From: Cercozoa sp. M6MM
Taxonomy: Eukaryota; Protista; Endomyxa: Ascetosporea
Assembly (NCBI GenBank): GCA_040357565.1
Contig: JBDODJ010000048.1
Strand: one strand, 5' to 3'
DNA: 64,000 nt
The notes beneath the pieces were generated by a model. That model searched no databases, had not been told where the DNA came from, and was given only the letters and a program-made list of their open reading frames with translations. Shown in pieces: positions 1 through 64,000 of the stretch. The position numbers and the translations under genes are program-made. Each line of letters starts with the position of its first letter. Positions within the stretch are counted from its first letter, which is position 1.

Positions 1-33
1 TGTGTGTGTGTGTGTGTGTGTGTGTGCAGACAC

Positions 34-446
34 ATGTCTCGCTCGCAGTTGCAGCTGCGAGCACTGTACGTTCGTGTGATGGAACGTACAACAGAGAAAT
101 TTGTTTATCTTGTACGTCATGATACACGGCCGCACCCCTTCCCCGTCCCATGGTTCGCCTTGTGTAGCTGCGGTCAAGAGGATACTCCGATGACGAATGC
201 CACACCGTGGCAGCTCTCATGGCACAGAAGTGGAAGACACACATGGAGCACTGTGGCGCAGTTCTGTCGGAATCTGAGGCCCAACAACTCAACAGCAAAC
301 TGCCTCCTCTTCCGTACCCCTATAATACTGATTGGATAGGATGTTACGCAACCCCTTGCTTGGGCAGAATTTCTGGTCGCAAGAGGTCGCGCAGACGATA
401 CCTTTGCGCCATCGCGAACCTTCCTTCAGAGTTTTATTTTTTCGTG

Positions 447-477
<31 letters not shown>

Positions 478-3317
478 GTGTCACACGTTAATATCGACAG
501 CAAAGAGGATTCTGAAGGGAGTGACGATACCGGTGACTATGGTCTCATGATGCATACCAAACGCCGCTCCACGGTATTCATCTTTGCGAGACTGATTTTG
601 TGGATTGTACCGCATCTTTATAGTCGACAAATCCACTTCATGACGAAACTTATGGTAGCGAATTGGGGAGTGGCACACAAGGCAGCATCAAGTGCGTTCA
701 TTTGCCTTGTGGTTTTTGTTGTGCTTTCTATGGTGCACCTTTGGGCAGGGACACTGAGTCGGTGCTGTCGCAGAAGTTAGAGCGGCATTCAACAATGTCT
801 TCACTCGATGTAATTTTGCTTTCGGCTGTTTTCTGGCAGCTGTTATATGTTTTTCGTCAGCACAAGGCACTTGTCCGACGGCCTGTATTTATGAGCGATG
901 ACTCGCCTGCAGTGCCTGATTTTTCTGGTGCGATTCCCTTCTTCTCCTTTTGGTACAAATCAACGAGTGTGTTGGTGCAGCTGTGTCCGAGGGCCAATCA
1001 GCGAGTGTGAGTCTACGCAACTCACCTCGGAAGCAGCGGCGAGACCTGCAACTCAGTTCCTCTCTGGCTTCTTCGCGAAGCAGCATGGTGTGCTCTTTGT
1101 GTTTGCCTTCTATCTCGTTGTGAGTACGCGTGTGTTTCGCTAAAGGAACCAATGCCCCAAAAACCAAAGCCCGCACGTGACACTGACGCAAGCACTGACG
1201 TACCGGCGACGGGTACACTCTTCTCGTGCACCGCGCGGGTCTGTATTATAGTCGTGTTACAGCGATGGACTTGTTTGGGAGCGACGATGATGACGATAGC
1301 AGTGTTGACGAAGAGGAGATTCGTGGTGATCCCAATTGTGTTTTTACATTCGTTGAACGAATGTTGGTGCAGAACGAGGAATCGGTTCCAAGTTGCGTTT
1401 TCGTCCCAACTGGCGCGACGGTTTGCCTCGTCCTGAGCAGGTTGTCGATTTTGACGCTTGCACCTTTGCTTCATTTTTCTTTATCCTGTCCGCGCATGTG
1501 CAGGACAGAGGTGCAATATTTGCTGCGAAAACAACCAATTTTCTGCACTGCCTTGGCACGGTAATCTTCGCATTTGTTTGTGATAAATCCCGACATAACG
1601 CATGCTGTTTTTGTCTTCACAGGTGCACAAGACGACGGCGTGGAGGAAGAAGCGAACGTTCATTTTGAAAATAAACGGTGGCATCCTGTCTGTTGGTAGA
1701 CTTCCCTTTTGGTGAATGCGGCGAGTGCTTTTTCGCGTTATGCAAGAAGCGATCGTAGGAGGCCGGGAGCATGCGTTCGCACCCCCATCGAAAGTGTTCA
1801 CACACGGCATCAAGCTTCGCCTGCCTGGCGACTTTCAGCACACCGAGTGGGTTTACGTTGCGAACTTGCGAATATGTCTGTGTGCTTACCCTAGACTGTA
1901 GAAACGAACAACCGTTGGACGATGTGCCCATTCTGCCACTCGGCGATCCTGCTGCAGCTGCCAGTAGCATCTTTCGCATGCTTGCATTTATATGAAAACC
2001 AAAACAAAATTTGTGGTTGTAGAGCTCCCTGCGACACTGCGACTGCGGAATGTGATTGCCCATGCCAAAATAGCCAACGGAAAGGTTCTCCTTCGAGAGG
2101 TATGTACTGTCATCACGACCTTAATTAATTCGGAAAAATCTTTACAGGGTGCTTTGAGACTTCCTGGCGGCGACTACGATCCAAAAATCGTGCAGCTTTT
2201 TTCTATCGCTCAGGCCTTGTGTTGTGATTTTTTGTGTGTAGGCGGCTCCTTTGCTGTTGAGATTTCGCAATCCCAGAGTCACTGTCGGCGTTCAGAACAG
2301 TGCGGAAATTTTTGCGAGCGGTGCGAGTTCGCTTGCTGCCGTGCATCTCGGTCTGCGTAAAGCTGTACAGCCACTTGCTCGTACGTGATGACCGTTTCGT
2401 ACTGTTGCGTCGATGTGTGCACAGGCATACTGGCTAGAGTGCGCGAATTTGTTGCGTCCAACTGCTTCCTCGGAGGACAGCGGAGAGCCTGTGCAACTTA
2501 CTTGGGACAACGCTCGCATTTCGAACATCATGGTTTGTTTGATGCGTGTAATATCGTGTGTCTGTATGTCTGTGTACCTGTGTAAACAATACCGTTTCAC
2601 ATGTTGTCTATAGGCAACCTTTACGATGCCAAAGCGTATTAACGTGGAAAAGCTTAGTCGAGAAGTACACGATGCGGACGTAATCCCCTCCAAGTCACCT
2701 TGTAAAAGATAAAATCACCATATGTTTCTCTGTGCGCAGTACAATGTCGATTTTAAACACTGGGCGGAGTTTAAGAGCGAGACGCCACTCAAATGCAACG
2801 CCCAAATCTATCCTTCGGTATCGTTTTAATTATTTGAGGTGTTGTGCATCCTGTCGCTACGCCTGTCCCATTTCTGCAGGGCAAAATCGTTCTCAAAGGC
2901 AGCAACTCCATCTCGCATGTGCGTCGATGCGCTGAGTTCATGCAAAAGCTACTGGCAGGGTACTAAGTATCCCTTGACCGATCTGAGTCCATTTTTGTCT
3001 TACTGTGTACCTAGGTATACGATCGATGACGCTCGTATCCGGCGACTCGAGAGGGCACACGAACGCGAGCGACTTCGCCATCAGCTGCGAGTACTCTTGT
3101 TTGTCGTTGTGGTTAAGGTCATCGTTGAGCACACTTTTATTGACTCAGTTGGTCGCAGATCGACCTGCCGAGGTATGTGTTGTTCTCATCTGTGTCACAC
3201 ACAATGTTCACCTGAGGGTAATAGTTTGGTGTCGAGTTGGACTCCGACAACGACGATGATGACGACAGTGAGGGTGACGAGTTTTTAGACAACGAGGTAC
3301 CTCCTCCTCACATTTGA
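34..3317 (+). CDS. Multi-exon (~24 introns) gene: TFIIA large subunit (alpha/beta, TOA1/GTF2A1-like) apparently fused in frame to a divergent TATA-binding-protein-like core
   Basis: Spliced N-terminus MSRSQLQLRALYVRVMERTTEKFVYLLRSRGYSDDECHTVAALMAQKWKTHMEHCGAV matches the TFIIA-alpha helices. After an S/D/E-rich linker, TTNFLHCLGTVHK...FILKINGGILSVGGREHAF matches TFIIA-beta. Two TBP repeats follow (LRNVIAHAK...YDPKIAAPLLLRFRNPRVTVGVQNSAEIFASGASS; ARISNIMATFTMPKRINVEKL...NAQIYPSGKIVLKGS), then an acidic tail. The traced GT-AG introns are phase-consistent. Stop is at 3317, or 3419 if one more intron is used. The fusion junction is inferred. Confidence 0.72.
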
Positions 3318-3780
3318 CAACCGTATCGGCTTGCGTCGATATCCATTGTTATATATTTGATGAGTCAGCTGTCCCAAATGTCAATCGCGCTGCCGCCGGA
3401 CCGCTTTTTCCTTGCGTGAGGTTTCGACGTTTCCGAGGCAACCAGCGTCGTCGGTGTGCGATGTAGGCATCCCTACATCTACACTATACGTTGCGTGCAA
3501 CTGAACGAAGAAAAAAGAACGTCGCGTAGGTACGCGTCTTGACATGGACAGCTGCCGGCAGGTTCGATCGGATTATCGAAACACATGCCGGTCGATGTCC
3601 GATCAATCACGAGCGGGCTTTTTCTGGCTCGCGTGTATGACAAAAATGTTACGTCGGCTACACGCGACGGCGGTGTTTTCAGTTCACTTCAGTACCGGAC
3701 GTTGAGTTTTCCTCTAGTTTTGCGCCTCGTTTAGTTTTGCGCATGGCACTCGCCGACAATATATCTCGGATGCTCAGGAA

Positions 3781-4040
3781 TCATCTATTGGCCTCAAAGC
3801 CGTACTTTTGCAGGCACTTGGCATAGGAATCCCACACAGCGTCGCATTCCGAAGAGTCCTGGAAAATTTACACAACGTGTCGTGTCGGGTGAAACCAAAA
3901 TGCGACGATACCTTGCCATTGAGCAAGAAGCACTCGTCACGTACGCGTCGCTCATCCTTGCAAACACAGCACGGGCCCTTGACTTTCTTCGTCGTTGCTG
4001 TTTCTTGCTGCTGTTGCTGCTGCATCTTCCCGCACGACAT
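3781..4040 (-). CDS. COX17: Cytochrome c oxidase copper chaperone COX17 (2 exons, intron 3859-3911)
   Basis: KGPCCVCKDERRVRDECFLLNGK|DSSECDAVWDSYAKCLQKYGFEANR* contains the CC copper motif plus twin CX9C. Start is 4040 or 4025. Confidence 0.9.
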
Positions 4041-4308
4041 GTTTTCGCTTCTCTTCTGCACACAAAATCAGAAAAAGTCACCGCGGCGCAAACAAGATCG
4101 ATTCCAACATACACGTACTTGCCCGCTCAACACTTAATTTGGAACGTAGCGCGTACACACACAGCTAGAAATGTGCAGATGGCACAGGCACAACTGGGCA
4201 GCAGTTGTCGACGAAAACAAAGCAATTGTAGCCACCTCGACTTGATCAAAACACTTTCGACACAACTGTGCCCTGTAGTTTGATGTGCAGCCCTCAAGTT
4301 TAACAAAT

Positions 4309-5980
4309 ATGTCACAAGGGCCGAGTTTTGATGAGCTCTGGCGTGTTGTCAGCAAGCCAGCGTACTTTACCGCTTCTTGTTTGGCACCCCCGCCCCCCCC
4401 CCCCAATTGTACATTACGAAGTCTGTCTATGTGTTATGTTGTATAGTTCTGACCATGGTGAAGTTGTGCTGGGCGAGGCCAACAACGTGCATGTGTACAA
4501 TCGTGATCAAAAGCGACTGATCAACGGCCACCTGGTTGTAACTTCGCATCGCATGCGCTGGCAGGGCAGCGGTATAGATCCTGGTATCTATCAGCGGATG
4601 AAAGGTTTCACTTCGTTTTGTTGTGGTCAGGGGAAGCTCGAGAACTTGCACTCTCCCATATTACGGGTAAGTGAACACAGACCGTTTTTGCTTTTCGAAT
4701 ATCTCGGGGGATGCGCAGAAATTGAAAAACGCGGGTTTTTCTTGCGCGCGACAAAGCTGTACCTGTCTCTTGGTACCACCGAAGTACCTCAACGAACTTT
4801 TACTCATGGTTTGCTGTGATTCTGGTCTGGTCTGGTCTTTGTCCAGGCGGCGACACTCATGGTTGGCTGAGCTTTCACGACAGTTCATGGAAAACGCTGT
4901 TGCCTCGCATCGTAATTTCTGCTGTCATCGGGACTCAAATTTGTTAAAACCTTTTTTGTGAAGGAAAATGCTCTGCGTCAGAAGGCTTGGCTTCGAGAAA
5001 AAGCTATACGTACTGTTCAACAAAACTCGGTGGTAAACTTAGCCATGTCAGTTACGTACACAGGAGAAGAAGCCCGTGCTCCTACTCTCGGAGCGCGTAG
5101 CGCTGGTACTTTGTCAGTGACTATTTCTGGTCGCTTTTCTACGGCTTTTCAATCTCCAGGAATCGGTGGCCTCGAACGAAACTTGCGGTTGCAGCAAGCG
5201 CAAGTACAGAATTTCTCTTCGCTTCCTTGCAGGCACTATCTTCTGTTGGGCAGGCTGATGCTTCTCTGGAAGACGCATTCGCTGATCTCTCAACGCTGAT
5301 GGATAAGGTGTGTTTTTCGTCCTCAGTCGGCATGCACATGTCTGTGAACGTGTACCCTCAAGGCAGGCTGGCGAGCTCGTGTCTTTGTCGAACAAGTTCA
5401 CTCAGGTAGCTAGATGTACATTGTATCTTTGGACTCGCCAATATCTGAAGCGTAGAGGCAAGAGCAAAGGAAAAAACGCATGAATGCAACCGAGAGCATA
5501 GATGAAAGTGAAGATGTATTCTCCCTATTTAAAGAGAAGCAGGTTGTAGAACACGTTGTTGTCATGTGTTTCTCCTTTTTTAAAGGATAAAGTGGTGGCT
5601 GATATCGTCGCCAATCTAGGCATTCTGTCACCTGTCACAAAACGCAGCGGTACATTAACGGCGAGTGTTTTTGCGCGTGTTTCATTCAAGCTCTTTCGTT
5701 GGAAGGTGCGGGTGCGTATCACGTCGCACTGGCACATGAGCTGAGCAAATTCTTGCAGCAGGTTAATTTCATCCAAAGCGCGCGCACGCGTGTGTGTGCG
5801 TCACTTTCCCTATCTTGCGTAGGCTTTGCCGCGTTTCGGCGGCATCTTGCAGGTACTTCGTTTAGCGTTGCCCCCCATATTCGGAAAATAGTTATATCGC
5901 AGATTCCAGAAGCGTTTTGCCTTTTCAATCGTGCCCGAGGGTCTGAGTTGGTTTCACCACAGGTACCCATCGCGCGCATT

Positions 5981-6013
<33 letters not shown>

Positions 6014-6511
6014 TAAATGTGCTTTGGCAATGCTTTCTGGTCTGCTCAGGATATGATGCACGCAGTCGAAGCGTTTCCTCAGATCCGCTCACCAATCACA
6101 ATGCACCAGTTCGAGTCCGGTGTTTCCGTATTGCAATCAGCGGAATTCTCTGCACAGGTGATCCGAGCTATATTCCTATCGTGCAGTTGTGGAGACGTGA
6201 GTAACTCTTATGTGTCTTTGGGTCTACCTGTGCAGTCGATGCTGCAACGCATTTTGGAGCTGCTCGAAGAGGAACAACAAAATCTGCCTCGGCACAAGTG
6301 GGCACGTTTGTCCTCATCTTTGCTGGCGCAGAAGCTGCACATTTCGGCTGCGCTCGCGCTCGAACATTTGCTGCAGGTATCTTGCAACGCAATAACGCTG
6401 GTTGGGCTGTGAACCAACGTTTGTTTTATCGAGCAGGCAGAAAGGATTGGAGAACTCTGCCGCGATGAAACACCTCACGACATTTTCTTCTATAAAATGC
6501 GATTTTTGTGA
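4309..6511 (+). CDS. VPS36: ESCRT-II subunit VPS36/EAP45
   Basis: N-terminal GLUE-like exon (NGHLVVTSHRMRW), then GIGGLERNL, ADASLEDAFADLSTLMDK, NLGILSPVTK, YHVALAHELSKFL, FCLFNRARGSELVSP, HQFESGVSVLQS, and C-terminal AERIGELCRDETPHDIFFY. Confidence 0.9.
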
Positions 6512-6660
6512 AGGGAACTGTGCAGTCTCGTTTCTCTGAGATTTTTCGGTCTTTAAAACGCGAAGCAAACAAATTACGTGCGGTACTGCGACCGCAATTG
6601 ACAATCCTACGCTATCTGAACTGAAAACAAACTCCCATGACGTGCCGCTTTACGCACATT

Positions 6661-7340
6661 AGATCATCTGGGTACTACGACTACGACGTAAGTTACTACT
6701 TTTTTGCGGAGCTCTATGGCAAGTGATCACATAGTTGTTACGGCATAGCGTTTCTCAACCAGTCAAATTGTCATCTGACTACTCGTCAGCGCGGACGATC
6801 AAATTTGAACCAGTATGGTATAGTGAAGGATTTGTTTTGCTAGGTATCGGCATTACATCCTGAGGCTTCTACCTTGCATTGTCAAGTGTTGTGCAGACCT
6901 GACTTCCTGGCTTGGGTCAAGCTTTCTAAGTTACAGCTCACGCACTTTGACTGCAGGTATCTTCTCCAGCTTCCTTCTGCGGAGCTCTTGTCCCTTCGCA
7001 CTTGATACGTACTGCCGTGATAGTGCTTGGGCTGTTCTTTTAATTGCCATCAACAAGCCTTCGAGCTTTCGACGACCTTTTCTACAAGGGTATGTCTTCT
7101 AATCCTCCGCATCGACGCCATTCTATCTGACGTTTTACTTCCTTTATTTAGTCGTCTTCAATACCTTAGTTACTGGTTTCCATACCGTAACATAGTAAAA
7201 TTTAAACAAAGTTGTTAAAAGACCAGTTAAATCTTCTCAGATCCGCACGAACGATACTAAACTTGATTGTACTAAATGCTGGTGTGACTTAGAGATGCGC
7301 AAAAAGGTAGTAACTTACGTCACAGTACCCAGAATATCTG
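6661..7340. repeat. Pair of imperfect ~45-70 bp inverted repeats enclosing ~600 bp (MITE-like, or two opposed copies of a small element)
   Basis: 6661-6708 AGATCATCTGGGTACTACGACTACGACGTAAGTTACTACTTTTTTGCG vs reverse complement of ~7297-7338 AGATATTCTGGGTACTGTGACGTAAGTTACTACCTTTTTGCG. Confidence 0.6.
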
Positions 7341-7769
7341 CCTATCAGCGCAGTACCGACCCCGTACGGTATTTAAGATTTCCTTTTAGTATGAATCGGC
7401 CGCTGTCGAGAAGGGGTTTTTGACACGATTTTTTCTCGGTGACGGACGATTCCGTCTACGACTCCTTTTGAGACAAAACCCAGTTGGGGTAATTCTTCAC
7501 TTCGCTTCTTCAAACTGAATCATTTGATTTCTTCGCTTCGTCCAATTGACGACTTACTTCATTTATTTGGTTCTTTTCAGACAAACGTCAGTAACACGAT
7601 CGCAAACAAAACGAAACTTTCGCGAAATTCATGGAATAAACAATTTCGAATATGGTATGTCAACGCAACTCGACTGAATGTCGTTGTCTTTTCTGACGTA
7701 TCCTACTGTAATAGAAAGCCGAACGAAGTTGCAGCGGTCGGGTGTGAGTGTAGTTCATTAAACTCAAAG

Positions 7770-8578
7770 TCAATCCGCACGCACAGTGTCCTCGACCGAG
7801 TACTGCACGTAACATAGTAACATGCAAAGGTAACCACTTTGAATGCCAAATAACAGCAGTTGTACACTGACATGATCGTCACCGCGCGAGATCACAGCGC
7901 CTGTTTCGGCGTCAACGCACGCGAAGTTGAACGCATGCTTAACCTTTGGACACAGAGAGGCTAGAAACACAGCGGGCGGGTGAGTGACTGGGGTTACCTG
8001 GCAGTTGCAGCCAGGCGCAAAGCAAGTACGGCACATCGTTTCAATCGACACGCCGGCATCATCGCTGACCAAGAGGTCGACTTGGTTTACGCACTGAATA
8101 CGAAAACGTGTCACAATGAATCCTCGCTTGTGTGTTGATTGGTATGACAGTGCTTTCTACCTTCTTCTTGCGGTGGTGAGCTAGCTGACGACCTGAAGCC
8201 GCGCGCACAGTGAAGTCAAACTTAGTGTGGTCCGTTTTGCCGTACCTTCACACAGAAAGTGGTCGAACTAACATAACAAAAGGATAAGAAACCAACGTAC
8301 ATACTCTCAACTGCGGCGAGCTGACCGTCAGGACATTGCTTTCCTGCAGGCAGGAACGGCAGCAGTATCTATACAACAACAACAACATGGTTATACACGT
8401 ACCAACAACAAACTTCGACTTGTTTCCCCAGAGATAAATCTTCGAGCAGCCCGGGCACGAGCAGGCCTCGCTCAGCGACGCACCGAGCAGCAGAACCCCA
8501 CTACCAGTACAATTGTGCTTTAAAAACAACACAATACCGTCCAAGTACTCAGACTCACACGAGGGACAGGAGTTTCAT
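7770..8578 (-). CDS. Hypothetical small secreted cysteine-rich protein (multi-exon; 3' end uncertain)
   Basis: Spliced start MKLLSLVGVLLLGASLSEACSCPGCSKIYLWGNKSKFVV is signal-peptide-like. Later exons read MCRTCFAPGCNCQ and VKHAFNFACVDAETGAVISRG. GT-AG boundaries. Confidence 0.5.
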
Positions 8579-8884
8579 TTGCAGCTATAAGCCTTAAGCA
8601 GTACTGCAGGCCCGTACAGTACTGTACTGTAGGTGCAGTCTCAGGAAGCTGCCTGTGCACGGCTCAGGGTTCCCAGTTCACCGCCCACTTAACCAAGCGG
8701 TCCAAACACTGACTGCTGAATCATCTGTTCGTGTGAGCAGTCGACGGTGGCATTTGTGTGCTCCTGGGTCATAAAGCACGCTGGGCTGTGTCTTATCCGC
8801 TGCAGGTGCGAGCAAAAACTGGGTTTGACCGAAAACATAATTTCGCAATTATTTTGGATCGCAGTCACTGACAAAACCCGTCTA

Positions 8885-10837
8885 ATGTCTGCCGAAAAGC
8901 TAGAATCAGACGCGATCAAGCGACTCAATTCGTGGTCTCCGTTTGGTCTTGGCAAGTCCGCCAAGATCGAGGATGGTGATTTAGAACTTTTGTGGTTCCA
9001 TTTCCAAATTATATTGTTCGAGCGTTTGTAGCCGCGGAACTGTTCAAACAAAGCGCCGTGCAGTACAAACTCGCGTAATATCTTTCTGCTGGCAGGGTCA
9101 GGCTTACCTTAACATACCTACAACTATGATGCGCAGACGGCAGTTTGCGAAATGCGCGGAGATGCACGCCCGTGCTGGTACGATGCAAGCCTTGTGCGTG
9201 TGGCTTGGTTCTTGAATACACGTGCTCTGTCTCAGCCGACTGTCGCGCGCAGATCGATGATCACTTTGATGCCGCTAAGCACTGTATGTCCTCTCAATCC
9301 TAGACCTGATGACTCTTGATCACAGTGCTTGATGTGCAGGGGAAGAGGGAGGAAAATTTGCTGCCAAGGACGGCGACTACGCTGCAGTATCTTCTTCTGT
9401 GCACCCGTGTGTTTCTTTTGTGTATCGCGTTTGGTTAACATTGCTTAGGCTGAAAGAATGTTCAGTAAGGCTATTGAAACACACAAGCTGCGAAACCGAT
9501 TGCAGGTAATTCCGTCCCTTTTTCTCGCGGTTTTGTGCATTATTTCTGTCGTTCTGTAGTCTGCTGCCAAGTTAGAAATGGCGCTTGGTATGTTGTGACA
9601 GGAGGCGTGTGTCGTGGTTGTTAGTTCATCGTCTGATGTATGTATGGGGTACAGGTGAATTGCTTCGCGACAACGACCACCCGGAAGCTGTACGTCGCAC
9701 TTCACCTGTCATCGTAGCTGCGTTCTCACGTTTTTGTCCCTAGGCCATCGCGGCGTTCCAACGATGTGCGGACCTTGCCGAAATGGTAGCCTGCTTGTTC
9801 ACTCCGTTGAAAGATGTGCACTCTTGTTTGTTTTTTTTTTGCAGGAGGACAAAACCGTGCAACAGCACAAGGCGATGCTGGTAATACATGTGCTTGTTTT
9901 TGGTCGCTTCTTGTAATCTGCTCTCGGTGTTTCCTTGAACAGGCCATTGCACATTTGTCGGCCCAAGTGGGCGATTATTCAACTGCTGTGCAGCAGTTCG
10001 ATGCCGTACATTCTCTGTATCTTGGCGGCTGTTCTGGTATTTTGTCTATCGATTTTAGGTGGCACGCGCCTCTCTGGACAACCGTCTGGCTGCGCACTCG
10101 TGCACCGAATACTTTTTCAAGGCACTTTTACTTTTGCTCGCACGTGTATGTTTACACGCATCTCAGGTTTTCATGCGTATCGTAGGCAATGTGCTGCCGT
10201 CTGTGCCAGGACGAAACATGTTCTGACATTGACTCCCTCACTGAGAGGTACGTGTATTTAGCGGCCTATCGACAAAAGATGGCAAGTATCGCAGCTTGGA
10301 GAGGTATGCGGACATGTATCCGCCATTCGAGAACACGCGCGAGCACCGTCTGTTGTCGCAGTTGCTGAGTGTCTACGTCAAGCAGGATCTCGATGCCTGG
10401 TATCTGCCCGCTCTTAAACCGCCGTAGCTTGTGTAAGGCGTGCTTGTAGGGCAACGGCCTGCTACGAGTTCGAGCAGATTGTGCCACTCCGCGGTATCTA
10501 TGACATGTGTATGTATGTGTTTCATGTACATTTGCGTCCACGGCCTGTTTTCGTAGATTTCGAGGGTGTACTGCTTCTGAAAGCAAAGAAGCAACTCGGC
10601 TCGATAGACCCGATCGCTGCCATGGTATGTTGTTGCTCTTCATTCTATGAAGTTGTGCTATGAGTGCATATGTAGGAGGCGCAAGCCAACGAAGACGTCA
10701 TCGATGCCGCCGCCCATGCTGGCGTATGTTTGTCTCACTGCACCTTGCGAGGCGGCTATCACATGAAATGTGCTTGCCCGCAGGTTGAGCTCGAGGAGGG
10801 TATCGGCGATGAGTTCCCTGAGGTCGATCTGCGTTAG
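8885..10837 (+). CDS. NAPA: Alpha-soluble NSF attachment protein (alpha-SNAP/Sec17)
   Basis: MSAEKLESDAIKRLNSWSPFGLGKSAKIEDAAELFKQSAVQYKLA..., EYFFK|AMCCRLCQD, YADMYPPFENTREHRLLSQL, and C-terminal EVDLR*, resembling the SNAP DL(R) end. One GC-AG intron (10122-10185). Confidence 0.88.
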
Positions 10838-11368
10838 TCGCAATTCAGTTACCCTTGCGCGTTCGCGCGATGGCGATAAGCCGATAACTGAAGTACAGCG
10901 CGTCGAGTCGGACGACCAGACTTGAGCTCCGAAGTCCAAACTAGCTCGCCTGAGTTGAGCGTACTGTGACTCATTATCGTACGGTACCGTTCGGAAGGTA
11001 AAAATCTAAGTTCGGCACTTAAGTCTGGGCGAGCCAGGAGCTGCTTTGAGCACATACGATACTCTCCAGGCATAGAACATTACTGGAATAACCTGAACAA
11101 ATTTGCGAGACGTTGCTGAGCTTGCTCTTGTGCGCTACATACTCAAGTTTCGCGGTGTTCTAAAATAATTTGGACCGCACAGACTTTCGTTGGCAACTTC
11201 ACCTCAGGCTGGCCCGAGCTCAGCTGTTAACCGAACTGCGGACAGCGAAGGCGGATCGAAATCATCCGATTCGGAATACAAATCGGACTTTTACCAGAGT
11301 CCGGAGTTGTGCAGCCAGTTGCACTTAGTACTTTCGAGAGCGCTGGGTGTTTGAACTGGATTCCCACG

Positions 11369-14300
11369 ATGAACTGGCTCGTTTTTGCGCTGCTCTTGCG
11401 TGCTGCTCGTGGAGCGATGATGTCGACTGATTTCTCTGCCGTTGTCAAGTAAGTTTAGGTTTTCAGTTAAATGAACTAGTTTTAGAGTACATTACAGTAA
11501 ACTCTCGTTTGTTCTTAGTGCACCGGACAATGGCCGCGCACCGCAAGTTGTTGTATTCTCTACCAAGATCACGCGTGAGGTACGTCACACGGAGTAATAC
11601 GGAGGCCGTGAATACCACCTTAATGACTGTGCAGTCAACCCCTCCTCCAATCACGACCACTGCGTCCACAACAACGATGAGTACAACAACTGCTTCTGCA
11701 ACAACCCCATTCCCTCCTACAACAACACCAATGCCCACGACGACACCCACACCTGACCCGATGACGCGTATGGTGGAACTGAGACTCGTTCGTGGCACAA
11801 ACTGCGCACAGAACCAATTCAAAAGCGTGTCGGCGTCGGTAAGTATGCAGTAGCAATGGTAAAATTAATTGATGCTGAGAGGCAGTTTAATTCGTTTTAG
11901 GTGTCAAACATGATGTTCTTCTCCTCAAAAGGCAGCTCTGTTGCTTGGGCACACATGTTTCAGGTAAGTTTGTCTTTGTCCGTTAAAGAAAGCTAAGTTT
12001 CACTGGGGTACGCATACAATTTTAAATGATGCCCAGACCCCAGAGGCGACACTGATCACAATTTGCGTGCTAGTTGACATGCTTGTGGCAGGAATGACGT
12101 CGTTTACGACCCCGCCTCTTTTGGTACAAGTTCTGGGCCAAGTACGGATTCGTAGAGAAACTCTCGCCTGTGGATTACACGTGATCGGTTTCGTCGTAGA
12201 AAGTGTCGCAATTGTTGACGCCTGAGGTGTCACCGACCAAAGTGACCTTCAATCTGACAGTGGAGAACTTCGCTTCTTCCATGGCCATACGACAAGACAT
12301 TGGCAACCTGCGGTTGTAAGTAACACTAAAATTATCTTTGACTTGCATACATAGTGCACCTGGGTGTGTTCAAAGGTGGGCACACTGTTCCATCCCACCG
12401 CTTATTGCAAGCGAAACAATCCACATGGCGGCTTTGTCGATGTGCCTTCCACAAAACCCATCGAGCACTGATCTCAAAGTGTTCCGCGACCCTCCCATTC
12501 GTAACATTCTGCAAGTAAAACCTACGACACCAAAAATGAAAAAGGCACTCGTTTTCTCGATACGGATTGGGCTTCGTTTCTGTTTGCAGAGGCAGTCGCA
12601 GCGAGGTTGTGTGCCTTTGACAGTATGACTGGCATGTGCCGCACGGGTACTGTCTCCTCCGTGTCACTCGGAAGTGCGCGTCTGCCACGCCGCGCGTCAT
12701 ACGACATTGTCTCTTTTTGATACAAATACTCGCAGAAGCTGCTTATACAGGTGGTTTTTGCAGTTGTTTGCGACGGGGAATGCGCGATACATCAAAGCTG
12801 AGACTTTGCGAAAGTCGCTAGAAAAACAGGCGTTCCCACTGAGTACAGTTTCGCACTTTAGCTCTTAGGTTGCTACGGAACGGGAAGCCAACTGACATAC
12901 GATTTTGTGATGCGATGTGTCAACGTAGGCAATCAAAACCGACGCCTTCCGATGCTGTCTGCTCTCTCGGTGAGTGATGCAACGACCCTGCAAATCAAGT
13001 AAGTCACACCAGCAACTAAGAACAGCTTGTGAGTCGTGGTGCTCAACCTTAATTGTAAGATAGGAGACTGGCGCGTGCGAATCCTCCTTTCACCGAGTCG
13101 ACGCTCATGCTCGCACCGAGCGACATTGACAGTCTCCGCGCCGGAAACGGAACGCTAGACGTCGTGTTTCGGCTGTCAACTCCACTCCCTCCTCAGGTAG
13201 GGAGTTCACATTTTATACTCGGAACTCATGTCTGTAATCTCACAGAGCGTGCTCTTGGTGGCACTGGACATATCGATCTGGCGCGTCAACAACGACATGT
13301 CGCTGCAGACCATCATGAGCAACATGAGTTGGACACTCACTGCAGATCCACCAGGCATGCTCAGTAGTGCCATCATGCCACGCTTTTGGGTACGTAGAAC
13401 ACTTCACAGAGGCTTGTAAACGCTGAAAGACTGGGTAAAATAGGACACAAGGCTGCTCGACATGTCATCTGCAGCGGCACTGTTTCCGCGCTTTATTGAC
13501 CGTGCTTTGTCTGTTGAACTTCTTTTGAGACTCAGTGCAACGTTGCATCTGTTCAGAGGGCACCCGACCCGTGCCGACTGACAAACCGTTTGAACAGCTT
13601 CGGTGTATGACACAGCTTACATCTCTCGCCAACTGCACAGCACGCGTGTTATCCCGTCTTTCAATCAGCAGTGAGGCGTCCTCTGACGCCCGGACTGTCG
13701 TCAGGAGGAACACAAGACCGTGGCTACTTCTTCCGCTTCGAGGTAGAGAGAAATCATGACGGACTTTGTGGATTGACCTAGTATACGTTATCGTGATGAC
13801 AGGGCACAACGCTGCCGCCCACCGGAGTTGCATTACGACTTCGACTGGTACTGTGCTGGGTCTGTACTACACCACATTTAACACAACTCGCCGCAGTATA
13901 ACGTCGCCCTTCGAAACGCAATGACGATGCCATCAGACCTCATCAATCGACCGCGTCATCTAGTCGCTTTGCGCACTCTCACACCAGAGGTAAGATTTAC
14001 CGTACGTTCAAGAGGCAATCAATAACTTACAAATGTAAATTGACTCCGTTCGTTGCAGACAAACGCACTGGGCAACGGAAACGCCGTCGTATTGGACGCG
14101 GGCATTGCGCAGACTGCTGTGGTATCAATAGTTTTCTTTAACCACAACAGATTTCAAATGGCGCACAACAGTTTTGTCCCTTCGTTGAATAAATTTAGGT
14201 GAGAAAAATCGTGTCATGCGATGTTTTCGTCGATGGTGGGGGTCGCACTATCGTCAGTGGTCCTGGCTGTACCCTGAATGAACATGTGAGTCTTTTACGA

Positions 14301-17300
14301 GAGCAACATAATATTGCTGCTGCATATGCAGTGAGTGCATCGGCGTTGGCGCGAAGAGTGCGCATCAGAATGCCCGTAAGGCATCATCCAGAAGTGTATC
14401 AATCTGTTAATTATAGTTAGTGTTGTCAGGTGACGCAATCGAGTGCACAAAGACTACAGATTTCGCTAATGGCATCCACTGTACTGAGTTCTTTTGAAAT
14501 TGGACTACGCGTGTGCGTGGTGCGCGTATTCGTGTTCACACAGGGAGCACCAACGCTATCGTTCTCGCGCGGAGTGGTGCTCATGCCAAGTGGAACCAGT
14601 GGTTGCTCTTCGCGCTCCATCAGCGGCGCCTCGGTACCTTGTGTGTATCGGCGTGTGCTTCGAGCACGAATGTAAATGTAAATCTAGTTGACCAACGGTG
14701 GAACGACGCTGATTTGGACCACGAGCAGTCTGACAGTTGGGATGTCGGTGGAAGTGTGCGTGGAGATTCTACCAACCCCTGGCACATCGGGTGAGACGAA
14801 TTTCAACGTACGCACCACCTTGCGATCAGGTGAGGCGCTCGACGAGGTACTTTGCAAGTCTCCAACTTTATAGCAGCATGCAAACAAGCGTCCCTTGTGC
14901 AGTGTATCCGACCCCGAGCAATATCTACCGTGCGCGCGATTTCTTTCGTACCTTCGCTCTTTTCTACAGTTTGGTTTAAGAAAAAGAGATATACGCTGTA
15001 CTGGCAGGTACGGCCAGTGGACCCGCCCTTTTTATCTCAACTGTCGACAACAGACACACGTGTGGCCACAGAGGTATTCTTCGTGTAGAAGATAGATGTC
15101 TGTTAGCAGCGCGTTGAGTATATCAGTATAGACACTACGAGTTCGATTTCGATTGGGTGCGGGTGCACGGCGCGAGTTATCAGCAGGCGCACGTGCCACA
15201 CTCGTGTCCGACCGAGCAGGATTGAGTGGCAGTCGAGTTATCATAGCACAACCAAGTGTACCTGTGAATTTCCTGCTACTTATTTAATTGCACGACATTG
15301 TGTTTCGCAGGTGATCACGGTGTCTTCAAGCACGACGGATTCGACCGTGTTTAGTGCCGAATTTGTTCTGCGCAACAACAGCAATCCTGTGCTGCAATGG
15401 TATCTCACTTGCGTGCGTGCAGGTGCCAGGTCTACACGAGCGGATGTGATTTTGTTTTGTGTGCAGTGTTCAACCGCAGTGTAGCCGGTCGACACCGACA
15501 CTAACCTTCATGCTGCTGCGTAAATTCACAGTGATCCTTTTTTGTAAGTCCCAACGTAATCAATCCATCATGGTAGTGACACGTGCGGATACGGGTGCTT
15601 CGGTGAGTGAGGGCGTTCTCACGCTACCCGTGAACCCAGTGTATTGAAATTATCTACTACTGTCTCATACTTCACAGTGTTGTAGTACGTGTTATGATTG
15701 TACAGCAACACCCGACCAAGTGTCAGCCTCGTGCCGGCCTCTGTCACTGTAATTTAGGACCACTCACTTATTGTCAGTATCGGTAGTATAGTGTTACGTG
15801 TCTAGCTGGGTGCCAACACATTGACGGTGTCAGTGGAAACCTCACCTGCAGCAGGTATAGGACGAATTTGTACCACGCGTATGCTCGTGTAGCCTCTTGT
15901 TTCTGACAGGTCTGCCACCCGACACACAATCGAGCATTCGGCAACTCTTCTGGCAGGTGATTCCCACTGTAATCGACGGTCAACCTCGAAACCAGAACGT
16001 GCGACCGTTCTTTGTCGATGCACGAAACGACCTTGGTGTACAAACTATATAACCTCTGGCCAATCACGCACACCCTTCTTATCGACGCGGATGAGACCTA
16101 ATCGTAGGTACCTCACGTCGACCCCATCGCTGGCGTGTCGCCGCTCTTTGGCTTCGCTCCACTGACATCTACTACGGCCAACCGTACTTTCGAAAACTGC
16201 TCCCCCCTGTGGAGCCTGTAGTGTCTACTGTTCGTGTCTACGAGACGTATTTTTGCACAGCCATCGGTGCTGTTCTTCGTCGTGCTGCAAGCGACGAGGA
16301 CGCAGGTTGGTGTCCCCTTGAAAGTAGCAATCGCTCCACATTTGTTCAAGCAACATTTTTGCGTAGGCCGAATTCGCATGTCACGTGCTAGCCCTCACGA
16401 AGGTACATTGCTCCGTGTCAGCGAAACACATTGCTAAATTTCTCCATACACAGGCTTGTTTGACATCCTGCTGCCCGAAACAACTCCGCGCGTCTTTACT
16501 TTTGAAATTCAAAACCTGTACTTAACTTCAACACAACTACAGAAAACATGACTTTTGTAAATTGATCTCGGCCCCCAGGCGTCCAAGTTCGCGTTTCGTT
16601 GTTGCACTCGTCGTGCTCGACGGTCAGACGGTGAGGGACCAATTTGTACATGTATGTGGACACGATGGCCCAGCGTTGCGTACAGGCACCACGGACTAGT
16701 GAGGTCTCGAGTGCCGTCCTTTCGACTCTTGCGATCGATGTGCGTCCACCGCAAGTGACTCTGCTGCTGCAGTCAGGCAATTTGATCCAACAAAAAGGGA
16801 GGGCGCTGACTGACGCACCGGCACGAGTAATTTACTTTTTCGTAATGATAATAATAAAGGGTACACGGGCCCTTTTGCGTGTTTAGACCAACAGTTCCGT
16901 GCGTGTCCACGTGACGACCGATGAGCCTGCGGATTTGTTCTACATCGCTACTGACTTTGATGCACTTGTCGAGGTACTCTGTTTGTAGCGCTGAAAGTGC
17001 GTGCATGCATCCTTGCAGGTGGACATCGGCACCATCCTGCAAGTGTCGGCACCAACCCAAAATGCGTCGACAGGGCCGAATACGGCGCTGTTTCAGTGTG
17101 CGCAGTTGCCTCAGAACCGGAGTACCAACGCGACCAACGCCACGTCGAATGCCACGACGAGTCTCTTTTCCGTCAATTCGACGTTGCCCGATGGTAAGTG
17201 GCTTGACAAGTCACCAAGCTGCACAGTGGTGCACGTTTGTATAGGCATCGTGGCAGCTGGAGTGATGCAGAACCTACTGCCAGGGGTCGATAATATTGTA

Positions 17301-19683
17301 CGATATTTTCAGATGAACTAAAGTGAGGATATGCAACATAAAGTGATGTAAATAGATCAACGTACCACTGCAAGCTTCACCACTGCGCGATGCAGAACTC
17401 TTCTTTGTCGCACGTGATTGTCAACAGAATTTGCGCAGCAACATGGACAGGTAGACTCTCCTGAACCAGTCCGACACAGTAAACACTAACCGATGTGCAC
17501 GTGCGCAGTGGTCCTTTTTACATCCCTCGAGCGAGAGACATGGCGTCTCCCATGATCCTGCAGACACGTGCACAGATCATTGACGGCGAAGGATTCGTCA
17601 CCCTCTTCATGGACGAGTGCGTTGCATTCATTCGATAGAAGCTAGGACACTTAAAGTGAGTACTCACACAGGGAAAGCGAGGTTTGGTGGTTACTCGTTT
17701 GGGGAGATCGTAACACTGCCGCACGATACGTGCGTCCTGGTAGCGCGCTAATCTTTGATTTGTACTCTTACGGATATGAACATGCTTTTACAAAAAACAC
17801 ATTGTTTTGTGCTTTTTGTACGATGTAGGCGGCAGATTCGCCGACAGAAACGCACTGCTGCGTGACACAGTGGAAGTGCTTCTGGCCAGACAAACAGGCG
17901 GAAGCGACAACGGGATGCCGTCGGATGCGCGTAACGCTGCCGACGACACTGAGGTACAACGGAACCGTGAATGACTCGCACATTTTGCGATAATCTCAAA
18001 TCTGACAGAACGACGAAGACGTGCTTCAATTCGGTTCCTTCTTCGCTGCACGCCAACTCTTGAGTAATAGAATTTTACGCTTGTTTTGTCACATGATAGA
18101 TAACCTTCCGTAGGCACGGGCAGTCGCATCGTGGTGTCCCAACTACGTCCTCGAACAACTTACACTCTCCTTGTGTATGCGGAAGACAACGTCTTACCGC
18201 GCAATGTCTATACGCTCAGGGAGATTGAGAGACGTTCAGTTGAAGTACAGGGGACTTTGCTCACATGATTTCCGGCACTATTTCTCTCCCATGAATAGGT
18301 TGGCGGCGGGGAACCTAAGCTGCGCCCCTCCTCGGTTCTGCGACTGAAAGGCAATTCTAAGGTAACTTATCACTGTTGCGCCGTTGACCATAGCTCAGAG
18401 GTGTACTCGCAATACTGCAACAAACAGAACCAAGACTGGAGTGCCACTAAAACTGTGAAGTTGGATCCTCCCCTCCCTTTCGGAGGTGCATACGTTCGTC
18501 TATCACTCGACAGCCAGTGTGCTGCTTTCGTTCAACGTCACCCACCTGCCAGGGTAAGTAATTGAATATGTAAAACAAATGCTCCCCCGGTAGGCGTTGT
18601 CACCCTCTTCTACGTTACAGGTCAATGCGGATGGCACCGAGGCAACATTGACAGGTCTGGATCAGTTGGATGCGGTCGAGCATTTTGTGTGTTTGGCACT
18701 GTCGCCCGATGGGCCCTACGTCCGACAAACCAGTGCACACTTCCGCATACATCGGTACGCATCCTACTCGGAGAGAAAATTGATTTTCTGTTGATGTGTT
18801 GAATAACACATACAGATGGTACCACCCGTACGATCTGTCGTGGGTGGCCATTCTATGCCTCGTGCTGCTGTACTTGCTCCTGTTGCTCTTCTTTTTGCGA
18901 CAACGAGAACGTATTCAAGCCGAGCTGTATGCCGGCACTTTTGCTGTGGCCTACCTCCGACGTACTTTTCTTCTTACCGTGCCCAGCATCTGCACTGAAT
19001 GGTTCACATGCGGCAGGTTTTGGTCGCTCAGCGGCTCTCGCAAAAGCAGCTGCGTTTGTCCAACGTCTGCGACGGCCATTAGAATCTTCTCAAGCTCATG
19101 ATCTCGCCTATGCCTTGGTATATGCTCTCTTTTAACCCCTGACTGATTTAATGATAAGGTGCCTTTGACCACCTGCAATTAAAACAGGAGGCGCGTCTGG
19201 CAGCTGAAATGGACAAAATCGCCTTTACACTGACCGATGAACAATTTGCGAGAGTGATCCAGCTGTTGGAAACCGACCAGGACCTCGTATTTCGGTTTTG
19301 TCCCACCAGTACTCTTACCGTACGGCTTTGATGACTGTTTTGCAGATACGACGCACGAACGGCGAGCCGGACCCAGACTTTGACATTGCGCGCACACCGT
19401 GGTACATCGCTTGCTTTGCAGGTTTCATGGCTTGGTGTCACACTCTCTGCCGACGTCGTCGTACTCCTGAAAGCGACACTGGCAACAGGCAGCTGCCAAC
19501 TCCAGCGCCAGTAGAATCTCTACCTGTAAAAAAAAACTCTGTACACGCGATGAATGAAGCATTACGTACGTTGTTCTGTAGCCCGATCAGCGCAGAAAAC
19601 GTCTGAAAAAGGCACTTAAGAATGCCGTAAAGCAACAACACAAAAAGCGCTTGAAGAAGCAAAACAAAGCGAAAACTGAATGA
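11369..19683 (+). CDS. Very large type-I membrane protein: signal peptide, Thr-rich mucin-like stretch, many beta-rich (Ig/FN3-like) modules, one TM helix, cytoplasmic ET-like domain and Lys-rich tail
   Basis: Starts MNWLVFALLLRAARG. Thr/Pro-rich exon at 11635-11760; FN3-like LRPRTTYTLLVYAEDN near 18145; TM segment SWVAILCLVLLYLLLLLFFLRQR at 18838-18906; last exon PDQRRKRLKKALKNAVKQQHKKRLKKQNKAKTE*. Not every internal exon was traced, so it could be more than one gene. Confidence 0.55.
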
Positions 19684-19936
19684 ATTCTGTCCTCGCCTCG
19701 CTCGCTCCGGGCAGCGCAACGACCCCGCCGCTAGCGTAGCGTAATATAGAGTTGATTAGCATTGTACAGTAATCCCTCGATGGATGGTACTCAGCTCGGC
19801 ACTGCATACGGTAGCACCGTACCTACCGACGTCGATAGCGTGCGGCATCGTATGATCGGACCATGGGATATTATAATATATCTTCGGTTAGTAATCACTT
19901 CATAGACAGCCAACGGTTCCGCTGACTTCCGTTTGC

Positions 19937-20973
19937 TTACTCGCTGTCCTCGTCGCTCTCGGCAGGCGGCAGCACACGCAGCTTGACGCTCTCGTCGACA
20001 TCGGCACCAAGGAAGGAATCGCACATCAAGTAGACCTGTGGCATAAGAAAATGTTCCGCGTACTGATCAGGAAGGACAGGGATGTGTGAGAAAATGCCGT
20101 TACCTTAAGGTTGTACTTGCCCTCCTGCTCAGGTGCTTCGAACGGCACCTTGACGCGCATCGGGTTTGAACGGAAAGCGACCTTCTTGACGGCAAGCAGC
20201 GCGTTGCTGTACAACAACGGATACATGGTGCAAGATGACTGACAGACGCACGGCCACAGAACAGATATAGAAACGAGTACGTCTTGGTGTCGCCAACCAC
20301 AACGTACCAACCTAAACACATACACGCACACACATACCACATACATACATACACACACGACATGTACAACGTAGAAAAGAGATGGCTTAAAGTACTCTCG
20401 CGGTGCTCTCGCGGGAAGCGCGGTGCGTGCACCACAGGCGGCTGCATTGGACGCGGACCCTCTGCACACGCAGATACACAAAATGTGAGGTCGTTTGAGA
20501 CAACACTAAATGCTGGCGAATACACAACATGCTACCACGCTCTTCGCCCTCATCCTCGTCCTCTTCCTCCTCATCATCACGCGACAGGATGCACTGCAGC
20601 ACGCAGTCCTCACCTGCAACACAGCATGCCATCACAGGAACTTTCTGGTTCGATACTTCAATGCAGTGCATGTACCAGCAGGCACTTCGTCATCGGCAAG
20701 TCGGCATTGGAGTTCCACCTGTGTTCACAAAACAGGTTATGACAGGGGTAAATGACACGAAGACAACGAAGGAGGATTACGTTCGGGAACGAGTTACAGA
20801 CTTCGGCCACCTGCTCGATCTGCTGCTCGGACAAACTGCAGCACACAGAACCACACATACACCGACACAAAAATACAATGGACATTCAACATGGGCAAGG
20901 TACTCGGAGAGCACTTGGTCGCGCTCGTCGTCCTTTTCCTGTAAACGTCATCAGTACAAACATCGTGTGCGTG

Positions 20974-21018
<45 letters not shown>

Positions 21019-24000
21019 GTGTGTACCAGCAGGTCGAAGACGCCCTTGATACCGAGCTTGGTGGCACGAGCAGCACTGTGACACACAGGGAGTCAAGAGA
21101 GTCAAGTCATGATGCTAACGAAGCCATCGCCTACCGCTCCTTGTCGAAGTACGGCAGCTGCAGGAGCGGCGAGTCCGTGTCCCACTGGCCCTGCGGTCAA
21201 GCAATGACACACACGCACATCAAACAGCAAGGTAGCGGTGACGACAATAGGTAGGTGTGACACAGGAGAAAGAGTACCTGGATGAGCATCTGCATCATCT
21301 CAATTGTTGCCAGCGCCGGAGTCAACCAGCCTACATGACATGCATACATAAGTGCACCAATGTACACACTGGTACGAAGGAAGAGGTTACCGTTCGACGA
21401 CAGGACGTTCACCATAGCATCCAACAAGAGCACCGCACGTTCAACGATGTCCTCTCTGTACGAACAAAACATATTACGCATACATGCATGCAAGCAAGGG
21501 TCTGAAAGGGGCTACCGCTGACGCGAGGCGGCGCGACGCAGGCCGATACGCGACATGTGCGACTGCAGCAGCACGTTCACCTGCAGCGGCACCAGGTCGG
21601 CCTGCTCCTTCTCCTTGGCGTCGAGACCAGCGACTCGGTGCGGCTGTACACACACACATACACACACAATGACCCAGCGCAGGGGGGCGGGGGGGGGGTG
21701 ACACGGCAGAGAGAACAACACAGTCAGCAGAGAGCACAACACAGTCAGCAGAGAGCACAACGCACCAGGTGCTTGGCCAGCTTGCGCAGGGCGATACGCA
21801 GCTGCTTGGCCGGATCCTCCTCGTCGTCGGCCTTGTCGCCCAACAACTTGGCGCGGTCGCTGTCACCCTGCACTCGACACATACAGAGTGCGTGACACAA
21901 CACAAGACAGAAAGGCACACCACAGAAGAAACAGGGACAGAGACAGGAACAAGGACAAGGACAGGGACAGGGACACACCGTGTCGAGAAGCGACTCAAAG
22001 TCGGCGGCGCAGGACAGCACCTGCAGGATGCCGCGCAGCTTCTGCGTCGGCTGCAGCAGCTCGTCAAAGGCTTCGATGGTCTCGTACGACACACCAAAGT
22101 TGTTCGAGATACGGCCTATTGAGGCGACACTCACATCATGCCCAAACACTCCGTCCGTCCATCCGAGAACACAGTGGGGGTGTACCGAGGTTGAGCGGCT
22201 CAATGCGTTCCTCGGCCTCTTCATCCTCCTGCAGACGAAAGTCATGTCAATCCAAGTCAGCAGTGTGACACAAAAACAGAATGCGCACCATGGCATCCTC
22301 GTCGGCACGGATGTCGATGCACTTGGCCTCCTGCAGTTCCTCGAGTGTCTGCTGCACCAGTTCCGACAGGTGCATCGACACAACCTCTACGCAAAAGCCA
22401 GACTCAGCCGATACTTTTGGACCAGTGTGTCCACATACAGATACAGACACAGACACAAGTGTACCCGGCTGTCGGCCAGCGAGGTGGTAGTAGTTCGGGT
22501 TGCGCGGCAGACGCGTGAACAAGAATGACCAGGTCTACCGTACCCTCTCCCCGTAACACACACACACACACACACACCCACCCACCCACACCCACCCACA
22601 CGCACAGTCAGCACAACAAGAAGCGAAAGCTACCAACAGGTTGACGGCATCCTGCATGCTCTCCAAAGTGCCGGCACACACCTCAGACAGGAAGTAGTCG
22701 TGCAGCGCCTGCGGCAGCGAGCTCTCCACCGGCACAACCTGCTCTCACAGAGTGCCTACAGCAGTCGCTCAGATCTGTAACACGCATGGTACCGGCTTCT
22801 GCATGAACTGCGCCAGCAACTCACGCAGCGACGGCGAGCACAGCACCTGCGCTCCCATAACACCCACACACATACACCGACAAGTCACATATGCACACAT
22901 ACACCGACAAGTCACATGTGAGTTGTACCGAGGCCGCCGACTGGGCACGACCCTACACGCTCACACGTACACACAGATACCACAAGGTGGACAGCACAGG
23001 AAAACGATGTACCAGCATGCGGGCGACGTGCGCCAGCGCGAGTCGCAGCGAGGCACCACCGTCACTCAGCACCACCACAGCCTGAGCCACCAAACAGCGC
23101 ACACTCAGGAGTCGGATAGGAGACGAGGCAGGCTCGTACCTGGTCAGCACGCAGGTCGTACGGCAGCTCGTGCGAGGCGTCGAATTCGACGGCGAGCACG
23201 CGCACGCGGCGACGGAAGAACAGGGCCACCAGGCGGTCCTTGTCTGTGCAAGACATCCCGTAGACCCAGTGTCACCCTCCCGCAATGACACACACACGCG
23301 CACGCGCGTGCGGAAGGGAGGGCCTACCAAGCTGCACCATGTCGTGCGTCCAGCACGCGGCACCACAACGAGCGTACTAAAACAGTATCAGGCGATCAAG
23401 GAAGGGACAAACAGCGTCAACACAGACGCACATCTTGCATAGTGCAGGTACCTGCAGGGACAGGTCGTCACTCTCGTTGTACAGGGCCTGGAGCGACGGG
23501 TCCTTCTCGATCTCCTCGTCCGACGCACCGCCGAATCGCTACATTCCGCCATCGCCATAATTTATCACGCGTACCTTTCTACTTCTCTTCAAGGTGGCAA
23601 GAGTACCTGCGGGTCGTCGTCGCGAATGGCGCGAGCCACGAACTGCTTGGCCACGCGGCGTGCCATGGCACCTGTTCCACGACACATATAGCCATAGATA
23701 CAAGGGAACATTGTGTCGCTGAGGGTGACATAGGCGAACGCACCAGTCGGCACGAACACCAGCAGCGTCGGCGCCGGCTTCTTGCCGTCACTCTCCGGAA
23801 CCTGTACCAGCACAGAAACAAGCTCACATACATATACAACAGCTTCCGTGTCCAGAGGAAACACACCAGCTCATCGGCCTGTCGCAGCAGGGTGGCCACC
23901 ATGGCACCACGACGCGCCTGTCCAACATAGCTCGTTACGTACATGCACGCGCACACATTGATATCTATGTAGAGCAGGGTATACGCGAGTGCTCATCTGC

Positions 24001-27000
24001 TCAAAGCCGGCGTTGAGGGCCAGACGCAGCGGGATCGGCCGCGTCGACGGCGCGAACACAAACGTGCCCGTGCGAGGGTCGGCACCCAGCCATGTGCCTG
24101 AGCGATACTCACCGATTCATGACACCCACCCCACAGACAGACAGTCAGACAGGCAGGGAAATAGAGTACCCAGGTCATGTGCATTGGAGACACAGGCGGC
24201 AAGACCAACGAGTCGCATGTGCTCGTTCTCCGCACTCTGCAGACCTCGTGAAAACAATGGTACTTCCCCAACGATAAAAGAAAGACGGTACCTCGGCAAT
24301 GTAGCGCATGCGCGACACGGCCACCTCCATTGGCGGACCGTCCTTGCCACCGAGGAGTTCCAAGTCGTCCAGCAGCAGCAAGTGCTGTCACACACACACA
24401 CACAGTCAGAGATCTCAGTGTGTTTTTGATTCGAACACACCGCGCGCTGCAGTCTCTCGGCCGACCGGCGGTGCCAGTTGCGCGACAGCAGTTCAAAGTC
24501 TACACACAGATACCACACGCGTAAGTGTGAGTCTAAACCGACCCCGATCTGTTTCGAAGTTAAACTGACCAGCAGCGGCGGCAACAATGATACGGCACGC
24601 GTTGAGTGTGCGCACGTCTTCCGCGCGGTCGGCGCCACTGTACAAACGCGCGGACGTACATGCATGGACAAAAAAATAGCAGAGAAAAGCTTACGCCAAC
24701 AGGCCAACCGAGATGCCCAGTGTCTGCTGGAACTTGAGCTTCCAATCCACGAAGCGCATCTGCGCCAAGTCACGACGAGATGTCAGGTAGACCACGAAGG
24801 CGCCGTCCTCATCCTCATCTGTACACAGAGTGGCATCCGTAAAAACGTACAACAAGGTAACCAAGCACAGACACATGCAGTGTACCGTCAGAGTGACCAG
24901 TGCCGAAACGCTCCAGCGCACGGAAGATGGCCAACTCGGCCAGCAACGTCTTGCCTAAAGACAACAAGTCAAAAAAACCAAGAAACACAGGGACATAGAT
25001 GACGATACCCGAGTTGTTAGGCGCCGCAATCAGCACGTTCTCGTCCGTGTGGCACAGAGCCTTGCGGCACTACACACACACAGACATATGAAAGGCCCAA
25101 ACAGCACACTGGCACATCCATCCGTGCTTGGACAAGAGGACCTGTGTTTGCAGGGCGTTCAGTCGGCGCACGCCGCACTGCGCGTAGCGAGTCTGCAGCT
25201 CGGCCGGCATTACCTGTAGCACACATAGACATAGACACATAGACACACAGACACACACACGCACACATCGAACGTGTTTTCCCCAACACACACAAAGGTG
25301 ACCACGTAGACGGTACCTGCTCGGCGCTGGGGCCAGAGAGCGACACCGGGCGAATGTCGACCAGCTGCGTCGGGGCCGGGTCCTTGTCCGGCTACAAACC
25401 AGCACCGACACATTACATAGGCACACATTGCATAGAAACAGACGTACCAGCAGCATGTGACGGAAGCTGACAGCAACGACGGTTTCAACACCGAGCCATC
25501 GATCCGAACGCAGTCGCACAAAGTACTGCGGCGGCATCGGCGACTACACACAGACACGATAGACATTAACGCTTTCCGGATGAACACACATGGGATAGGG
25601 TACCACGATGGGCACGCAGAACACAATGTCGTCGCGTGTCGGTCGGCGCTGCGACAGCAGGCAAGTCTGGCGGTACAGCAGCGTCGCGCCATCACCGTCC
25701 TACCGAATGTCCAAGTGTGCACATATACACAGCTATACCAGACAAGAGGATGGAGTTACCTCGACCCACAAGTGGAAGGACTCGACGCAGTTCTTGCCGT
25801 GCACAGCCGGGTGCCACTGGAAGTCGGCCTGCCCAAAGTGATTGTCACACATGTGTCCACTCTTAGTATACTTGGAAACACACCTGCAGAGTCACGTGGA
25901 CGCGCAGCAGCGATCGCGTGATCGGTTCGACCTTGGCATCGACACGCACGTTAGGCACGAGGTGCACGGCACGGTGGATGTCCTTGGCCAGTCTATAGAC
26001 GCATACACACGCGTACAAGTGTACACCATCCAAAGATATCTTTACGGAAGCAAAGAACCTGGGGAATTGCAGCAACTCGCCGAGTGCAGCCGGCGTGAGC
26101 TCCAGCAAACGCTGCACAGAGACACGGCGTTGGACTGCAACCCAATTCACACGCACACTGAACAAAAGCAGAGCGTACACGCCAGTCAAAGTCGAGTTTC
26201 TCGAGTCGTCGCACCACATCATCCGGCTGCACACGTCGTGAAACATAGCATATGAATGAACAATCCAGAGGTCGACACACAAGACGGAACGTACAAGCAG
26301 GTTGGGCGCATCGACATCATCAGCCACGGCAGCCGCGCGGATGGAGCGCAGCACCTGACGCAGCGGCGACTCGCAAGCCCACTGACGGTGCTCGACACTC
26401 AGCGCAGCGTCCAGTGCGACTACACACGTGTGTTATGTACAGTGTCATACATGCGAGGAAGACACACACAAGGCGAAAGGGAGTACCACGCGCGGCCTGC
26501 GCCCAGCGACGCTCGAGCGCGACGGCGAGCATGGCACGCATCAGTCGGGCCGCACTCTGTGTCGATGACAACATAAGATACAGAGAAGAGACGAACACAA
26601 GGGAGGGACAAACGCACCTGCGTGACGTACGTCATGTCCGACGACAGGGCGTAGTTGTCGAGTCGCAGACGAGCCACGTACGACTGCAGCAGCACGTTCA
26701 CCTTGGCCTGCGCAAGTGCCAACATACACACACACACACACACACACGCACACACACACACACACACACAAATTGACATGACGGAATGGGGATAGGCTAC
26801 CTGCGCCGACTGGGCATCGCGCAGCAGTGGGATCGGCACCTTGTCGGCCAGCTGCGCCAGCTCGAGACGCTCCTCCTCGCGCACACTCATGTGACGGAAC
26901 TCCTCGGCCAGCGTGAACACGTCCCACATCTCCAAGTCGTGCATGTGCGGCTTCAGGTGCTCGCGGAACGTCTTCAGCGTGCCGTAGGTCAGGTAGAAGT

Positions 27001-28218
27001 TGGCAGCCACACTGCAGACACAGACATACAATGTGGTGGCAGTGCAGTGTGTTCACAATGGTCACACGTACCGACCAAGCGACGTCGGCACCAGGCGGCG
27101 CGTCTGCTTGTCGTAGCGAATCAGACCGGCGCGGTGCAGTTCCTGCCATATAGTAAGCATCATGTACACTTACACTAGCCCACGCGAATGAGAGGTCGCA
27201 GCTACCACAGCAGCAGTGTGGACGAGATCGGCGCGGAACGACTTGAGCTCGGCGTCCTCGGCATCAGCAACGCCTGTGCATATGCACCCCAGTATGCACT
27301 CCAGTGAGCCAAACAAAAGAAAAGCTACCGTAGAGCGACGGGTTCTGCAGCATGCGCACGAACAGGTACGTGTACGACAGCCAGTTGACGGCCTATCAGA
27401 CACAACACACACACACAATTGGAGGTACAGACGACAAGTGGGGGTAAGACAAAATACCTCGTCGACGTTGCGCACGAAACCGGCCACGATCTCGGCGTTG
27501 AGGAGGTCGCAGAGACGCGAGACGAGTTGCGACTCTGCACGTGTACCCAGTCAGATGGTATGGAACCAGTGACAAGCAATGGTACCAACAGGCAGCTGTT
27601 CGTTGATGAGCGACATGTAGTAGCGCAGTTCACTGTACAAAAACACACACATATAAGCACACTTAGTCATCCACAAGCATGTCCAGGCAGGAGAGGCAGC
27701 AAGCTACCGATGCGTGGTGATGATGGTGCCGTCACCCTGCTGATCGAGGCCGGGACGACCTGCACGGAATGGCACACCCCAAGTTAATTAGCACAACATA
27801 AGGGCGACACAGCACAGCCATGGTGTACCAGCACGACCGAGCATCTGCAGCACGTCGAGCATGGAGAGCTCGACCCAGTCGCCCTTCTCCGGGTTGTAGA
27901 CCTTGGTGCCCTTGATGATGACAGCGTGCGCCGGCAGGTTGACACCCCATGCCAGCGTGGCCGTCGACACCAGCACCTGTACAGGCACACGTGAGTAGGT
28001 ACAGATGTCACTAGGTTCGGAAGGCACAATTAAGGGGGCACACCTTGGCATGACGGTACAGGAAGAGATCTTCCACGAGACCACGGTCGTCCTTGGTCAT
28101 ACCGGCGTGGTGGATGGCGACACCGCTGGAGAGGATCTCCTTCAAGTGCTTGCTGTGGCACTCCTCCACTGTCTCGCGAAGGATCTCGCTCTAACAACAC
28201 ACACATACACTCACTCAA

Positions 28219-28277
<59 letters not shown>

Positions 28278-31200
28278 ACACACACACACCCCCCAATCGG
28301 GGGGGGGGGGGTACAGTGTCACTGTCGGGCGGCACGAGACGGGTATAGGTGCCGTCCTCACGCGCGCGTTCAACGATCATCTTGGCCACGTTGAACGTGT
28401 CCTATGCACGAGCGTACACGTACCACACACCACAAGGAACAAAGAGAAAGCGGAGGCAGGCACCTTGCGCGAGTGCACGAACACGAGCACCTGCTGACCG
28501 TTCTCGGCGTTCTGCTTGACCAGGTCGTAGCAGCTGCACAGATATGCAAATAGGCATGCCCAACAGATTGCTTCGGCAAGGCGAAAGGTACACGTCGTTC
28601 ATCATCTGGAACTGCTTGTAGGGTCGCTTGAGCGTCACACCCTACCATACAGACACATAAGACAGCAAACAGGCAGGTGTGAGCCACATGAATGCAGTTA
28701 CCACAAAACGCTGCGTGAGCGGCACGGGACGGTACTCACTGCCAAAGTGGTGCAGGCCCGTGTCCAAGTCCACCTGCACGAACCGAATATCGACGGCCAC
28801 AACAGCTGTGCCAAGAAAGGGGAGCGTACACGGAGGAAGACAGCGACGTCGCGGTAGTTCGGCAGCGTGGCCGACAGACCGACGATACGGGTCAAGTCGC
28901 CTGTTCGTACAGCACACACACATACAGGCAGACATATAGGTGGTGGTAGAATGTGACCGAATTACCAGTGTCCTCGGAGTGACGCAGCGAGCGCGCAACG
29001 ATGGCCTCCAGCACGGGACCACGCTCGTCGTGCAGCAGGTGGATCTCATCGATGATCAGCAGTGTCACACGCGACAGCAGCGTGCTGCGTGCACCTGCAC
29101 ACACGAACACAATACACAAACACATGCACACCCTTAACCCTCTGCGCAACATCGAAAAGACACGCGTACCGAGACCGTCCTTGCGAGTGACGACGTCGAA
29201 CTTTTCCGGAGTCGTCACGATCACGCTCGACTCGTCGATCTGTTGTCTGTTGACGAGAAACAGTAGCGGGGAAACGAGTGGACAAACAGCATAACAAGGG
29301 GTACCTGGTGAGTTGCTGGTCACCCGACAACTCGCGCACCTTCATGCCGTAGCACGCCAGTCGCTCGCGGAACTTGAGCGTGATCTCACGCACCAGCGAC
29401 TGCACACAGCGCGGACATCATCCTCAAATACAGAGCAACGCAGGAAGGAAACAGCAAGGATACCTTCATGGGTGCCACGTAGACTACCTTGAAAGCTTGC
29501 AAGAAGTCGTCCTGTTACACATAACAACAATATCAGCACACCAGGCCCAGGCAAGGTGAGTGTTTCGGTTAGAGTACGCGGTTGCGATGGCGGCCGACCT
29601 CGCGCAGCATCGAGAGTAGGGCGACGTTCGTCTTACCGGCACCTGCACCACAGGGAATTTACAAACCACCTCTGTTCATACTGCAGTGGAGATACCGGTG
29701 GGAGCACACACGAGCATATTCTCGGCCGAGTTGAGAGCCGTGCCGAACACCTGTCACAAAAACAAAAGATACACCACCATCAGACAACAAACACACTCGG
29801 AAAGGAGATGCACCTGACTCTGCATGGCGTTCAGAGCAGCCGAGTCGCCGAACTTCTCCGTCAGGTCTGAGAAGGCTGGTTGCGCCTGTCCAGGGTGGTA
29901 GGGGGGGGTAAAAGTGAAAGGAAATTAATAAGGAGCACCGCGACGTACCCACTTCGGCAGCGACGAGATCTTGACAAGCTCCGACGCGTCGACGCGCTTG
30001 GTCTGCGAGCGCGGTACCTGGTACTCGATCCAGCCCTTGTGCGGCAGCTTGACCGTGCCCTCGGGCAGCGTGAAGTCGCCGGCATTGGTCTGCGTGTGGC
30101 CGCCCTCGCCAAACTTGAGTGCCTCCAGGTTGAGCATCTGCACCCCGCGTGCCATCCAGATTACAGCGGAGAGTTTCGACAAGGACACCAGGAACGTACC
30201 TGAGCAGGCCGCGTCTTCATCCACTCGGGGCCCTCCGTGGTGACCTCCTGTGCCACGGCCACGTCCTCGCTCTCCTCCAGCGTGGTCTCGCGCTGCTGCA
30301 CGCGCTCCTGCAGCTGCTTGGCGTCCTTGCTGAGCTTGTCCTCCATGGCACCGACGGCGGTGCTGCCCATGCTGGCAGTGCGCAGTGTGGCCAGCAACTT
30401 GGCCAGCGTTGGGTCGTTCATCATCTGACCCTACGTGGATGGACATGAGATAGAACAGACCAACAGACAACAGACAGAACAGTAACAGACAGAACAGTAA
30501 TGCTGTACCTCAAGCAAAGCACGCTGCTCGCGGTCACCCTCGGCACGCGCCAGTTTCATCGCCCACAGCACCTGAATGCATATTTGCATATTGAATGAAA
30601 AGGCACACGATTGGAAGAAGAAAGTGCGCTCTACCTCGCGGGCGTTGTCAACCAGCACCTGGAGGAACTCGGCCTCGCCTGCAGCAGGTCACATGATCAC
30701 AAAATCTCACACAGTACAGCAAAAAAACAGTCGAAAGCAAGGCTACCAGACGGCAACAAGGCGAACAGCTCGTTCTCGAGGCCGCGCTCATCGTCGAGGT
30801 TCTCCTCAATGATCGTGAACGCCTCGTCGGCCAGTTTCTGTGCCTCGGCCGGGTCCTGCAAACAGTACAAACATCGGAAAACAAAAAAGGCATTGCGACA
30901 AATCGCTGGAAAATCGGGCAAAAAGGTGATGGCCCTCGGATTAGCATGATCGCTTATATCAGCACGGTTTGGTTGATAACACCTCAGAAACACAGGTGTC
31001 GAATGTTGTCGTCATAGAGTCAACCCAAAAATGGGAACACAATTTTTATCTCGTGAAATCTCATCATCCAAATTCATACACGTCATGGGTCAAACAAAAT
31101 TTTGAAAACCCAAACCAAGCAATAACTGGCTGTCAGGCAAGAGAGCGAAAAATGACACAACACAGGGCAAATCCTCAGGGAAACCGAGTTTGAGCAAGAA

Positions 31201-32603
31201 CTCGAAAAAGAAAGGAAACATACGTCGATTTCGCAGTAGTGGGTAATCTGTCGCTGGAGCCAGTGCGCGCCAACCTCGCGAACGTCAAAGTGACCGCTGC
31301 CGGTCGTTGGACTGGCCAGAGCATCCTTGGAAGCCTGCGGAAAGATACAGTAAAACAGTCTGTCTCAGGCAAAGGTGGCAATAGACGCACCTGGATCAGC
31401 ATCTGTCGACGTTCCGTCTCATCTACGTTCAACATACGTAAGAATCAAAGACCAAATGTACAAAAACAGGGGGAGGGTACCGACTTCAAGCTCTTCCTCC
31501 TCACCGACGTGCTCATCATCAGACATGGCCTGCAAATACATACGTACATGTTAACGCGACAGGGGCAAGCGCACTCATCACGGGGGGGGGGGGGGACCTT
31601 ATCCTGCAGGATGAATTCGTGGCCGTCACGCAGTGTGCGAAGTCGCTCGTCACCCTCAGTAACGTCCTGCAGATGGTACACAAGATACACAGATTCTGGC
31701 GCCGACATGGGGACAAAAAAAAAGTCTCCACAATACCTCTTGGTCGTCAAGCTGGAGCGGAATGATCTTTTCGCCCATTTCTTCCTTCATCTCACCCTCT
31801 GCACACACACACACATGCGGTACATTAACAGCAACACTGCTTGCACTCAACACCAAAAGCGTACCAGTGATTTGTGCGGCCGTGGTGGCGGCCGACTGGA
31901 AATCCCGAATCTTGCGCAGCATGTTCTGCAGACGCGAGTACTCGTCGCTACAGTCGATACACACACACGAACTTTCGAAAACGCAAGGACACACTAGGCG
32001 AGAGGTACCTCTGCAGCTTGCTGCGCTTGCCAAACAAAAGCTCGTCCACAAGATTCTTCTTGTCGGCAGGCGAGAACCCTACCATGTCAACAAGAATATC
32101 AATCGAAAGACAAACAGGTACAACGACGAGCAAAGTGTACCAGACTCCTCGTCCTTCATGATGTGCAGAACTTCGTCAGCAGCCGAGGCGAGGTCATCGT
32201 GCGACTACAGAGACGCACAGATACATCAGAAACATCAAGTATTCAGGTACAGGCACAACAGCGTACCGTAAGCTTTGTGTGCTGTGACAGGAAACTGAGC
32301 AGCAAACCCCAGGCTTGTCTTGCCTCCTACGTACACAAACACAGCGTAACGCCACGTATTACACAACAGTGCCTATGAACAAGTAAACCTCATTGGTTGG
32401 CACATAGTAGTCCTGGAACTCTGCCGAAGCCACTGATACGACACCTCGCACCGCCGCCTACGCGCACAAGGACACAACTCAAGTTTATCAAGATTAGACA
32501 AGTGACAAAGCGAACCTGTTGTGAAGCACGTGAAGCAGCAGCCGCGGCCTGCTCGCGCGCATCGTCACCACGCTCCTTGCGGTCGCGCTTCATCTGCGAG
32601 ACA

Positions 32604-32649
<46 letters not shown>

Positions 32650-32749
32650 NNNNNNNNNNNNNNNNNNNNNNNNNNNNNNNNNNNNNNNNNNNNNNNNNNN
32701 NNNNNNNNNNNNNNNNNNNNNNNNNNNNNNNNNNNNNNNNNNNNNNNNN

Positions 32750-32793
<44 letters not shown>

Positions 32794-33170
32794 CTTCTGA
32801 GAAAGGTGTGTATTATACCTTGGCCACGAGGTCGGAAGGTTGCGTAAAGGCGGCACGCGAACCCATCGACTACATGGAGACTCATAACGACACAGACATA
32901 CAGCCACTAAAAAAGGAAAAGGTTACCTTGCGCAGGTCGTTTACACTGCGATGAGACAGTGTCTCGGCCACGCCGGTGGGCACATCGGTAAGCCGACGGC
33001 CCGTGTAGCGCTGCAACACAAGGTTTGCATTGGCCGAGTAACTGAATTGATTCTTCTCGACTACAAATTACACGATAAATCAAACAAAAACAAAACCCTG
33101 GAAAAAAACTATAGGCCTGGGATGTGCGCCACACAGCGAGCAGAGAGAACTCACGAAGTTTTTCAGCCAT
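19937..33170 (-). CDS. SNRNP200: U5 snRNP 200 kDa RNA helicase BRR2 (two helicase/Sec63 cassettes), highly intron-rich; spans an N-gap within an intron
   Basis: N-terminus [23 protein letters not shown]; motifs [118 protein letters not shown]; C-terminus [15 protein letters not shown]. Confidence 0.96.
32650..32749. other. Assembly gap (100 N) inside a (TG)n microsatellite
   Basis: N run flanked by TG repeats at 32608-32649 and 32750-32791. Confidence 0.99.
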
Positions 33171-33511
33171 CTGACACGAGTGGCGTTAACGAGTCAACAC
33201 ACTTGGCACTCTTGGGGTCGACGGAAGCAACCAAGAAATTGATTCTTCTTCTGTGACCGTCTTAGAGTCTCCGCGTGAACGATATCGTGTCAGCACCCCG
33301 CACAGCGCAATGTTGACCCTGTGAAGAAGTGGCCTGGTGTATTAAATGGCTACAATGATGTACAAATTTTGGACAACAACAGTCGTTTTTTGGACGGCGT
33401 TTTTAAATAATTACAAGCACGCACCAGCGCGCCACCGACGAGTTCAAGCTGGTGCTTTGATTGCGACTCGACAGTCAGCAGCACTGCAGCTTGCAACCAG
33501 CTCAAACAAAA

Positions 33512-34762
33512 ATGTTGTGGCTGTTTGCACTTTTTGTGGTATCTTCACTGACGTTTCATCCCATTTGGCGTGTTAATTGTATTTTTGACGTGGTCTCTCT
33601 GTTATCAGGCATGCGTCGTGGCCTTGCCTCCTTCCGATCACGACCTCACCTTCCAGGTAAGCCTGTTCTGTGTGGTGTCAAGCGAATTCATGTTTTCATT
33701 CTCGTTAGGTGGAGCCGCGCATGGAGGAGTGTTTCTACCAGGAGTTGCAGATTTCGCAAGAGTTCCCCTTCCAGTTCGAGGTACCTACACGAGTGTCTGA
33801 ATGTGTTTCCCTTACCTGTGAACACTGTGCTTTCTGGCTCCAGGTGATTCGAGGAGGCCTGCAGGACATTGAGCTGCGTGTGGTGGACCCGACCGGTGTC
33901 GTGCTGATGCAAAAGATGGCATTCTTTAACAACCCCGACGATGTAGTTTTCCTTCTAGTATCCGAAGTTGTGAGTAGTTCGTTCTTGTATGTTTCTTTCG
34001 TAGAGAATCAACGAGCAGACGGGCCGCATTTCGTTCAGTGCCCGTACTCCGGGCGTGCATGCCATGTACCTTGCTTGTTGCTGTTGCATCTGCCCGTTGT
34101 GTTACCTGCAGCTTTTGTGCAGCTGCTTCAACAACAAGATGAGTCGCTGGACGGCCAAGGTCATTGGTTTCCACCAGGTACAGCTGACTCTCGGTATCTT
34201 ATTGTTCGCCCTGTACCCTACTCCCTTGTGGACAGTTGGGCGCCAAGCAGCAGCGACGTGAGGAACTGGCCAAGCTTGAGCACCTTGTACTCTGAGTTGC
34301 AACCCGCATTCTTTCCTGCTGCACCAAAGTTGACGGTATCACAGGGACCTGTGGTGGACTCGGTCATCAAGATCTCCGACAAGCTCGACGAGATCGAGCA
34401 CGTACACTCACCTTAGGCATTAGGTATCGATGGATGTGCTGTGTGTGTAGGCTCAAAAGAGCATGCGCAACCGCGAGCACGTGCACCGTGTACGCTGTCT
34501 TTTATAGTAAATCACGTGCGCTATGCGAGTTGAGTTGCTTTCTGCTGTGTGCAGGACACGCAGGAGAGCACCAACTGGCGCGTCCAGTGGCTCTCGGTGC
34601 TCGAAATGATCGTGCTTGTCGGCCTCAACCTCATGCAGATTTACTGGGTACTTGGAGTAGCCTTGTGTCAGCACCTTAATGTGGGCTATGCGAGGTCATG
34701 TGGACTGTCTTTTGTAGATCCGCAAGTGGTTCAGCGGCCAGGGCCAGCGTCGACGCGTCTGA
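33512..34762 (+). CDS. p24/TMED (emp24/gp25L) family cargo receptor
   Basis: Signal peptide; GOLD domain (LTFQVEPRMEECFYQ, FEVIRGGLQDIELRVVDPTG, ICFNNKMSRWTAKV); coiled coil (RNREHVHRDTQESTNWRV); TM helix; tail IRKWFSGQGQRRRV*. Confidence 0.92.
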
Positions 34763-34995
34763 GCACAAGCAAACAACTAAGTAGGCGGCACTGATTTTCG
34801 GTTTTGCTTAGCAATGACAATGATACAACGCGGCCATTCTTTATCGGCGCTGTACGTTAGAAGCTGATTCAGTTAATGTTTTATTTAATGAATCCTTTTT
34901 AATGAAAAACCGGCACTCCGCGAGCACAATAATTGACCGCCCGTGGTGTTGTTGGGCGAGTTCTGTCTGTGCCTGTTATCCCAGAAGACGCTGCC

Positions 34996-37084
34996 ATGGG
35001 TCGTGGTACGTTTTTATGGATTATGTGATCGTCCTGACAAGGGATTTCCGCGCAGGGCCAAAATCGTCGCGCCAGCGACTGAAGACGAAACATGTAGTGG
35101 CGAAAAAGGCCAAGGAGCACAAGCGAAAAGTCAACAAGGTGTGTGTGTGTGTTTTTTTATTCGTAGTGTTGTGTTAAACGTTCTGTGTCGCTCAGGCGAT
35201 GCGAGTGGCCAAAGCAGCTGACCCGGAGGCATTCAAGGTGGCTCGCCGGCGAAAGATGCGACAGGCCGCCCACATTCCCAACAGCTTTCCCGGCAAAGCA
35301 CAGATGCTTAAGGCAATGAAGAGCCTGCAGCAAGGACAGCTGACTGAGGTGTCGTTCGTTTGTCTGTGTCGGAGTCTGATGCGTGACCTGACTCGACTTG
35401 ACCCGGCCCATGTTTGTTCAACCCAACAGGAAGAAAAGCGCCTCGAAGAGCGCCGAAGACGACGCGAGCAAGCCAAGCAGTTGCGCCTTTTGGACTCAGA
35501 GCAGGCCGAGCGCGAGTATCTTGACCGACGCGCGATGGAAGTCGATCCGACTGCTACTGCCGTATACCCCCCCCCCCCCACCCCCGTACTACCCGGCCCA
35601 CTACCTCGATCCTGTCGACTGTGTAGGACGATGATGTTTCGGGCAAGGAGTTGCAGCAAATTTCGTCGCCGCACATCTTTCGACAGTACCGAGAGGAGTT
35701 GAACAACGTCATCAAGCTGTCCGACGTTGTGGTTGTTGTGCTGGATGCGCGTGATCCTGAGGGTACCCTCCCCCATGTTTCTTGTACCCCCTTATTTCTT
35801 CCACTTTACACAGGCACGCGGTGCCGTGAGGTAGAGACGCGAATTCACTCGCAGTTTAGCGAGCGCACGGGTCGCGAGAAGCGACTCGTTTTTGTGCTGA
35901 ACAAAGGTACACAGTCTACTGGTCCCCCCCCCCCCCCGTACGATATGTTTTCCCGCAGTCGACCTGGTGCCTCCTGATGTCGTGGAACGATGGGTGACCT
36001 ATCTGCAGCGAGTGGTACCTAGTTTTTCTGCTGATCAAACACCCAACAAACTAGAATACATGGGTATAAGTAGGCTCCGGTGATTGCTTTCAAGAGCAAC
36101 ACGCAGAAACAAAAGAGCGGCAAGGCGAGCATGGGTCATCGTGCCACGCTGACGGCGCAACTCGATGCTGCCGGTCTGACCAAGGTACCCAAGTTACCGT
36201 GTGTTGCACGCTTCTCCTCATATGCCGTTACTCCTGTACCCCGATGCAGGGTGCCGTGGGCACAGCGCAGTTGCTGGAGCTGCTCAAGAAGTACAGTTTG
36301 CGCGGACAGGACATCAAAACCGCCATCACGGTTGGACTCGTCGGCTATCCGAACGTGGGCAAGTCTTCCGTCATCAACTCGCTCAAACGATGTCGTGCTG
36401 GTATGCTCTGCTTTTCTCTGTCTTCTCCCATAAGTGTACTCTCTCCTCCACACAGTGGGCACCTCATCAACGCCGGGCTTCACCAAAACGGTGCAGGAGG
36501 TGCATCTGGACAAGCAGCTGAAACTGCTGGACTCTCCCGGTGTGATTTTCTCCAACGGCGAGCAGAACGATCCCGATCTCGTGCTGCGTAACTGCGTGCG
36601 ACCCGAGGACCTCAGAGACTCTGAGAGGGCAGGTACATTGTTTTTCATTTCAATAACGTATTTGGATGTTTCGTATTCGCATTCCCCTGCAGCTGAAGCC
36701 GTGATGCGTAAGTGCCCAATCCAAGCGCTGATGCAGGTGTACGAGATTCCGCAGTTCACGACGGCCAAGGAGTTCCTGTACCTCGTGGCAATGAAGCGCG
36801 GCAAGCTCAAGAGTACTTTTTGACCTCGTTTTTGTCATCGCTTTCCTCACATTACTATTGTGTGTGCAGAGGGCAATGTGGCTGACATGGATGCTGGTGC
36901 ACGCATCATTCTGCAGGACTGGAATTGCGGTCGCATTCCGTACTACACGCAGCCGCCTGTGGTGCACGACGAGGCCGCCAGCAGCGCCGTTGTGCACCAG
37001 CTGGGCGCGCGTTTCAGCACCTCCTCGATGAAGTCGTCCAGTGACATTGCCGAACAGCGCACCAGTGCCATGCAAGAGGATTAA
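34996..37084 (+). CDS. GNL3: Nucleolar circularly permuted GTPase, GNL3/nucleostemin/Nug1 family
   Basis: Basic N-terminus with KEHKRK and IPNSFPGK; [15 protein letters not shown]; VLNKVDLVP; [22 protein letters not shown]; [11 protein letters not shown]; [17 protein letters not shown]. Confidence 0.92.
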
Positions 37085-37514
37085 TGTATGTATGTAACGT
37101 ATCTGCATGTGTTTGTATATGCATGGATACTATGCATGCGCATATATACAATAAATTACGCTATCCGGCTACAGTGAGCTCCCCAATAAATGGTAAACTA
37201 ATATTTTTTAATCCCGTAAAGCACGGAGCACTAGAGACCTCAAAAACACATATTTTGATATGTGAACTTTGGGCCGAAATATCATTTCCCATTTAGTGAA
37301 CTGAATGGCATCCCTCCGATCGCATCGGCGGACTGGCGCGTGGGAGAAACTATGTATAGTACTGACTGTGTACAAAACTAGACGCTTGCGTTGCGTATAC
37401 GATACGTTCGAATGGTTCGGTTATTGTAAAAATGCAGTCACTCGACAACACAACTCAATAAATGAACTCGCGTCGGCGTCCGAATCGAATTCGAAGTTAC
37501 AAAAATACGGGTAC

Positions 37515-39191
37515 TCAGTCACCACTGGTTGCATCGGCCACGTCTGCGGGGGCACTCGACTCCAGTTCAAATTGAGCAGTCTCTGGTTCTTCTTGTGCTT
37601 GCTGCAGGTTGACGACAGCCGGTTCGTTTTCTTGTTCGATGAGTTTTGCCTGTCTCGCTTGTCTCTGGAGTGCAGATTGCTTAAGCGGATGACCGCGCGC
37701 ACGGTACCGCATTCCAATGAGTTGGTGCATCCAGCGGCGCACGTTGTCGTCGTTAACAGCAGGCTCGATTTGCAACACATCCTGCATAATTGAGATGTCA
37801 AGCGCAAACTGGATACAAAGCTGTCTACCTCCATGCTGACAGGAAGCTGGATCTCCCAGTTGTCCCACCTAAACAACTTTCAATACAGAGGAGATTATGT
37901 ATTCAAAAAAACAGGAAATTACAAGTGCTCGAATTTTTCGCGAAAAAGTTTCCACTCGCGTCCGCTTTCTGCAGCAACAAATGAAACAACGAGAACAACC
38001 TGGAGACTAGGAACTAATACCCGGGACTGTGGCGGCAAGAGACAGTTGCTCTTCCGACAGACGTCGCGCGTACAGGGCCAGGAACACTGTGTGCACAGAA
38101 CTCACGTGCTTATTTAGACATAAGAGAGGAACGAGTACAGTCTCGCGACACAACGGCATCGATGGCTGCGTACACCAGCTATACCAAGCACCCAAGTCTC
38201 TTCTACACAACCCAGATCTCTGATGACAATACTTGATCCTGATCGAGTGGGTACTTGCGCCAGTTGGTGCGTGCAATCTTCATATTTTCCGCCTGTGAGC
38301 ACTAGTTTTTTCAACAAAGTTGCATAGACAGAACTGCTTTCCTACCTCACTCCAGTCCTTGAGCCCGAGCACTACTTGTGCCAGTTGCTTCAGACCACAC
38401 CCTGTAAGGGGCCTGCAAAGTGTATTTTCATACGAAAGAAGCCACAGAGCCTATAGTTGAAAGTACGGAACGCAAGAACGCATGAGCGCATTGCGAGTGT
38501 CGATGCAGCCATCGCCTGACAGTGGGACATGTGTTGAACATGAGACAGTGATGCTGCACACGTATCGACAAGGATACCAATGTCAATGCCGAATTTGTCT
38601 TTCACTACATTCACTTCCGCGGCAAAAATGTTGCTTCCCACTTTTAGAACATCAGGCGATGTCAACACATGCTGAAACAGCTCTGGTAATTCTGTCCATT
38701 CCTGAGATTCGTAGGTGCAGATATCAGCACGCCGACAAGAAAGAGCATTTTTGTAAGCGTGAGTGCACCTTCACGTGCGCAACGAGGACGTGCATTTGAG
38801 TGGCCAGTTGCAGTACACACAGCTGCCGCGGCTACCCCAACAGGAGACAATAATACGCAACACAAGCCAGAGTTGTAGAGCAAAAGATACTCGCCCTTTC
38901 ACAACGACGAACTCGGCGTCAAAGCCGAGAATATCGACTTTAGATTCCCCCTACATGCACATGCACTGAGTCGCATTTGTAGATCCACGCAACAAGGGTA
39001 TCGATACGTCCTCGTGGACAAAGTCCCGAATGAAGGCTTCGGCCTCATCAGGCTCGTTAGTAACGAACGTTTCTAAAGGGTCAGAGCGACCACATGCAGC
39101 CGCAATCTCCTTGCCCTGCACCAAACCGAAAATCACATCTTCACCAAAACACTTCGAGTAACTTGAGTGTTACGAGGTTATCGTAATCCAT
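37515..39191 (-). CDS. DEDDy 3'-5' exonuclease (WRN-exo/EXD2/Mut-7-like)
   Basis: Spliced motifs ILGFDAEF (ExoI), LPELFQHVLTSPDVLKVG, KDKFGIDIGILVDT and LVYAAIDAVVS (ExoIII). Confidence 0.78.
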
Positions 39192-39451
39192 TTTGGATTT
39201 TTCCGCGCTGTTCAAGTCCTTTTAAGCGCTGCTATGCCTGCTAAAGTAAAATTGTTTGAGCTGACGGATAGTCAGTTTTAGATTTAATTCGTTCGCGGGT
39301 ATTTGTGAGCACGCCAAATTAACAGGTCACCACAACTGACTACTACTTGTACTGTGACGCATGCGTCGTTCATAAGTTCGTCGTTGGCGTCGATTGATAT
39401 CCTGCCAAGGGTTACAGGAAAAGAAGTATAATTTACCCTGATAAAGTTGAT

Positions 39452-40441
39452 TCACCGACAGCAGTGTACCTGTTGAATCACGGATGGAAGATCATCTGTT
39501 CTTTCACACTGCACCTTTGTTACAGTCGAATAAAAGTCCCACACTCGTGCGTGATTTTGTGAGTCAGTTTCAACTCTCTGCGCACACAGCCCGCTGCTCG
39601 TAAACATGGTACCGAGGAAAAAGTTGCTAGGTACCGTATCAAGCGCGCTGGTGGAATGCTTCAAAGCCCGGAATGGGCTTTGCCATGGTTGCTTACATTG
39701 GTACGGTTCGTTTTCAAACAAGTCGAAAGAGTGGCGCGGTAGCTTTCTCCAAGAGGTTCGTTCGCCGAATTCGTTGATCGGTATGGTTGTGTTGAGCGCC
39801 GTCTTGCCACGGGTGCGCTCTGCATCTCTTAGCTGGCGCTGCTTCAAGGCCGAGTCCAACCAAGGTTTCGTAAGGATTAGCTCTCGTACGTGCCGTAAAT
39901 CGCTACAGGATTTGCATCGCTCTGACAACTTTGCCTGAGGAGGAGGGACCGAGCAGCGCTTCGACTGCCCGCAGGATGGTGCGCTGTCTCGAAGTTTGAA
40001 GGTTTCTGCTCTGCGTTGCGTGCGTTTGTGACTAGTGTGATTGAACGGTGGGCAAACGCTGAGTCTCTTTGTGCGAGAACGGCTCTCCGTTGGTGCAGTG
40101 CGTGCACGGGCAGCTCTGCGAGTTGAAGTCTTGCTGTGCTTGGAAGTGCGCTGCGACCTCGACCCTTCGCTTGCCAATGAGCGGCTTTGAGGAAAGTTGC
40201 TGTGTAAGCTTCTTGCAGATGGCGCCTTCACAAACTGCGTCGAGGTTGGGAGCTGTTCGACGGCTTGTGATTCAGTAGTTTCGTGTGTGATACTCCAAGG
40301 GGAGTTTGGCCGTTCATGCGCCTTTGGCAAAAGAGTTTGAAGTTGTTTCAGCTTTCGATCGACCTTGTTCGCCTCTAGCTCTAAACTCTCTGGTGTCTGT
40401 TCTCCTAGCGACATCGCACAGCTTCGCACCTTCTCCTTCAC
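39452..40441 (-). CDS. Hypothetical Ser/Arg-rich, likely disordered protein encoded by one long (~1 kb) exon
   Basis: 329-codon open frame with an N-terminal coiled-coil-like segment (LELEANKVDRKLKQLQ). No recognised domain; true start uncertain. Confidence 0.45.
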   Translation of the reverse strand: MKEKVRSCAMSLGEQTPESLELEANKVDRKLKQLQTLLPKAHERPNSPWSITHETTESQAVEQLPTSTQFVKAPSARSLHSNFPQSRSLASEGSRSQRTSKHSKTSTRRAARARTAPTESRSRTKRLSVCPPFNHTSHKRTQRRAETFKLRDSAPSCGQSKRCSVPPPQAKLSERCKSCSDLRHVRELILTKPWLDSALKQRQLRDAERTRGKTALNTTIPINEFGERTSWRKLPRHSFDLFENEPYQCKQPWQSPFRALKHSTSALDTVPSNFFLGTMFTSSGLCAQRVETDSQNHARVWDFYSTVTKVQCERTDDLPSVIQQVHCCR

Positions 40442-40627
40442 ACTCAGTGGGTCTGGGTGCTCAAACTCACAATCTCTTCACCTCCACAGGGTGGGCGAAA
40501 CGCATGCTTCGAATTTAAAACGACAAGTTTAAGCATCGTTTTGGACTAAACGCTTCCAAATTGATCCATTGATTGTCATGGAGTGGCATTAAGTGCCGAA
40601 CTATCCGGCGTGCTTGTAGGAAACAGA

Positions 40628-41335
40628 GATGTTTGTCATTTTTTTCAGTTGCACAAAGTTGTCCACAGGCAGTTTGTGACAGTTCACTGATTTCGAGGGT
40701 TGCTAGTGCTCCAGTAGTGCACGGAAAGCACATGCAAGATATAGGGCATTTTATAGAGTACTTGAAACTTTTAACTCGTATTCACAGCCCTCGTATATCA
40801 TTTGCTCGGCGTGCAAAGGACACGTTCAAGACAAAAGTGTCATGACACGTTTCAAACCGAATACTGTCTCGAAAAGTGTCTGCAGTGCGTGCTACAAGAT
40901 CGACGTAAGTTCAGTTCGTCTTCTCGTACTGTCTGTATCAGTTGTCCGACGTTTCTTTTAATTGTTTCTTTTTAATTGTCTTACAATATTACCGTTGGAC
41001 AGAGCTGACGCGGTTTTCCTGTATCCACACGGAGTCGGCAAGTAGCACTTCGACGCGAGTTACCTGCGAGCACGTGACGGGTTCTTCGACGATCTCCGCG
41101 AGCACAGTGATCCTGTTGGGCGCTATCTGTCTGGTGGTTTTGTGCGTGTTCTTGAAAGTGCACAACGACCGAAAGCGACGACGCAAGAACCAAGCGTTAC
41201 TGGAAGAACAGGGTATTGTAAATTACTCGATTTGCGCACCAGGAACTGGATTTACTATGTGGATTGTTTAGAAAACGAGCGTGTGCGTGCTCAAATACTT
41301 AACGCTAACTCATGGGATCCTTATCCTGCTCCCTA
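40628..41335 (+). CDS. Hypothetical small single-pass membrane protein with Cys-rich ectodomain
   Basis: Exons KCHDTFQTEYCLEKCLQCV and TVILLGAICLVVLCVFLKVHNDRKRRRK (TM helix plus basic stop-transfer). Start uncertain. Confidence 0.4.
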
Positions 41336-41493
41336 GGACTTTCGCCGGTAGTCGATAGTTTTTTAAAGACGGAGTACCAGAGAGTGTAAGTGTCGCAATA
41401 TCACTAGCAACGGATCCAATGCATCAGCTACAGTACAGTTTAGCAGTCCCGACGCGATCGCACACGTGGTCGCGGCATCGCTTCACGCCAATA

Positions 41494-42437
41494 CTATCTA
41501 TATTGAACGATAGTCTGGTTGTCGCCCGTAAAGTTGCTGTCTGGAAGCACTGGGAGGACCTGATACAAAGGAATAGCGCTGTGACCTGCTCAATGCTCAT
41601 TCACTACTATCGATAATCAAGTTTATTTACAAGAATCTCGACGTCTGGTGGCACGGTGACGTTGGTATCGACGGGTTCTGCGAGCATGTTTGTCGGCATT
41701 TCAGGCGACATTGCAGACGTCGACGCACTGCGACGTGTTCAAGAATATGGAGATGCACACGAACTGAAGGGAAAACTGACAGTGGCCGCGTCGTCCAGAA
41801 GCGGTAGGTGAGTGAAAGATTGTAGTTGCTCTTGTTGGTGAAACGGAAGGGCTCGCCATCTGGCACACGCTTCACAAGCACTTGTGTGACCTGCGTCGAA
41901 TACATAATGCCGATGATACTGATAGTCACACAGACCAGTGCAGTGTGTTTACGTTTATGTCGCGCAAGACCACAGCGTGATTGATCATGAGTTCGACACC
42001 TATAGTGGTGGTGCTAACAGAGCGCTCATGTTCACCAGCAATACGGGACCGCAGCTTTAAACTTACCATCGAAACGGGTGTTGTTACTACTCGGCATGGT
42101 AACTAACAGGTCACTGCGCGATACCCTTTGTACCTATACCACCCCAAGAACCTGAAGGTAATTGAAAGCACCTAAGAAGTATACGGGAAGGGGGTACAAG
42201 AGGAGGGCTGTGCGGTGCCGCTGGTTTGTTGACCTGCCGATCAAAGTTCACGTCGAGTCCAAAGCCAGCCAGACCGTGCTGACCATACAGTGTCTTGAGT
42301 TTAGTTGATGCAACAGGAAGGGACACCAGGTGGTACCACGAACAAAGCAATGGCTGCGCCCTGCGCAATGTTGCTGCTGATGCGACGAAACCTCGTGAGT
42401 GGCTGTTCCATCAATACACTATCGTAGATAATTATAG

Positions 42438-42511
<74 letters not shown>

Positions 42512-42620
42512 ACACACACANNNNNNNNNNNNNNNNNNNNNNNNNNNNNNNNNNNNNNNNNNNNNNNNNNNNNNNNNNNNNNNNNNNNNNNNNNNNNNNN
42601 NNNNNNNNNNNNNNNNNNNN

Positions 42621-42669
<49 letters not shown>

Positions 42670-44143
42670 GCAGTACCCACAGCAACAGTCCGAACTGCGA
42701 ATGGTGAATGCGGAGTGCGAAACTGCCTTTAGGCAGCAGCAAGAGACCACTGCAACACAGCAATAGCACTGTTGTTAAGCGAGACATTAGCACGGGAACG
42801 AGTACATCACGAGAGGCGTCACAACGACGAGAAAGAAAATGCCGAACCTATTCATACAGTGTTGTTGTTTGTCTATCAAAGAAAGTAAAGTATGAGATTA
42901 AAAGGGAAAGGCACATGCGCCAGAAGAGTTTTTGTCGCAGCAGCAGGCGCACATTAATCAAAATTAGCACCGCGGCAAACATCGACACCAACGCAAACAC
43001 GAGCAGTTTCTGTCGAGTACAAGACGTATATTTAGTATCTAGAACTAGTATTTATTTGTGATTTGATACGGCTGGTGTCTCATCGCCTGTGATGATGGAA
43101 GCGAGGTCACTGGGTGACAGTATCTGCACATATGCGAGTCGACAATATACCTTCCAAAGATAGCAATCAACAGAGAGTGTTACAATAGAAGGCAGCAGTG
43201 TTTCCAGCCACTTCTTGTAGGTCACGACCCTACCAAACAATTTATTATACGAGGTTCGATGTAGCCAAAGAAACACAGTACATGAAGAACGGCAGTGTCC
43301 AACAAAGCAAGGTCGCGACTGGACGGTCCGGACCGAACATGGAGTGTCGCGACGCCCAGTGAAACATCACACTGCACACAGGGTAAACTGTACCTATGTC
43401 AAACACATCCACACACAACTGTCGTTACTGAAATAAAACACACATACCTCCCACCCAGGGCAACGATAGTCAGGTTCAGCAGTGAGTTGACCACCTTGTC
43501 CTCGAGATTGCGCCACTGCGACTCGTCTACAAAGGCGACCGAGAGGAAGCCTGATAGAAGTACAATAAATTACATACTAAGTATATGTCTGTCTCCTATG
43601 CGTGTTTTACCAACAAGCATAGTGTGTGCCAGCACTTGCCAAGACGGCGCCTTCAACAGTACTGGCAATACTGCGGCCATGACGGCACCCAACCACACTG
43701 CAAGGATCAGCCCAAGAATAAACAAAGGGAGACAAAAACAGGACACAAAAGCAATACCGAGGTCGCGCTGATCACCGCAGTTCTTCGAGTCGATCGGCTT
43801 CAGATCAAAGGCCACGGGCGACCTACAAGCAACGATGTGAGGCATACTTGCAATTACAACATCATAAGCCGAGCTTGCCAGGTGAAAGAAGAGTGGTGTA
43901 GTTGCTCGGGACTCCGGGATAATGGGTGTGCTACTGCTGAGAGGTGGTGTCAGAAGAAAGAAGAAACTAGGAGGGTAACTGTACACGAGTCATTGACGAG
44001 ACTGCGATTGGAACGCATCTTGGAACTGACTGGACCGCTGAAGTACTCGCGCCCGGTGCCGAACTTTATCGCCACACATCCGCCTGTGTGTATGTGTGTG
44101 TGTGTATGTGTGTGTATGTGTGTGCGTGTGTGTGTATATGTGT

Positions 44144-44177
<34 letters not shown>

Positions 44178-45226
44178 NNNNNNNNNNNNNNNNNNNNNNN
44201 NNNNNNNNNNNNNNNNNNNNNNNNNNNNNNNNNNNNNNNNNNNNNNNNNNNNNNNNNNNNNNNNNNNNNNNNNNNNNCCGAATATTATTTTCCTCATCGC
44301 TCATTGCTTCAAGGCCCATCGACGCAGGTTTCTCCTCTGTCTCGCTTTCGTCGTCTTTGCTGCCAAACAAGCTGGAAAAACCAAAGTCATTACGCTGTAC
44401 GTCATCACGCCGTACAAAAAATAAAAAAATAAAAACGCAAGTTCCATGGTACGCGTCGAATAAGTCGTCGCCACTGTCGGCGGCGTCGGCTTTGTCGATG
44501 CTTTTGCTGACGTTGGTGGTGCCGTCGTTGCTTTGCTTGCTGCTGCTGTTGTTGTTACTATCGGTACTGTCGTTGTTGTCGCCGTTATTGTTGGTGTTGT
44601 TGTAGCTGTTGTTGGTGATACTGCTGTTCTCGTTGTTGGTGGTGTTGTTGAGGCTGTTGGTATCCTCGTCAAGACAGGTGTCCAGTGTGCCGCCTTCCAT
44701 CGCATCGGACGCTGCGGCACCGTTCGATGCGTCGAATTTCGCGTTCGTGAATCGAATCTGCACGACCTGCGTGAGGCCTAAAGCAAAAGCACACCAGGTC
44801 TAAAGCACAAAAGTGTGTATGCATTCGACCCTACCTTGGTACTCGAAGCGAAACTCCGGTTGCAGGTGCAGCGACGGCTAAACAAAAAAGGTGAAGCAAA
44901 ACCCGGATAGTTCAACACTCGAAGCACACCGAAAACGTGTGCGACTGTCCTCTCTTCAGCGACACTGTTGCTTCGCTTCGATTCAACTCGAACAGGTACA
45001 CGTTGTTGCGTCTGGGAAAACCTCAATTCAAGTTGAAAGCAACCAAATTAAAAAAAACGGCTGTACGACAAGCACTCGACTGTGAGAGCGTTATTTGCGT
45101 CAGCACTCACATGCACGTGCTTACGCGACACATTCTGTCTTGAAAGAATCCATCGATAATGGCAAACGTGCCCTCAAACAGACACAACTGTACGTGATTG
45201 GACTGCGAGAGTTGAACGTCGGCCAT
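41494..45226 (-). CDS. Hypothetical multi-pass membrane protein with Asn/Ser/Asp-rich low-complexity insert; spans two N-gaps
   Basis: Asn-rich exon 44450-44780 (NSLNNTTNNENSSITNNSYNNTNNNGDNNDS); several hydrophobic exons (LILAVWLGAVMAAVLPVLL; KLLVFALVSMFAAVLILINV); in-frame spliced continuation to VLPVLPDSNFTGDNQTIVQYR*. Confidence 0.5.
42521..42620. other. Assembly gap (100 N) inside a (CA)n microsatellite
   Basis: N run flanked by CA repeats. Confidence 0.99.
44178..44277. other. Assembly gap (100 N) after an imperfect (TG)n microsatellite
   Basis: N run preceded by TG/TA repeats at 44085-44177. Confidence 0.99.
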
Positions 45227-45616
45227 GCGACCCAATGTCAGCGACGCGCCCTTGTCCACCACCACCTGTGATTTTCATTCATAATTGACCTTTCGTTCAT
45301 ACCATCTAATCGAAAAACACACCTGACGGAGGATTCGCACGGGCCGCGCTGTCGACGGTTCAAACAGCGTCAGGATCCACCGGCGCATCAGACCCCGCCA
45401 AAACAAACAGCCGTCAAAAAAAGCTTATATAGATGCGGATTATAATCTAAACTCGTTCGTGTAGGCGAATGGAACTCTGGGAGCTGAATCACACGACCAA
45501 CTGCTGAGGTGGGGGATTTTGTTAAGGTTGCGCGAAAATCGTAGCACACTGTGCAAACGCAGCAACAGTGAATTTGAATCAACGTCACGTGTGTAACACA
45601 CTGCTGAGGCACCAAC

Positions 45617-48600
45617 ATGGGCTCTTTCAAGGTGCATAAGATTATGAAATTACTTGTGCGACGTTTTTCTCGTACTTCCGAAACCAACCGAGACCGATTG
45701 ATGTTGTAGCAACCACTGATGGTGGTGCCGGGCACGGCGCAAGCCGGCCGACATGGTCCGATTCGACGCCACGTGCAGTCGCAGCAGAAGCTGGTGGACT
45801 CGGAAGACCCGGAGTACCGTGTAATTTGGGCCTTTCATTGTTTTCTATTGTTGGCGTTAATCTAAGTATTGACGCAGGAGTATCAAACGATCTACCACGC
45901 GTTCGAGTCAACTGGTGCGTTTCTCGATTCTACAAAGCACTGGTTTAAAACAAAATTAACTGTGTTTGCAGTTCGCAAGTTCACCAACCGGCCGTGTCTG
46001 GGAACGCAGGACGAGAACGGTAGTGCATCTTGTGTTTGTTTGAAGATGGGAGTTTGCTCAAGGTAGTGTGATGATCTAGGCGAGTACAAATTCCTCCGAT
46101 ACAGCGACGTCGCACGTCAAGTACTCTCTGTTTCTTCTTTGTTCCTCCCTTTGATCCTTCCTATGTTGTGCTAGGCCTCGAGTTTTGGCAGTGCCTTGTG
46201 TCATCTCGGCTTGGATCGCCAGGTATGACCAAGTGAAGAAATACTTGAGCACAACGGAAAAGTGATCACTGGATGTGTGTCACAGGACAGGGTCGGTATC
46301 TACTGCGTCAACCGTGCCGAGTTTGTGATTGCGGAAATGGTAGCCTTAGACTGACCTGCTCGACCCTCGAACCTTTGACCCTTTGAATTCTTGACCCTTG
46401 AACCGTTGGCCCTTTCTTTGACTCTTTGACCTTCCGCTACAGGGAATGTACGCCTTCGATCTGGCGAGTGTGCCACTGTATGACACGCTTGGCAAGGACG
46501 CCGCCAGCTACATCATCGGACAGGCGGTATAGCACAAACAACACTCAAACAACAATGAATGAAACAATGTGCAGAAACTCGAGATCGTCGTGGCGAGCGC
46601 TGACAAACTCGAGACACTTGCGGCCTTGCTTACGGGGGTACCCTCCACCTCATTAATATTAGTGAGTCTCTTTTAACAGTTAAGGATGTGCAGGGACAGA
46701 CGCAGTTGAAGAAGATCATTGTGCTGCCTCTGCAGAGCGTAGCTTTCGCTCTTTCTTGTGTCTGTCTGACCAGTTACTTGGCTGAACCTTGGTAGTGGGA
46801 GAAAGTCGACTCGGAAAAGACGCAGCAGTGGCATGCGGTACCTCCTCTACCCCTCTGTTTAAACTAGTGACACTTGCACCCCTCCCCTTGCAGGCAGTGA
46901 TGCAGCACCGCAGCCTGTTCGACGAGAACCTGGCCGTGCACTGGCATGACTTCCTCAAGGTCGGCAGCCGACACCGTATGGCGCACCGTCCGCCCACTGG
47001 TAGGACAAACCGACTCTCAGTGACCACCCTGTCTGAGTGACCAGTCAGTCAGTCAGCCAGTCAGTGACCACTCAAGTCAAACATGTGTGACAGGCAAGAG
47101 TGTGTGTACCGTGTGCTACACTAGTGGCACCACTGGCACTCCCAAGGTACCACCTACCACCCTGTATGTGTGTACACTTGATGGAGTGTCTCGTGAATGC
47201 GGATAGGGTGCCATGCTGACGCACCGCGGTGTCATGAGTGCCGCCTTGGCCACTCGGTACTCTCTTAGCTCAGCTTCCCCTGTCTCTTGCCCTTTACACC
47301 CTGACTGTTTCCCTTTGTGCCGTGACTCTTCCCTTTTACACTGACTGCTAACACAGAGTGGCGGCTAAGGTGACAAGCGACGATGTCTACATGTCGTACC
47401 TGCCGTAAAATGCTCTCTTCTTCTCATCGCTTCCTTAACCAGAAGCTCCAGTTAAAAACCCTGGTTGTTTCTCAGACTGGCGCACGTGTTCGAACGCGTC
47501 ATCGTTACGGCCGGTCTGGTGCACGGTGCATGTGCCGGTTTCTTCCGCGGGGATGTTGCGCTGCTCATGGACGACCTGGCGCGCTTGCGACCCACGCTGG
47601 TGCGTTTCTCGCCGCCGATTGCAGCTGCAGCGTTTCTCGTCGTTCTTATCGATATTCTTTTATGACAACAGTTCGTTGGCGTACCGCGTCTTTACAACAA
47701 GGTATACGACAAAGTGATGGCGCAGATGCAGTCGTCCAACTGGGCTGTTCGCACACTCTTCGAACGTGCCTATGCGACCAAGGTGAACTTTAAACACTTT
47801 TTTGTTTCGAGATCAAACTTGTTTGCAAGTTAGTTCTAACTGTTTGTCTCGAGCAGCTCTATTATTTGCGTTCGTCAGGAGCACTGTCGCATGCTCTGTG
47901 GGATCGCGTGGTTTTCTCCAAGGTATTTTGTATCGATCAACCTCCGCGCAAATGTGTTTGACTCATTTTGACTTTAAATAACTTTTGCACAGATTGCAGC
48001 CAAGTTGGGCGGTCGTGTGCGTCTGCTTTTGACGGTTAGTTTGGTTGAATGAACGTGTGAAAACGACCCATTGGTGTTTTGTGTTGAATTGTAGGGTGCT
48101 GCACCGATCGCTTCGCATGTCCAAGTTCGTTTTTTTTTTTTGAAAGTTGTTTATGTTGCGTTGCAGAGCTGAGTTGTTCCTTGAAAACAGGAGTTCCTGC
48201 GCATCGCTTTCTCTGCCCCTCTGATTGAGGTACTTATCTGTTGTTAGATCATGAAAAAGGTAGTTTTTGCATTCTTTAATTGTTCTGTCAACTGTATCAG
48301 GGCTACGGTCAGACCGAGAGTCACGCGCTCATCAGTGCCACGCCTATTGATGAGCCCAATGCATGTGGACACATTGGTAACATTCTCTGCTAGTCTTTTT
48401 GTTTGGTTGTGAGGTGTGTGTGTGTGTGTGTTTTTTTAATGCAGGCGTTCCCTTCTGTTCGACCGAGGTACCAACGAAAGCTTGTTGGACTGACCCAGTT
48501 TGAGATCGAGTGTGCTGTAGGTGGCACTGTTTGATGTGCCGGAAATGAACTACACTCAAAACGACACCGTGGATGGCGTTCATATTGAACGCGGTACTTT

Positions 48601-49741
48601 TGACTGTTCAGTTTTTTGTCTTTGCAAACATGCGTGTTGCAGGCGAGATTTGCTTCCGAGGACCGACTGCTTTCGCTGGTATTTTTATGTGTCTAACTGT
48701 ACCCATTGTTGCTGCTCATTGCTGTGCATGTGTTTCTGTGTAGGCTACCTGGATATGCCGGAAAAGACGGCCGACACCATTGACGAAGACGGGTAGTCTG
48801 TCTGTCTGTGCATGGCAAATGTGTAATCCAATGTGTGGTAAAAACAGTTGGGTGCACACGGGTGATATTGGCATGTGGGACCCGGTACTCTCGCTGCTCG
48901 CAGAAGACGAGGGCAAGCTGAGGGGAACACTTTGTTGTGCCTGTGCAGAAGAAAGGCGGTGCACTTCGCATCATCGATCGCAAGAAGAACATCTTCAAGC
49001 TGGCTCAGGGCGAATACGTGGCACCTGAGAAGATTGAAAACGCGTACCTGCGCTCGCCCTTTATTGCGCAGGCGTTTGTGCACGGCGACAGCTTGCATCA
49101 CCGTATCTTTGATACAGGGATATACTGATCTGTATAAAAGGGATGTATAAAAAGGGATGTATAAAAAGGCATGTATAGAACTGGTCGCCGTGGTGGTGCC
49201 GGACGAGGAGCTGCTGCCGCAGTGGTGCCGCGACAACGGCGTTAGTGGCGACGATACGGCTGTGCTTGTGCAGCATGCCAAGTACAGCATTCACTTACCT
49301 TTGTGTATCTTTGCTTTGTGTATCGTACCTGCCCTGCAGGGTCAAGCAACTGATCGAGCAAGAGATGCGAGCGGCCGCCAAGGAAGCTGGTACAATCTGT
49401 ACATGCCTGCGAACCCACCTTGCTGTATCCACACACACTTATGCGATAGGTCTGCACGGATTCGAGCAAGCCAAGGCGGTGCACTTGTGTCCATTCCCGT
49501 TCGATCATCCGGAACACAATGGCGCCTTGTTGACGCCGACCTTCAAGTGCGGATCCTTCTCTCCCTCATCGTTGCCTGGTTACACAGGCGAACTGGCTTG
49601 AATGTAGGTTGAAGCGCGCACAGGCGAAGGAGTATTTCGCGTCGCAGATCGAGGCTATGTATGCTCCCTGTGTCTTGTCCGCGTCCGCAGTTCGATTTGG
49701 ATTTGGATAGGTACGCCTCCCTGGAACGTGCGGCCCTTTAA
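45617..49741 (+). CDS. ACSL: Long-chain fatty acyl-CoA synthetase (ACSL/LACS family), 33 exons
   Basis: Motifs [108 protein letters not shown]. All 32 introns traced as GT-AG. First exon (MGSFK) is inferred. Confidence 0.95.
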
Positions 49742-50027
49742 CCGACAGTGCGGTTCGGTTTTCGCCCTTCCTTCACCGAGCAGAGGTCGCCATGCAACCC
49801 AAATAATGTCTCGTTCAGTTAGCGTATTACTTTACCAGCCTCGCATCAAACATGGTAGCTCTGGAACGACAGTGCAGAGCTGAGAGCGCTGACAGAATAC
49901 TGTATTTTTCGATTAACGGGCTCGCCGAGCCGGGCAGTTTTTGTGAGCTACAGTGTAAAAAGCCTCACTGAGTGGAGCAGTGGCGTGTAGCAGTTTGGGA
50001 TTGTCTTGACACCGTTGGAAACGAAGC

Positions 50028-51131
50028 ATGGGCTTTCTTTTTTCCAAGCCAAAAAAGCAGAAGAGGGAGACGCCGGCAATGTCCGAGCAAGTAACTTGTC
50101 AGTGCTTATGTATTAATCCTTTTGTGGCGTAAGGTAAATTTCCCCTTTACTTGCAAAGGACCGAGCAGTGCTGGATTTGAAACGGCAACGAGATCGACTC
50201 AAGAAGTATGAGACAAAGGTCAGGCCAACCGAATCGACCATGGAGGTGGGGATGTGTTGTGTGTGTCGTGTGCGTAGATTGACCAAGTCGCAGTGCGCGA
50301 AAAGGAGATGGCGAAACTACTGCTTTCACAGGGTCGCAAAGATCGTGCTCTGCTGTGTCTCAAGTATCTCTCCTTTACTCAGTCATGCTTGACTTGGGAC
50401 TTGACCTTTGTGGATTTAAACAGGAAGAAAAAGTACCAGGAGCAGCTTCTAGAGCGAACTCGAGGGTATACCATGCTGATGCTCACTTGGCTGTGTGTGT
50501 GTTTATTTTGCACGATGTGTTCCTGTAGTCAACTACTGAATGTCGAGCAACTAGTCAATTCGATCGAGTTTGCCTCCATGCAAAAGTACGCTGACTTTGT
50601 TCGGATGTTGCTCAATTCCGGTCGTGAATCAACGTGTTTGTCGTGCGCACAGCGAGGTGTTCCAAGCACTCAAGGACGGCAACACGTGCTTGGAGGCACT
50701 CAACGCCGAGGTCGACGTTGAGGAGGTCTGCTGTTTCTGGTTCTGTTTCTGCCTTTGTGTGTTGTTATCCTGACTGGGACAACAGGTCGAACAACTGATG
50801 GAGGACACGGCCGACGCAATTGCGTACACCAACGAAGTGAGTGAGGCACTCGGACAGAAACTCTCCGAGGAAGACGAGGACGAAGTCAACGCTATGTTTG
50901 CTGCGCTCGAGGATGAGGTGCGTCTTACTGTCATTCCATATGTGTCTGGGACATGTTGTCTGTCTTGTGCACGTTCAGATTGCGCTCGAGGACGAGCAAG
51001 CTCTGCCGGAAGCGCCAGTCACCAATGTGACCACACAGCCTATGACCACAGAACAAGTGACTCCAGTCGAGGGGGAGGTGGAAGTCAAGCAGCAGGAGGA
51101 AGAAGAAAAACCGGCGCTTGTTCTCGCATGA
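50028..51131 (+). CDS. VPS20: ESCRT-III subunit VPS20/CHMP6
   Basis: Myristoylation-type start MGFLFSK; SEQDRAVLDLKRQRDRLKKY; GRKDRALLCLKKKKYQEQLL; QLLNVEQLVNSIEFA; MIM2-like LPEAPVT. Confidence 0.94.
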
Positions 51132-51618
51132 TCGGGACTCGTGTTACCGCGATCATAGACTCGACTAGCACCGTGGGGTCAGCGAGTGGTGTTTTGATTC
51201 TAGTTTCTGTAAGCCAAGCCTACGCTACGGCCTGCAACTATAAACAGAACTGATCTTGAAAGATCAATTTCAACTGAAGCAAACGAAAAATCAATAGGCT
51301 AGTCTAGTGAGTAGATAGACTGTCTGCGGGCTGCACGCAACGTTACAATTCAAGAGGAGCATGTCGCAGTGTCTAATACGCCGCTCGGGCCCAAGGGCAC
51401 CATTTGCACTTTTTGCCACTTTTTGCACAATCGGGTCGATTCGCTCTGACGGGCGTTGGAACCATCCTGTGTTTTGGCGCCAATAACTTGCAGCCGTTAT
51501 AAACTGCTCCTACCAGGAGATCGTTCGTGCAGGTCGTAAGTACGCTCGGACGCGTGCAAGAGACTTCCTTAACTTGCAAGGATCGGTGCGACGGAACAGG
51601 TTGTGTTGACGGAGAATC

Positions 51619-54600
51619 ATGGCGTTGAAACTCCTTGCCGCACTCGCGCTCGGCTTTTTCCCTGTCGTTCTTGGAAGTGAGGAACTGGGCTTCACAAATG
51701 GTACGCAGCTGACATGAGCTTTCCCCTAAACAACTTGAGAAAGGATACCCTGCTCTCGTGTTTTTGGCTTGCAGTGGAAATCATTCAAACGAGTGACTAC
51801 GGACGCGTGCTCGTGTGGAATACCGTGCCTCCAGGAAACACCAACGAAATGTACCTCTTGAATTCCAACGGCAGGACCGATTTTGCGAACTGCCGCGAGG
51901 CACCGCCATCGGATCTGATTCCAGCCGATATCGACTGCGCAGTCGTGCTGTTTGAGGACGGTAGTTTTTTGTTGTCTTTTGTCTTTTGCACACAACACCG
52001 CTCCAACTTTATTGTTTTTCTTAGACCAAACGTCGCCGTGGGACAACAGTATTTATGACTTGGCCACGTACACATTGGGTAGACTCAACTTGCTAACCGA
52101 CCCTTCAACTCAATATACAGAATTAACACACTCGCTTTTTATGAACAGGACGAAACAACAAAGATCCCTACGAATTCGACTACCAAGCCATCTCCCTTTA
52201 CGAGTGTATCTTCTAGCTTTGTTTTGTGTGAATTCACTGCCTCCTTTGAGTCAACGAAAATACGGTTTGTTTTTAGCGCCTGAGTTCTCGTTCGGTCCTG
52301 CAGTCTATGGCAGCAATCTCACCGTCATGCTGGACGATGACAGCACGGGTCGCCACTTCCTGTCGTTTCGCTACCGCGTACGTTCACTCAACAAAAAAAG
52401 TGATAACTTAGTGCACTAGTCGGGTTTCATTTTGAAACACAGGCCAAGGTGGTCGAGTCGCGACTGATCGACGGCGACTGGGTCGACTCGGAGTGGACGA
52501 CCAGCACTTCCAGTCTGGTACATGACACACGCGATTGATTCATACATTGTGTGCTTGTGTTGATGTCGTTCCTTGTGTTTTTGGCAAACAGATCACACCA
52601 AGAGAGTGCCAGGAGAAACGCAATCTCGGCGTGCACTTGCGCGACTTTGAGTTTCCGTTAGATGCGTATCCGATGAAAGTGACGGTCACGATAACGGTGA
52701 TTGATGAGGCGACGTCTGCTGCCTTCAATACGACACAGGAGGTCCAAGTGCGCAACACTCCGGGTTCGTTTTCGCTGCTGCAGTCTGGGTATGTGCCGGT
52801 GAATGAAGAGAGCGGTTACGTTGAACTCGCCTGGTCACTGCACGATAACCTGGTACCCTAGTATTGTGGCGAAAACAAAATACAATCTGTAGTCTTGCAA
52901 CGACTGTGTGTTGTAGACTGGAGAGAACGCCACGTCCTACGTTTTGAAGTACACGCGAATGGCTGACCTGGGCGACAGTTCCACCGAGAGCGGTGTCTTT
53001 GCTTTGCCTTCCGGGTCGATCACTCTCGTCGAGGATGACTACCAAGGACAGACTGTGCCAATGAATAAGTTCCAGGGAACGTTGAGTCTGACACACGGCT
53101 ACACGTACATTTTTTTCTGCACACAAATGTATCCAAAGTAATCACATGCACTGTGTGTGCTTTGCAGTTTTGACGTGCGTATCGTTGCTTTCAATGACTA
53201 CGGCAGCACTTCGACCGAATCGGCCCTGATCGCGGTGGGCACTAAACCGTCGCCCGTCCAGGTAGTCAAAATTACGTCCTGACTTGTTTTGCTGGATTCT
53301 TGGGTGTGTAACTTAGGACCACAAATATGTTGTCATCGACACCGGCGATGCCGACAATGCATTGGTATCCTTTCTTTTCAGTGTCGCTGCTGAAATAACT
53401 AACTTTGACATCGCCGTAGGTGGAAACGACCTGGTTGGCCCCTTGTTACTCGGGAACTGTTGATCGACCTGTTTTCTACCGAGTGTATCCTCTCTGTCTT
53501 GAGTTGCTGATTGTTGTGAATGTGATTGGTTTATTCTCCTCTCGCAGTTTGCAAGACGGTGTAGTTGTGAAGCAGCAAAACGAAACATCGGCCAGTCTCT
53601 GGGTGCCTCACAATTCGACGTTCTTGCTCAGCGTTCGTGCCGTCAATTTCATCGGATTCTATGACGAATCTTCTTTTTCGGTATCAGGAAATTGTTCGTT
53701 TTAGTTTCCGACCTGTTGTTCCGTTTGTTTGATTGTGTTTCTTGGTGACTAAATGACGCAGGTGGACACGGCTGATGTAGATGTTCGCATCCAACTGAGC
53801 ACATCAGTTATCACATACATCAATGCTTCAGCGCCGAATACTCTCACGATGAAGTTTGAGCCCATTGAATATGCCGAAAAGTGCTCCTTGCTTTCATTGT
53901 CTTTGATTGCTCTGTGAGTGAGTATTCTCGCCTGAGTGTGCAGGTACGTCGCTCGAGTGCGTCCGGTGGGTGTTGAGGCCTGGCGCTCACAGTTTGTCTC
54001 CCCGACGGAAGGCGATGACATTGCTGCCGAATTCTCCGACTTGGCTCCCGGAAAGTACCAGGTGCAGGTTGCTGGTACACTCTCTCATTTTTAGTTCCGT
54101 CATGATCACTGGGTCGCTTGTTTTACAATAAACCCGACTGCAGGAGTGCGACTCGGTCAAATTGGCGACTTCTCCGCCGACGTGTTCCAGAACGTGCATG
54201 CGGTGCCACTGAGCGTCGAAGGACTCGAGTCACAGATCGACTCTGAACTGAACTTTGTAACCTCATTTACTATGATCAAACTGAACTTGTATTTTGCTTG
54301 TGAAAGGTGAATTTACTCAATCACGTTTGGTTTATTTGTGCTTCCAGTTGTTCATTTTCTGGGACGGATGCGAGGGCGACGCCGAAGCGGCTGAAGTGCA
54401 GTGGCGCGATACGACTCTTGACCTGCCTGCTCAAACTGTATCATTTTCCCTTTTTGGTTTCCCTTTTGACTCACTGGCGTTTTCTTGGGTCAGTTGACCA
54501 CTCGAGAGAGCTTTGTCCGCGTACCGGGAGCTTATGATGCCGAGCATGAATACGCCGTGCGTGTGCGGTAAATTTGTTTTTGTATCTGGGTGAAATTGAT

Positions 54601-55219
54601 CGGTGGCAGTGTTACCTGAGTATAAATGTAGGTGCTTGAACCCGGTCGGGCTCAGTGCTTGGACAGAATGGGGCTTTGTCACCAAGGAAACACTCGATCC
54701 GGACGATGTGCGAGTCATCAAACCCGAAAATCAGGTCGAAACACCGGCGAAGCCGTCGAACGACAACTTCCTTCTTGTCACGGTACTGACAGCTTTCAGT
54801 TTTTTTTTCGTTTCAAAATTGATACCTTTTTTGCAAACAATGCATGCAGCTTCTCGTCGTTCTGTCCTTGCTGTGCTGTGTTGGACCAGTGATGTACTTC
54901 ACACGCCGATACTTCAAGTACTGCTGCGTTACTTCTGCTGGTTTGACTTCACAATTTCTGCTATGTGTTCAGGATGAAACGCAATGAGAAGGCTGATATG
55001 GAGTTGGTAGTTTTTGCTTAGACCTGCTTGGGGTTGTCCCTGATTTATAGAGGGCATTTTTTGTGCATTCAGAACGACTGGGAACTCGAGAACGAAGCTA
55101 TCGTGTTCGAAGAGACCGAGATGGAGGCTGAGATCCAACTCGAGGAAGCAACTGACGCAAATCACGCCATCGAGGTTCGCGAGTACGCGGACGAGGAGTC
55201 ACCTGGTGACTCGCACTGA
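51619..55219 (+). CDS. Type-I membrane protein with several fibronectin type-III-like repeats and an acidic cytoplasmic tail
   Basis: Signal peptide MALKLLAALALGFFPVVLG; FN3-like strands (VELAWS, FDVRIVAFNDYGS, LSVRAVNFIGF, FSDLAPGKYQVQVAG, RCLNPVGLSAWTEW); TM helix at ~54770-54900; E-rich tail. Confidence 0.7.
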
Positions 55220-55635
55220 GCTTAAGCCAGCTCCCACTCAACCATGCTACATTCGAGTCAACCAGTCTCGTCGTAGCAAGGACGGCGCGGACGAAGCATA
55301 TATACCATAAATTTACCGTCCGCCGAGCCCGGTTTCTTTGGGACCTTTACCATACAGTAGTCATTGATTGCTAAGTCCGGCTGTCAGAAAACGAGCTGCT
55401 GTCCCTAAATTTAGTCATCCATCTCCTGCTCTTGCATTATCAATAATTGTTTCCCAGCGAACCAACGCAAGACCACCACCTGCATTTTTGACCAACTTGA
55501 TCTGCGATTGGTAACAGTGAACAACTCAGTCTCGCTGCAAAGCGCATCAAACAGCATTGTTCACTGGTTTGGAGTTGGCGTCGTTCTTTTCGACCAGCAC
55601 GTCTTGGAGTTGCATGTCATTTCGCAGGAAGGAAC

Positions 55636-58572
55636 ATGGGAACCTGCGAAAAGAAGTACGTGTACACAATCGACGATGTTGAGAACATTCAAATCGTTGG
55701 AGACAACAACAGCATTGATCACGGAATCAGCGAAATTGACAGTTTCAGCGAAAATCAAAGCGCAATCAGCGGCGAAAGCGACACCGAAGTGCGTTTGCTC
55801 GCAACTGACGGCCGCGACCGCACTGTGCACATCGGAAGTGACGATGATACAAGTCTGGTCTGCAAGAAGATAATTCTTGGCCGGCCACTCGAAAGTGATA
55901 CCAACAGCGAAGCTGAGTTGGAGGCAGTGAGTCTCAAAATTCACGATGCCATTGAGTTGTCTGGATTTGGTTTCTTTCAGGTAGACTGTAAATTTAAAAC
56001 AAGTCGTTCATGCGAAGTATTACAAAGATAGTCTGATGTAATGAACAGTTGAAGATCCTGGCGCTAACTGGCATGTGTTGGGCGTGTGACGCGATGGAAG
56101 TTCTGTTGTTGGGTACTGTACTGTATCATTGTATCTGCTTGATTGGCGTAAAAACAAACCTTGACACTTGTGTTGTTCAAACAGGCTACATAGCTACTCC
56201 TGTGCAGCGACATTTCGGCGTCTCGGCTGCGAAAACTGCTCTTCTAGGGAGTGGTAACTTTACTGAACTTCAGCTTTTGTCCATTAACTGAAATACCAAT
56301 GATCCCTTAAGATTTACAACCCTGCCCACCCGTTCTTCCTTTACCCCTGGGCAGTCACGTTCCTTGCAATGATGATTGGAGCTTTCATTTTCGGGTTTGG
56401 TACTGCATGTTGTTGGACTGAACTAGTACCAGTGCATCCAGAGGTTAAAAAAAACTCTGCTCCCGGCTCTGGTAGTGGCCGACGCTCGTGGTCGACGTTT
56501 CGCTTTTCTGCTGTCGGTCGCACTCACTGCAGTTTGTGTTAGTTTCTCTGTTGCAACATTTACTGAGAGGGAAAAAAAGAAAGAGCAATGTGCAGGGACT
56601 CGTCGCTGCGGCTGCAACTTCGTTTGTGCAGCTGCTGCTTTGTCGAGCAGGCGTTGGGGTTGGAGTAGGAGGAACCCACCGTACAATTTTTTCTGTACCT
56701 TTTCCAAGAATAAAGGGAAAAACTGGCTTGTGTTGCAGTGGCAGCTACCATCTTGGCCGAAGTGACGCCTTCTCGACACAGGCAGGCTAGTTTATACTTC
56801 TTCCTTGGTCAAGTGGATAATTTGACCTGACTCCCTGGATGTTCAAAGAGCGCTGTGCACGGTGATGCTGGCGCTGTTTTGGGCCCTCGGCGCCGTGTTT
56901 GAAAGTGGACTGTCGGTGCTCACTTTGGGGTAAATAAACTTACACTCGCTGTGTCCTCTTCTTTTCTTATGTGTGAGTTGATTGTTACATGCAGGAAACA
57001 CGACAAATGGCGCTTGTTTCTCGCACTCTCAGCCTGTAGAAATCGCTTTTCGTTGTTTCATGCAACAGCTAGATTTGTAGTTAAGCTTGACGTCCGTCAG
57101 GTCCCTCTTTCCTGTTGTTGTTGGTCTCGATGTTCCAACTGCCGGAGTCGCCTCGATACCTTCTCAAACACAGGGTGAATTTACAACTAAAACAATGGCA
57201 TTCTTTAATGGTAGTAATTGTCTACATTTCGCGAAGAAAAACGAAGAAGACAGAAGGCCAGAGAACCTCATCCATCAGATCGCGAAATGCAACAACACGA
57301 CTGACATGCTGCCTCACGAGTTCTCTCTTGTAAAGTTACACCTACAGTTTCCTAAACTTATTGTGATACTATAATTTAGTTTCTGAAAGGTTTACTTAGG
57401 CTGAAAGTGAGACACGCAAACTGACACTACGAGTTGTCACCAACATGTCAGCCTTCGCACGCTTCTTCCTGCTGGGTATTCCATGCTTTGTCCAGGCCGG
57501 GATCGGTAGTCTTTGACTCTGCTTGACCGTGTTTTCAGCTCTCATGATGTTGTGGAGCGCATCTGCCTTGTTCTACTACGGCAGCGTGTTTATCAGTTCG
57601 GTCTATCCGGAGGTAAGATTCAATCTGAAAAGACTCGATGTGCTTTGAGAGAAGCTGCTGCTTTCAGAGCGCGTTGGCGGAGTTTGCCGCACTAATGCTG
57701 GCCGCACTGTTGCTGCGTGGTGTCAAAATGAGTCGGTGTCGCACAATGTTCTTCGTCGCTTTCGTTGGGTGCGTGCTCGCTTTTGCGACTGCATCGGAGA
57801 CCAAGCTTGGGCATGGCGACAGCTACAGTGACACAGGGTACAAACCGATACCACTTGTAAGGGTCTTGCAGGAAAGAGAAGTATCTACTAACGAGATAGA
57901 CTACGCGTGTGCTTGTTTCTCCTTCGAACACTGGCCGCCTGTGTCTTTCAGTACAGTTCAAAAACCTTCTCACTTTGTGGTGTTCTTTTTGTAAAAGCGT
58001 GTTGTGAACGAAAAGAGTTCCGTTCATTTACACTCCCGAGATCTGCCCGACTGAGTGGCGAGCAGCCTTCTTAGGTCGCCTTCCTGTTTATCAGCAACTA
58101 CTCTTCGTGTGTTATCTGATGAAACACATGGGCAGGTACAATGTCGTCAGTCGCACGACTAGGTGCTATGGCGGCACCTTTGCTCGTGGCAACTGACGTG
58201 GTAAGCTTTCAGTACGAAACTCATCAGATTTAAATTTTCTGCCCTGAACTCTCGTCGACTTGCAGAAGACAGCCTGCATGTGCTTGGGTGCATCAGCTCT
58301 GGTGATCACGCTGTGCTCTCGAATTATGATGTCACATGACACCCATCACAATGACCAACTGCACGAGGGTACTGCCTGTACATGTGCTTTGATGTGCTGT
58401 ACTTGTATAAAGGCAACCTTTAGGCTCGCAATGTATATTCCTCGCCACGTCGGATCCGGATGGTGACCGTGACGATGAGCTTGAGAATGCCAGTATGTCG
58501 ATCGAGGAACAGGCGGTTAGTAGTGAGCAAGTCGAAATGCACTTGCTGCGCACGCCTACGTCACCCTATTGA
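55636..58572 (+). CDS. Major facilitator superfamily transporter, SVOP/SV2-like
   Basis: AIELSGFGFFQ|LKILALTGMCWACDAMEVLLL; ADARGRR; EVTPSRHRALCTVMLALFWALGAVFE; LPESPRYL; FIYTPEICPTEWRAAFLG; ARLGAMAAP. Confidence 0.88.
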
Positions 58573-58798
58573 CTAAAACCGGACGAGAACTGAACGAATC
58601 ATGACTGCCTGATTCATTCAATAAAACAATTTCTGATCTCGACGGGGCCGGACTGCCGCCGACGAACGACAGTTAAATACTGTAGAATTCGAAATCTAAG
58701 TACAGCACTGTATGGATCCGGATGCGCTGCGCTGTATCTTGATTGCAGCTACGAGGCCACTATAAATTTACATGCATAAGCGATGTGCACTGCACTAG

Positions 58799-58868
58799 TA
58801 CAGTAATTTACGTTCCAAGGGTGTATTATTACAGTAATTTACGTTCCATGGGTATGCTTTACGGTAAA
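58799..58868. repeat. Intergenic tandem repeat, ~31 bp period, ~2.3 copies
   Basis: TACAGTAATTTACGTTCCAAGGGTGTATTAT / TACAGTAATTTACGTTCCATGGGTATGCTT / TACGGTAAA. Confidence 0.8.
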
Positions 58869-59004
58869 CAACTAACTGTAAACGACGTACCTGCTTGCCT
58901 ACGTTAGTCGAGCACTTTTTTCGTTTATCTGCCAGTGTCTGTTACTGTAAAATCGGTCAACAAGCGACTGTCAGTAGGCGCACGGCGGCAAGATCAGACC
59001 TTAC

Positions 59005-59809
59005 TCAGCTCTGGGGTGCCGGTGCAGGTTTGTCGGACCAGACCGCCCACTGTGCAGAGCACACGCAAATTGATTATTGAAAGACAATGTCTGCTTCGCC
59101 AGTGCTCAGCCAGGCCAATACCTCGTTGCCACTCGGATCGGCAAAGTGGAAGCGTCGTCCGCCAGGAAACTCAAAGATCGGCTTCAAAATCCTGAACTTG
59201 AGGGATCAGCACTTCAACAACATACAACGAGCAAAAGAAACGAGAAAGCAACTCACTCACTGTTGCCAAAAGCCGTCACCTTTCCGAGTGTCTCCTCCAG
59301 GTTCGCGCTGTAAATTATCTGCAAATACACACACACAAATAGTAAAAACTCGTGTACCTCTCCACAGTAGTACCAGTGTGACATAAAAACCAAAGCACTA
59401 CCGGCAGAACAGCCCCCGCAGAGACGCGACTGCTGTTGTCCTCGGCCGACTGGAAGAAGCCTCCGTCAATACCACCTTCAGTACGCGAGAAAGCCGCGTA
59501 TCCCTAGAAATTCAACACAGGTACTGTACTTGCAAAGCGGCCTCTCTATCCTTCTCCAAACCAATCGTTTACCTCACCAAAATCAGTAAATTTCCACCCT
59601 GTCACAGAGCCCGGTCGGGGTAATGGCAAACAACTTTATACTAATGCAGAAATACTGTACCAAAAACGCCTGCAAAGAAGGCTTTCGTATCGGCAAGGCG
59701 GCGACACGGAACCTCGAGATAGTCGACGCCGCCGCTCACCTAACACACCCGACTTGCAGTTGCACGAACGATCGCCAAGGAAATACAAACTCACGTGACC
59801 AGCCGCCAT
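59005..59809 (-). CDS. VOC (glyoxalase/bleomycin-resistance) family protein of bacterial type, 7 exons, 132 aa
   Basis: GT-AG introns at 59740-59794, 59599-59660, 59504-59572, 59319-59401, 59192-59256 and 59050-59121 give MAAGHVSGGVDYLEVPCRRLADTKAFFAGVFGWKFTDFGEGYAAFSRTEGGIDGGFFQSAEDNSSRVSAGAVLPIIYSANLEETLGKVTAFGNSEILKPIFEFPGGRRFHFADPSGNEWAVWSDKPAPAPQS. Not captured by the ORF track. Confidence 0.9.
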
Positions 59810-60131
59810 TTTTACACCGTCTTTTTGTGTTCCAGACTCAGACTCAGTACTTTACGGGACACTTTGCACTGCACGACACTGCAAATGAGCACGGCAATAC
59901 CCCATCTGCAAAATACTGTACTGTGCAACAGATTCTACGTAAAATAAGAAAACGCAGGTGCGTGTCAATACCGTTTTCAGCTCACTGGCCGCAGCAAAAC
60001 TTGCATTAACTTGCAATAATCTCCAAAAAAAACTGTTTTTGGGACTGTAAATAAATACATCATTCAAGAAAAGCTGCAAACTGCACTGTACTGTACCGTA
60101 GCTCTTTGCACGATCACATTTGCAGCATAAG

Positions 60132-61600
60132 ATGAGCCTGCCGCCCAAGAACCCGTACGCCGAGGTAGAGTGTTTTGCTAGTTTTGTTTCCGATGAGTCA
60201 TGATGTGTTTTTGCAGCGTTTCGCTGTTTTTATCATTTTGTGCTGACTTGTGTTTGTTGTGCAGGAGCTGATTGCTACTGCTCGCGCTATTGCTGCGCCG
60301 GGCAAGGGCATTCTTGCTGCTGATGAGTCGACCGGCACGATCGGCAAGCGCCTAGCCGCCATCTCGCTCGAGAACAACGAGACGAACCGTCGCGCCTACC
60401 GCGAGCTGCTCTTCCGTACGGAAGGCTTTGGCCAGTACTGCTCGGGCGTGATCCTGTTCGACGAAACGCTGCGTCAGAAGGCCGAGGACGGCACGCCGCT
60501 GGTCGAGCTGATCAAGGCGGCCGGCGCCATCCCGGGCATCAAGGTCGACCGCGGCACCCGTGCGCTTCCGTACGCTCCGGGTAACTCTGCTTTCGCTCTG
60601 TGTGCACTGATGTACTCTTATGATCCCTGTGGTGTTGTTGTTGCAGGTGAGACCTACACGCAGGGCATTGACGATCTGGACAAGCGCACGGCCGAGTACT
60701 ACCAGCTGGGTGCTCGCTTCGCCAAGTGGCGCGCTGTGCTTAAGATCCAGGTAGCTTCTCTTCTGATTGTCGCCCTTCCCATTTGCCTTTTCCCTTAGCC
60801 TATCCTTCTCTATCCTTCTCGCTTATCCTTTCCTTTGCCCTCATCTTATCCGTTACTCAATTTTAATGATTTAACCTGTGTGGCGGTGTTTTTAGGACGG
60901 CCGTATCTCGACGCACGCCATCCAGGAGAACGCGTGGCTGCTGGCTCGCTACGCGTCGATCTGCCAGATGAACGGTCTGGTGCCGATCGTCGAGCCCGAG
61001 ATCCTCATGGACGGCACGCACTCGCGCGACGTGTGCGAGTACTGGACGGCCAAGGTGGTGTCGGCGTGCTACAAGGCGCTCAGCGACCAGGACGTGCTGC
61101 TCGAGGGCACGCTGCTGAAGCCGAACATGGTGCTGCCCGGCAAGGAGAACACTGAGCCCAAGACCTTTGCCGAAAACGCTGCCGCCACGGTGCGCGCGCT
61201 GCGTCGCTCGGTGCCGGCTGCCGTGCCGGGCATCACCTTCCTCTCCGGCGGTCAGACCGAGGAGGTAGCACCTGTCCTTCTTACCCGGCTCCCTATGCCC
61301 TGATATTTCCGTGCACTCTGTTGAACACAGGAGGCCACGCGCAACCTCAACGCCATGAACGCCGCCTCGGATGAGGAGGTCGGCACGCGTCCGTGGTCGC
61401 TCACGTTCAGCTTCGGCCGCGCGCTGCAGCAGTCGTGCATCCTCACCTGGAAGGGCCTGCCCGAGAACGTCGCCGCCGCGCAGGAGCAGCTGCTCATCCG
61501 CATGAAGGCTAACTCGCAGGCGCAGCTTGGCCAGTACCAGGGCGATGCCAAGAGCGCCGGCGGTGACGCCGACCTCTACGAGAAGGGTTACACCTACTAA
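60132..61600 (+). CDS. ALDO: Fructose-bisphosphate aldolase class I (5 exons)
   Basis: [74 protein letters not shown]-terminal YTY*. Confidence 0.97.
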
Positions 61601-61825
61601 GCCTCACCGACTGCAGAAATTTGGGTGGCCGAGTCGCGTGAGAATTTACGTTAGTATGTTTACGTGAACTAAAACCGACGGAACGGAACGAAAGGCGGGT
61701 AATCTAACGACGCCACGATCGGAATTGAATGATTGATAGAAAAAATGGGACGAGGGTACTGCAAAACCTAAATCCGATCGGATCAGCTCAAAAGTCGAGT
61801 ACATCCGACCGCAGCGACAGAACGC

Positions 61826-63423
61826 TCAAATGTCGTCAAGATCGTCAGCAAGCAGATCCGCGTCCAAGTCATCATCCAAAAACAACTGCGCGCAAGCAAA
61901 AATACAAAAAAAAACAGCTGGTGGCACAAGCAAAAAAACTGAAGGCCTACCGATTCATCGATCTGTTCGGCCACTTGCTCTGCACAATAACAACAAGACT
62001 CAGCGAGTGCGAAAACAGTACAATGCAGAAGCAGGAATGTACCGACAGGTCCACTTGAAACAGGAGCTTCGAGAGTGGCAGGCTCCTCGGTTTCCTCCGA
62101 CTCGCGCACCTCGTAGGTCTCGTCATCGGCTTCCTCGTCGTCAGCAAAGATGCCTGCACAGGTGCTCATGCATGTGGATGCAAAGAGAAACATAAGAACA
62201 GGCATACCACGCTTGATGGCATACAACTCGCGGCCCGTGAGAGCGCCCTTGTGACCTCGGCCGCCCTTCTTCTTGCCGCCCTTGGCCATCTTGTAGCGCG
62301 CATTCTCCTCGATCTGCTTTTGCTTCTCGGCGTTCTTTTTCCGCTTCCACTCCATGAAGACCTCGTGCGTCAGCGGAGCTGTGCACACAGGTACAGAGTG
62401 TGCAAGCATCACACAAGAGAGAGAAAGGATGCGAGCGTACTCAGCTTGCGGCCGTCCATGAGGAGAGAGCGCTGAGCGTCAAGTTTCTGCTCGAACAGCG
62501 GGTCGCGCTTGTACCTGCCAAAAATAAACACTGGTATCAAAATAAGGGATAGCGAAAGACACATGAGGTATGAAGTACACGTCAGCAAGTTCCTCTTCGG
62601 TGGGACCGTCGTTCTTCTCTGTTGCAACGAACAAGCAAGGGAGCGTACATCGTGTTATCAGTCAAGCCAAAGCAAAAAAAAAAAGAAAACGGTACTCTTG
62701 CCCTTCTTGCCCTTCTTCTTCTTCTTCTTGCCACCCAAGGCAGGGTTCGCGAGCGCCTCCTCCAGTCGCTTCTTCTCCTCGGCCTCCTTTTTGGCCTTCT
62801 TGTCGGCAATGGCCTGCACACACCGCGTCAGACAAGTGTGCTTTCCCATCAGCAAGAGCAACGAAACACAGAGACGCACCTTCATCATGGCAGTCGCCTC
62901 GGCCTGTGCTTGTCTTTGCAACTCTACTCACACAAGGCATGCAATTCTCGTGAATTTATATATCTAATATATATATATATATATATCTATATATATGTTG
63001 TTATGTGGGTGACAAAACAAACCCTTCTTGCGAGCCTTGGCCTCGGCCTTCTTGCGGTCAGCCTCGACTTGACCTGCGGAAACATGAACCAACACCAAAA
63101 GTAACTGCGCACAAAACCAGCACACAGGATAAGTGAGAAACGTACGCTTGTCGGTGAGGCCCTTCTTCATGACGGCAATGTGCTTCTGCGCCTTGGCGCC
63201 CTTCTTGTTCTTCATGCCGAACGTCTTGTCCACGATCGCCTTCTGCTCACAAAGAATACTCAAAAGTGCCGATTCACTCCAGAAGCTTCAAAAAAAGGGC
63301 AAGCACCTCCTTCTTCTTGCGATCCTTCGTCGACGTGGGCTTCTGCAACAACAAATCAAAATAATACAAGCTTGCCAGGACTGCTAGGGCAGGTATAATC
63401 ACCTTCTTGGGCTTCGGCGGCAT
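61826..63423 (-). CDS. ZC3H15: Tma46/ZC3H15 (DFRP1)-like DRG-GTPase partner, apparently without CCCH zinc fingers
   Basis: MPPKPKK...KAIVDKTFGMKNKKGAKAQKHI; DFRP C-domain KLTPLTHEVFMEWKRKK and ALTGRELY...IFADDEEA; end IDESLFLDDDLD...DDI*. Confidence 0.85.
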
Positions 63424-63737
63424 TTTGAGTCTTGCTGCAGGCAATGGTTTGGCAAAGGATTATTTTTCCGCCAATACAAATCTTAGGGAATTTGTACGCT
63501 CGCTGCGTCACAAAAAAACTCAAGTAATAAGCCGTCGTTCTAAGGGACGCGCTGACCTAAAATGTTGCACTAACACGTGCCTGAACAGAGTCCTGAGCTT
63601 AAGCAGGCCTTGCAGCGACTTTTCTTCATTTTTCATGTTCGTTTAAGGGGGCTGTCAATCTTGGGCGGAGCGAAGAACTGGAGACGCCAGTTGACCAGCG
63701 TGTGCGTGAAGCTGTGAACTATCTGCAATTAGTTACC

Positions 63738-63848
63738 ATGATGCGTCAGGTGGCCCGTCGTCTTGCATCGCGCAGCTTGTCTGTGCGTTCGATGCGCTTC
63801 TTCAGCGCCGACGCCGAGCTGCGCCCGGCGCTCACGCACTTCTCCGAG
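63738..63848 (+). CDS. First exon of a mitochondrial protein, probably short/branched-chain acyl-CoA dehydrogenase (continues beyond window)
   Basis: MMRQVARRLASRSLSVRSMRFFSA is an Arg/Ser-rich presequence. It is followed by LRPALTHFSE and a GT donor, resembling the ACADSB PL(Q/T)xF(T/S)EEE start. Confidence 0.55.
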
Positions 63849-64000
63849 GTAGGCGCGCTCACCTTGCGACGAAGCACTTGATGCTTTGTGGCACTTGACA
63901 TCTCGCTGTGCAGCTGTGCATTTGCTTTGCGTTTTGCTTTGCTTTTTGAAATCGAGTTGCTTTGCTTCGAAGATAAACTTGCTTTGCTTAACTTTGCTTT

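Follow-up and report, generated by a model that had tools for sequence, protein, structure and literature searches.

In the eukaryotes examined to date, TFIIA and proteins of the TBP family are, to our knowledge, distinct subunits. In metazoa, the TBP-related factor TRF2/TLF (TBPL1) is found in a stable complex with TFIIA or ALF, and trypanosome TRF4 is found with a divergent TFIIA. The TFIIA large-subunit chains, as illustrated by the human and yeast sequences, end at a conserved ...EW. A TBP-Toa2 fusion has also been used in yeast genetics. Other engineered fusions, the Brf1-TBP and TAF1-TBP chimeras (6cnb, 4b0a and 6e16), appeared in our search of PDB sequences. Such constructs indicate that a chain in which TBP is covalently linked to one of its partners can fold or function. 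They are man-made, whereas at the locus described here a divergent TBP-like domain would be linked to the TFIIA large subunit. The literature yielded no description of a natural fusion between TFIIA and TBP, in agreement with an earlier note on this DNA, which knew of none.

The locus lies on the plus strand of a window of 64,000 nucleotides (contig JBDODJ010000048.1 of assembly GCA_040357565.1), to which all coordinates refer unless another contig is named. The organism, listed in GenBank as Cercozoa sp. M6MM, is Lemnamoeba sinaloensis strain M6MM, a marine amoeba of the Rhizaria. The earlier note had proposed, from the letters alone, that a TFIIA large subunit and a TBP-like core are joined here in one spliced gene, and its fused reading frame is exactly the one predicted by the public annotation. 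The gene model is not new, as GenBank already holds the identical spliced model at locus MHM6MM_002336 under the label "hypothetical protein". Isoform P0005 (MES1909630.1, 645 aa) maps exactly onto the window from ATG 34 to a TGA at 3417-3419, with a coding span of 34..3419 divided into 26 exons by 25 GT-AG introns of 47-81 nt. The earlier description proved accurate for the exon texts, the GT-AG introns 1847-1901 and 1964-2022, the 62-nt exon between them, the TAG at 1899-1901 and the ATG at 1992, and the two junction introns are used in all three public isoforms. We estimate at about 55% the probability that 34-3419 is a single gene encoding a true TFIIA-TBP-like fusion.

Profile and sequence comparisons confirm that the TBP-like core of MHM6MM_002336 is real. 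It is encoded by exons 16-22 (2023..2959, residues ~382-573) and comprises the two TBP repeats previously proposed: the protein matches PF00352 in two stretches, scoring 54.7 bits where the cut-off is 22.9, the better stretch being P0005 residues 492-571, and TBPs of known structure align to this half with E values down to 2.5e-7. Taken alone, exon 2242-2385 reaches only 12.1 bits against PF00352. Exons 23-26 (3015..3416) add a C-terminal helix (residues 577-601) and an acidic tail, DSDNDDDDDSEGDE. The domain shares the two-repeat saddle and a score above the Pfam cut-off with canonical TBPs, including that of the same genome, which was located on contig C735 when separate genes were sought. 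It differs from the latter in several respects. The identity between the two is only ~24%, in an alignment with a slightly inexact splice of the C735 gene. In HMMER alignments to the human and Sulfolobus TBPs, three or more of the four Phe positions that intercalate into DNA are changed, with A and Q at those of repeat 1, and K (immediately preceded by an F) and Y at those of repeat 2, so that the two Phe per repeat typical of TATA-binding TBPs are not present, whereas the canonical TBP of this genome has F at all four. The first stirrup keeps its D-Y-D-P-K motif, and the second, on the TFIIB side, has diverged to Y-N-V-D-F instead of Y-E-P-E-L-F. Given the replaced Phe of repeat 1, the altered ones of repeat 2, the retained first stirrup and the diverged second, a TATA-independent TBP-related factor is a likelier identity for the domain than a second TBP. 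The domain resembles TRF2/TLF and TRF4, which are likewise TBP paralogues with altered intercalating Phe that are thought to work with TFIIA. Those factors are polypeptides separate from TFIIA, whereas here a single chain with a linker of 21 residues is predicted. Orthology is not implied by this resemblance, as the searches yielded no homologues other than generic TBPs.

The half upstream of the linker is layered like a TFIIA large subunit (GTF2A1 / Toa1, PF03153). In the genomic reading it has the same order of parts, namely an N-terminus predicted to be helical, a long low-complexity middle with an acidic run and a short C-terminal segment ending EW. Exons 1-2 (34-111 and 168-313, separated by intron 112-167) encode the TFIIA-large-like N-terminus, for which a two-helix hairpin is predicted: in an AlphaFold2 single-sequence model of the protein that is poor overall (mean pLDDT 42.5), helices at residues 3-29 and 34-54 reach pLDDT 64-78. 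Exons 3-11 (368..1440) form a low-complexity middle predicted to be disordered (pLDDT ~30), which contains the previously noticed RKRSRRR at residues 79-85 (~378-398) and an acidic run, DDDDD..DEEE, within exon 1263-1325. A (TG)n repeat lies within intron 431-500. Exons 12-14 (1504-1560, 1623-1695 and 1759-1846) encode the C-terminal segment, NFLHCLGTVHK...GGREHAF...DFQHTE, assigned by motif resemblance. A taspase-type Q[V/L]DG site is absent from the protein, as the earlier note had stated.

The TFIIA identity of this half is not confirmed. It is suggested by the motif resemblance, the layout, the two predicted helices and the lack of a rival candidate in the genome, and the profile check proposed for it failed: PF03153 gave no match at E <= 10 with the exons, with isoform P0001 or with the whole of P0005, and searches of PDB sequences, with three TFIIA-like exons among the queries, matched no TFIIA chain at the same limit. 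These results, together with the absence of any usable look-alike in the protein atlas, would fit a lineage-specific TBP paralogue whose long, mostly disordered N-terminal extension resembles TFIIA fortuitously; such extensions are described for many TBP paralogues (PMC7221094). A complex prediction between residues 286-362 and the C-terminal exon of TFIIA-gamma (L018:1498-1620) lent the TFIIA assignment no support, with an ipSAE of 0.01, a score that speaks neither for nor against binding. However, the exon-wise HMM searches are insensitive in this genome, because even the N-terminal domain of TFIIA-gamma was missed by them. The resemblance also occurs at both ends of the upstream half, in the right order and spacing, up to a C-terminal segment ending EW. 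Furthermore, TFIIA-gamma itself is encoded elsewhere in the genome, on contig C54 (43.9 bits), and all matches from a six-frame search of the genome with PF03153 were of low complexity and fell in the middle of the profile, so that no other large-subunit candidate was found. The search for separate genes suggested earlier thus recovered a canonical TBP and TFIIA-gamma and left the locus described here as the sole TFIIA-large candidate. On balance, a single gene with a fortuitously TFIIA-like extension appears rather improbable.

The end of the TFIIA-like segment deserves separate attention. The codons GAG TGG ('EW') are read at 1845..1850, and the donor at 1847 lies inside them, so the fused protein reads E-N and loses the terminal Trp of '...HTEW'. 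This loss, which the earlier note did not mention, occurs in all three public isoforms, and the annotated splice form accordingly does not end its TFIIA-like segment at ...EW. In this the predicted protein is unlike GTF2A1 / Toa1, as it is in its lack of an HMM match and of a Q[V/L]DG site, and in running on into another domain. A second GT, at 1851, is a donor that would keep the Trp, and the two donors score alike (3.47 against 3.1 bits). When intron 1847-1901 is retained, the frame reads ...HTEWVYVANLRICLCAYPRL and stops at the in-frame TAG 1899-1901.

These observations bear directly on the question of whether the annotation pipeline has merged two adjacent genes on the same strand. A TFIIA-large-like gene could end just past '...HTEW', either unspliced at TAG 1899-1901 or, by splicing from donor 1851 to acceptor 1901, at TAG 1965-1967, and a separate TBP-like gene could start at ATG 1992 (MKTKTKFVVVELPATL...). 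The EW end typical of the family is intact only in such unfused readings, and the near-equal score of donor 1851 is in their favor. The frame of the TBP-like core is open from 1968 and contains ATG 1992, the sole possible independent start for this part. In favor of one gene, no in-frame Met occurs between residues 245 and 497, so the TBP-like part has no start of its own once 1964-2022 is spliced out. The genome is very compact, with intergenic distances that have a median of 162 bp (PMC13746701) and only 6% intergenic DNA, which makes merged gene models and run-on transcripts a real possibility. However, two genes would be separated by only 90 nt between their coding regions, or 24 nt with the 1851 donor, compared with the median of 162 bp, and a 3' end, a promoter and a 5' UTR would all need to fit into this gap. 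Moreover, all three public isoforms continue past the junction.

The structure of the junction was compared with the remainder of the gene. The first junction intron (1847..1901, GTGGGT...TGTAG) is 55 nt long and the second (1964..2022, GTAGCA...TGTAG, containing ATG 1992) is 59 nt long, compared with 47-81 nt for the other 23, and their donor and acceptor scores fall inside the gene's own range; the acceptor of the second lies at the 97th percentile of decoys. Between them, the linker exon (1902..1963, NEQPLDDVPILPLGDPAAAA) measures 62 nt, with the exons of the gene ranging from 24 to 146 nt. The two introns are intron-like in composition (for 1847-1901, a log-likelihood ratio of -0.2 to -0.4 bits per codon), and the linker exon is exon-like (+0.51 vs an exon mean of +0.43). 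The strong acceptor, typical length and intron-like composition of 1964-2022 argue against two genes, as does the unspliced tail 1851-1898, which at -0.23, ~3 SD below true exons, resembles an intron and not coding sequence. That 1902-1963 has an exon-like composition was not accepted as proof that it is coding, since 3'UTR sequence in this genome has the same composition and the linker is therefore equally compatible with a UTR. A single long intron ending at 2022, with 1847 or 1851 as its start, was also rejected, because the reading frame would then be wrong or run into a stop.

The phase matching of the two introns, offered earlier as an argument for the fusion, proved statistically weak. 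Within gene-typical limits (introns of 45-85 nt and an inner exon of at least 20 nt), shuffling the linker DNA 300 times gave 222 sequences (74%) with at least one stop-free in-frame path, and with looser limits the real sequence itself permits 18 in-frame paths. The phase match is thus not beyond chance and does not count against two genes. Nevertheless, the sequence evidence leans toward one gene rather than two, because the junction introns and the 62-nt exon resemble the other 23 introns and 25 exons and because the annotation, produced by funannotate train/predict/update with -jaccard_clip, used RNA-seq (PMC11069148, PMC13746701). A pair of merged genes is therefore doubtful in our judgment, and it is the alternative to be taken most seriously.

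Relatives of the predicted protein were sought in several large collections. The TBP exon, compared with 1.84e9 representative proteins, matched the protein itself and two repeat proteins only. Residues 290-580 of P0005, residues 286-362 and an alignment of P0005 with the canonical TBP each returned the protein itself alone from a word index of 5.8e9 clusters, and the JGI metagenome contigs yielded neither an orthologue nor a second fusion. The same fusion, which the earlier note had suggested looking for in related genomes, was thus not found in the representative-protein, cluster and JGI metagenome collections, and this lack of conservation counts against it. Taken together, the interpretation put forward earlier retains its TBP core and its fused frame, present in the annotation, and loses the TFIIA profile match and the phase argument.

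Returning to the fusion as the preferred reading, we propose that the main mRNA of MHM6MM_002336 would be translated into a 645-aa protein of four parts. The first would be a very divergent TFIIA large subunit, consisting of the N-terminal two-helix half of a four-helix bundle, an extended disordered middle of basic/acidic character and the C-terminal half of a beta-barrel; the second, a Pro/Ala-rich linker of 21 residues; the third, the divergent two-repeat TBP-like saddle; and the fourth, a helix and an acidic tail. The TFIIA-like ends may pair with the separately encoded TFIIA-gamma, and such pairing would hold the TBP-like domain beside TFIIA, as in a stable complex of the TFIIA-TRF2/TLF type. 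A free TFIIA large subunit, if needed, would then have to be supplied by the same gene, with 1847-1901 retained or the GT at 1851 serving as the donor. A more far-reaching and, in our view, unlikely proposal is that the sole TFIIA-large gene acts as a splice-controlled switch between two initiation modes. Splicing at donor 1847 would yield a covalent TFIIA-TBP-like, TATA-independent initiation factor without the terminal Trp, and a transcript that retains 1847-1901, or is spliced at 1851 with the GT that lies four bases farther on, would yield a free TFIIA large subunit with its Trp intact for the canonical TBP; a single locus would then set the balance of the two modes.

If the annotation has merged two genes, the value of the locus would be smaller: the very compact genome would then contain a divergent TFIIA-large gene and, at a distance of 24-90 nt, a third TBP paralogue. 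If the fusion is true, a natural single-chain TFIIA-TBP would be a fusion of the Rosetta-stone type for the TFIIA-TBP interaction, and would raise the question of how TFIIA is supplied to the canonical TBP when the sole large-subunit gene is fused. It would also imply that a TBP paralogue can be permanently committed to TFIIA, and may offer an easy way to approach TATA-independent initiation in Rhizaria, a supergroup whose transcription has hardly been studied biochemically.

A search of 1.84e9 representative proteins with a single TBP-like exon (window 2242-2385) matched a 635-aa protein with 98% identity across that exon. The cluster of this match comprised three GenBank isoforms of MHM6MM_002336, annotated as "MAG: hypothetical protein [Cercozoa sp. 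M6MM]". The longest isoform, P0005 (MES1909630.1, 645 aa), maps exactly onto the + strand from ATG 34 to TGA 3417-3419, as 26 exons of 24-146 nt separated by 25 GT-AG introns of 47-81 nt. The junction ...FQHTE-NEQPLDDVPILPLGDPAAAA-KLPATLRL..., generated by removal of introns 1847-1901 and 1964-2022, is present in all three isoforms, which differ solely in retained introns near the 5' end. The exon texts and other sequence features quoted in an earlier note, which proposed a natural TFIIA-TBP fusion here, were all found in the window, and its splice model is a re-derivation of this already public, unnamed model. The 5' splice sites of the gene are very loose past GT (GTA in 15, GTG in 6 and GTT in 4 of the 25).

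The organism, a marine amoeba that belongs to Apofilosa (Rhizaria) and has since been described as Lemnamoeba sinaloensis, has a very compact genome (genes 84%, intergenic sequence 6%, median intergenic distance 162 bp), with an average of 13 introns per gene and introns averaging 82 bp (PMC11069148, PMC13746701). The assembly consists of 23.6 Mb in 2235 contigs, of which contig C48 contributes its first 64 kb as the window. With 25 introns within 3.4 kb (34-3419), MHM6MM_002336 carries about twice the published average. AC/GT repeats are abundant in the genome and broke the short-read assembly (PMC11069148, PMC13746701), which accounts for the (TG)n microsatellite that opens the contig (1-27); a second one (451-476, within intron 431-500) is translated as (CV)n in isoform P0001. 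The positions of these microsatellites fit the published account of AC/GT repeats ending short-read contigs. A COX17-like open frame with a CCxC motif (3774-4061, - strand) is convergent with the TFIIA/TBP-like gene, and their 3' ends must lie a few hundred bases apart at most. Elsewhere, the 12 kb at 20000-32000 differ from the remaining window in raised G + C content (0.54-0.59) and a strong A-over-T skew of +0.15 to +0.26 on the + strand.

The two TBP repeats claimed for the downstream half were borne out, as the whole P0005 protein scored 54.7 bits against Pfam TBP (cut-off 22.9) in two stretches. Against PDB sequences it matched TBPs alone (best E 2.5e-7), barring one chance-level match to an FGF receptor chain (E 0.33). 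According to the PDB TBP alignments, the intercalating Phe positions are occupied by A and Q in repeat 1, and by K (with F one residue before) and Y in repeat 2. The first stirrup retains D-Y-D-P-K, whereas the second reads Y-N-V-D-F instead of the Y-E-P-E-L-F of TBPs. The earlier note had also raised the matter of a separate canonical TBP gene, and one is present on contig C735 (101 and 78 bits) with all four Phe kept; the fused domain shares about 24% identity with it, in an alignment where the canonical splice is slightly off. The canonical gene (locus L002) has one short intron, 1682-1736, inside the conserved T-G-A-K-S turn, and its donor, GTAGCT, is of a weak type like the GTAGCA of junction intron 1964-2022. 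A third TBP-family gene (L003, G000:C200:12471-15575, about 1195-1623, - strand) gave PF00352 scores of 38, 27 and 23 bits in three exons, its domain being broken mid-way by a run of N, bases that are masked or withheld.

For the upstream half (exons 34-1846), the expected match to PF03153, the TFIIA large subunit, failed to appear at E <= 10 with either the exons or the whole protein. PDB sequence searches with the whole protein and with three exons returned no TFIIA chain, and a protein atlas search found no look-alike. An AlphaFold model built without alignment was poor (mean pLDDT 42.5), with N-terminal helices predicted at residues 3-29 and 34-54 (pLDDT 64-78). A predicted complex of residues 286-362 with the TFIIA-gamma C-terminal exon scored ipSAE 0.01, a value that speaks neither for nor against pairing. 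This half thus passed none of the formal tests applied to it, and the support left for TFIIA is indirect. Both ends of this half resemble TFIIA motifs of human and yeast, which is a lead, and the order of its parts (helices, basic run, acidic run and a short C-terminal segment with an EW end) fits the TFIIA large-subunit family. The genome search found no other large-subunit candidate, and a TFIIA-gamma gene is present on contig C54 (PF02751, 43.9 bits). The final, 41-aa coding exon of this gene (DAKLMTYRHVEDVWTFVL...; L018, G000:C54:11560-14670, 1498-1620) was readily detected, while the N-terminal domain of TFIIA-gamma was missed by the six-frame Pfam search, which calibrates how little exon-wise HMM searching can detect here. 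The upstream half is probably TFIIA large-subunit-like, and a single gene with some other front half is improbable.

Alternatively, two adjacent genes may have been merged in annotation, as merged models are a known risk in a compact genome, and neither the 1.84e9 representative proteins nor the searches of a 5.8e9-cluster collection and of JGI metagenome contigs yielded a relative against which the junction could be compared. The phase-matched introns of the earlier note do exist but mean little as evidence, because, when the linker DNA was shuffled 300 times, 222 of the shuffled sequences offered a stop-free in-frame path within gene-typical limits, and the real sequence permits 18 paths under looser limits. 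However, the junction introns, of 55 and 59 nt, and the linker exon of 62 nt (1902-1963) are typical of this gene; the splice sites concerned score within the span seen for the remaining 23 introns, though near its bottom, and acceptor 2022 ranks at the 97th percentile of decoys. In a codon-versus-intron likelihood ratio (exons of the gene +0.43 +/- 0.21, introns -0.23 +/- 0.22 bits per codon), the held-out linker exon scored +0.51, both junction introns -0.1 to -0.4, and the unspliced TFIIA tail (1851-1898) -0.23, although exon-like composition is found in UTR sequence as well. Two genes would also leave coding regions only 24-90 nt apart. Once 1964-2022 is spliced out, the TBP-like part lacks a start codon of its own. 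Moreover, the pipeline behind the public model used RNA-seq and a setting intended to split run-on transcripts (PMC11069148). Merged genes seem less likely than a single gene.

The fused chain has one awkward feature: donor 1847 lies inside GAG/TGG, so the protein reads ...HTE-N... and lacks the Trp of the ...EW end. This Trp is conserved in the TFIIA large subunit and is important to the TFIIA-TBP contact in yeast. An alternative GT at 1851, four bases downstream, scored 3.1 bits versus 3.47 for donor 1847; splicing from this GT to acceptor 1901 preserves the Trp and changes the frame, which then closes at TAG 1965-1967. Retention of intron 1847-1901 likewise keeps the Trp, with a stop at TAG 1899-1901. 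The missing Trp either makes the fused model less secure or is a hint that TFIIA is switched between a free and a fused form.

Full-text literature searches found no description of a natural TFIIA-TBP fusion, whereas engineered TBP chimeras are present in the PDB. The fusion, if real, would be new as a variant on known partners, and the gene model itself is already public. We favour, at a probability of roughly 0.55, a single-chain TFIIA-like and TBP-related fusion paired with TFIIA-gamma; the rest of the odds is shared, in descending order, by merged genes, a single gene with a non-TFIIA front half and other possibilities. In such a fusion, TFIIA-gamma would be the partner of the TFIIA-like ends of the chain, and a Pro/Ala-rich linker of 21 residues would tether a TBP-related saddle domain that is probably TATA-independent. 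With canonical TBP as a separate protein beside it, the fused protein may represent a covalent counterpart of the TFIIA-TRF2/TLF type of partnership.
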